Assembly (NCBI GenBank): GCA_964016885.1
Contig: OZ024749.1
Span: forward strand, 49,042,001 to 49,106,000
DNA: 64,000 bases
DNA from: Eledone cirrhosa
Taxonomy: Eukaryota
Direction: 5' to 3'
Shown: positions 1 through 64,000 of the stretch, one piece after another
How positions within the stretch are numbered: position 1 is the stretch's first letter
Layout: every line of letters begins with the position of its first letter
Program-made: the position numbers and the translations under genes
Notes under the pieces: model-generated
Seen by the model: the letters and a program-made list of their open reading frames with translations, nothing else
What the model was told of the DNA's origin: nothing
Databases searched by the model: none

Positions 1-342
1 ATACGTTATCATTTGGAATATAACATGTCTACCTGGTGTGTGGACAACGAACTTTGAGAAAATCTCTAATGCACAGCAAGATGTCTACTAGCAAATGTGA
101 GGAAACATGTAGTTTGCTGAGATGGAAGATATAGCTGAAAATTAATCTATTCGATAACGTATCGCTGGGTGTAACACACCTTTAGCTTCACACATCTATA
201 CATACATAGTTCTATATATAACAAAATGTAACAACAGATACACACACAAACACAAACAAATGCATACAATTCCTACTACCCTCCTCTCTTTTTTTTCTCT
301 CTCTCACTAATCCTCATTATCTGTTTCTCTCTCCATCTCTCC

Positions 343-446
<104 letters not shown>

Positions 447-467
447 ATGTATATATATATATATATA

Positions 468-811
<344 letters not shown>

Positions 812-1412
812 TTCGTGGAAACGCTCCCTGGCAAAGAACGGGAAAAAAACGAATATAATAGGTCATTATTTGGTGCAGTGAAAAACAATTCCACGCAAAG
901 ACAAAACTACGTTTATGGTATAAAAGAAGTCGTAGACTAATATTCTATATGTGGCAATTTCGGCTTGTATACATAAATTGCACAACACTTTCTGTATTAC
1001 AGCCCCACATTATACCCTAACGGATAGTATGAACTATACGCGGGTATTTTACGTCTTGATGTGGTAGCTAAGTATATGTTATGTTTATACCATTACTTAT
1101 TTGCATAGGTAAGTATATATTACCTGTATGTTTTGTGAAGGTACGTATACATTCTCGTACGTATATTTGATGTATATGTTATGGCGTATATATTATATAT
1201 TCTGTTACATATGCTTTTGGTTATGCGTATACGTGAGTTTTGTGTCTGTGTGAGTATGTAGGTGCGTACCAAGGAAGGGTGTGTGTATATGTGTACTTTG
1301 TGTTTTGGTTGACGTTCGTCTCCAAACATATGTGTATTTACATGTAGGTATGTGTGTGCGCGTGTTATATGCGTATTTATTTATTTATATACGTTTATTT
1401 AATTATATGTAT

Positions 1413-1500
<88 letters not shown>

Positions 1501-4500
1501 GTATTTTTTTTTTTTTAAATATATTTTTATGTGTATTTGGTGTATACTTTCGTATGCGTGCGGGTACAATTGTTCCTCTTCTTGCTGTTTGGAAGAATTT
1601 TTCTTTGATATTAAATATTCGCAACTGCGTGGAATTTACTCTTGTCAATTAGTTTTCTGGCTTTCTATCCTGATGATATCAGATGATATCATAGGGCATT
1701 TTTATTTCCCTCACCTGTATCTTTATATAACTATATCTTACGTTGCCATATTTACTACGTTTTCAATTTCGGTACTCTAAACCAAACCAAAATCCGCTGT
1801 TTTTCCTACTTGCCCTAGTTACGGATTTCATTTGGAATAACATGTTCACAGCTATGTGTATGAGGAAATTTCCTTAGCCAATTTGCATCAGTAGCAGCTT
1901 GCAAAACGTTAATATTTTGATGAATTTTCATTTAACTAATCTACATTCCATGTTAGGTTCTACCTAACAGATAATCATCTCTCCATTGAATGTCTTTCCA
2001 TATTAAATTGTTAAATATATATATTTGTTAAATATTGAGTATTGTCAATTCGTACCTGATAAATACTGAGTAAGTCGTTGTTCAAATATATTCAAGTTAC
2101 ATCAATAGCGTCGCTCTCTAGTTAGTGTATGAAATACTATGTAATCGTGGTGATGTTCATATTTTGAATGTTAGGTTAAGAGTATAATTTCGAGGACATT
2201 TGATAGCTATTGATTAAGAAAGCTGAAGATGCTGATGAATTGTGATTGTAACGACCATGCTGATGACATTAAGGATGGTGACGATGATGGTGTAATTATG
2301 ATGGAGTGATGATGACGATGATGGTCATGATAATTATGATGATGACGCTTCTGATGCTGAACAAATGACGAAGTATCACAAAAGTTCTTCAATGCACCAT
2401 CATTCCACTCATATAATATGTTTATTAGAGTTTAAGTAAGAAATCAATACGGAGTGATGTTTCTTTGAATATGTTATACATGCAACAACATAGTGGATAT
2501 ATTTCAACGCCAAACAATCAATCGGCTCTTTCTTCTTAGTGTATTTCATTGCGACCAAATTAATACTACGGATTTTGGAATTAGGTTAAGCTCCATCTGA
2601 TAGCTTATGCAATTTAATGATTAAACAGAATCCTGGAAGTCTGTTGAAGAATTTAATTATGGAGTGCCGTCCAATTAATTACATTCAAGGCTGAGCATAA
2701 TTGAGTTTCATTTTGTAATGTTATGTCGTGTTTTTATTATTTTTAAATTCAGGATAGTGACACAAGTCTAATTTTCATTTTCCTAATCATTTATGAATCA
2801 ATTTTTCTCATAAATTACTTTCTTATCAAATGAATTATCCTTTTTTTAAATGCATATTTTTACGGATGTAAAACATGAGAGGGTGTCGCCCAGATTGTTG
2901 CTGGGAGCTTTGAAGAAATACATGAAGTAAACCAATTAAAGGGATCGATTTAGCTCACCAAACTTTCCCTACATTCACAGGATTTGCTCAAAAATACAAT
3001 CAGTCAGGTCGCAAATAACCCATACATGTAGGAAAGGAATCTGTGAACACGTAATAAGTAATGACATCAACATAGAGAGTAAATACAGTACCTTTATTAT
3101 ACTTTCTATAATCCTATAGAGGAAAACTTTGTCTTTCATGCAGCCGAAGCCTATCATAAAATATATCAGTTCGAATTAGTGAACTATTGGTTATCGTTAA
3201 ATTATGAGAAAGAAAATGTGTGGTGTGTTATGTGTTCCAGCTCGGTAAAATCTGAGTCCGATCCTCTGACAAAGCAAATTTTCCGGTGTCGATAAAATAA
3301 AGCGCAGTTCAATATAATTCCTATATCTCTCAGGTTTATTAAGTTCTGCTGCAACACAATTAGAATGGACAATGTTGTCACAATTGAGTGCGTGATATAT
3401 GTCAACTTATATTCTGATATATATTTTGTTTACATTATCTGAAATAACGAATTTCCCTTATGTTGACTATAAATCCGAAGAAAAAATAAAGTTTGTGCAT
3501 TCAATGCCTTACTTAAAAGCAACCGAATATAAATGGGTTACCACTTTTAAGTTATTCATTTGGGTATGCCTCGAATCTAGAATGGTATGACGACTGGATT
3601 TCAATGGACAAAATTGATTTTGAAATTGCAATCAGAATGTATAAGAAGTGTCTTATTTAGAGTCGATATAAAACACCACTCCTGGAAACGATTGCGCTCC
3701 ACCAGGTAACAAAATGCGTTAAGAACACTGTATGTCAATGCGGTGCCCCTAATGTTCATTTCGAGTTCACAACAGTCAGATGAAGAAATATGTTAAAACA
3801 TTTGTGTCGCATTTTTCCGTATCTATTATATCAAATATTGCAGATGCTTCATCTGTTTCTATATAGAAAATATAGAATTGCAGCATTCTTCGAAGGAAAT
3901 GTGATATTACAGTAAATAATTCCTTCAACCGATTGTCTATAAATCTAGCCTCGTGTTGTGCCATCAAGATTTAGCATAAGAAACAAGTTAAAAATAGACA
4001 ACAAGTGTTTGCGTTTCCAGAATATATTCTTCTATAATGGTAGATAAAGAATAATGCTGTAGGTAGAAATTAAGCAAAGTAATTATCACGTTTTTGCAGA
4101 CTTGCAATGCTAACTTTACTACTGCAATTACCAATTACAACTTCGATCTCAGGACAATATCAGCTTTATACATTACAATAAACAATATATCTATCATTAA
4201 TACATATGTAACACCACCATCAGTGGTAACTATACTAAGGTGAAAAGCCTCCCACATTCCAAATTATCAATGATGCTCCCTGCATTTACAGAGATTTTAA
4301 ATAAACATGAAGAAGATAAATATTGCGAGTCAAAAAATACCTCGAATATATTTTTTGGCTAAAAGACAGGCAAATACGATTAAATAATACAAAAATCAGG
4401 AAGCACAGAATTGTTCACTGACATTTCTCAAATTCCAACGAAATTAGATGAATTACAAACATACATACGAACAAAAGAAAGAAAATGCGGCAATATTTAC

Positions 4501-4536
4501 ACACACACACAAACAAACATTATGTATGTATATAGG

Positions 4537-4643
<107 letters not shown>

Positions 4644-4874
4644 TATAAGAACAGATTAAAGTTTAAGCAAAGAATGTATATATGTGATCGGTGTCTGTCA
4701 GTTAAGATTTTATTTGATTTCCTTAAATACATTTTAATAATGGTATAGAGGTTTATAAAGAAAATAATATGAAAGAAACGACTATTGATAATAATGGTTT
4801 ATTATTAATACAGAAGGTTGACGACAGTGGGAGACGGGAAAGCCGATTACTCGACCTGAGTGCGTTACTGGAAC

Positions 4875-5000
4875 TACATTTTATCTTCCCGTAAGGAAGA
4901 AATGCAAAGTTAACATCAGCAGGACTCGAAATCTGAACGTAAAGAGACATAATTATATACAGCAAAGCAGGTTGTCCGACACACTTCCGATACTGTCAAT
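4875..5000 (-). mobile_element. Degenerate tRNA-derived SINE (family S1)
   Basis: Reverse-complement similarity to the 44809-44990 copy (ttttatcttcccgtaaggaagaaatgcaaagttaac...gtccgac...ccgatactgtcaatc). Confidence 0.65.
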
Positions 5001-5034
5001 CGAACATCGTTAATTATCATAATTGTTGTTGCTC

Positions 5035-5195
5035 CTTTAGCCACAAGGCCAGCAATTTGAATGGGAGGCGAAAGTCGATTAAATCAAACCCAGTATTTAC
5101 TGGTATCTTTATTTCATCGACCCCGTAAAGATGAAATGAAAAGCTAACCTCGTCGGGATTTGAACTTAGAACGTAAAGGGCAGTAACTACTATGT
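5035..5195 (-). mobile_element. SINE S1, long-tail variant, 5'-truncated
   Basis: cacaaggccagcaattt...gtcgattaaatc...tactggta...atcgaccccgtaaagatgaa...aacctcgtcgggatttgaac matches the S1 core on the minus strand. Confidence 0.8.
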
Positions 5196-6490
5196 TCATT
5201 TACTGAATGATACCAGAAACATTTAAGATTTGCTCACTGAAATTGAAACACATTTGATATCTCAATATATTCAGAATACCAGTGATTCTAGCAGTAAAAG
5301 GAATGATAAAAATGGAAAAGAAAATGGCTTGAGTATAAACGATGGCTTACCATCACTGCGAGAAGTGCAAAAAAATGTTTCCCCTAGTCTAGTACTGACC
5401 AGGTACTAGGCTAGTGAAGATCACTATCGCTCTGAGTCGGATATTCATCTATGTAAATTTTTACATAACTTTATTTGATTATATTCCATAATTATGTAAG
5501 TTGTAAATAATTGAGGCCTCTTATATGATTGATTATCTTTGTTTTAAATAAGAAACTATACAGATAATGTGCATATGTATGAAGTAAAGTTGATACATAT
5601 AAATGAGTAAGATGCATGAAGTAAACAATCAGGTGTGTTTATTGTTATGGTATATCAATGTACGCAGTGTCTCTCTCTGCCCTAGGTGCATGGAACTTCG
5701 CTCGGCAAAAAAATGAGGATGATAAAAGTGAAGGATGAGGAAAAGCGCAAATAATAATGACAATAATATTTGTTATGTAGACATAAAAATATGTGCATGA
5801 TTTTATATAGCTATCTATCTATTGATCTATATATATATCGTCAGCTGGAAATGTTTATATATACTCACACTTACGTTCTGTACATACAAAACCGAATAGA
5901 GTTTCTTAAAAGTGGATTGACTTTAACAAAAAATGACGAATATAATACTCACAAAAAAGAAAAGAGAAACAGCATAACATGAAACATATCAGAAAATAAA
6001 TAAACACCACACCAGAAAAAGCGTGCGAGAGAAAGAGAAAACGGGTTCCGGAATACGAGAGTAAAGTGTAAAAGGTCGCATAAAAAGAAAAATCTATTGA
6101 GAGTTTAAAGTTTACAACGAGAAAAACAATATGCTGCCCGCTAGATGCAAGATGTACTTCTATTGTTATTGTTTTTGAGGTACATGGTTAATCTATACAT
6201 AGATATGGGGTCTGTCGAGGAGGGTAGTGGAACCCCAGCAGCACAACATACTATGGCTGTAAAAAGTGTGGATGAACTCTACTGAGACAATGGTTATCCA
6301 CCCAACTTTTAAATTGCTTCGCCAAGGCAAAATTGATCAAATGCTGTGAGTTCGGCTACACTCCTGACATGAGCAAAACTAAACAGATATCAGTGGAGGT
6401 CGGCCATGGAAGGGTTACTCAAACAGGAGTAAGGAGGCCCTGGATTGGATATATATATATATATGTAAATAAGTATAAATTAATGTATGC

Positions 6491-6521
<31 letters not shown>

Positions 6522-6656
6522 CATACATACATACATACATGTATATATAAAGGTTAAACAAGGCTCGATGAATAAATCAAAGAATTAGTTTTACAATAGA
6601 CTACCATGACTGGATCTTAACCATCTACTATATCAGGGTATGCCATGCATCATCTT

Positions 6657-6721
6657 ATTTTATCTCATGAGGACGTACTGTTGAAGGTAGCTCAGTACCT
6701 CTGAAATATGTATAATAAAAT
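6657..6721 (+). ncRNA. Degenerate type-I hammerhead ribozyme (core G5C)
   Basis: ATTTTAT-CTCATGA-stem II (gtactg/cagtac)-GAAA-TATGTA-TA-ATAAAAT. The 7-bp stem I is intact and the core has one substitution. Confidence 0.55.
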
Positions 6722-6847
6722 ATACTTGATGACAATGAAGTTCTATTTTTGTTAATGTTTTGAATGAATATATACATATATATATATATATATACATATC
6801 TAAATACATATATATCTACGTATACAGATGTATGTATTCATACTTAC

Positions 6848-6886
<39 letters not shown>

Positions 6887-6934
6887 TATATATGTATGTA
6901 TATACGTATGTATGTGTATATAATTCATATTTAC

Positions 6935-6970
<36 letters not shown>

Positions 6971-6998
6971 GTAAGTATGAATGTTGTATACATACATA

Positions 6999-7102
<104 letters not shown>

Positions 7103-7103
7103 A

Positions 7104-7136
<33 letters not shown>

Positions 7137-7339
7137 AATATTTCAATGTATGAATCAAACTGGTTTTTAACAGTTTCAACTACCCCGTTGCCCTCATCAC
7201 CATTCCTCTAAAATGAATATGTACCCTCATTTTAATGAACAACCTAATCGTTGTCGTCGGTATATCGTTTAGGTCACTATGACAATAAAAATTGAATGTT
7301 CACTAAAATTATCGCAGCGTTAGGAATAAAAACATCTGT

Positions 7340-9060
7340 GTCATAATCACTATCATCAGATTTACCTTAATGATATTGGTGATGATAATGATGATAGTGA
7401 TGACGATGCTGATGGTGATAATAATTGTAATGGGCGTGGTGGTCATGATTCATGGAGGTGACTCTAATTATATTGGTGTTGGTGGAGATAGAGATGTTGC
7501 TTATGATGAGTAAGATGATGGTGGTTGTGATTATGACGATACCGGTGGTGATTGCACAGCGATTATATAATCATCATCATCATCATCATCATCATTGTCG
7601 CCATCATCTTCATCATCATCATCCTCATCATCATCAACATCATCATCATCACCACCAACAACGCTGTCATCATGATAATTAGTACTAAGATCTCTAGTAT
7701 CAGAATACTGATATTCTTAATCTCCAATTCAAAACTGATAACATATGCATCAAGGAAATCACATCACAAGTCGCATTGATCGTGAAAAAAACATCAGTGA
7801 AATTAATAAAAGAACATCTCTAAATCCCTTATCACAAGTATCATCATTTTAATCATCGCAATCATTTTACTCCTTATCATCATCTTCACTCTCATCAGCA
7901 CTGGCGGTTAGGCCATCACCGTTATTTTCATGCACCTGGTAATCACCATCCTCTTAATCATCACAACCGACATAATTACTCTTATCATCAATATCGATGG
8001 CACACATGTTTTTTACATCAGTAACATCTTCAAACTCCTCATTATAATATCCATCATCTTCGTTCCACTAACCTTCAGAATCCTCATCACCAGCATCATT
8101 TTAATCAACGTCCCTATAATCTCCCATCTCATTTTCATAATAATTAGCATAACTATGGTCATAGTGGTTAATTTTATTGTAATTTCATAATCATTATTTT
8201 AATCAATATCATATTCATCAGGCTTTTTATCATAACTACCAACGATTACTTCCTTTTAATCCTCCTCCTTCTGCACCTCATCACCATTATCATCATCATC
8301 GTCGTCACAATTATCAATACCATTATCTTCATCATTATCATATTGTATATCATCGACGTCATCATCACCAACAGCATCATCAACATCTACAGCATCATCA
8401 TCATCATCATCATCATCATCCGTATTATTACCAACAATGTCCTCCTCAAATCATCACTGTCATCATTGACAATATCATTATTCACATCACCGTCATCAGC
8501 ATCGACAAACGCATCACCACATCTTACACTATCATTATCATCATCATCATGAAAATTATCGTCATTCATCATCAAATCACAAGAAACACAACCAACACCA
8601 CCACTAAAGGTAGTATCATCCCCAACATCTTTTTTTAAACATTTATGTTATCATTATAATCTTGATTGTAATCATAATCGCTTTCTCAATATCACTAAAG
8701 CTATCATCAATCATCTGTGACCCCTTTTTTTGCTCTATGGCTATAAATATTTCAACTTAAGAATGATACCAACATTATCCGAATCACCTGTAACTTCAAA
8801 CACCACTGGTATCTCCGATAAACCAAGCATAAAAATAACGGTTACTCACATAGAGCGGACCCACATTCTCACATCTTTTATCAACTTCAGCATCGTGAAT
8901 CACCGTTATCAAAAAATATTAGCACTGTAATGATAACCAATATCATCCTCAAATATGATCATCATTAACGTCATGAATTTTATCATCACAATCATCATTA
9001 ACACAACCACCATCATCAGTACAAACATCGCCATCGACAATACCATTACCATTAATGCTA
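7340..9060. repeat. Long degenerate (CAT/ATC)n and (GAT)n low-complexity tract
   Basis: Repeated catcatcat/gatgat with decay. The poly-H/I/S/D ORFs here are repeat translations. Confidence 0.9.
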
Positions 9061-9088
9061 CAGTTAGCAGCAGCAGCTTGAACATCAT

Positions 9089-9935
9089 TGGATTGGCAGT
9101 ATCGGTAGAGGGTCGGACACCATGCTTTCCAGCATAGTTACGTCCCTTTACGATATGAGTTCAAGTCCCGCCGAGGTTGACTTTGTCTTTCATCCTTACG
9201 GGGTTGATAAGATAAAGTACCAGTAATGCACTGGGTGTTTGCTGGCCTTGTGCCTAAAGTAGAAACAAGTATAATATTTACCAACCAAACAATAATTGTT
9301 TCTACTATAGGCACAATGCCAGCAAATATCCCAGTTCATTACTGGTACTTTATTTGATCGACCCCGCAAGGATGAAAAGCAAAGTTAACCTCGGCGGGAT
9401 TTGAACTCAGATCGTAAAGGGACGTAACTATGCTGGAATTCATTTCCGACCCTCTACCTATACTGCTAATTCACCAACCAAACAATAATTGTTTCTACTT
9501 TAGGCACAAGGCCAGCAATTACCCAGTACATTACTGGTACTTTATTTTATCAACCCCGTAAGGATGAAAGGCAAAGTCAACCTCGGCAGGACATGAACTC
9601 AGATCGTAAAGGGACGTAACTATGCTGGAAATCATGGTGTCCGACCCTCTACCGATACCGCCAATCCAATGTGGTTCAAGCTGATGCACTGGGTAGTTGC
9701 TGGCCTTGTGCCTAAAGTAGAAACAAGTATAATATTTACCAACCAAACAATAATTGTTTCTACTATTGGCACAAGGCCAGCAAGTATCCCAATACATTAC
9801 TGGTAGTTTATTATATCGACCCCGTAATGATGAAAGGCAAAGTGAACCTCGGCGGGATTTGAACGCAGATAGTAAAGGGACGTAACTATGCTGGAAAGTA
9901 TGTCCGACCATCTACCGATACTGCCAATTCACCAG
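9089..9935. mobile_element. Cluster of S1 SINEs: + copy 9089-9268; - copies about 9295-9475, 9485-9668 and 9750-9932; + tail fragment 9685-9728
   Basis: Each full copy matches ggattggcagtatcggtagagggtcggac...gagttcaaatcccgccgaggttgactttgcctttcatccttacgggg...gtaccagtaatgcactggg...ggccttgtgcctaaagtagaaac. 9227-9475 is duplicated at 9685-9935. Confidence 0.9.
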
Positions 9936-10216
9936 CCAAACATTAATAATAGGTAACAATGATTTGGTAGAAAAAAAAGTAATCTTTACATTTCCAGAAT
10001 AGAGAATATAAAACTGTCATCGACTGAAATGTGATTGCAGAATCAGTAATTGATACAAGTGAGATTAGTAAAACACTATTTACAATTGCTTTACGAGCAC
10101 GTGTCTTTTGTAGTTTATATTATGTCTTACTCTATCTCTCTCTCGCTTTTCCTCTGTATAATTTTGTCTCACAATCTTTCATTCTCTATCTGTTCCCCTA
10201 TCACTCACTCACAGTC

Positions 10217-10420
<204 letters not shown>

Positions 10421-10568
10421 ACACACACATACGCATACATACACACGCACCCGCACACCCACACAAAACACGGGCTTTTAAATAGTTATATATATATATG
10501 CTATCCTTGCAGAGCCCTCTTCGGATTTTAGGCTTCACATTTATTATTATTACTATATGTACATACAT

Positions 10569-10620
<52 letters not shown>

Positions 10621-11863
10621 GTTTGTATGTATGTATTCCTTCTTACGTATAATTTCACTATTTCACCCTTTCTTTCTTTACTTTAACCAATGTAGTTATA
10701 ATCTCGGAATTGCATGGATTATCTCTCTTGATTAAATTAATTCCAATCGTCATATTTAAAATGCAAGACTGAGTTTCCCCTCTGCGATATTTTGTTTACA
10801 CAGGACTATTTTTCTAATGTTCGATTGACCCAAAATAACGGAGTTTTGAAATGAATCCTTAACAACATTGCCATGACTGCACATGGTAAACTATGGAGGT
10901 ATTCATTGTTTATGTCTTTCAAACTACTATTAAGACCGTGAGTTAAACATCCTATCACACACAAAACAATTATCGCATATTTGACACATGAGCTTATAAA
11001 GCAATTTTAAGCTTGGAATCACTCAGGAAACTGAAAGCCTTTTTGTTTGCCTGAGTGCTATTAATAATTATTTATGATGTCTTTGAAAATATCACACAAA
11101 TCTCCAAGGATTTAACTTGCGGAACAATGTGCCAGTTCCCAGCAAACCAAGAAAGTGAAGAATTATTGATTTTCGTTTAATGATTTTTTTTTTCTCATCG
11201 TTAGAAAGTGAGATGAATCGTCACATATCGATTCGGGTATATACAATATCAATGGATAGAACGGTTTAAATGTTATAAACTTCATAGCTTCAGCATAGTC
11301 GGGGATAATTATCTATTTTGATTGGTTCTATTTTGATTGCTATGGAATAGTTTATTCTGCTAAGAAATGAATGTACCTCTCACAAGGAAGGTGATTACAA
11401 TTTAAACTCATACAGAAGCCTGGGTTAAACGGAATATAAACTAAAATATACCAGATACAGAACATTTGACTGGTCTCCACAACATTCTACTCAGACACGT
11501 GTATCTCTTCACACATTTGAGTAATACGTTAGGATGTATGCAAATGTAAAATGGAATCATACAGGAGAACAATTGTGTGTGTTTAGTATACCGATGTAAA
11601 TAGGGAGATGACCTCTATTAAAAAGGTACTCAATACGTTAGATTTATGTATATTCATTTTATTATACAAAATGAATTCTATAGGACAAGAACTGTTTCAT
11701 TTGTAACATAGTTAGGTAAACATTCGATTGCACCGCGAGGATGTTCCATTTACTTCCATATCGATATTTTAACGCAGTTACCAACTACATTTAATAGTTC
11801 ATCATATTTTCAAGCAAATCTGTTGTAGGGTTATAGTAATTCTATTTTTTTGTTTTCGTTTTT

Positions 11864-12046
11864 ATTGTTTCTACTTTTGGCACAAGGCCATCAATTATTC
11901 CAGTGCATTACTGGTAATTTATTTTATCGACCCCATAAGGATGAAAGGCAGAGTTAACCTCGGTGGGATTTGAACTCAGATCATAAAGTGAAATAACTCT
12001 ATGCTGCAAAGCATGGCGTCCGATCCTCTACCGATACTGCCAACCC
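11864..12046 (-). mobile_element. SINE S1, near full length
   Basis: Reverse complement of the S1 consensus from attgtttctact to ccgatactgccaaccc. Confidence 0.9.
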
Positions 12047-13287
12047 ACTGACGATTTTATTGTAATTATATATGTGGTTACTATTTAGATTCTCTAATGT
12101 TTATTTCTACCAGGTTTCTAAACATTAATTCATAATTATTTAATTTATCATTTTATATACTTATTCCTGTTGATTCTCTACATCATATGTTGTACATATT
12201 TCATTAAACAATTTTCTTTTCACTCCTTTTCTTTCAGAATGTATATTTTGATTTGCATTTGTTTTCTACATCTTCGAAAATTTAGATAGAAGTTCATTAA
12301 TAATCCATTACGTTGGTGTCTCCAGAAAAAGAATAACTATTTACTTATTGTCTTGATTCTCATTTTCCTTCCTGCGATTTTTGTAATATTCATTTCTTAT
12401 TGTTTTTCAAAGTTCTACTAGAAACAAAGATAAAGGAAAATTAATTTCTACTGTATTCTTTAGCATTTACTAGGGATATAATTAGTTGCACACAAACACA
12501 CACATAATCTTTCCTTTCCTCTCACTCTCTCTTTATATATATACATATATACGTGAGCTGATAATCTACTGTGTGTAATATTTATATTACAACACAACGG
12601 AAAATACTGTATATATATATATATAAATTTGTGTGTTTATATTACTGTAGCTTTTGTTCTAATGAAATTATTTGTTGTCAGGTTTCATTGTATGCTTTCG
12701 TAATTTCCTCTTGCTGTTATCACGATAATCAGTTGTGTCATTATTATAGTTGTCTTTTGTTTCTCATTTACATTTTATAAACGTACGTGAGATTTGATTA
12801 ATGAGTAGGGAAATAAATATTTGTACGTTGTTTTTTTATATCTCTATTAGTGATTTGTTTTCTTTTTACCGTTTGTTTAAATATTTCCCTTTTTCTAATA
12901 TCTCTACTCCCGATCTTCAGATTTTTTATATAAGTTGATGGGGAAGAAGATTCTATTTAGAATTATAATTAAAAATTTAATCGAAAAATCTCCTTGTTAA
13001 ATCCACTTCTTCCATTTATAACTTTTAATGAGCAAATTCTCAATGCTTTCCACCTTACCACTATGTTAAAATTAAATTATCTAAGATGCATGTCAATTTG
13101 CATGACATAAGCTTCGTGATAGACGTGGGAAAATATATTATTATACGCCTTACATTTCTCTCTTTTAGTCAAATTTCCATCTCTTACGTTTGATTTTATT
13201 ATGAACCACATATTTTGCCTTAGTTTAATAATTAAAATTACTTATTGACACTTTTCATGCAGATATTTCTACAACAGGAGAAATACA

Positions 13288-13324
<37 letters not shown>

Positions 13325-13999
13325 GGGATAACACAATATCGTTATACGTAATCCAGTTAGATGTTGTGAATACTTCTTTTTATGGATAATTTTAGCGTAC
13401 GGCTTTGTTTGACTCAACAAGAGGTTTACGTAGGTGGCGAGTTTATGATTTAACGTGTATTCCCATGTAAGTTCATCTTGGAGTAATACAATTGAAAAAG
13501 TGGAGAGTAACATGTTCAACAGTACAACGAAAGGGAATTTATTTACAGTCTAAATATTTATTATAGTCTCTGATGACATGATTGAGATAGCATCGTATTT
13601 AAAATTGAGTTGCACTGATTCTAGTGTTCAGCAATTTTTAGACAACTCAATCAAAGAAAACAATGTTAGACTGTAAATAAATTCCCCCTCTTTTTACTGT
13701 TGAACATGTTATTCTTCACGTTTACAATTTTATATATATATATATATATAATGAAAGAGAGAGGTGGAGAAAGAAACAGTGATAGGGAAGAAGAGCGAAA
13801 GCACATAATTTCCTTCGTATTCATATTATGCGAAGAAAGCAATATAGAAAATACTTTTAACGTAAACTGGTAAGCATTTTCTTGAATATATTCAAACAAC
13901 ACGGGTGTGTGAAATCAACAAACATATCAACAAACATATCACATAAAATTTTCCGATGGAAGCATAATCACTTGAACACTTCTTTCTTTCTCTCTCTCG

Positions 14000-14047
<48 letters not shown>

Positions 14048-14837
14048 ATATATATAGGAAAGAGGAGGGCAATTATGACAACATTATATATATCATTAGG
14101 CGGTGGGATATAAAAGCGTGATGGGGTCATATGCAAGCAGTGTACACAGCGTAACTTGTTTTAAAGCCAATACAACATACTCATAATTTGTGCTTCTTCC
14201 CCTATGTATACAGTCCAAGTTAACACTTTTGATGCTATAGTGTTTAGTTTCTTTACATGAGTTGTTCAACTGTTCTTATAGTACGCCAATAAAAGCAAAA
14301 GAAAGTAGAAAATTTAGATATAATAAGGAACGAACTATTATTTCACAAATAATAAAGGGGATAAGTTATATGTGCAAATAGGCATATTTACAAAGAATCA
14401 TCTCTAACTTAGATATACAAAATTGTATTGGTGTGATAGTGCAGGGATGAAACAATATCAATTTGTATTACGTTAAGGATGATAAATACTATGAAGAAAG
14501 TCACAACTGAGCAAGCTAGATTCAAAGGAAACCGAAACAAATGTACGGAAAACCTACATTATAAAAGAGAATATGAATATGAACCATCTCCTAGTATAAT
14601 GGTTGCTATTCCTGATAGACATAACAAGTGAATGAGCTGCCCCCAATGATGTTTCAACGACGTCACCACTTATGTAATTTGATATAAAATAAACAAATGT
14701 AGACTAAGTTTCTCCTCAGGTACATACATAAAAACATACTTGCATACATCTGTGTGTGAGTGTATGCGTACAATTATTTAAACACAGCTGTCAGAAAGTT
14801 CAGCTTGATATCCAATTTTATGTTAAACATATAGGGC

Positions 14838-15194
<357 letters not shown>

Positions 15195-15397
15195 TTTTAC
15201 TCTTCATTACGCTCACTCGACTGGAGTCAATGTATACTATGGCCTTAACATGATTTATTTAATTATATTTGCCTAAGGACATAATTCTTTCAAGTATTAT
15301 ACTTATTATATCGGATGGTGGTTTCGAGCTGCTAAGTTAACGTAAACAAACCTTAAATGTAAGCATATACAGCGGTAAACACACACACACACACACA

Positions 15398-15447
<50 letters not shown>

Positions 15448-16017
15448 CTGTGTATGTATGTATGTGTGTGTGTGTGTATTTATACATAAACCTGAATATG
15501 CTCATATCCGTATATAACCCTATACAACTGTTTGTTTTGTATATATTTTATTTATTTTAGTTTAATGCGCGGCGAATGGACCAACACGAGAGCAGACGAA
15601 ACATAAAAATAACATCAATACTCCACATCGCTTCTGAAAGAGCAGATGTTATGAAATGTTGTATGTGCAAATATATAAGGAACCACACTTGGTGAATGAA
15701 CAGGCAGCGCCTCAAATATATTTATTTATTATTCTTTTGTAAATAGACTTCTTTAAGAAACTCTCCTGCAAATTGCAAGACAGCACACTAACCCTGCAGT
15801 AGTCTGTGATGTCAGGCAGTGAGATTATTTCATCACATCTATTTCTGTTGCTTTTATCAATATCATGAAAACATAAAAATCCACCAGTACCTAATATTTT
15901 GGTTTGTCTTTAAACATCACATGCTTTTCCAGCTCGAAGTTTGTAGTATCATATTGCAAATTTACACAGCCGTTCATAGAATATAATACAATATAAACAG
16001 GGAGGTAAATTGATATT

Positions 16018-16087
<70 letters not shown>

Positions 16088-16166
16088 TACACACATATAT
16101 ATATACATATATATATATATATACATATATACACACATATATATATACATATATATACATACACAT

Positions 16167-16219
<53 letters not shown>

Positions 16220-16546
16220 TAGATAGAGAGAGAGAGAAAGAGAGGAGAGTGAGGGGCAGAGAGAGCGAGAGAGAGATATACAATTGTATACGTGAGAAAT
16301 ATACGTATGTATATATGGGTCGTGTAACATTATGTGTAGTTAAGGCTGAAAACTTAAAACAGCTACCAGAGGAAGATAACCACGGGAGCAAGCACAGCTT
16401 TCCTTGTATCGCTACAGACAAGAGACGAACATATGTCTGTTGCCTCACTTTCAAAATACCCTAAGTATATATTCTGCCAGTATTTAATTATTCTACTGTA
16501 TGCATGTATTTCCTTCTTTTTAATAGGATCTATTCCACAAGGCATG

Positions 16547-16578
<32 letters not shown>

Positions 16579-16655
16579 ATATATATACAAATATATACGT
16601 ATATATATAGGAACCAGTAAGACCCCGACAGCTGAGCTCAAGCCGTTTCGACGGC

Positions 16656-16689
<34 letters not shown>

Positions 16690-16692
<3 letters not shown>

Positions 16693-16937
16693 GTGTATAA
16701 TGAGAGCTATGGTGCTTCCATAGGTGGTATGCTAAAATTAGCACTCGATATTCAGCAGAGTAGAGTGTATATAGTATAAAGAAAACGACAAATCAGTGAT
16801 GAATCTGGACTTAATTTATTGCGTGTTACAATTGTTTCGTCGGCAGGTAGCTCGAGACATGGTCCTTCTATGGATCTGGCTGATTCTACGGCTGCAAGTT
16901 CTTTCAGACACGGGTATTTCGTTCGGATCAACTTTTA
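16690..16937 (-). mobile_element. HHR-bearing short element, family D (HHR 16822-16912)
   Basis: Minus strand: CGTGT-CTGAAAGA-long stem II-GAAA-CAATTG-TA-ACACG (5-bp stem I, 1-nt core insertion). It lies between two (TA)n tracts and is homologous to 25270-25410 and 56378-56496. Confidence 0.75.
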
Positions 16938-16941
16938 TCAC

Positions 16942-18700
<1,759 letters not shown>

Positions 18701-19418
18701 TATATATATTTATATAGAATTTTAAGTTATCAATAATGTAGTGATAATATATCGTCAAATTAGAGATGAACAGCGTACGTGTAGGTTTGCTCAACGAGTA
18801 TAAATAATATTCTGGAGAAAATGTAGAAAAGTTGAATATAAAAGGAAAGTGCTTTTATAAAGGAATGTATTAGGTATTGACATATGTTTCTGTAACAGAC
18901 GGAATACCTATGTATCGCTGCTTGCGTAATCATAAGCACGTAATCGATAGCAAATGTATAATCAGTTGTCACTTCTTCAGAGTTATTGGATAAATTGGAA
19001 AAAATCAGAAAAATCGAAGTATTTATATTAGTCGTAAGAAAGGAAGAGGAAAGGGGAAAGTATATGACAGATGGCAATTCAATTTGCTTGTAAGCAAGTG
19101 TATAGAAGGTTTTTAATGAGCATACAATGTGTATATGGCTTATTTTATCTAAATAGGAACAATGGACAGGGCTGGTGTGGTAGTATTAATACAGATTTAA
19201 GGTGTCAAGTAAGGAAGAGAGATTTTCACTGCTACTGTCTAACAACAATGCTGGTAGACCGTTGGTATAGGCATTAGGGAATTGAATTGAGAAATCTTAT
19301 TTTCTTTATAGCATTTTATATTAAATGATAAGGAATAGAAGTGTTGATAGAATTGAAATTAATAGAGATAATGTTAATATGTATTTTGACAATCAAACGG
19401 GGATGTAGACAGGCGTTC

Positions 19419-19690
19419 AATCCTGGTAGCGTTTGTAATATGAAAATGTAGATTTCAAGCGATGGTTACAATATAACGATCGCTCTATTCTGTTATTTAA
19501 TAACATGTTTTTGGATTTCATAATAGAAAACATTTCCATATTAAACAATCTACAAGATTTCTTTCCTTGGTTATACGCCGGGCGCAGCTATTTTATCCCA
19601 TTTTAGGTTAAATTGTTGGTTACTTTCGGGCAGTTGCCAAGGCTTGTCTGCGAGTCTTGTTACATAACGCTGGTTTTCATGTTTTATCGA
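19419..19690 (-). pseudogene. Penelope-like (Naiad-type) GIY-YIG endonuclease C-terminal relic
   Basis: Manual translation with one frameshift gives KHENQRYVTRLADKPWQLPESNQQFNLKWDKIAAP/AYNQGKKSCRLFNMEMFSIMKSKNMLLNNRIERSLYCNHRLKSTF. This matches the T-L..W-L..W..Y..C-L(C)..E..LLN-R-E..C-H pattern of the 55470 relic. It is 5'-truncated at (TA)n. Confidence 0.8.
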
Positions 19691-19696
19691 GTAGCG

Positions 19697-19728
<32 letters not shown>

Positions 19729-19782
19729 ATTTAAAACTTCACTATTCACAAGTGTTTTTTTAAGCTCCATATCATGTATCCC

Positions 19783-19853
19783 TATTTTATCTGATGAAAA
19801 CGCAGATATCATCCCATGATGATATTTGTTTTTGTAATGTGCATAATAAAATA
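19783..19853 (+). ncRNA. Degenerate type-I hammerhead ribozyme (GAAA to GTAA)
   Basis: TATTTTAT-CTGATGA-long stem II (cagatatcatc/gatgatatttg)-GTAA-TGTGCA-TA-ATAAAATA, with an 8-bp stem I. The flanks resemble the 6657 motif. Confidence 0.6.
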
Positions 19854-19888
19854 CTTGGAACTCTTTTAACCATATTTTGATCTTATAT

Positions 19889-19920
<32 letters not shown>

Positions 19921-19952
19921 CATGTATATACATATATATATATATATATATT

Positions 19953-20081
<129 letters not shown>

Positions 20082-20233
20082 TACAGTATTTTCCGTAGTG
20101 TTGTAATATAAATATTACACACAGTCGATGGACAGTTCACGTAGAATTTGCTCGACGGTTCCAGTTGTAGTTCCAAAAGTAATCCGGAGAAAAAGAGAAG
20201 GATTTAAATGGATACAGTTTAGTTAAAAGGAAT

Positions 20234-20325
20234 TTATTGACACGTATTTCAATAACAGTTACATAACCTGAAAACAGCTGCTATCTACAAAGTATTAGTT
20301 ATCAACTGTCATTTCATCAGAATAA
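20234..20325 (-). ncRNA. Type-I hammerhead ribozyme, long stem II
   Basis: Minus strand: TTATT-CTGATGA-aatgacagttg...taactgttatt-GAAA-TACGTG-TC-AATAA. Confidence 0.8.
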
Positions 20326-20837
20326 TTTTACTGAGGACCTGTTTGGTTTTTATAGAGAATATTAGGAGGGAGGGGTGAAGTTGTTAGAAGAATTGTTGAG
20401 GGAGTGGTTTTTTGATAGCAGTGAGAATTTTTGGTGGCAGTGAGTAATTAGATTCCCATCTGTTGTTTTGACATTTTTATAGAATATATTATTGGTTATT
20501 TTTCTAAATCTATAGAAGGATTAGAGATATTATAGATATGCATGGTTGGTTTTGTGTTTGCACTTAATTAACATTCAGACTTAAATTTTTCTTTCAAGTG
20601 TACGTATCCTTTCTCCCACGCATTCACACACAAACATATATGCACACCTCTACAAAATACATATACTCACATACACATACTTACATACATATACACATGC
20701 ACACATATATATATACATATATATATACACATATGTACATGTACATACATACGCATCCATGTGTATACTATTCATACTCAACTTATCTTTATATACACGC
20801 GTATAGACATACACATATATACATACATGCACCAGTC

Positions 20838-20876
<39 letters not shown>

Positions 20877-21229
20877 GCTTTGATATGAATACACTTACAT
20901 CCAACTATACACATCAAACATATATATATATATATATTTACTTATTTATATACATGTTCACATATATATACATACATATGGTCGCTTTTAGACACATTCA
21001 TTATACCATATTTGCACCTATTCTCATCAGCATATATTTCCATTATTAGTGTGGTAATTTAAAGTTATTAATATACATATATATGTTGAGAAGAGATGAG
21101 AATCTAATTACTCACTGCCACCAAAAATTCTCACTGCTATCAAAAATCGACTGCCTCAAAAATTCTTCTAACAACTTCACCCCTCCCTCCTAATATTCTC
21201 TATAAAAACCAAACAGGTCCTCACTAAAA

Positions 21230-21350
21230 TTATTCTGATGAAATGACGGTTGATAATAACATTGAAATATTGAATGTCTGTAAAACTAATACTTTGTAGA
21301 TAGCAGCCGTTTTCAGGTTATGTAACTGTTATTGAAACACGTGTCAATAA
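21230..21350 (+). ncRNA. Type-I hammerhead ribozyme, long stem II, GUC site
   Basis: TTATT-CTGATGA-aatgacggttg...taactgttatt-GAAA-CACGTG (palindromic stem III)-TC-AATAA. Confidence 0.85.
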
Positions 21351-21384
21351 ATTCCTTTTAACTAAACTGTATCCATTTAAATCC

Positions 21385-21750
<366 letters not shown>

Positions 21751-21753
<3 letters not shown>

Positions 21754-22188
21754 TTTTCGGTACCCCGGCCGATTAACTCACTTGATATGCAAATTACGCT
21801 GCTCAGACGTTAATATGCATAAGGAAAGTATTTACTTTCAGATGTTCAATCATATGACAGGAAGGTATACGTTGCTGACGATAGCTAATAAGCTTGAAAC
21901 TAGTACAGCGTTCATTTTTCAGTGTTGAACAAATGAGCAACGATGGTTGCTAGACACTGTACGGCTTAATTCGGGATGTTTGTTTACAAACACACCGGTA
22001 ATTATAATAAATGTTCGGTGAATCCATACGTACATATATATATATATATATATATGTGCATGTATGTATTTATATATACATACTACTGTACGTCTGTATA
22101 CATATATGTATGTACGTATATATACTTATATTTAAGTAACAGCCGAACTAAGAGTGAGAAATCAAATTTCGTTACATTTTTTCAGTTT
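21751..22188 (+). mobile_element. Monomeric HHR element, family C, about 440 bp, between (TA)n tracts
   Basis: Runs from tcgttttcggta to ttcgttacattttttcagtt. It is colinear with the units at 45820-46945 and contains the HHR at 21870-21910. Confidence 0.85.
21870..21910 (+). ncRNA. Minimal type-I hammerhead ribozyme
   Basis: CGTTG-CTGACGA-t-AGCT-aata-AGCT-t-GAAA-CTAG-TA-CAGCG, with palindromic stem III and a GUA site. Confidence 0.88.
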
Positions 22189-22196
22189 ATATATAT

Positions 22197-22302
<106 letters not shown>

Positions 22303-22318
22303 GTATATATATATATAT

Positions 22319-22450
22319 ATGAAATCGTGTGTCGAAACAAATATCGTTATACTTGGTTGAGGGTCATATTTGTGAGATAATATTGCCCGAAATAATAACA
22401 AAATACATTAACTGTTTGGTTGATTTTCGCTTCTGTATCTTTTTATACCT
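22319..22450 (-). mobile_element. Terminal fragment of family F element
   Basis: atgaaatcgtgtgtcgaaacaaatatcgttatacttggttgagggtcatatttgtg matches the ends of the 28667-28937 and 38764-39277 palindromes. It abuts (TA)n. Confidence 0.75.
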
Positions 22451-22551
22451 CCACAGTTAATTCATTTGGTCCTCAATGTTTATCATTGACTGACCATCGG
22501 TCAAAAATACAGATATAAACACATATATATAGTCTACCAAATTTCTTTCGT

Positions 22552-22658
22552 TGCACATCTGCAACATTATCAGTGGTACTATTATGTTCCTCCTGTTGCT
22601 GTGTATTTCTACAACAGGACGAACATAACAGTACCCCTGTTGATGTTGCAGATGTGCA
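22552..22658. repeat. Imperfect 47-bp-arm hairpin with 13-nt loop
   Basis: tgcacatctgcaacattatcagtggtactattatgttcctcctgttg / caacaggacgaacataacagtacccctgttgatgttgcagatgtgca. Confidence 0.85.
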
Positions 22659-23407
22659 CAAGATTCCTTTTAATATCGGCTAGTTTTTACCCTAAAATAT
22701 TTGTTCCTTGGCCAGTGTATATATCCTTACATACAACATTTAACCTGATGAGTTTTCCAATTAATATTTCGCTTACATCAGAGGAATGAGAGGACTGATA
22801 TGGTTATTTTGAATTTGAAATATTTAAAAGTAATCCAACGTTTTACAGAACATCTTGCCGTTCTGTGAATTAATACATACACAAAATAAGCTATATACAA
22901 CCTTATATTTTCATCTTTGAATTGGTTGTCCAATAGTTCATGATTCATACATTTCGAAGCACTAAACACATCCAAATATAGTATTTAAATATTGCAGAAT
23001 GACTGCAGTAAAATATTCAAAAGTCAATACTCAAGAGAGTGAACTAGCACGATTCTAATTATATCATACTAAACTAAATAAGAATAACATACGCTATGCA
23101 CATCTATTGATGTAGACATATGCCAATAAGCATAATGACACAGAACAATGACATCTACCATCTACATATTGAACTAGAGGGGTTTATTTAACAACATTTG
23201 ACACAAATGCACACACAACGTGTTTTACATTTCTATATGTGTGTGTGAAGGTTTTTTTCCTCTTCTTGTGTCCGTATACTTTTGGGCAAATTATCACAGA
23301 CTGTAATATGCTAAAGCTGCTTGTGATAACAGTCGTGAACATCATTTATAATTTATCACCATTATCCTATTATCATAGCAATAATGTTAATAATTATTAT
23401 CATTAGT

Positions 23408-23800
23408 TAATTGGTAGTATCCGTAGAGGGTCAGACGCCATGCTTTGCAGCCCATACTTATTTTCCTTTACAGTCTGGGTTCAAATCCCGTCGAGGTTAA
23501 CTCTGCGTTTCATCCTCACGGGGTCAATAAAATAAAGCACCAGTCACGCACTGGGGTCGATTTAATCGACTTTCCCCTCCCCAAAATTTGCTGGCCTTGT
23601 GCCTATATAAGAAACCATTATTAGTGGATTGTCAGTATCGGTAGATAGTCAGACGTCATGTTTTGCAGTATAGAGTTATAACCCTTTACGGTGTGCATTA
23701 CAATCTGGCCACTGTTAGATTTGCCTGTCATCCTTACGGGTTCGATAACATAAAGTACCAGTCACGTACTGGGCTAGATTTAATCAACTTTCGCCTTTTT
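23408..23800 (+). mobile_element. Two tandem S1 SINEs (long-tail variant 23408-23620; more degenerate 23624-23800)
   Basis: Both match the S1 head (tggtagtatccgtagagggtcagacgccatgc) and core (tcatcctcacggggtcaataaaataaagcaccagt). Confidence 0.85.
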
Positions 23801-23854
23801 ACAAGCAGCTGTACTTCTGCCTATAAAATACATTATATTTGTTCTTGTTGGCTT

Positions 23855-23885
<31 letters not shown>

Positions 23886-25178
23886 TAGTAGTGTTCTTGA
23901 CATAGTTAAGGGGGCTCGATGTGAAATATCGGTCGAGCGTCTGATAAATGCTTCTCTTTATTTGTTAATTCTTTCCACTCTGTGTTCACATACCACCGAA
24001 ATCAACTTTGCCATCCATCTTCTCGTGTTCAATAACAAACACCAGCCAAGAACTAGAGTCAGTATAATGTAATTTCCTTTATCCCAGAATCTCTAGCATT
24101 TTGCCAACATTAGAAACCAACAAGTATGTCGGATTTCCCGAATAGTGATATCTTCGGACAACATGCTTTGCAGCATATAATATGAATATGTATATATGAC
24201 TGTTGGTTTGTAAGAGATAGAGGGTGAAAGGGGGAATTTTGTACATTTGAATATACGTTTGAAATAATACGATATTTGTTGGTTTGAAATTGTGTTTCAC
24301 AGTAACTTTTATCTATGTATGAAATTATTTACGTGAAATAGAAATTATATGGTGTATAAATATGTATATTTATTTCTAACTGCCAACTATATAGTGGCGT
24401 TTATATATACAGCCTCGAGATAAAATTTATTCAATACAAGTAAAGCATGAGTGGATACATCATACGATGCAGAGAAAAACAGAGAGAAAGAGCGTTAGTG
24501 AGAATGACAATCAGAAACTCTAATAGAAAATGCGTAGCTTACGGTTATAATGGAAAATCATCATTAATATACGAATGTAAAGTTACTGCAGTTTGATATC
24601 TTTCTCATACTTAATTTCTTAGTTATAACTCTAGATTTAGCAACGAGAAAATGCACCTTAAGCTTTAGGCCCTGACAGGAATCTTTAAATAAATTGTATT
24701 ATATTATTATAAAGTCCATCCCACAATATCCTCCTGAGTTTAGTTAATAACATTAGTAAGTGCGTCTCCAAATGCTCCTCTAGGTTGAATTCATTTACGC
24801 TTGCTGCTCATTATTTCAACGAGACATTAAAGCAAGGAGGCTGCATTGCATACAGAACAATTCTAATATTCATAAACACAAAATGAACTAATGTGTCGAA
24901 TAATTTAAATATTTGTTCTGTTACCCGCTTTTCTGAAATCTCATAAATAACCATTACACCAGAGACGCTAGATATCATCAGATATTTAAGTAGTATTTAA
25001 GATACATTTACAGTTAAATATTTTCTGTTCCCTTGGCCAGTATGAACAGAAAACCTGCTAGTATGGCATACATTCATAGACGTACTTACACCCACATAAA
25101 ATCTCACACAGAAACATACACATACAGTAAGGTTTCACGTTATGCCGATCCTCAACTGACGATCCGCATAAGTGAAAC

Positions 25179-25269
<91 letters not shown>

Positions 25270-25271
<2 letters not shown>

Positions 25272-26397
25272 TCAATTTATATACTCAATTTATTGTGTAT
25301 TACAATTGTTTCGCCGGCAGACAGCTTGAGGCACGATCATTTGTATGGATCTGTCTAATACCAGAACTGCAGGTTCTTCGGACACTGGCAATACTTTCTG
25401 AACAAATTTTCTCACTGGGGTGTTAGCTTCAAAAAACATCTTCCTCGCTTGTCCTTCTGTTGGCTGTTGTTTTTCTACGTCATCATAAATCCTGGTCAAT
25501 AGTTGCTGCCTCACTGTCCATCAGCTACTCTCCGTCCGACACACTTCAATGAATTCATGTTGGGTTTGGTATTTCACAAGTCTACTCACATACATATACA
25601 GTTCACCTTAATGACACAGGATCGACAGTAAGACGGAGGAAGGCACATATGAGAGCTAGAACACCCAGTACACGTAGGCATGGGCCCGGCACTCACACTA
25701 CATGCATTGCCGTAACTGGGACTAGGGACAGGATAACGACAAGTACGGCCGTGTCACCCGCCAGAGTGAACACCCGGCCTGGTAGTAATGGTATAGCCCC
25801 GACAGCAGCACAACATAGATTTAAAGTGACTAACAGTAGAGCCAACAATTTATAACGGAATACCTTAGTAAGCGAAAGGCCTGACCATGACGCCCACAGC
25901 AGGCATACAAATAGAGACAACACTGGAGACGTAATTATAGGCGATCAACCTGAAATCGGAGATTATCATGACCTGCAGACAGCATAGAAGGTTCACACTC
26001 TCCGCATGGAATTATGCGGGGAATCTCCGCATGGAATCTCCGCATGGAATCCGCATGGAATCATCGAGGGCATGCGGCGGAGCACGCGTCGACCTGTGCG
26101 ACGAAACTGGTTCAAGGGATCATACACCATACACTGATGACAATATATGTCCCGTGTGGTAAACCAAAAAAACCCATGATCCATACCCGACTCTGCACGG
26201 CACCCTAGGCAAGAACATCGCCTGAGCCTGGACATGATGACCCGGAATCCACGGTTGCTCAGTCAAATACCTTACACCTATAGGGCGACACACCTCAACC
26301 ACAATGAGCTACCCCAATATAACCGGGCTACGCGCCCCCATGCATGTGTAAAATCTGTTCCGAAACTATTGCCAGTCTCCGAAGAACCTGCAGTTAT
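25270..26397. mobile_element. Family D element: HHR on minus (25297-25385), inverted partial copy at 26350-26397, GC-richer interior
   Basis: Minus strand: GTGT-CCGAAGA-long stem II-GAAA-CAATTG-TA-ATAC. aaatctgttccgaaactattgccagtctccgaagaacctgcagtt is the reverse complement of 25365-25410. The interior has (CCGCATGGAATCT)-type tandem units at 26001-26062. Confidence 0.7.
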
Positions 26398-26427
26398 TGT
26401 TGACAATCCTTTTACATGAGTCTACTG

Positions 26428-26545
26428 GTGCAACGTGTAATGAAATTATTTTCTCAAGTACACAACACAGAACGCACTCTAGGAATCGAACTTCTGATAT
26501 TATGATCCTATATCAAACACCCTAACCTCTAGGCCACACACCTCT
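26428..26545 (-). mobile_element. Degenerate tRNA-derived SINE (family S2)
   Basis: gcaacgtgtaatgaaattattttctcaagtacacaac...aggaatcgaac...ccctaacctctaggccaca resembles the 28540-28642 copy. Confidence 0.55.
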
Positions 26546-27041
26546 GGTTGTGTATAGATGGAAAACATACAAATATCATGAAATGGTGAATTGATAATTA
26601 TATTTATTTTCAACAATTATTATCATAAATATTTTTCTTCCAACTTGTTTTTCGTTGCCGTACGATATGATAAATTATAGACAATAATGAGAATATTAGT
26701 TTCTTCTTTTCTTCATAATTGCATTAGAAACAGTGGAAGAATGTATATCAGTAACATTTTCGCGGTTTTTCTAACAGTGGATTGATTCTAGTCCCATTCA
26801 ATATGCAAACAGGAATAAACATGTAAGATTGCTTGCCTTGTATTCCTTCACATATTCCTGGCTATTTTGTTATGCAAAACTTCATAGGATTCATCGAAAC
26901 ATCTTTAATTTTTTGAAAATATATCAATTTAAAAGATAACAAAATCAATTTAACTAGTTTTCTAGATATTAAATATCGCTCGGAAATATTCAGATGTTAT
27001 TTAGTAACATATAAGTATATAAAATTATGTAAATACATACA

Positions 27042-27227
27042 GGGCGGTGGATTGGCAGTATTGGGAGAGGGTCGGACGCGATGCTTTGACGTATAGAGTT
27101 ACGGCCCTTGTCATTCTGAGTTCAAATCCCGCCGAGGTTAACTTTGCCTTTCATCCTTACGGGGTCGATAAAATAAAGTATCAGTAATGCACTTGGTAAT
27201 TGCTGGCCTTGTGCCTAACGTAGAAAC
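27042..27227 (+). mobile_element. Full-length SINE S1 with 19-bp TSD
   Basis: AATTATGTAAATACATACA at 27023-27041 and 27228-27246. B-box-like gagttcaaatccc is present. A roughly 95-bp tandem duplication follows (27232-27415). Confidence 0.93.
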
Positions 27228-28333
27228 AATTATGTAAATACATACAAATAAAATAAAACTTCACGTGTCAAATGAGTACAACTACATAAATATTTATATT
27301 AACACCAAATATCAATACATAAATTGTATGTAAATACATACAAATAAGATAGAACCTCACGTGCCAAATGAGTACAACTACATAAATATTTATATTAACA
27401 CAAAATACCAATACATTCTCCTTCAAACTCCATTAATCGAAGCTGTACAAAGCAGTCAAAATGATACCAAAATAACATTCACAAAATATAATCATTAACT
27501 TAGCTTTCGAAAGAGTATATTTACTCTGACATCGTAAACGGTTTTAAATTGCTGACCATCATGAAAGGTGTGGAATTTAAGAAACCGTAGTAAAACCGAA
27601 TAGCCGTTCACCTCAATTGTGAACCACATAATGGTGTTGTATCGTATTCATATGAAGATGTTTATGGGAGTCGATATTCATATCAAACGAAGCAGCACAG
27701 AAGTTATGATCAATGACATTTAATGTATATTTTCTGAATTAATTGACATAAAGTATACAATTTACTTATAATAGACATCGTTTAAAATTAACATTTACTG
27801 ATGAGAAATTTAAAATAATTTCTTGGTTTGGAAATCAAGATTACACAAAAGGTAAATAACTTCAACAACAATATTTCAATATGCTTAAAAATATCACTAC
27901 TAATAAGAAACAATATTAGCTGATAAGAACAACAATGAATACACAGACTCATCGTCTAAATTTAAGCCTTGCACTAAAACAATTTCAATACACTTTCAAA
28001 CAATGGCAGCACAATATCCTTAGCTATTACAACGTAATATATAATCCACAACATTATGGTTTCTGAAAATAATGATTATTTCCTATCAAAGCGTCTCTAA
28101 GAAATCTCAATTTATGTGTGTCTTTATCCAAAATGTTTCGTAATTAAGGAGTTTTTTTTTTTCTAGAAAACTTCGTATTAATTGAAGTCAGACGAGAGAG
28201 GACGAAGGGAGAAGTAAAATAGCTAAATTATGGAATATTCTGGAATGCAATTTAGAAATGTACTGGCATCTCACCTTAGAATAATATATACGAGAATATA
28301 GCATGGTTGCTTCAATATTGATTCCATATATAT

Positions 28334-28432
28334 AAGCAGAGGAACTGCGAAACCGGTAAAGGACCCAAATAAATATATATTTAAAAAAAACAAAGACTCC
28401 AGATGCATTTTCGATTTCATCTTTTCTCCTTA
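28334..28432 (+). mobile_element. 3' fragment of family E (HHR truncated within the core)
   Basis: aagcagaggaactgcgaaaccggtaaagga...gactccagatgcattttcgatttcatctttt matches 29784-29878. It is TA-flanked on both sides. Confidence 0.75.
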
Positions 28433-28439
28433 TATATAT

Positions 28440-28642
28440 ATGATGGACGATCGACTTTCGTCAAATCGGACCGAGGGAACAATGTTTCCGTTGGTCTTTC
28501 CAATTGCTAATACTATCTATCGGTCGCAACTCCAGGTAGAAGGAGCAACGTGAAATAAAGTGTCTTGCTCAAGGACATAACGCATCGCCTGGTCCAGGAA
28601 TCGAACTCACAACCTTACGATCGTGAATCCAATTCTCTAACC
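28440..28642 (-). mobile_element. tRNA-derived SINE family S2
   Basis: Minus strand reads gtgaaggcgtgtggcggagtggttagag (A box)...gagttcgattcctgg (B box)...gtccttgagcaagacacttt, a CORE/V-SINE-like central motif. Confidence 0.8.
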
Positions 28643-28666
28643 ACTCCGCCACACGCCTTCACATAT

Positions 28667-28937
28667 ATATTGTTATACTTGGGGAGGGTCATATTTGTGT
28701 AATATTGCCAGAATTAATAACAGAACACACTCACTGTTTGGTTGGTTTTCGCTTTTCGCTTCTGTGTCTTTTATATCGGTATTCAAATGTATGCGGTCCT
28801 TACCGATATAAAAGACACAGAAGCGAAAAGCGAAAACCAACCAAACAGTGGTGTGTTCTGTTATTAATTCTGGCAATATTACACAAATATGACCCTCCCC
28901 AAGTATAACAATATTTGTTTCGACACACGATTTCATA
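28667..28937. mobile_element. Fold-back element, family F: about 114-bp arms, 19-nt loop (28782-28800)
   Basis: atattgttatacttggggagggtcat...tatatcggta / taccgatata...atgaccctccccaagtataacaatat is near perfect. The right arm extends about 23 bp further. Confidence 0.9.
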
Positions 28938-28991
28938 TAAAAAACCTCGCAAAACTAATTCATCGCCGTTATATAAATATATATATATATA

Positions 28992-29878
28992 AGGAAACAA
29001 GATGAAATCGAAAATACATCTGGAGTCTTTGTTTTTTTAAATATATATTTATGTGGTTCCTTTACCGGTGGTTTCGCAGTTCCTCTGCTTTTCAAAAGTA
29101 GAATTGAGATGGAGGGCCTGTGGTTCTTCTCGCATCTGGTTGGTCTTTGAATGTTACTTCTGTTTTATATGGAAAAAAGTGGCTCGAAATGCTAGTTCTT
29201 TTAGATAAGTAATTTGATTGGTTGGTGAATAAGTATAATAAATTTCACGCCAGTTCGCGTCACAATGTTCTTCGAAAAAGAGTCAAAGAGTGGGGTGTTG
29301 GCTCAGGTGTTTTTTATATGAGTGAAGTTTGGATGGTTGACCATTATCATTTGTTTGGCACAACATTCTCGAAATGGCTATACAGAAACTCCAAAATACA
29401 GGCGCGAATTTTAATGTGACAGCAATAATTTCATTTATAAACAATCAAATTACATTAATAAAAAAGAAAAGCCTTCGTGAGCCACCTTTTGTTTAAGTAA
29501 AAAGAAATTCAAACTGGCTCAAAAGGTGATGTGCTTATTCACGTGACTGCATCAACCAACCAAACTTCAATCAAATATGAAAAAACAACCTGACCCCCCT
29601 TCCTCCCCTTTGTAACGCGAACCGGCGCCAAATGTATTATACTTATTCACCAACCAACCAAATTACTTCTCTAAAACCTGGCATTTCGAGTCACTTTTTT
29701 CCATATAAAACAGAAGTAACATTCAAAGACCAACCAGATGTAAGAAAAACCACAGCCCCCTCCATCTCAATTCTACTTTTGAAAAGCAGAAGAACTGCGA
29801 AACCGGTAAAGGAAACAAATAAATATATACTTTAAAAAATAAGACTCCAGTGACATTTTCGATTTCATCTTTTTTCCA
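28992..29878. mobile_element. Fold-back element, family E: diverged inverted arms about 28992-29340 and 29552-29878
   Basis: The arms are reverse complements (e.g. gaattgagatggaggg / ccctccatctcaattc). Each carries a U3-A8 HHR (29060-29098 minus, 29776-29811 plus). Confidence 0.85.
29776..29811 (+). ncRNA. Minimal hammerhead ribozyme, U3-A8 core variant
   Basis: CTT-TTGAAAA-GCAG-aagaa-CTGC-GAAA-CCGG-TA-AAG. The C3-G8 pair is replaced by U3-A8, and the same core is present in the mirrored arm. Confidence 0.75.
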
Positions 29879-29949
29879 TATACTTTCACTAGTGTAGGAC
29901 ACCTCGGTTATTTTTCATTTTGTAAAAAAACCCTCACTTTCTAATATAA

Positions 29950-29995
<46 letters not shown>

Positions 29996-30009
29996 ATGTG
30001 TGTGTGTGT

Positions 30010-30053
<44 letters not shown>

Positions 30054-31958
30054 CTGTGTGTGTGTTTGGGTGTGTTTGTATGTAAATCATATTCTTGTCA
30101 CCATTACTGTCACTACATATAATAAACCATTTATATACTACCGTTTATCATCTTCTTTAAACATAATTAAGCAAAAAGTGTGGTTTAAATAATGAATTTT
30201 ACATTGCAACATGATATTGCTTCGATTGCAATGGTAAGTTGCAATTACGATTCGCAGTGAGGTTTCACTTGCGAAGATAGAATGTTTAGCAATTGTATTA
30301 CATCTATGGTGTCAGTATTATCGATTTCTTAATGTTCTACGGGGACTGGGAATAAGACCACTGTTAGCTGTTTGACATGCAAACTCATGACTTTGATGCG
30401 TCTCCATTGCATGATCAACAAAATTAGTATAAATGTACAGACTTGTGCCTCCTTATTTTCTTCCAAATTCCAATTAAATATAAACTATACAGTCTCTTGT
30501 GAAATTATTATTGTATTCATGGTTCTTGCTAAGAACACTGTACTCATATTCGCTTTAATCACCAGCACGTGATAGCAGTTGCAATAAGATATTATTTACA
30601 AAACATGCAGGAGAAAGAAACGAAAAAATAACCGCCGTTGAAATCAAAGAGATACCAGCTTCATCACAAGAATAACTATGAGCTTTATATATCGTCGCTT
30701 ATCTGTAGCCACTTTGAACCCTTCGGAATGAATACCTTCCCGATATCTGAACTCAGCTGATTCCTTGGGGAGAAAGAGAATAGTGTTAGAGAGAGATGGT
30801 GACATAGAGAGAGAGTGACAGAGAGAGTAACATATATAGATTGAGAAAAGGAGTGAGAGAATGAGAGTGAAAAGGATTGTGAGAGAAAGCGAGCGTGAAA
30901 AGGACTGAGTGAATGAGATTGGGGTAATGAGAATGGGAGAGTGAGACACAGACAGATATATACAGAGAGAGGAATGAGACAGATATACAAACAACCACAG
31001 CCCTGGACAACTAAACTAAGCGTCATTTGAAATCAGAGGCTGCAGAGTGACGAAACGAATACCAAAAAACTTTCTAGTCGATATTCTAACAACTCTGCCA
31101 ATTTACCGTAATTCTATGCTAAACAACTATTAACACTAATACTAATACCTTGTTCAACGACATGTAACAACCTAAGTGACGAACATACAATAGAACGAAC
31201 GTTATGCCAATCGACGTAGGCCGTTATATACTGGATTGTGTATACATGTGTGGTTCAAACATTAAAATAATAGTCTAGAAATGACTGGAAATTTGGACGC
31301 ATCAAACTAAAACCTGTAATTTAATGTGTACAGTTAGTGCAGTTAATTCAATCTGTCAGAATTTCTTAACAGCCGCAATTGAGATTTACGCCGCCAATCA
31401 TTTATTGAATCGCTATAGTAAGCTGAGTATATATTTTATGCACCGAACCTTTTAGCATAAGGTGTAATTTCTTCTGCTAGTTTAATCATCTATCATTATA
31501 TACTACTTTCCAGATTTCTACTATGGTACTGATATACGATATTTGATAGAAATCTTTTATTATAGTTTTCTATTACGGAGTATAAAGCTTTTATTTATCA
31601 TATCGTAGATGCTAGAATAGCTGTGGTGTTAAAAAGTTCTGCTGGCAACATACAGTTTCCGGATTCGACTTCTTTGTGCAAACTATTCTGTAAGATTCTT
31701 CCACTAAGATTTCTGGTTTAACAATGAATTTTCAGTAAAATTCGGTGGGATAAACACTATGCAAAACAACATTATATATATATATATATGATGCAGGGCG
31801 ATACCCAGAAACTTTAATGTCTGCAGTTCTGTTCACATGCCAACACAAGAGCAAGAATGAAGGTTTCCTTCTACTGACATGGCTATAAAATTGAGGCTTG
31901 TTTGCAAAATTGCACACGAATCGAATGTTATTATTTATATTCGAAACACTCAGATTAC

Positions 31959-32028
<70 letters not shown>

Positions 32029-32097
32029 TCAAGGGCGGTGCCCCAGCATGGCTTCAGCCGGATGGCTGGAACAGGTAAAAGAGTAAAAGAGTAAAAT
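32029..32097 (+). mobile_element. SINE 3' tail fragment with (TAAAAGAG)n end
   Basis: aagggcggtgccccagcatggc...ggaacaggtaaaagagtaaaagagtaaaa resembles octopus SINE tails (recalled from memory). It is embedded in (TG)n. Confidence 0.55.
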
Positions 32098-32099
32098 AT

Positions 32100-32183
<84 letters not shown>

Positions 32184-33749
32184 TGTATGGAGAGAGAGAG
32201 AAAAGATAATGAAAAGAGAGTCAGCACGAATGGAGGTTGATATGAATATGTAGATAATATATGGTTAGAGAGATCCTGGCTGAGAGCGAGATAGAATTCT
32301 ACGAGAAAATGTGAATAATATGCGTTTGAACATATTTTACTAAAACAGATTATGCTATTGATACTGTACACACATCTATTGAGCGAATGTAGAATTATTA
32401 TGATTCCGCTTCAAGAATTATCTCAACGTTTACACATTGCGTTTGAAAGGAGAATTCCCTAACTTTACGATGAAATAAGAATATGTTTAAAACGAGATTA
32501 GCAGATTTCTAGCATATTACATTAACATGACTCTTTTCATCTAAAATCACGTGGAAATATTCTGATAAATGTTCATTGAAAGGCTATGTTTAAAGGAAAA
32601 ATGCACTTGATAATCTCTAAAACGAAACAAACAATCACATGTTCAGGATTATGAAATTTGCAGCTCGGAGACAAATTTTTGAATATTTGTTTGTAAAAAT
32701 GATGTTTATTTTGGAATAATTACAACTAATGGGTATTGATATGAAATTTTGTATGAAAAGGCTTAATATATTTCCTTTTGCGATTCAACACAGATAACAC
32801 CTTTACAATGCCATGTTGTTTTTCCGTATTTTATTTGAACCGTATGTTTAATAGTGTCATATTCAAATATTTATCGGGAAATAGGAGCATCTTTTAAATA
32901 CACATATTAAAATATGAACAACATGCATTTTTTTGAAAACAAGGTTTAATACGAAAAAATACATATACATATATATCGTGATATAATGAATCTATGCGTA
33001 AATATGGATTCCTTAATTCTCGATATTTTTAATTATTTCAATATCAACAAAATACCAATGCCTGTAATATTGTGTAGTTGGGGGTAATATATTTAATCAT
33101 ACACCATATATAATGATATAAAAATATGAACTTATGTCAGATCATAAGTAGATAAGAAACAATATAATTAACGACATGTCAATCTAGAAAATCCTCCTTC
33201 AACACAAACAACCATACACTCCGGAACAAACGTTTCATCAAGTGACATGTCTGAGGCAATAGTTTCGAACAGATTTACAGAATGTTAAGGGATAATTGAA
33301 AATCCCCACTATTTATATTTCACAAGGCCATAGATTTGTAGAAGGAAGTAATAGTTTGTATCGATCTAAATGCGCCCCATTTATTTTATTTAATCGATCC
33401 TAAAATAATGAAAGATGAAGTAGATTCGTATCTAAAAACCCAAAAAGTGTTTCAACTGAAACACTATCGATTCTGCCATAACACAATAATAATTGTATAC
33501 AGAAGCACAACATTTTTTATGTGGGAGTATTGCTAAAGCGGAGGAAACGGCACTCCTTACTATACGCGTATTTTATTTCGCCGACATTCAGAAATAGCCG
33601 AATTCAGATTTATATTTATCCTCCGAGGGAAGGAAAATCATAACAAAGCAAATACTAGGTAGGAATACTGTTGACGAATGAAATCATTATCTGTTATAAG
33701 GATCACGAAAAACATTCTTAGCAAATTTCATTGTGTAAATATGTGTTCG

Positions 33750-33791
<42 letters not shown>

Positions 33792-33856
33792 AAAAGAGTC
33801 AGGACCCCGACGGCTGAGCTCCGGCCATTTCGAGAGCTAGATCCGAACTCATAGTG

Positions 33857-33930
<74 letters not shown>

Positions 33931-36900
33931 TGTGTTGGTGTGTGTATGTGCATGTGTGTGCGTGTGTATGTGTATGCGTGTGTGTAATTTGATCAGTGAT
34001 GTAATTACAGATGTATATATTATTTGAATGAGGCCGTATATGTGATTAACAGTGCATTAGTCGCCATTAAGACTGCGACATAGCGGGACTAAATTAGAAT
34101 AGTAAATTTGGGTGGTTTAGGTTTGAAATAGATTTATTATACTTAACTTGCTGAACTGCCTATAGCAAATGGTTATGTCTTAGAATGCCTATAATTACAA
34201 ACGCACATTATATATATATATATATAGGAAAGGTGTGAGAACTCCGACGGTCTGAGCTCTTTGTAATGTATATATATATATATATATATATAAGCTTAAT
34301 CATAATTTTGACTGAAAGGAAATATTTTGCATGCAAGTAAAATATCATGTATATGAAAACCGAAGCTTCCACAGACGAAATATGAAAAGGAACGTACAGG
34401 GCGAATCTGTAGCAAGTGTATGTGTTTGTTTGTGTTGATGAATGACTTTATTCGTGTAATATATAACAACAGCTGGCTTTTTCCTTCTACCAATATGTAA
34501 TATCATTAAATAATCTTGACGTGTCTACATCCTTCTATTTACGCCACACGTATTTTAACGACAAAGAATGTGATCCAATACACTGATAATGCCTTTCGTA
34601 TAGGGTAATTGAGCATATCTCTTTGGAAAACTTATTTGACACATTCAATAAATATAAAAAATGTGGGTATATAAAAAAGGATTAGTGCCTATTAAAATAT
34701 ACAGAGATAAGCATATGTATCTTTCAGTTCATAACAGCAGCAAGTAAAACAAGAAACAAATATTGCAAGTATTTATGATAAATACGTTCTTTTGTCAGTC
34801 CTTGAAATACATCCCATGAAACAATTCATTAAGTTTGTTATGGTCTAGCATCAAATCAGACTAATGTAGAATTTTCAAATTTGTCTTCGTCCTTAAATAA
34901 ATGATGTACTAGTTATATACTGACGTCAATGAAGTAAACAGTAACATTCCAAACATTTACAAATATAAAACACAATATTATAAATATACTTTAAAAACTG
35001 TTTATGTTTGTGCATGTATATATTGATTTTCATAGATTTGTGAGAGTGTATTCTCCTTGTGTAAAACAAATATACACATAAATAAACAAGACATATCTGA
35101 TACGAATATAAACTTACTAGGACGAAAGTGTCAGATATACAGCCAAGAAATAACTCCTCCAAGAAATGCAATGGATATTTTTGAAAACCATATTCCTCAA
35201 ACATATTAACTCATTCTATGGAACGAATATTTATACTTACCCTAACAAAAAAAGAAATTATATGTCTGATAATATACACGATGTTTTCGGGGGTTTTTCT
35301 CTCTATTATTCATATTGTCTAATCTCTATATTTCATGGACTCCAGTTATACCAAAGGAAGTTTGTATGTCCATATTTGCATGGAAATATATCGTTTGTGA
35401 TATCAACACATCTGTTCTGGGAGAATATAATATTTTGTAGCTGAAAAAAAAAATGACAAAAGCATGTACTCATTGATATTTTAGCCGAAATTGACACCAA
35501 ATTAATAACCGTTTCCATGGATACCGAAATCTTATGAAATACTGCATTAGCGGATATTGTCCAGGAAGCGTTTGTCATTTGTTCCGTTACTGACAAGACA
35601 ATCTAAAAATTACAGTTGTAAGTTAAGTGTCATATAACGTAACATACAATTGAATCTTTGCACTTTCATATGAAGAGTTGTTGTGTAGGAAGTGGTTAAA
35701 ACACTGTCATTCAAAATTAATATATTATGTAATATATTTTCTTCGTGTATGTGCTGAATCTTTCTACGTTCACTAAAGTCACACCTGAAGCGTGAAAGGA
35801 TATCATAAGCTGTGAAAATCTCTTCAGCACCGTTTTCTTTCAATTCTCTCCATGGCAGGGAAAGTTACATTTGAAAGGACGTTAGTGTACATTAGTTAAC
35901 ATCCTGAGATAATGTGCACACCCTAGCACTGACAGATAGCGGAAATAAGAGTAAGTTGTACGAAATTAATATTATTTCCGAAATAGATAAAATCACGACA
36001 GAATTTCAATTCAACTCTAGTATTCTCGTATCGGCTACAGCGCAAGTGATTCGTTTATACGTTTATACGTTTATACGTTTATACGCTTATCGCTACGTAT
36101 TGACTAAGATATTAATGACTTGTATACATATAAGATCCTAATGAGTTTCACTACCATTGCATTGTATACCATTGTATAGATGGGTAGATTGGCCGAATAG
36201 CTATACGCATTTCTGTAATTGTTTTACGCTATTTCATATAAATGTTTACATATTCTAAAATTTCGCTCTGACAAAAATTGCATTTTCTAATACAAAGTTA
36301 GAAAAACATTTACTAGTATTAAAATCGATGTAATTAACATGATTCTGCCAATCATCCGATCTCTTAATTTCTGGACTTAAGTTGTATTAAAACTGCATAT
36401 TATGCCTTCAATATATTAATAATGTAATAATTCAAATTTCGAGATATATTTGATGATGTTACTAAAGTCATTTCGAAGTTTGAAATGTTGCATTTTAAGA
36501 CCGTTATTTAGTAATTTAAAATCATATACAACATCAATAAAAATGGGGTACCAATACAATAAAATCTGAGGATCATTTGCATGGTTTTAATTCAGAAAGA
36601 ACAATGATATATTCATGAAATATGTTCCATACATATGCACACTTATTTCTCACCACTGATTTGGTCACTAGTAAACATACTTTGGTATTGGAATAATAGA
36701 TTGACACAGCTTGTGCAAACTATGAATGAAATGTCTAAAGGTTTATATTTCCAGTCCTTCCGTCGTTTCATTTTTGACGCCCAGGAATTGTCCAAGACAT
36801 CTTTGTTCTTTTCATTTCCTCTTCTTCGCCCAATAATTCCGAGAGTCCTAACAGGAACAGACGTCTCCAAATGATTCGTATGCGTCCCAAAGGGTTTATT

Positions 36901-37647
36901 ATGCTATCCAACGATCTTGCTCTTAGTATACTTTTTTGATTTATACTGGTAGAATTTGCCACAACAATGTGTAACGATCTGTCATTAGTGGTATCGCTAT
37001 GATCGTTCTCCGAAGGCCCTTTGGTGGAACTCCATATCGGGTGATGTTTTACAATAGGGAATGTGAGGCACAAACAACGAATTGAAAATATTATCTCTCC
37101 AAATTTGGCGAAATAATTTAGTTCAAAAATCTTATCATTAATTTATATTATACACTCACAAACAATATATATATATATATATATAAATAATAGGAAGTTA
37201 GGAAATGAAATATAAAGCAAGCTCTTATCCACACACTGTTATACATCAGAAAATCTAAAATTCATAGACAGCTAGAAAGGCGGAAATTATAATCGTTTAT
37301 CATATCACAAAATGTAATTATGGTGTTCCTAATTTTTCTTTATTAAAATATTAAGCAGCATAAAAATTCTGATCTTGTCGCGAAAATAATAAAATATGCT
37401 AATGTGTATTTAAAATATTTGTAGATAATATCCTTCAGGGAGCAACACACTAAGAGATTGTATCAATATATTTAACAGCGTAATTCGCGCCTAAATACTA
37501 AAAAAAATATATATCAGTGGTCATCAGAAAAGTCAAAATATACTTGTATCTAAATCGAAATCTCATGAAAAGTTTCGATTGTGAATAATCACATGGTATA
37601 TTAAGTATATGGAACACACACACACACAGACACAGGCACATATACAA

Positions 37648-37698
<51 letters not shown>

Positions 37699-37764
37699 CA
37701 TACACACACTTATATATATATATATTGAGAGAGAGATATGTATACATACATATATATATATATG

Positions 37765-37960
37765 GATAAGTCAGAACCCCGACGACACGGCTCTTGCCGT
37801 TTCAACAGCTAGTTCAAAACTGTCTAGAATTAGCTGTTGAAGGGCAAGAGCTCCGCCGTTGGGTGCCTGACTCATTCGTATAACCATATTATCCTACCCC
37901 AAGTATCGAGTACTCTGGTGAGTAATGGTCTAAACAGTTTGTAACTGAATCTATTCTGAC
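37765..37960. mobile_element. Diverged family A fold-back copy
   Basis: agtcagaaccccgac...ctcttgccgtttcaacagctagttc-loop-gaattagctgttgaagggcaagagctc...ctgact, followed by the ccccaagtatcgagtactc tail. Confidence 0.7.
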
Positions 37961-37976
37961 ATATACATTCATATAT

Positions 37977-38009
<33 letters not shown>

Positions 38010-38010
38010 A

Positions 38011-38592
38011 AAGTTTAAGAATAACCAAAGAGTGCTTAGAAATACATTGTTTCATCCATACCCTAGGGCAGGAGTTATCGGAGCTTATAAACAAAAAATA
38101 TATCAAAGGTTGCAGGCTCCATCGAGGCAAGTCATCAATACAGTAGGACAAGTAGGACAAGTAGGGGGGTTCCGGGCAAGCCCTGTATAGAGCAACACAC
38201 AATGCATGATATCATGTATTTTCACTGCTTGTAAATTCATGTATTTATGCTTGGTTTGTTTTTTGATCATGCTGAGCAACACCCTCATTCTTTTCTTGCT
38301 CTCCTCGTTTAACCTCCTTATGATCTATTGCACCATTTATGTGTTAAACGTTTGATGTAATTTTTTATGACATTATATGTATCATGCATTTTGTGTTGCT
38401 CTATACAGGGCCGGTCCAGGACCCCCTACTTCTTCTTCTTCCTTGTTCTGGTGACTGGGCTCGATGGAGCCTGTAACCTTTCATATATATTTGTTTATAA
38501 GCTCCGATGATTCCTGCCCCAGGGTATGGATGAAACACTGTTAGCAAATAAAACAATGTATTTCTAAGCACTCTTTGGTTATTCCTAAACTT
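38011..38592. mobile_element. Fold-back element, family H: arms about 38011-38212 and 38378-38592, HHR 38501-38545 (+)
   Basis: Right arm: GCT-CCGATGA-ttcc tgccc ca gggta t ggat-GAAA-CACTG-TT-AGC. The left arm is the reverse complement but lacks the cleavage-site segment between two AAACA repeats. Confidence 0.8.
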
Positions 38593-38700
38593 ACAATGGC
38601 ACTGTAATATACTAGTTATCCTACATTGAGCTAAAACCACACTGTCACACCAAGGACAATATATGTGTGTGTCTGTGCGCATTAATATACTTCTCAACGA

Positions 38701-38763
<63 letters not shown>

Positions 38764-38772
<9 letters not shown>

Positions 38773-39277
38773 ATACTTTGGGAGGGTCATGTTGCCAATA
38801 AGAAACACACGCACCAGTTGTAAACTTCAATTTATTATAATAAATTTATAAATTTAGGAATTTATAAATTTCTGGTTGGTTGGTTGGTTCCGCAACCAGA
38901 TAGTTGTTTATATATTGTCAAAGTTCTTTCGTCACACATTATGTGACCTCTTCAGTGACTGGGGATTATTTTCATTGTTTTTGTGCCTCTCCTTGTTCTG
39001 TCCTACGCCATTTTGTTTCTCAATGGCGTAGGACAGAACAAAGAAGAGGCATAAAAACAAAGAAAAGAATCCACAGTCACTGAAGAGGTCACATAATGTG
39101 TGACGAAAGAACTTTGACAATATATAAACAACTATCTGGTTGTGGATCCAACCAACCCACCAGAAATTTATAAATTGATTATAATAAATTGAAGGGTCAT
39201 CAACTGGTGCGTGTGTTTCTTATTGGCAACATGACCCTCCCAAAGTATAACAATATCGGTTTCAACACACGATTTCA
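38764..39277. mobile_element. Near-perfect 500-bp palindrome, family F-related, HHRs at 38917-38959 (-) and 39076-39118 (+)
   Basis: The centre is gtcctacgccatt-ttgtttctc-aatggcgtaggac. The HHR reads GTCA-CTGAAGA-g-GTCACA-taatg-TGTGAC-GAAA-GAAC-TT-TGAC. Both sides lie at or near (TA)n. Confidence 0.88.
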
Positions 39278-39373
39278 GATAAAGAATATTGCTAAACAAA
39301 TTCAGAAACGATATATATATATATGCATATATATATATATGCATATATATATATGCATATATATATATGCATA

Positions 39374-39489
<116 letters not shown>

Positions 39490-40217
39490 TATGAGTATAT
39501 GGTTATATGTCAGTGAGTGTGGGTACCTATCCGTACGTGTATGTGTATATATAATTATATACAAATATATATATATGTGTATATGTGCGTGTGTGTGTAA
39601 TGAACACAGAAAAGCGTTTGGCGTATTGATGCTCCATTTTCAACTTCTAATGGGCTTTTATGACAACTAACATTGTAAATTACTATTTGAGTTGTAGCAT
39701 AGAAACACAGAACTCCATTGATAGGGATATAGTACACCACAATTATTTGGAACATGTTAAAACACCTTCGAAAAAAGGTAAAATTAAAATTAATAATGGT
39801 CTGCAAAAATCGTGCTGTATGGATAAGTGTTTTATATAGAATATTTATTAAGTCTATATATCGATTGAGTAGACTTCAATATATACGGAGAGGTGGGTTG
39901 TCCACAGATACATGAAATACATATTTAAGGTTCTTATATATCTACTATAATAACTATATGTTTGTGAAATATTTTTCTGAGCATACTGAAGTAAAATATA
40001 ATTAGAAATGCTTATGGATATGGAATTATATGCGTAGCTTCTTTTTACATGCATGTAAACATCAGGGATATCTGATACATTACTATATAATTCTTGGTTG
40101 AATATTGTAATGGATTTTATAAAAAAGCAATTATTCTCACATAAAAATCTGAACTATATTTCTCTTTTTCTTTCTTTTACACGTGCACGCATACTCTCAC
40201 ACACATACACACATGCA

Positions 40218-40284
<67 letters not shown>

Positions 40285-40315
40285 GAGAGAGAGAGAGCGA
40301 GAGATAGATAGATAT

Positions 40316-40380
<65 letters not shown>

Positions 40381-40779
40381 GAGAGAGATTGATTGATTGA
40401 TAGATAGATAGTTAAATGGATAGGTAAAGTATAGGTGAAAGTTATTTGCTTCACATCCTTCCTTGAGCAGTTATAAAGGCAACTCATATTAACGATTATA
40501 TTTATATTTTTGAAACACATTTGATAAGGGAAATCAGATGATTTTTTATTTTGTTTCTTAAAATTGTTTTTATCTTGAAATATAATGTCCCAACTATATT
40601 TTGAAAAAAATTCGGCTTAGTTAAAAATGTTCGTTTGTGTTAATGGTATCCTGCCTCTATCAAGATTAAAGGAATGTATATGCATAATAGCGTAGTTCTG
40701 AATAAATATATGTCCACTGCATTAATGTTTTCTTCCACCCTCTCACTTGTAACGTTTTTTGTCGGTAATGGTTTCTTCG

Positions 40780-40832
<53 letters not shown>

Positions 40833-40900
40833 GAGAGAGAGAGAGAGAGAGTGAGAAAGAGAGAGATAGATATATATATGTATAGATATATATGTATGTT

Positions 40901-40952
<52 letters not shown>

Positions 40953-40981
40953 TATATATATATGTATGCATACACACACAA

Positions 40982-41062
<81 letters not shown>

Positions 41063-41116
41063 TATATACATATCTATCTATACATACATATCTATCTATA
41101 CATATCTATCTATCTA

Positions 41117-41149
<33 letters not shown>

Positions 41150-41165
41150 ATCTATCTCTCTCTCC

Positions 41166-41241
<76 letters not shown>

Positions 41242-44200
41242 TGATATATGCGTAGTGTTTTTCGATATCTGAAGTCTTCATTGCTAATTTTATTTTTATT
41301 TTGACATCACGAAAAACATATTTCTACATATCATGCATCTACTCCGAACTTCATGTAGCAAAATAAAAAAATAAATACATGGATTTGCATGTAGTGTGTT
41401 TCAGTGTAACACGTTTATGCTCCGTAAAATTGCATATCCATATGTATAATGATATATTTTACTGTATTTAAAAAAAGATGACTTCTTTCAATGTTTAAAA
41501 AAATATATATATTTTGGAATTACATCACGAAGCGCTTTAAGACAACTCTGAAAACCAATCACTGCATCAATAATAATAATAAAAACAGGATTTCATACTT
41601 ACAGTACACAACTTATACGAAGCTGGTAAAAACGTATAGTGATCTACCTTTATATAATAAAAGGAACATCGGCCAAAACATGTAATACAATACATTAAGA
41701 TAAATTAATAATTTGGCAGATCTAACAAATATAAAGTATTATGCATAAGTGTAACCCAACTTTGTATGTATACGGAAGTAAGTTTAGAGTACGATTCCGT
41801 TTAAATATTGCTGTAGTCTCCACTGCCATACCATAATTCTCTCCTGATACTTCACACACTCTGGTGAATGCTTTAGCAGTTCTACATATGATAGTTTTCA
41901 AAAATGGTCTGTCATCTGAAACCGAGGTTTTAGTACCCTATTTACTGCAATTACACCTCGTAAGTTATATATTTTCTTCAGATATTCTAAAGTATGTTAT
42001 GTTTCTTTCACATACATCATAATATTCAGGAACTAGCTGAGGATCTGCACATCTGTGTAAATGACTTCCCAATTATTTTTTTAAGTTTCTGATGCCTCAT
42101 TGGTTTTTGCTTTGGCCTTCTACGTTTCTAATAGCTGCTCATCTTTATTCTATTTTCATCTCATTACTTCCCATTACACCAGGATCATTATGGAAATCCG
42201 AAGGGCGCAGCTATCATTTTAATGTTAGTTGAGGAGTAAACTGAATGTATAGATCAGGAAATGCCATACACCAATATTATATGAAATTTGTGAATTATTT
42301 CTTTTTTATTTACCTATAACATTTTTCCTTTTCTTGATTTAATTAACAAGCTCAAAGATATTCTACTATGAACTACAAATAAAATCTCTGCGATATACTC
42401 CATATACACTTTAAGAATTTAATTTTCAGTTTCTAGGTAAGATTATCCTTTACATATTTATTATATGCTATTCAGAAAAGCATCGATGTTTATTATAAGT
42501 ATTCCTCACTACCAAATATTTGCAATCTACTGGGTTTAGCGTCTGTCCTTCAACATTTTAATCAATAAAACGTATTCGAAATACATTGATAACCCTCTGA
42601 CATTAATACTTTCTTCAAAGCTAAAGCCTTAATACTTCCTCAGTAAAATTGAACATTTCCATATAACCAACCATTATACCTATGATGCGGTGACGCAATA
42701 TATCCCTCTTCCTATACGATTATGTTTATATTTCAGCCTTCGTAATTTACTTCAACTGTACATATAACTACACAAACACATTTATTTTCTCTCATATATG
42801 TAACGCACATCCCTTTTGTGCTTTCAATGTTTTTACTCATGCACAACCTGTTCTAAACTAACACTGTTCTAATGCTTTAATATTTGAACCTCATCATATC
42901 AATGTATGTAAATTTCAGTCTAAACTTCTTTAATACTTTCTGGTGTACTGAATATTTTATTCTCCCTCTTAAAAGTAATTTCTATGCAAACAACTTTTAT
43001 TTATTCCTCAGCCAATGATATAGGTCAAATATTCCTAATCATTTGATATGAATGTTGTTATATATTCAATTACATAACTTTCCCCTATAAACCTGCATGC
43101 GTTTAATGTGAACTTAGCTTTCAGCTTTAAGTCGCTCACTTTTTCAATTCCTATCCTGCTTCATGGGTGACTTGCATTTCCCTTCGTTCTAACTTTACAT
43201 TTATATCTTTCCTCTATTGCTCACATCACACGTACCTCGTTTTAATATTATAAATTCATATAACGAGTTTATTTTCAGATTTATTCCTTCACAACGTGAC
43301 ATTTGCAACTTGGCTTATTAGAAAATCGCCTGGCATTGCTATTCATTTTAAACAAACACTATTGTTAGGTATACTGTCGGATAGTTTTCTAATAGATTAT
43401 TTATACGTAAATAGTTACCAATTATTTTATTCATTAACCTTGACAACATAAGAATTACAGTGTACTACGAAAAAATTAAATAATTTTCTAAAGTTAAATT
43501 AGTCTGCATTGTATATATTGATAGTAATACATCATGTTTCACACATTTGTTATATATATAGAGAGAGAGAGGGAGGAAGAGAGGGAGTCGAGAAGGTGGA
43601 GAGTGTTAATTTATATATTTAGTATATCGCAATAGCTAGATTCTCAGGACACCAATATATGTATACGTTTTGTCAATGTATTTATTCCTTTCCTCATATC
43701 TACTTCCTTCTCGCACCACATCTCTCTTAAATTATTTGCTTTATTAATTTTTAAGCAGAACAAAAACAAAAACGGCACGTAGAAAGACACTCTATCTCTC
43801 TGCGTTACTCTCTCACTCTCTCTCTCTGGAGGAGGTCGAAAATGCTACGGACTTTTACCACTTTCTCCTTTTTAAGCGAATAAAAATGTTGACTTTAATA
43901 GGTATCATACACCGTGATTACTAAACATCTTAATTTGCATAGCTTATGAAATAATGTATTTGTAAATCAATTCTTTAACTCCATCGAGTATGTTGAATAT
44001 TTGTTTTATTGTCACAATATCGAGATATTTGATTGTGTACATTTAGAATTAGATTTCAATTTTATGGATAAATTTTTGGACGTGTCTTAAGGGAAAAATC
44101 CTTCATTTTCATTACAGGCTTTGTAATCTCGTTTGTCATGCATGTGGAGACTGATATGTATCAGCATTACAATTTCTTTTTCAGATATTCAGCATATCCT

Positions 44201-44808
44201 GCTGTGTTGTTTTTATAGGTTTGTTAATTCCGAAGCGTATATCTTACTTCTGCTGTTTGGTAATACGACCACCTGAAATTGAGTTTCTTTATGCGAAGTC
44301 TTGGTTTTCTTATTGAGTTTCTTCGATATCTCATGAATTGTACATGCTGTCATGTGTTTTCCTGTTGTTTCTTTTTATTCCAAGATATCTCACTCTGCTT
44401 TATACAGTCTTCTATATTGGCTATGAAAATATATGTTTTACAATCTATCTTTCACGACATTTATATTTGTTTGTTATTAGGTTTTTTTTTATATTATTTG
44501 TTAGCCATGGTATTTTTTATTCAGCGTGTGTTTCTTCGTAACGTAGTTATTTTTTTTATTTCTCGATTTCCAGTCGCTGTTATTTTCATTATCATGAATT
44601 CTATCCACATCAGCAAATATAATCGATTACGGACCGAGAGCACATTTTTTTATCAGCTCAAATTATGTTTTGTAAGCAAGTTCGTAAACCTTGCACTTCT
44701 ACACTTTTTGTATGCATGCACACGTACACATATATACATATATGTGTGTACGTATATATATAGAAATGTTCTAAACTATCTAAGTATTGGACTCTAACCA
44801 TTATATTT

Positions 44809-44990
44809 GGATTGGCAGTATCGGTAGAGGGTCGGACGTCATGCTTTCCAGCATAGTTACGTCCCTTTACGATCTGAGTTCAAATCCCGCCGAGGTTGAC
44901 TTTGCCTTTCATCCTTACGGGGTCGATAAAATAAAGTACCAGTAATGCACTGGGTAATTGCTGGCCTTGTGCCTAAAGTAGAAACAATTA
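44809..44990 (+). mobile_element. SINE S1, consensus-like copy
   Basis: A-box-like tggcagtatcgg, B-box gagttcaaatccc, conserved core gttgactttgcctttcatccttacggggtcgataaaataaagtaccagt (Meta/Nin-domain-like, recalled from memory), tail gtagaaacaatta. Confidence 0.93.
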
Positions 44991-45461
44991 TATTAAGTAT
45001 TACCACCCCAATGTTTGTATGTGTAGAAGTGTGTATGTGTCTGTGGAGGTGTGTGTGAGTGTAGTGCAAGCCAACCTACATAAGCCTTTTTATTTGTAAA
45101 CTTTCTACTCAAACCATAATTTCCAGTAGCACCACTCCACATAAATTCCTCAATTTAAGAATGACCTGTAGTATCTATTTCATACTATTATCCTTATTTA
45201 AAAATATATCTGACCAAGAATGCCTTTTGTGAAAATCAGTCATGTGGAACTATTGTCATCTTGCCTGATAGTTTGAACCCTACAGAACCGCCTGTCTCTT
45301 TGAGGTCAAATACCAACCTACTACCATCTACAAACTGACCAATGAGAATAAAGACTATTCCTGCTGACAACATCAACATATTCCTAACAAGCTCATATGT
45401 CCCAAGGCTCTGATACCATCAACACTATACACACAGATCTGGCATATCTAAGAACTGACTA

Positions 45462-45518
45462 ACTACCTGATGAGGTCATAGCCATTCAATGGCTATCATC
45501 GAAATAAATATATCAGTA
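45462..45518 (+). ncRNA. Hammerhead ribozyme with imperfect stem I
   Basis: CTGATGA (45467-45473)-ggt c ATAGCCAT tca ATGGCTAT c atc-GAAA-taaatata-TC-agta, followed about 45 bp later by (TA)n. Confidence 0.65.
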
Positions 45519-45558
45519 AATAGAGGATTATGAGTTCATGCAATTGACTTATGTTTCG

Positions 45559-45627
<69 letters not shown>

Positions 45628-45872
45628 TAAAATAGCAGATTAAAGTTTAAGCAGAGAATTGCTGCTTTCACACTTAACGGGATCTTCTGAAACTAACAAA
45701 ATCAATCCGTGAACGCGGAAGTGAATATTTCAAAAAAAGTTGCAACCGGAGGAAGACGATACTTTGGTATCTTCAAATTTATTATTATTACTATATATAT
45801 ATTTATATATATATATATAAGTATGTATGTATACGTACATACATATATGTATACAGACGTACAGTAGCATGC

Positions 45873-45903
<31 letters not shown>

Positions 45904-46056
45904 CAGGTACACATATATATATATGCACGCATTAGTTTAGCGGACGCTTATTATAACGCCGCTTTGTTCGTTTGTCAACAAACTGAACAGCCTGAATTTA
46001 TGCCATACGGTGTTAAGGCAACCACGTCACCTTTTTGTTCAACACTGACACAGGAA

Positions 46057-46097
46057 CGATGTACTAGTTTCAAGCTTGTTAGCTATCATCAGCACCG
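46057..46097 (-). ncRNA. Minimal type-I hammerhead ribozyme
   Basis: Exact reverse complement of 46581-46621. Confidence 0.88.
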
Positions 46098-46334
46098 TTT
46101 ACCCATCTGCCAGATAGTTGAACGTTCGAAAGTATATACTTTCCTTATGAAAATTAACGGCTGAGCAGCCTAATTTGCATATTGAGTGAGTTAAATCGAT
46201 CAGGCATACCGAAAACGATAAGTTGAAAAAAAATGAAAACGAAATTTCATTTCTCACTCTTATCATGGCACTTACTTAAATGTAAGTATGTATGTATACG
46301 TACATACATATATGTATACAGACGTACAGTAGCA

Positions 46335-46402
<68 letters not shown>

Positions 46403-46580
46403 CAGATACACATATATATATGCACGCATTAGTTTAGCGGACGCTTATTATAACGCCGCTTTGTTCGTTTGTCAACAAACTGAACAGCCTGAATTTATGC
46501 CATACGGTGTTAAGGCAACCACGTCACCTTTTTGTTCAACACTGACACAAGAACGTTCAACTATCTGGCAGATGGGTAAA

Positions 46581-46621
46581 CGGTGCTGATGATAGCTAAC
46601 AAGCTTGAAACTAGTACATCG
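46581..46621 (+). ncRNA. Minimal type-I hammerhead ribozyme
   Basis: CGGTG-CTGATGA-t-AGCT-aaca-AGCT-t-GAAA-CTAG-TA-CATCG. Confidence 0.9.
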
Positions 46622-46772
46622 TTCCTGTGTCAGTCTTGAACAAAAAGGTGACGTGGTTGCCTTAACACCGTATGGCATAAATTCAGGCTGTTCAGTTTGT
46701 TGACAAACGAACAAAGCGGCGTTATAATAAGCATCCGCTAAACTAATGCGTGCATATATATATGTGTACCTG

Positions 46773-46828
<56 letters not shown>

Positions 46829-46964
46829 TGCTACTGTACGTCTGTATACATATATATATGTACGTATACATACATACTTACATTTAAGTAAGTGCCATAA
46901 TAAGAGTGAGAAATGAAATTTCGTTTTCATTTTTTTTCAACTTATATATATATATATATATCAA

Positions 46965-47066
46965 ATAATTGTTTCTACTTTTGGCACCAGGCCATCAATT
47001 ACCCAGTACATTACTGGTACTTTATTTAATCGACCCCGTAATGATGAAAGGCAATGTTAACCTCGG
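46965..47066 (-). mobile_element. 5'-truncated SINE S1
   Basis: aataattgtttctact...tactggtactttatttaatcgaccccgtaatgatgaaaggcaatgttaacctcgg. Confidence 0.85.
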
Positions 47067-47499
47067 AAAATAATGACTTATATTTTAGATGCAATAAAAG
47101 AAAACCAAAGATATATACAGCATTGGCAGAGTGGATTAATTATTCCAAATATATGTTAATTTCTTCTTCTATTGACATAGATTCAATAAAAGAGAACCCA
47201 GAATACACAACGACAAAAAGTAAGAAGAAAAAATAATCAAAGTTATTTAATCTGGTGTACCAATATTTCTCACAAATATAAGCCTTCTTAAAGAAATTAT
47301 TGATCGCCCTTGATGGATGAATGCGTCATTTGTTCCCCTTTTTTATGCGGGAATAGGCGGAATAAATTTATAGTCTTTTGAATAACTTGCAGTGTGTTAA
47401 TGGTATTTTTCTCCATTTCTAATTAGTGATGTGCAGATCTTAGTTATTAATGAATCTCATTTCGGAAACTGCCGTTAACGTAACTACATTACTATGATA

Positions 47500-49802
47500 T
47501 TATTATTGTTGTTATATTTTATTTTCTTTCATTATTGTTTCTGAGATATATGCCGAGTGTCTTCCTGACACCTAGGGCAAATAAATTCACAGTGTGCATT
47601 GGTAAGTCAGTTAATACAGCACATTGATTATAATTAAAAAAAAAAAAAAAAAAAGTATACATATATACACATGTCTATATGCATTTGTAAATACAAGGAG
47701 GGATATCAATCTTACAGGGATAGTGTTCTTCTCAATACGTGTGCAGTACCAGTCAAAACAATGTTTTGCACCTCGTGCAGAGAGGGTAAACCAGGAATCA
47801 TATTGTTATGTTCCTTTCTTGATCATTCCCAGTCCTCCCACAATCACTGGTATTGTAACGGCCTTGAGGTGCCACATTTTCTCAAATTCAATAAGCAGAT
47901 CTTTATATTTTAGTAGCTTGTGAAATTCTTTACCCACGATATTATGATCAAACGGGTTGCTCATATCTATCAACAAACATACTTTTGTACCTTTTGTCAA
48001 CCACTCTGGTACCTCACCTGACATCAAGCAGTCATTGAACATGGTTGTCAGTTTCGGGTGGAGGGATATTATATTGTTAATCCAATAACTCTGCACACCA
48101 TCTGGGCCTTGTATTTCCAGTTGGTTAGCTTTTTGGCCTGCCCCTTAAGAGTTTCAACTGTGATACTCAAATCAGTTTGTTGGTGTGCCTGTTCACTAAT
48201 CTCCTTTTGTACTGTCTCAATCCACACTGCTTGGTCATTATGTTTAACATCCTGCTCCCATATTCCTCTCCAGAATGTCTTAGTTTGTTCCGCCTCAGGG
48301 ATCAAGTCGTTGCCTCTTTCTTTCCCTTCAAGCTGTCCAAACAGCATCTTCTGGCTGTTGTCAAACATGCGGTTCTGTCTATACTGACTGACTCTGCTCT
48401 CGTATTGCCTAATTTTAGCACTCTTTGCTACAATGCGTTGCTTCAGTTCCTCTAAGATAATATTTAGCTTTTTCCTCCTAGTTTTGTACTTTATTTCCAG
48501 TCTATTTTTAGTGTCTATGTTATTTAGTGTCCCATTCAGTAGGGACTCAATCTTTCCAATGTCATTTCTCATTTCCCTGATTTGACCATTCAGCGTTTCT
48601 TCCATCAAGCTTCTGATCTATCTTGTTTGTTGTTTCCTCTCGCTTTTATGCCAAGTAATTTCCTCACCACCTTTGCTGTTGCTTTAGGGATATTGTTGCA
48701 CTGGTGAAGGCTCCTCGCCTCAAGGTATGGGATGATTTTGTTTACCTTAGCTGTTGTTTCTTTTAACTTTTTCCTGTCTACAAATCTTAGGTTCATAGGT
48801 TTCCCACTATCATTGTTCAATTCATCTACCACTAAGTTTAGGATATCAACCAAATCATGTCCTAGCCCGTCATCATTTATCTCCTCAATGGCCGTATCTT
48901 TGTTCCAGGTATTATTTATTTCAGCATTCAGATCATTGTCTGCTTCGGATGGTTCCTCCGTTCTCTCAACCTCTTCACCTTCATTTCCCACTAGCACGTT
49001 TGCCTGGCATACACCACTCTCTATTTCCATCCTAATCACTCTGCTCAGTTCATCCAGTTCCAGCTCGCTTATCCACCCATTAGTTCTTATTACCCGAGCC
49101 TGCCCGGCCAATTTTTTTTCATCTAATTTAAATAGACCAATCTCGTTCCAGATGTTATGCATCCGTTTCCTATAGCCTTTCTCCTTGGGGTTACTCTTCA
49201 GGTAACATTGCATAACAGTTCTATTCAATTCATTCGTCCAGTTGGTTCTGGTGCCTTTCCTTCTTCTTCTTCCTCCGACACCAGCAGTATTTTGTTGACA
49301 GCCAGGTCCCTGCTGCTGAGCCAGGGAGCACCTGCTGGGTGAGAGTCTGTCACATGACATTCCAGTCTCCACTTTACCGCTATTCGAACTGTTTAGGTTC
49401 GACATTTAAACACTCTTATCGAGGATTGGTGAGTGTATGGTTACATAACCACCGGTGATTTTAGTGTGGCACTACCACGCTGTAGACGAACATAAATAAA
49501 CAAACAAACAAATAGGTAACCCCCCCGCCCCCCCAAAAAAAAGAATTAGCATAAGTTTCATTGTAATGTAATGTTTGAATGTCTAACTTAGTTTGTTTTT
49601 TTTCCCTCTCTGTCTGTCTGTTTGTTTTTCTTTTCATTTTTCTTCTTTACGTTTTCCGTTGTTGTGCTGTTTTGATTTTGATTTTTGTTTTTTTGACCGG
49701 GTGATCAAATGAGTCTATTTATATCTGTTGATGCCTTCCTCTTTTAGTGGGGACACTACAATGCATGTCTTAGCAGGAAGTAATGGGAGAGAATAGCGGC
49801 GG
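47500..49802 (-). mobile_element. Decayed R4/Dong-clade non-LTR retrotransposon (RLE endonuclease), RT core deleted
   Basis: N-terminal WTNELNRTVMQCYLKSNPKEKGYRKRMHNIW...LAGQARVIRTNGWISELE, then SAKIRQYESR..QYRQNRMF..FWRGIWE, NWK/GPDGVQSYW..GEVPEWLTKG, then the RLE domain LLIDMSNPFDHNIVGKEFHKLLKYKDL..PVIVGGLG. (TAA)n lies at the 5' flank (49803-49834) and a TAA-rich tract at the 3' flank. Confidence 0.88.
47715..49405 (-). pseudogene. Disrupted single ORF of the R4/Dong element (track ORFs 48605-49405, 48069-48608, 47806-48096)
   Basis: Premature TGA plus frameshift at about 48600 (EA*WKKR/LNGQI), frameshift at about 48110, and a stop at 47806. Confidence 0.85.
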
Positions 49803-50278
49803 TTATTATAATTATTATTATTATTATTATTATTGGCGACCTACGTAGTAAATCGTATCATCGTGAGCTCCGCAAAGGTTTGTTATTTTCAGATGTTTAA
49901 AATTACCATTCATGGAAAATTGTTATTGTTAACTGTATATAAGTGCACATAGATTGTTATCTGAAAAGGACACCCAAAAAGATTGGGGCCTTGAGCCCAA
50001 AATTTAAACTTTTATAATTATCAAACAAACATTTTTTCTTTGAAAAATCATTGCTAACAAACTAACGCCTCACACCGACACCACCATTGTAAATATTACT
50101 ACGTTTGCCAACACTAAAAACATAAGCAGTAGCAATATTTTAAATTTGTCTCAGGCAGACATTCATTTCCGCCATTACCAATGACTGCAGTTGTTAAAGC
50201 AGCCACCACCACCATCACCGCGACAACCAACACCCCCACCACCACCGCGACAACAAAAACAAAAGAAAACATAAATTA

Positions 50279-50517
50279 ACTAGAGGTCACTATTCTAGAT
50301 GGGAGCACCTAGAATTGTTCATATACTATGCACGAACGCTACAACAAAGATAATCTGGTATATCTCGAGGATGTGTTTTACTGTTTTATTTTGGTATCAC
50401 ACAGACACTACGGACTCGCCTCATAATGTAACCAGACAAATATCCAATACAGTCATTTTCTCTTTTACCTGTCTTCTCTTATCTGTTTACCCGGGCGAAG
50501 CTGGGTACGTCAGCTAG
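50279..50517 (+). mobile_element. Non-autonomous Helitron-like element (3' end clear, 5' end uncertain)
   Basis: GC hairpin tacccgggcgaagctgggta (50488-50507), then CTAG (50514-50517) followed by T, the canonical Helitron 3' terminus. Confidence 0.6.
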
Positions 50518-52400
50518 TATATATATATATATATATATATATATACAAGATCGCCTGGAGATTATATATATATATACATGCCCCTGATCATATATACATA
50601 CACCTGATCATTAGACATTAGCTAATCTTTTGTAGTGTTTAATATTCTCCAGTTTAGAAGTATTTGAAATAATTTGAATGTATGCTGCGTATTCCATAGG
50701 GAGAGGTAATTCAAATAGTAATTCTTCATTGAATGATGTTGGGAAATGTTAAAAGGGGAAGGCCTGCGGTTTTAGAGAATTATTAGAAATTCCGACATGG
50801 TTATGTATGAAAACGTCAGTGAGTCAATGAATAATATAACAATAACCGCAAAATTCTGTGATAGCAAATGAACATAGGAAAATTAATACTGCATAAAAAA
50901 CACCGCAAAACAAAAACCGTGACAATATATACCGTAGCACCACAAATACGTTTAACAAAACAGGTAATACGACATTTCATATCATTTAATCAGGGACATA
51001 AATTATGATATTTATTAAAGAAAAAGCTGTGGATATGCAAAACTTTGTATGTTTGCATTTAACATTTATCCGTACATAATGACAATGTTTACTCGAGTGG
51101 AGGCAAGGGCGAATCCGTTATTATGATATTCTGGGGTTAGACAATCATTATTTGTTCCCTCTTCGGGTGCAGTATCACGTTTAGTCATCTAAAACCAAAA
51201 TCATGTGGTAGATAAGTGTCTGTGAATGGAAATTTTGCGCAAAACGCCTGGTATGTAGATATACATATGTAGTCTTAATTTAGTAATATATATCCGAATA
51301 TGGTAGACCAAAGAATCGGACAGACGAGTTGGGGTATACACTATCTATCCCTTAACTGAGAAAAGTGATTCTTTGTCAATTAGTGTTTATGTGTGTGTGT
51401 TTCGTAATACTTTTTCAAAAGGCTTGGGATTTTGTAATAATTCCAATATTTCTTCAACGATATTCATCAGTGTGGAGATGGGCCTTATCACTAAATATGT
51501 ATTCAATTTATATTTCGTATCGCATCTTTCATATATGCATTGGGTTTTGTAACAACGATGTTTTTGTTCAACCTTTTTTCCAATAAAATACCTAGACATT
51601 GAAATATATGAATAAATACAAGAGACAGTGAAGTATATTGCCCCCCCCCCCCCACATGTATCTAACATAATTGTAATATGGAAATGTATTGTGGAAGGTA
51701 ATGCCACATATAAGGAAACCTTAACACAGGAAGGGGAATCTTTAGAATGGCTTAAATAATTACATTTACGAATCCATACTATTTATATATTTCTGCCAAA
51801 TTAAAATTGAGTGTTTTTTGATATTATCAACTCAAAATAAAGCCATATAAATCGGGAAGTAATTCAACAATTAAAATTTCTGAATCTCATATTAAATAAA
51901 TATAAGGCAATATATATTTTACTGAAATGATACTGAAGAGTCTATACATTATATTTAAGTACATTCCATTAACTTGAAGTAATACCTAAATGAGATCTTC
52001 AGACTATATATAATCATATATAGATTAGTCTAATACGAGTTAATTGAACGAAATTGTATATAATTGAATATCCAATATCAATGGTTGAAATTAAACGTAC
52101 TACAAGACAAATAAGGACATTGATATATTATAAATATGATTTCAAAGTTGAGTTTGTCATAAAATTAAAACGGTTATTAAACATAAATCCACAAAGCGTC
52201 ATTTCCCATTCAGTGGGACATATTCGGTCGACGGACAAACGTCCGAATTTAGTTTTTTTCTCTCAGAGGAGTTGAAATTATTGAATGATCCTATCTATTC
52301 CTTTATGAAACATGTGAAATATTTTGGCTTCTATGCAACTCACACACACATGCAAAATAAACGGTATTCGGGATTAAAAAGAGATTAATATAGAATATTA

Positions 52401-52449
<49 letters not shown>

Positions 52450-53717
52450 TGAAATATCTCATGTCTTCAATAGAGCTTTCTTCAAAATAAACATACATCG
52501 AATCGAAGAAGAATAGAGAGAGAAATAGATACATAGGCATATATATAGATAGACAGATAGATAAATAGATATTAATGCATATATTTATATATGAGAGTGT
52601 GGTAGCTGGTAGAACAAGGAGTAAGATCCGCATATGCTAATTTGTGCATGCAAAGCTTTAACATAGATTTATATATTTAAACATGTTGCATACAATTATC
52701 GATAAGTAGGCAACATTGATATCATTTCTTTCGAATATCGATAAAGAACAATTCTAAAATTAATTAAACTTATTGGAAAATATTTTGTACCGAATGCCCT
52801 TTGTGATGTCAAATATTTTAGTATACATCAACAATATAATAACACGAAGGTTCAATCTTCATGAAATTTTGGTAGCACGAATTTGTTCACCATATGTACT
52901 CGTAATTTTATATATGATGAATTTTGATATATGATGAATTATCTGTCTCTGATTTACATGCAATATACTTTGAAATCTGCTCCTTAAATATCTAGAACTT
53001 CTTATCAATAAATAGAAGGGCAAATGATCAATTAACGTTTCCTTTTAATTCATATGAAGAGATGGATATGTCACTTAATGAGGTCCTTTCGCACAGAGTC
53101 TTTCTTTTATTAATGGTGTAGATTTGTCTCCTTCTTCAAAGAAAACGAATCTACGAGACCAAGTATGCTGGAGGTTTGAAACCTCTTTGATCAGGATTTC
53201 GCAATTACTTTACTTAATTTGAACTCCGCTAATTAAAGTAAGTTCCTTTCATTACTGTCAATTACATTTTCGGCATTAAAATTCTCAATTTATTGCGATT
53301 ATTATTGATGCTATAAAACGAACACGTCACCATTTATTTCATTGAAACCAATCCTATATATTGCTCTGCTTAGCTAAATTTCTTCTCCCGTCGACACACA
53401 CACATACAAACACATCACGGACGCACATCTACACAAAAACATACATATACACACGAATAGATATATAACCAAACATTATATATTTACTTTTCGTATTCCT
53501 TTCATTTCGCATTCTTTTTCATTTCTATTTGTGTAATTAGTCAAAAATGCACACAGTCCTATGTAAGCATATTTTGTCCTATGGCAACGCCGTGTGCGGG
53601 GGAGGGAACGGTATCAATATGAACATCTTGAAATCAGAGGGATCTACCATAGTCGTCTTATGAGATGGATATCTCCGTATTTTCCATTTTTTTCTTGACG
53701 TGTATGCACATATCTAG

Positions 53718-53824
<107 letters not shown>

Positions 53825-53854
53825 AAATGAAAATTTTGAATTCCACTCATTTAA

Positions 53855-53928
53855 TCACGACACATGTTTCAATAAGAGATAGATCGATTGTGAAGCCATA
53901 ATTGATTATCACTGATCTCATCAGGTGA
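53855..53928 (-). ncRNA. Type-I hammerhead ribozyme, long stem II, GUC site
   Basis: Minus strand: TCAC-CTGATGA-gatcagtgataatcaatt...aatcgatctatctcttatt-GAAA-CATGTG-TC-GTGA, 32 bp from the (TA)n tract at 53721-53822. Confidence 0.8.
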
Positions 53929-54437
53929 AAATGAATTGTCTTCAAATTCTTGATATGAGGGAGTACAAATAACGATGTTCTCTCACAGAATTCATTCCCT
54001 CATATGAAGACACACCAGTCAGAGACACGGCGACTGCTATTAACTTCAGTTGAGGTCATAAAAAGTTGTCATATTTCTGTTGCTGCAAAAGACGCTGGAC
54101 ATCAATCAAATCCGTAGGGATATAGTCGGGAACACTTAATGTGAGTGCGTACACACACACTCCACACCCACATACACTGGTTCGAGGTCAAAGAAAAATA
54201 TATACAGACATCAACACAGTATCAAACCTGTAGAATTATAGAAGGTCACAGTTAGTGTGGGTGGGTACACACACACCGAAGCGATGTCAGAGGAAAAACA
54301 AATACAAGAAAACAAATATAAGAATGTACCAACACTGCATTCACCGAAAGTTAGTTCACAAAACAACATATGCTACATTGGTCAAATCTCAATTTTCCGA
54401 TGTAAATTGGAAATATTGGGTTAACCAACGTCCCATA

Positions 54438-54511
<74 letters not shown>

Positions 54512-55469
54512 CACACACATACCCCCCTCCCCCACACACGCAAGTAAGTTCAGTTCAGTGTCTGCTATACGTGTATAGATTGAATTGTAACCTCCATATC
54601 TTCAAATGTATGTTATGGTATACACACATCCGAATCGTTCCAAAAACGGGGTATGTCCGGGTATATACAAATCCATGTGAAGAGCAATCAATCAGCTCAT
54701 ATCGAACTCAGTATGTACCGCTGTCCCATTGAGAATTCGAGTCACCAAATCCGTGCGTGCAAGCAACCGCAATGTAGGCCAGCAAGGGGCTCCGTGTAGG
54801 GTTGGGTAGTGGGTAAATGCGTCAATAAGTGTGATTTCCCGTCATATAGGCTAATGAGCTTTTAAGATGGTTGTTTGAGTGGTGGAGTTGTGTTATCCAA
54901 CACAGAAGGCGAAGCAAAAATAAAACACACACACAGGATAGTAAAATCCAGAGGATGTGTGTATGCCGATTAATGGCGTGTAAGTATTATTGTTCAATCC
55001 GTAACAATGATTTAGATGATCACGGATAATGATTAGATGATAACGGATCAACACCTAGCGTAGTGTTCAGTCGGTAGGAACGTGACAGTCGTAATTGTGG
55101 GAGCTCAATGTGTAAAGGAAACGGGTTCTGCGTGTAGAGTTATGTATAGAGAGCGTAATCCGTCCTAACTAAGTGTGTAATACGAACTCAATTGTTAGGG
55201 TATCTTAAAGTAAATGTAGGTGCGCGTAGTCGGTCATGCCTGAGTATGCAATCGATTACTAACTAGGTATTCGAAGTGTAATCAATCTAACTATTTACTA
55301 GCTAGGTATTCTAAAAAAGTGCACTCATCTGTGAGAACTCCGTGGAAACAGGCCGAGTAACGTTTGTAAGTGCGCAAAGAATCTTAGCCGTCTAACTACC
55401 TGAGTGTGTGACTGTCTGTTTATTGAGAGAACTCTATGGCTAAAGTAGAGAGGGAGGAGTTAGTGATAG

Positions 55470-56092
55470 GTTACCTTCCAAAAATCCTGCGGAAGGTTTT
55501 CGAGGTTCTACGTTGGCAGTTGCTGAACATATCTGCTCTCCTATTAATTAATAGGGGGCCGCTTCTAATGATATTAAAGGTTTCAGCTATACATAAATTG
55601 CAGACGCCAGTGCTGCCGTTATAAGGTTGGGCTGAGCTAACTATTTACCAGGATAAGGAGTGCTCTATATTCTGATGTTTAAGCTACCAGACTAATTCAG
55701 AAAATGCCGTGCTATTTTTTTTTATGTAATCTATTAAAGGTATGGCGTTGATTATACCATATATCCTTAAATTCCGTGGCAGTTGCCCCAACATACCTAA
55801 AGGTTGTATCAGGAGTGGAGACCTTACAGTCCTAGACTATGTTTTTGGTAAGGCATTTCCCAGCCATGGGGCAGGTGGCGGTGCTTCTGCAGTTACATTT
55901 TTTGCTATCGACCTGGGTAGTTCCAGATGGACCACGGTACCTTTGGGGTCGGGTCTCAGTTCCTGTCTGCTCTATGGGTAAATTCCCTGGGGTTGGGCAG
56001 ACCCGACTCGCCTCTCGTATATGAGTCAGTTCCTCCATAGAGCTGCCATTGTTCCTGCCATGCCTAATTGATATATATATATACAGGAACAA
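55470..56092 (-). pseudogene. Penelope-like GIY-YIG endonuclease relic, Naiad-type Cys pattern
   Basis: CNCRSTATCPMAGKCLTKNIV*DCKVSTPDTTFRYVGATATEFKDIWYNQRHTF/NSTAFSELVW*LKHQNIEHSLSW*IVSSAQPYNGSTGVCNLCIAETFNIIRSGPLLINRRADMFSNCQRR. It has CxC-x5-C-x5-C, the NIV(Y)...YVG GIY-YIG motifs and CxxC, with 3 stops and 1 frameshift. Confidence 0.9.
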
Positions 56093-56190
56093 GTATGAGA
56101 CCGACAGCAGAGCTCAATCCGTTTCGGCGGCTATATCTGGAGTACTTTGGTGCGTTATGGTCCATCTGGTTCCTTACCACAATACCTTCG

Positions 56191-56192
<2 letters not shown>
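56085..56192. mobile_element. Family A rearranged copy between (TA)n tracts
   Basis: A half hairpin (aggaacaagtatgagaccgacagcagagctcaatccgtttcg) joined to the inverted tail gagtactttggtgcgttatggtccatctggttccttaccacaataccttcg. Confidence 0.75.
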
Positions 56193-56224
<32 letters not shown>

Positions 56225-56377
56225 ATAATAATAATATATATACATAGTAATAATAATAAACGTGAAGACTAAAATCCAAAGAGGACTCGATAAGGATAAA
56301 TATATATCAGAAGATCATGTTAAGTGTGAAAGCAGCGGTTCTTTGCTTAAACTTTAATCTGTTATTTTAATATTACG

Positions 56378-56489
56378 GAGAAACAATTGTAATCACTGAT
56401 TCTTCGTTTTCCATATTAATATACTCTGCTGCAGTGGAGCATAGAGTGCTCAACAGGCATACCGCCTATGGACGCATCGAAGGAACCTT

Positions 56490-56496
<7 letters not shown>
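56378..56496 (+). mobile_element. Family D 3' fragment (GAAA-CAATTG-TA half of the HHR)
   Basis: Reverse-complement similarity to 16690-16800. It ends in (TA)n. Confidence 0.65.
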
Positions 56497-56585
<89 letters not shown>

Positions 56586-57136
56586 TGCAATTTCCTGTAC
56601 ATATATTGTAATAAAAAAATGATATAGAGAGGTTTTGTGTGATTATTTTATGTTTTATTCTAGCATAAACAGCAGCTAACTTACGTTGAGATTAAATATA
56701 ATTCTATTAATTTAGAGATAAATAATATACTATGGACACTAGTTCAGACCATACATAAACACATTATGACCATTGAATTTTTACATAAAACATTTATATT
56801 GAACAATCCCATTTGTTATAACATTGATGAAAGAGTGTATTTCGAGAATTATTTTTGTAACAAAGTATTATTCTCGCAATAATATATACTATTCTATTTT
56901 CCTAAAACTTACATATTCTTCTTGGCGGACTGCAGAATAGCTTTAATACAATATATATTCTGGAGATTTTAGAATATCAAAACAGATACAAAATGTCTAA
57001 CATATACAAAAAAACAATGAATATCGAAGAATTCTATAAGGGAATAATGTAACATTTCCAATATTTATATGCCTATACAATCTATATTATTAAGAATTAT
57101 TACCGAAATGTAAAATGGAATATCCATTTATATGCC

Positions 57137-57240
57137 GGGTTCAATCGGGGGTAACCACAGTAATTAATGTACATACATAGCAGAGTAAAAATATGTAATA
57201 TAGAAATGGTTTCTATAGGACTAGAACTGTTTCATTAATT
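57137..57240. mobile_element. Interspersed repeat family I terminal fragment
   Basis: cgggttcaatcgggggtaacca...gcagagta...ttctataggactagaactgtttcatt recurs at 61875-61980 and partly at 11677-11702. Confidence 0.6.
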
Positions 57241-57348
57241 ACTATCTTATTACCAGTAAGATAAATAGCTCAATGTAATAACATCGGTTGTTTTACAGAG
57301 CAGTTATATAGAGATTACAATAATCAAAGTTCAGTTTAAATCATTTAT

Positions 57349-57397
57349 TTGCTTACAATTGTTTCCTCCAAACCGAGGTTTGGATTCTTCGGAGCAA
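57349..57397 (-). ncRNA. Type-I hammerhead ribozyme, U4C variant
   Basis: Minus strand: TTGCT-CCGAAGA-a-TCCAAACC-tc-GGTTTGGA-g-GAAA-CAATTG-TA-AGCAA, with perfect stems. Confidence 0.82.
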
Positions 57398-57526
57398 CTA
57401 TTTAGTGATCTATAACATACTTGACCTCCTTTTCAACACAAGAGTCATATAAAACATATGCACATATTAATCCACAGTGGGATGACATCCATCAAAATGA
57501 TATAGCATTTACATATAAATGTTAAA

Positions 57527-57750
57527 GGATAAAAATAAAAATAAAAATAAAAATAAAAATAAAAATAAAAATAAAAATAAAAATAAAAATAAAAATAAAA
57601 ATAAAAATAAAAATGAAAATAGAAATGAAGCATTGGCAGTTTATGAAGATAAAGCAATATATAATTATATATATATATATATAATTATATATATATATAT
57701 ATAATTATATATATATATATATAATTATATATATATATATATAATTATAT
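57527..57750. repeat. (AAAAAT)n hexamer array, then TAAT-punctuated (TA)n units
   Basis: Directly visible at 57530-57615 and 57658-57750. Confidence 0.95.
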
Positions 57751-57773
57751 ATATCTATATGTATATATATATA

Positions 57774-57827
<54 letters not shown>

Positions 57828-57861
57828 TATATGTTATATACATATATATATACATGTAAAT

Positions 57862-57927
<66 letters not shown>

Positions 57928-58373
57928 ATATATAATAGAGATATAATCAAAGAGAGTGAGTGATAGAAATGCGAGAGTGTTTATGTGTTTATATATTTCT
58001 ATATACTTTAGCAACATATTTTTGAGATTCATGGGAACGTCTTGAAGGACAACATGAAGGTTCTTGAAAGATAAAGCAGTAATGCAATTAACGGCAACAA
58101 TTCAGTATATTTATAGATTGCTGAACCTATTCTCCAAGAGAGATATTTCCTCATAGAATATATTGAGTGTAAAATGTGGTTGTTGATTCAATTTAGGTGT
58201 AGTTCTTCACAATATTATAAAACAGAACGAAATATAATTCTGTATAAATAAAAAAGTTAGCAAAGATATATAAGATATATATATTAGAATAATATTTTGC
58301 ATTGCCCACACATGTACACACAGAACTCACACATAAATAGACATCATATATACCTATATAAATATACATATGC

Positions 58374-58449
<76 letters not shown>

Positions 58450-59033
58450 GTGTGTGTGTGTGTTTTTTTATATATAAGCAATTTGTATATATCTATGTAT
58501 ATATATATCATGTATATATACATACATTCAAACGTTTTCTTATTGCGTATAATTGTATATGTATGTGAATGTGTTTGTAACTAACTTTGTGTGCGTGTGT
58601 CCCTATAATGTTTAGTGTTAGTATGTTTTCATTGTATGTTTTTTTCTTTTAAAAATATAGTATCTCATCTCGTTGTGATTGATGGAGAATATAATTACCT
58701 CTAGAAAGCTCTTCCATCGGGACTAAATACATTAATCATTTTCTTATTTTGTCCGTTAAGAATGCAATGCCACACAATTATCCTCTCCTACTCCTTTGCG
58801 ATGTAACATGTATTCAAGCTGAAAATTCTTACTGCGGCCGAGGACGCAGATATTAATTCCGTTGTGTCAGCATCACAACCTATATGAACACCAACTTCGT
58901 AGTCAGACTAACTGCTAGAAAATGCAGTTATATATTCTTAAAATCCTACTTTATATCACGTTCTCAGATGTATCCAGTCACAAAAGTTGATTCGGCGATC
59001 ATAGTCTGTACATCTTTCATTATATCCATGTAA

Positions 59034-59345
59034 GGGCGGTGGATTGGCAGTATCAGTAGAGGGTCGGACGCCATGCTTTGACGCATAGAGTTACGTCCCT
59101 TTCCATTCTGAGTTCAAATCCCGTCGAGGTAAACTTTGCCTTTCATCCTTACGGGGCCGATAAAATAAAGTACCAGTAATGCACTGGATAATTGCTGGCC
59201 TCGTGCCAAAGGTAGAAACTATTATATCTATGTACTTCTTTCATCCTTACAGAGTCGATAAAATAAAGCGCCAGTAACGAACCGTGGTTTATTTAATCGA
59301 CTCCCCCCCCAAAAATTACTAGTCCTTTGTCTATACTAGAAATCA
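59034..59345 (+). mobile_element. Full SINE S1 (59034-59220, TSD ATTATATCYATGTA) followed by a partial long-tail copy (59237-59345)
   Basis: TSD at 59019-59032 and 59221-59234. The second core tttcatccttacagagtcgataaaataaagcgccagt follows. Confidence 0.9.
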
Positions 59346-60254
59346 TTATATCTATGCCCAATCGATACTGATCTGGGGCTAAAATACGTACCAAAATAAC
59401 GTATACCACAACATATACACAGTCTGTGATTATCTGTATTCGGAATGGTATATATAAAAAATGCGCTTAAGTCAAATATCATCATTCGGAGATACATGTT
59501 TTGTTTAACCACTGGGCAGTCCTGATTAAATAGATACATATTTTTATACTTTCGAGTTGGAAAACATCCTAAAGGAATATTACCAAATGTTATATTTCTA
59601 TGCATAAATATGTAACTGTATTTTAGTAGAGATACCGTCCTGGCTGAAGTTACATTACTTGAATTAAAATGAAAAATGTTGATATTTAAGTATTGTGTTT
59701 TGTTAATGTATTCAAGAAACGTTTTTCTTAAGAAAAAAAAACAGTATATTATTGCATTTATCTTTTTCCAGCACACATCTATTATTTTATGTTTACAAAA
59801 TAGTGTTGCAGAATTGAAACTTGATCGATGTACTCACATTTATACACAGTTGATTTGCTCATCAGCCACAGAATAAAATAATGATTATCTCACAGTATGA
59901 CAAAATCAGATAACTACAGGAGACAGATAGCGTCGATAATATCGACCACGGCACATGGATAGTATTTGTATTCGCGTCTTGGTATTGATGAAATTCACGA
60001 TTATATTCCCCTGAGATTCTTGAACTCAAAACGCTAAGAATGGAAACTAAATATTCTATTGCATAGAATATTTTATTGACAATTATTTTTTCTTTACAAA
60101 TTGAATGTATCTACCAGGCTTTCTGACTTCATATATATACTATATATATAACATTTATTTAATTTCTGAGAGAAAGGAAGTAACTTTTGTGAATATATTA
60201 GAATATATTAAGGGAATGTGATCAGTTGTTAGTGTATTGTTTTCTAAGTTAATG

Positions 60255-60358
<104 letters not shown>

Positions 60359-61320
60359 CTTAAAATAAATATAGGATATTGATAATTATCTAATATTCTT
60401 GAGAAATAAAATGAATTAATTACATTCGTAATTTTGCAGCATATGGACTATTATCATTATGTGCATAACATTGACCCTGCGAAATTTAACATTCGTCGAC
60501 ATAACATGTGATTTACTGTGGTTTCATTGATTACATATGTGATATATATTGACACACTGTGTATAGGGATGATAGTATTGGTCTTCTGCCAAGGAAAGAA
60601 AACACCAGCGGATACTTAGATACATTTGTAAAGGATAATGCGAAAATGTGGCATTGACTAACCATGTATTAGATTATTTAGTTTAATGTATGTAATCCTT
60701 TCACATTCCGGTTTCCTTTTCATGCCTCAGTTTCCTATAAAACAAGTATCAGAAGTAATTCCTATCGATTAAATCCCCTATTCAACAGCTGCATAAGAAA
60801 ATAGGCTTTAAGCCAAACACAAACAGGGAATTGATACAACACCTTAACACGGGAACAGGCTGCGATTTATCCAGGTAAATATGATAGCAAATAGTGATAT
60901 ATGTTCAAAAGACAAATGATAAAAAAATGTAAAACAAAAAATCATGTTTTTGATATTGCTAAAATAATCTTCTCGAAGAAATATTGAGTGACAAGTGAAG
61001 AAAATATAATACTTTATATTCTCAAGTCGTTTTGTTTTATTTTATATCTAAATGTATATTGATTTTTTATTCATGTGTAATTCAGCCGGGAGACACCAGA
61101 CAGAGGAAGCCGTATAAAGAAGGGTGGAAGTAAAATAAAATTGATTATAATTATTTGTAACTCTAATAGAAATATCAAAGATATCGAGACTTGCTATCGA
61201 CTCTCCTTAAACGTTTCTTTTTTAACATTTTTAAGTTTGTATCCACACGAATTTACACACAGACAAACACGCATAGAGTTTCCTCATGTACACACACACA
61301 CACACATACGCACACGTATG

Positions 61321-61358
<38 letters not shown>

Positions 61359-61630
61359 TTAAGATTTTGTGATTGATAATATCAATATGAGATGGAAAAT
61401 ATCATTTAGCTTTAAGATCGATAAGATCGTGAAAAAGAAAGAGATGTATCTATGCAAATAGGATGCATAACTCTTTCAAAGTAAAGATTATATATTTTAT
61501 CGAAGACATTATACGAAACACATTATTTTGAATATATATGACAATGTGGTTTGTGTATTATTTGATATATATATATATAATGAGAAACGTAGTGAGTTAC
61601 TCGCATACGTATATTTACGTACATTTATAG

Positions 61631-61678
<48 letters not shown>

Positions 61679-61679
61679 C

Positions 61680-61852
61680 GGAACAAGTAAGACCCCGACG
61701 GCTGAGCTCAAGCCGTTTCGACGGCTAATTCGAAATGGCTTGAGCTCAGCCGTCGGGGTCTTACTTGTTCCTATTACCCACTCTACTACCCTAAGTTTTG
61801 AGTACTTTTGTGCGTTATGTTCCACTTGGTTTCTTACCACATTTCCTTCGTC
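61680..61852. mobile_element. Family A fold-back copy, near-perfect about 41-bp-arm hairpin (61680-61770) plus tail
   Basis: ggaacaagtaagaccccgacggctgagctcaagccgtttcga-cggctaat-tcgaaatggcttgagctcagccgtcggggtcttacttgttcc, (TA)n on both sides. Confidence 0.85.
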
Positions 61853-63780
61853 ATATATATATATATATGTTAACCGGGGTTCAATCGGGGGTAACCAGAG
61901 CAAGTAAGGTTCTGAATACAAAGCAGAGTATAAATAGTTTAATATAGAAACGCTTCTACAGGCCTAGAACTCTTTCATTCGTCGTGAGAAACAGTATATT
62001 TTCTTCCAACAGATATTCTGTGTAATTTATATATTCTTCAAGTAATATTCGTCTAATTTCTTGCAGTGAAAGACATCTCTAAAACTCATTCGACTCGGTT
62101 CTATATTTTTATTTATTTATTGAAGGAAGCATTTTTAGACAGCTACTCATACCTGAGCTGTTTGTTGTCACTTACTGAAATGGTGTATTGGCGGCTATTA
62201 TCGCCATCTGCTACACAAACACTCCACCATTTCGTTAGCAAAAGGTTTTTTTACACTTTTCTTGTCACAAATTTCCCTGTGCTATTGGAATTACTAACCT
62301 AACGTTTTGAACTTTCCAGATATATATAACAACTAGAAGTTAAATCGATAACTACTATTGCGTTTGTTTCAGAACCAGAAACCTCACAAAATATCTATTC
62401 AGAAATGTTCACTAAAATTTGGTCTAATTAATCAGTCATAATATTAAACAATAATAACAGTTTCGTATGATCGAAACTACCATAAGGCTAGACATGAAAA
62501 ACAATAGAACTATCACAGGTGTACATGATCATGTTTGATAGTCATATAAATATCCATAATATCACACAATATTCTTTAACCCCTATATTTCCTACATTTT
62601 CTATTAGTGTTTTATGATCAATGCCTTACAATATATAACATATTTTATTTTAAATCGTCCGTTTGGGTGATGCTGAAAATCAAACTCATATTGTAGCATC
62701 TACTGTTCAAATAAATTCCAGCTTCCTATTGTTCGACGCCCCAATAGAGTCACTCTATCCAACGCTGTTAGAAGCAGTATGACTCTTACAGATGTTTAAC
62801 ATATAAATATTTATATGGCTCCTATCTAAAACACTTGTTCAGTGTGTTCACTGGACAAGTATGAATTTAGATATGTATGGCTGGTATATTTAGAAATCGA
62901 GTGATAATGAACAGACTTTCTTTTTCCCTATATCTGTCTCGGATAATATATTTTGCGCTAGTATTAATGTTTCACCTAGTCCTGAATGATTGTATTTAGC
63001 TTTCGGCATTTTCAATAATCATTATAATAGTGAAGTATTTGTTATTAATCATTGTGATATTTCAGATTATTGGTTATTTGTAAGAAAAAATAGCTAAGCG
63101 AATGTACCGTGGTATTCATATCTAAAGTGTTTATCAATGATAGTGAGTTGAATAGAAGAATAGGCTATTAGCTTTTCTTAGAAAATTGCCGTGCTTTCAT
63201 TTATGAATATTATTTGTTTGGTGGTGATAAGTATGTTGTTAGAAGGCTGTTAACTTGATGCTGGCCGATAATGCTGAATAGATACAGCTTGAATATATGA
63301 GTATATTTCTGTAACTGGTAATGCTATGATACATTTATTGTTTCTAGGGCACTGAGAGCGTTCTAATAGATATATGCCTGTCTTACAGGTTCTGTGTTTG
63401 ATTAAATAGTAAGGGATTCACAAGAAAAATAGAGTTTCACTTTAATAGATGCCTTTCAAAACTATTTTTTCATTCCCGGAAGAAATAATCCAAAGTACTA
63501 CTCCAGAGTAAAAGAATTGAGGAGCTCCTATAACGGTGAATACGCTATTATTTGTTCCAACAAGTTATATTCTGGCCTAATGTGAATATCTTCATTGTTT
63601 GTATGCCAGACTTAATCCGCCATCCTCATTAATATCATTACATATATATTCAATAACAATAGTGGGGTGCAATCAGCTGCAAGCATTGTGACAGGCTCAT
63701 TAATTTGAAAGCAACTTAAAACTTATCTAAAGCCTATATACAGAAGCCAAGAACTGGTCACCAGAACGACCCCATCTCTC

Positions 63781-63820
<40 letters not shown>

Positions 63821-63835
63821 TGTGTGTGTGTATGT

Positions 63836-63873
<38 letters not shown>

Positions 63874-64000
63874 ATGTGTGTGTGTGTGTGTGTATGTATA
63901 CTAAGCATAACAAGCTATTTCAATGACAACTGTACACACTGAGATAATATTACATACACACATCCGGGCACATATATAAATACAGACAGAGAAAACTAGA

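Follow-up and report, generated by a model that had tools for sequence, protein, structure and literature searches.

Metazoan retrozymes are documented as circular RNA, minor dimers in vitro included, and the circles have been proposed as templates of the Penelope-like elements (PLE) (PMC7229834). In the accessible part of their study, Li et al. link the retrozymes to pLTRs and favor local amplification, and only one of nine Xenopus retrozyme dimers was cleaved in vitro (10.64898/2026.07.22.740005). Dimeric cleavage of the PLE hammerheads is cited in PMC7761336. For the PLE themselves, the accessible texts explain the tail found at one end by endonuclease resolution (PMC8557442) and the head-to-head inversions by self-priming (PMC3846280). 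The anole Poseidon protein PAc, a predicted dimer, cuts and extends both strands in vitro. Its reverse transcription starts at two adjacent internal sites that set the tail, and ribozyme cleavage is not required in vitro, the uncut RNA being the main template, as far as the accessible text describes (PMC11167929). The insertions analyzed here bear on how the PLE come to build tandem and inverted insertions in which only one end has a tail, and on whether retrozyme circles truly undergo reverse transcription. Their tens of thousands of young ORF-free copies yield sharp predictions that can be counted: each strand should have one start site, each event one RNA, and dimer circles should leave ABAB arrays.

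The window, i.e., the whole stretch of 64,000 nucleotides of Eledone cirrhosa that was analyzed, contains a tandem-plus-inverted structure that is real and that we read as a young insertion of a non-coding hammerhead repeat of about 470 nt, a putative non-LTR retrozyme, in (TA)n. Two arms, facing outward in the hammerhead sense, are placed between a left (45786..45819) and a right (46943..46961) target tract of (TA)n, both read from the sequence and having no strand. Arm 1, of about 1.6 units, lies on the minus strand (45818..46555). Followed from 46555 to 45818, it starts 3 nt past the predicted cut, reads through site S2 (CAACT-TA-TCGTTTTCGG), passes one hammerhead and stops at ACTTA; this 3' end is site S1, at -221/-215 relative to the cut, and carries no tail. 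Arm 2, of about 0.8 unit, lies on the plus strand (46551..46944) and starts at -65, takes in one hammerhead and the internal TA hairpin and ends at CAACTTA, the site S2 at -156 from the cut, with a tail. The plus arm reaches about 59-65 nt beyond the 3' end of the minus arm, which the original prediction for this DNA overlooked; the stretch at its 3' end is listed separately (46881..46944, plus strand). The arms meet head-to-head at a 5-nt microhomology without strand, GAACG/CGTTC (46551..46555); of the 288 positions that they share, 4 differ. Both insertion ends, inspected for a target site duplication of more than 4 bp, are inside (TA)n. The reading frames of the locus are all short and mostly run across TA tracts (the longest has 152 codons, on the antisense strand), and the reading-frame search found no ORF with RT and GIY-YIG inside the locus.

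The surroundings hold other repeats. At 45628-45790 of the window, and also near 570-700 and 56209, there is another short repeat that ends in TAGTAATAATAATAAATTTGAAG beside (TA)n, and the retrozyme insertion sits in the TA tract of the copy at 45628-45790. A flanking repeat is perhaps reminiscent of cephalopod repeats. At 38890-39160 a different hammerhead-like repeat (CUGAAGA ... GAAAGAACUU) forms a head-to-head pair, and the same motif also adjoins GIY-YIG matches in loci L265 and L301.

The original prediction had taken TCGTTTTCGG as the start of the unit and the TA before it as the joint of the two unit ends. The sequence bears out that CAACT (46225-46221), TA (46220-46219) and TCGTTTTCGG (46218-46209) are contiguous on the minus strand. 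This supposed junction (46209..46225, minus strand) is S2, CAACTTA, read through into TCGTTTTCGG, and is internal to the repeating unit: CAACTTA is an internal site where insertions often end, and TCGTTTTCGG is what comes next in the unit. The proposed count of tandem junctions gave 2,107 exact genome-wide copies of the tail-TA-head sequence, which is ordinary internal sequence, and only 18 of (TA)5 joined to the supposed start. The monomer at 21751, cited for the unit ends, is a single-armed copy of the sister subfamily B (21751..22188, plus strand), 77% identical. It makes one full turn from S2 to S2, was truncated by chance at a TAT microhomology and is one of 18 genome-wide copies that start there.

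Each arm carries one minimal type I hammerhead motif. The motif of arm 1 occupies 46056..46098 on the minus strand, with the predicted cut between 46062 and 46061, and that of arm 2 occupies 46580..46622 on the plus strand, with the predicted cut between 46616 and 46617. The parts found at the locus are helix I (ACGGUG/CAUCGU), CUGAUGA, helix II, GAAA, a 1-bp helix III (C-UA-G) and GUA. In the 3.0 Gb of assembly searched, the exact 34-nt pattern of the minimal hammerhead has 23,085 matches, and its control has 0. From 93 stretches, 142 cut-to-cut units were obtained, about 420-580 nt long and typically of about 470 nt, the lengths being spread because the internal TA tract varies. Subfamily A includes the studied locus, subfamily B the 21751 copy, and family D is a more distant sister family. 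Hammerhead motifs with GUC or GUU number 11,837, mostly of family D among the matches listed. Loci L330 and L336-L355 (e.g., G000:C1:5738093-5752746) belong to family D, with a unit of 465 nt and a GUC or GUU hammerhead. The arrays of family D reach 31 units, to which an inverted arm is added, and the same two-site rule described below holds in them.

Helices I and II covary among families A, B and D, with changes on both sides of helix II, a constant core and the triplets GUA, GUC and GUU. Helix I occurs across the groups as ACGGUG/CAUCGU, ACGUUG/CAGCGU, ACGAUG/CAUCGU and AUAUUG/CAAUAU. This covariation around a constant core argues for a hammerhead kept by selection as a ribozyme fold, self-cleavage being a prediction. 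The free-energy fold of the hammerhead alone was no better than shuffles (z -1.13), and no Rfam match reached the gathering score anywhere in the window. Helix III has 1 bp with a UA loop, families A and B have U-U at the base of helix II, and the stable helix III with loop-loop contact of the canonical hammerhead in most invertebrate retrozymes was not found. The 1-bp helix III marks a variant and not an exclusion from the retrozymes, since Li 2026 counts minimal motifs and the axolotl HHR_Amex1 also has a helix III of 1 bp.

In other respects the family agrees with the retrozymes. Its tandem units are a few hundred bases long, and each contains a type I hammerhead; the family codes for no protein, has no LTR and has a GC content of 31-36%, under the 50% limit of the class. 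The predicted circular fold of all 6 units examined gave z between -5.1 and -12.7, each unit being compared with 25 shuffles; TA-rich palindromes account for part of this. The insertions also show the partial tandem, the inverted 5'-truncated copy and the tail at one end by which Penelope-mobilized sequences are recognized. Our verdict is that the family would comprise non-autonomous non-LTR retrozymes of Penelope type with a minimal PLE-type hammerhead, a previously undescribed member of a published class.

The 3' ends of the arms follow a rule. Three samples were drawn from the first matches listed, for the hammerhead (55 stretches), the junction and the 3'-proximal motif (34 new stretches); the alignments were chained into arms and the two-armed insertions were paired by script, some two-armed loci being left unpaired because one end failed the TA filter. 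In this set, 208 of 275 annotated arms or fragments terminate in (TA)n, the microsatellite target, and 200 of the 208 abutting ends are at S1 (about -215 from the cut) or at S2 (about -156). Both are UUA sites next to (TA)n, 59 nt apart. The 65 two-armed insertions that were paired comprise 60 with S1/S2, 2 with S1/S1, 1 with S2/S2 and 2 with an unresolved end, i.e., one S1 and one S2 end in 60 of 63 resolved pairs, or 59 of 62 without the duplicated locus L125. At L125 (G000:C1:19619812-19626818) the entire two-armed insertion is duplicated 2.6 kb apart, breakpoints included. In family D, where the 3' sites are 69-74 nt apart, there is one site per arm in 24 of 24 resolved pairs (30 pairs in total). 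The original prediction had named neither these two fixed sites nor any Penelope-type machinery.

We regard it as reasonably probable that both DNA ends are primed by a Penelope-like RT-endonuclease that uses a single continuous RNA as template, probably a circle formed by ligation. Priming at two sites and on two strands by PLE machinery is very likely; given such priming, it is quite likely that the template was circular. In the proposed sequence of events, read-through transcripts of tandem copies would self-cleave, likely as dimers, and would be ligated into monomer and sometimes dimer circles. The enzyme (RT/GIY-YIG, acting in trans, and with a dimeric form predicted for that of a related element) would cut both strands of (TA)n. 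Subsequently, one DNA end would prime at S1 and the other at S2, each reverse transcriptase would circuit the template for a variable number of turns, and the two cDNAs would be joined head-to-head via microhomology. Long arrays may change further by local duplication. A more specific version is advanced tentatively: a dimeric Penelope-type enzyme would load a single time on a small RNA circle of one or two units, use one fixed start site per DNA strand and roll round both sides, the A-to-G changes being gained in the RNA phase. If a dimeric enzyme does act on one circle, the one-end tail and the inverted-repeat architecture of the PLE would be explained, the animal ribozyme circles would be genuine retrotransposition templates, and the insertions would be their direct record.

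Among 216 arms with a 3' end at (TA)n, the 5' end of 136 falls in unique sequence; in the other 80 it falls in TA-rich sequence and is not placeable. The two copies in the window were left out of the count. The 136 placed ends are scattered over the unit. Only 2 are within -6..+8 of the cut, versus 6.3 expected, and the cut site is crossed 294 times against these 2 stops, so that the template appears to have been continuous across it. In the sample selected by the hammerhead, stops at the cut are under-represented by the way it was drawn; the 3'-motif sample, which has no such bias, gave 2 of 37 versus 1.7 expected, and family D gave 2 of 58 versus 2.0 expected. A joint of (TA)5 at the cut occurs 20 times genome-wide, similar to the 18 of (TA)5 with TCGTTTTCGG. 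The upstream partial copy of the studied locus does begin just past the cleavage site, at the inversion junction, as had been noted: it lies 3 nt after the predicted cut, at GAACG/CGTTC. The wider claim that truncation is tied to the GUA site did not hold, the truncation points being spread over the unit and at chance near the cut, and the breakpoint of this locus is a coincidence given these 2 ends in 136.

The units bear on which RNA was copied. The unit comparison used 85 subfamily A units out of 137 (30 failed parsing and the remainder are of subfamily B). Units diverge by 0.5% within arrays versus 2.4% between arrays, and in most arrays every unit carries the same variants peculiar to that array. 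For the arms, 29 pairs that share 120 positions or more were compared: within a locus they differ by 1.2% versus 3.4% to other loci and are closer to each other in 27 of the 29. Private variants were found in both arms in 10 cases, one of them at the studied locus, and in one arm only in 58, the latter a point against the favored reading. Among the 16 arrays examined, L134 (G000:C1:125825866-125833346) has the order L-S-L-S-L-S-L on both arms, over 49 columns and in phase from both 3' ends. The L-type signature has 8 occurrences in the genome, all in L134 and 4 per arm, and the array is a candidate product of a dimer circle. Since its arms hardly differ in length, a fold-back copy would still fit L134. 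L121, L153 and L143 have a period of 2 or 3 within single arms, and at L339 the 16 units across both arms are identical after the TA-tract lengths are collapsed. The clonal tandem units, the private variants shared by the arms, the lack of a stop at the ribozyme cut and the dimer-periodic array uphold the part of the original prediction that called for a continuous template, circular or concatemeric. Its own clues, the TA junction and the breakpoint near the cut, fell away.

The strongest alternative keeps the same two-site PLE priming and replaces the circle by a linear transcript that was read through a pre-existing tandem array and left uncut, the long or periodic arrays being copied or grown by unequal crossing-over. 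It is unlikely, in our estimate, with several observations on its side. The uncut RNA is the dominant template of the anole PLE in vitro, where cleavage is dispensable, which favors a linear concatemer and counts against the circle (PMC11167929, accessible text). Local amplification is proposed in the part of Li et al. 2026 that is accessible (10.64898/2026.07.22.740005). An uncut transcript also accounts for the absence of stops at the cut and for the block and period-5 patterns within single arms at L340, X336 and L135, which are best read as the apparent result of local duplication after insertion, against a purely rolling-circle origin. On the other hand, a haplotype specific to the array and fixed in all units of most arrays would demand a frequent bottleneck of one unit, and the dimer signature of L134 has no source elsewhere in the assembly. 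The lack of upstream traces of a linear source speaks against it as well: the 51 arms that abut unique DNA have no common source flank on their 5' side, one pair excepted whose similarity another repeat explains, and 7 PLE frames gave no match immediately 5' of these arms; nor do the 136 placed 5' ends show a pile-up that would mark a transcription start. Moreover, the hammerhead is maintained with compensatory changes.

A ribozyme-cut linear monomer, on which the reverse transcriptase repeatedly jumps from the 5' to the 3' end of one molecule, would yield clonal seamless multimers as a circle does and would require a working ribozyme, in line with the covarying hammerhead. It is improbable, since the jumps must succeed in more than 99% of the 294 passes and (TA)5 joints at the cut number only 20 genome-wide. 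An origin at the DNA level (a satellite or a Helitron-like rolling-circle DNA amplification) or an assembly artefact would suit tandem arrays of up to 31 units and is very improbable in view of the fixed and paired 3' ends with scattered 5' ends, the outward-facing arms, the point changes between arms, the thousands of loci and the strand-biased G excess in the internal TA tract. The fold-back of a singly primed cDNA on itself, as originally predicted, hardly deserves credence: most head-to-head joints do show short microhomologies or overlaps and the arm lengths permit it in 40 of 51 simple-joint pairs, but geometry excludes it in the other 11, the studied locus included, where the plus arm has a tail lacking in the last minus unit and the minus arm exceeds the length that a copy of the plus arm could have, and it leaves unexplained both the fixed S1/S2 pairing and the fact that either arm can be the longer one (24 vs 27), with uncorrelated arm lengths.

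If a Penelope-like enzyme primes on a continuous RNA, as we favor, it would have to be supplied by another element. The genome has many GIY-YIG copies as well as RT+GIY-YIG frames, some with hammerheads of the same type with a 1-bp helix III. Of 10,597 candidates 150 were scored, and none of the 50 GIY-YIG loci sampled among them shares the unit sequence; the autonomous partner is therefore one that we infer. Long RT and RT+GIY-YIG frames of several Penelope-like families, some above 800 codons, occur in L286, L287, L288, L289, L296, L298 and L300, and are candidates for the mobilizing enzyme. Two leads were discarded: a 21-nt match to the unit within an RT frame (E 0.08) was taken as chance, and a hairpin match downstream of the PLE ORF in L298 is a nested family D retrozyme insertion and not the partner.

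The internal TA tract has features of its own. In the subfamily A units of the window it occupies 45880-45900, 46338-46398 and 46776-46825. Across 82 loci, with one unit per locus, the interruptions on the sense strand are nearly all G (166 T-G-T vs 5 A-C-A), and 31 of 33 distinct interruption patterns have G; the interruptions are not independent because many are inherited. The flanking genomic TA tracts are balanced (120 vs 107). The G excess fits either editing (A-to-I) of the hairpin in the RNA or a selective preference of G-U pairs to A-C pairs. Among the array-fixed substitutions of the unique part, the excess of A-to-G was not significant (6 vs 3). A common stretch of at least 393 bases lies inside the internal TA tract of retrozymes at L115 (near 2400-2800) and L220 (near 2850-3240), which suggests another element that targets this tract.

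The class of the element and its architecture are already published; the near-strict S1/S2 pairing, the shared haplotype and the dimer phase were not found in the literature searched. The accessible PLE and retrozyme literature that was searched has no account of a rule of one site per arm. In L1 twin priming, both target strands prime on one RNA and an inversion results, the site of the second primer being variable and the two pieces non-overlapping. Here, in contrast, neither site varies, and the two arms are copies of one and the same sequence. The metazoan non-LTR retrozymes, in the accessible parts of PMC7229834 and 10.64898/2026.07.22.740005, are likewise non-coding tandems whose units measure a few hundred bases and contain one type I hammerhead each; they have a low GC content and a strongly self-paired predicted circle, range from monomers to long multimers and share their genome with PLE. 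They differ in the hammerhead, which is canonical in invertebrates and here of the minimal PLE type with a 1-bp helix III, in a unit of 420-550 nt; these parts contain no description of a pair of fixed priming sites, of two-armed insertions with inversion, of haplotypes common to both arms or of dimer-periodic arrays. The PLE, as far as the accessible texts of PMC8557442 and PMC3846280 describe them, share the partial tandems, the inverted 5'-truncated copy, the frequent tail at one end, the (TA)n targets and the microhomology at 5' joints. Unlike them, the present insertions have no ORF and their arms are multimers of one small unit; the tail measures 59-69 nt versus 30-40 bp in the PLE, which weighs against the favored reading, and its restriction to one end, frequent there, is near strict here (59/62; family D 24/24). 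The anole PAc resembles this system in its mode of priming, with two adjacent internal RT starts that define the tail, AT-rich targets and both strands cut and extended. Its accessible text reports no difference in start site between the strands and does not ask about pairing within one event (PMC11167929). The start site of PAc is described there as not homologous to its target, whereas in the present family UUA stands at the end of both sites, beside (TA)n.
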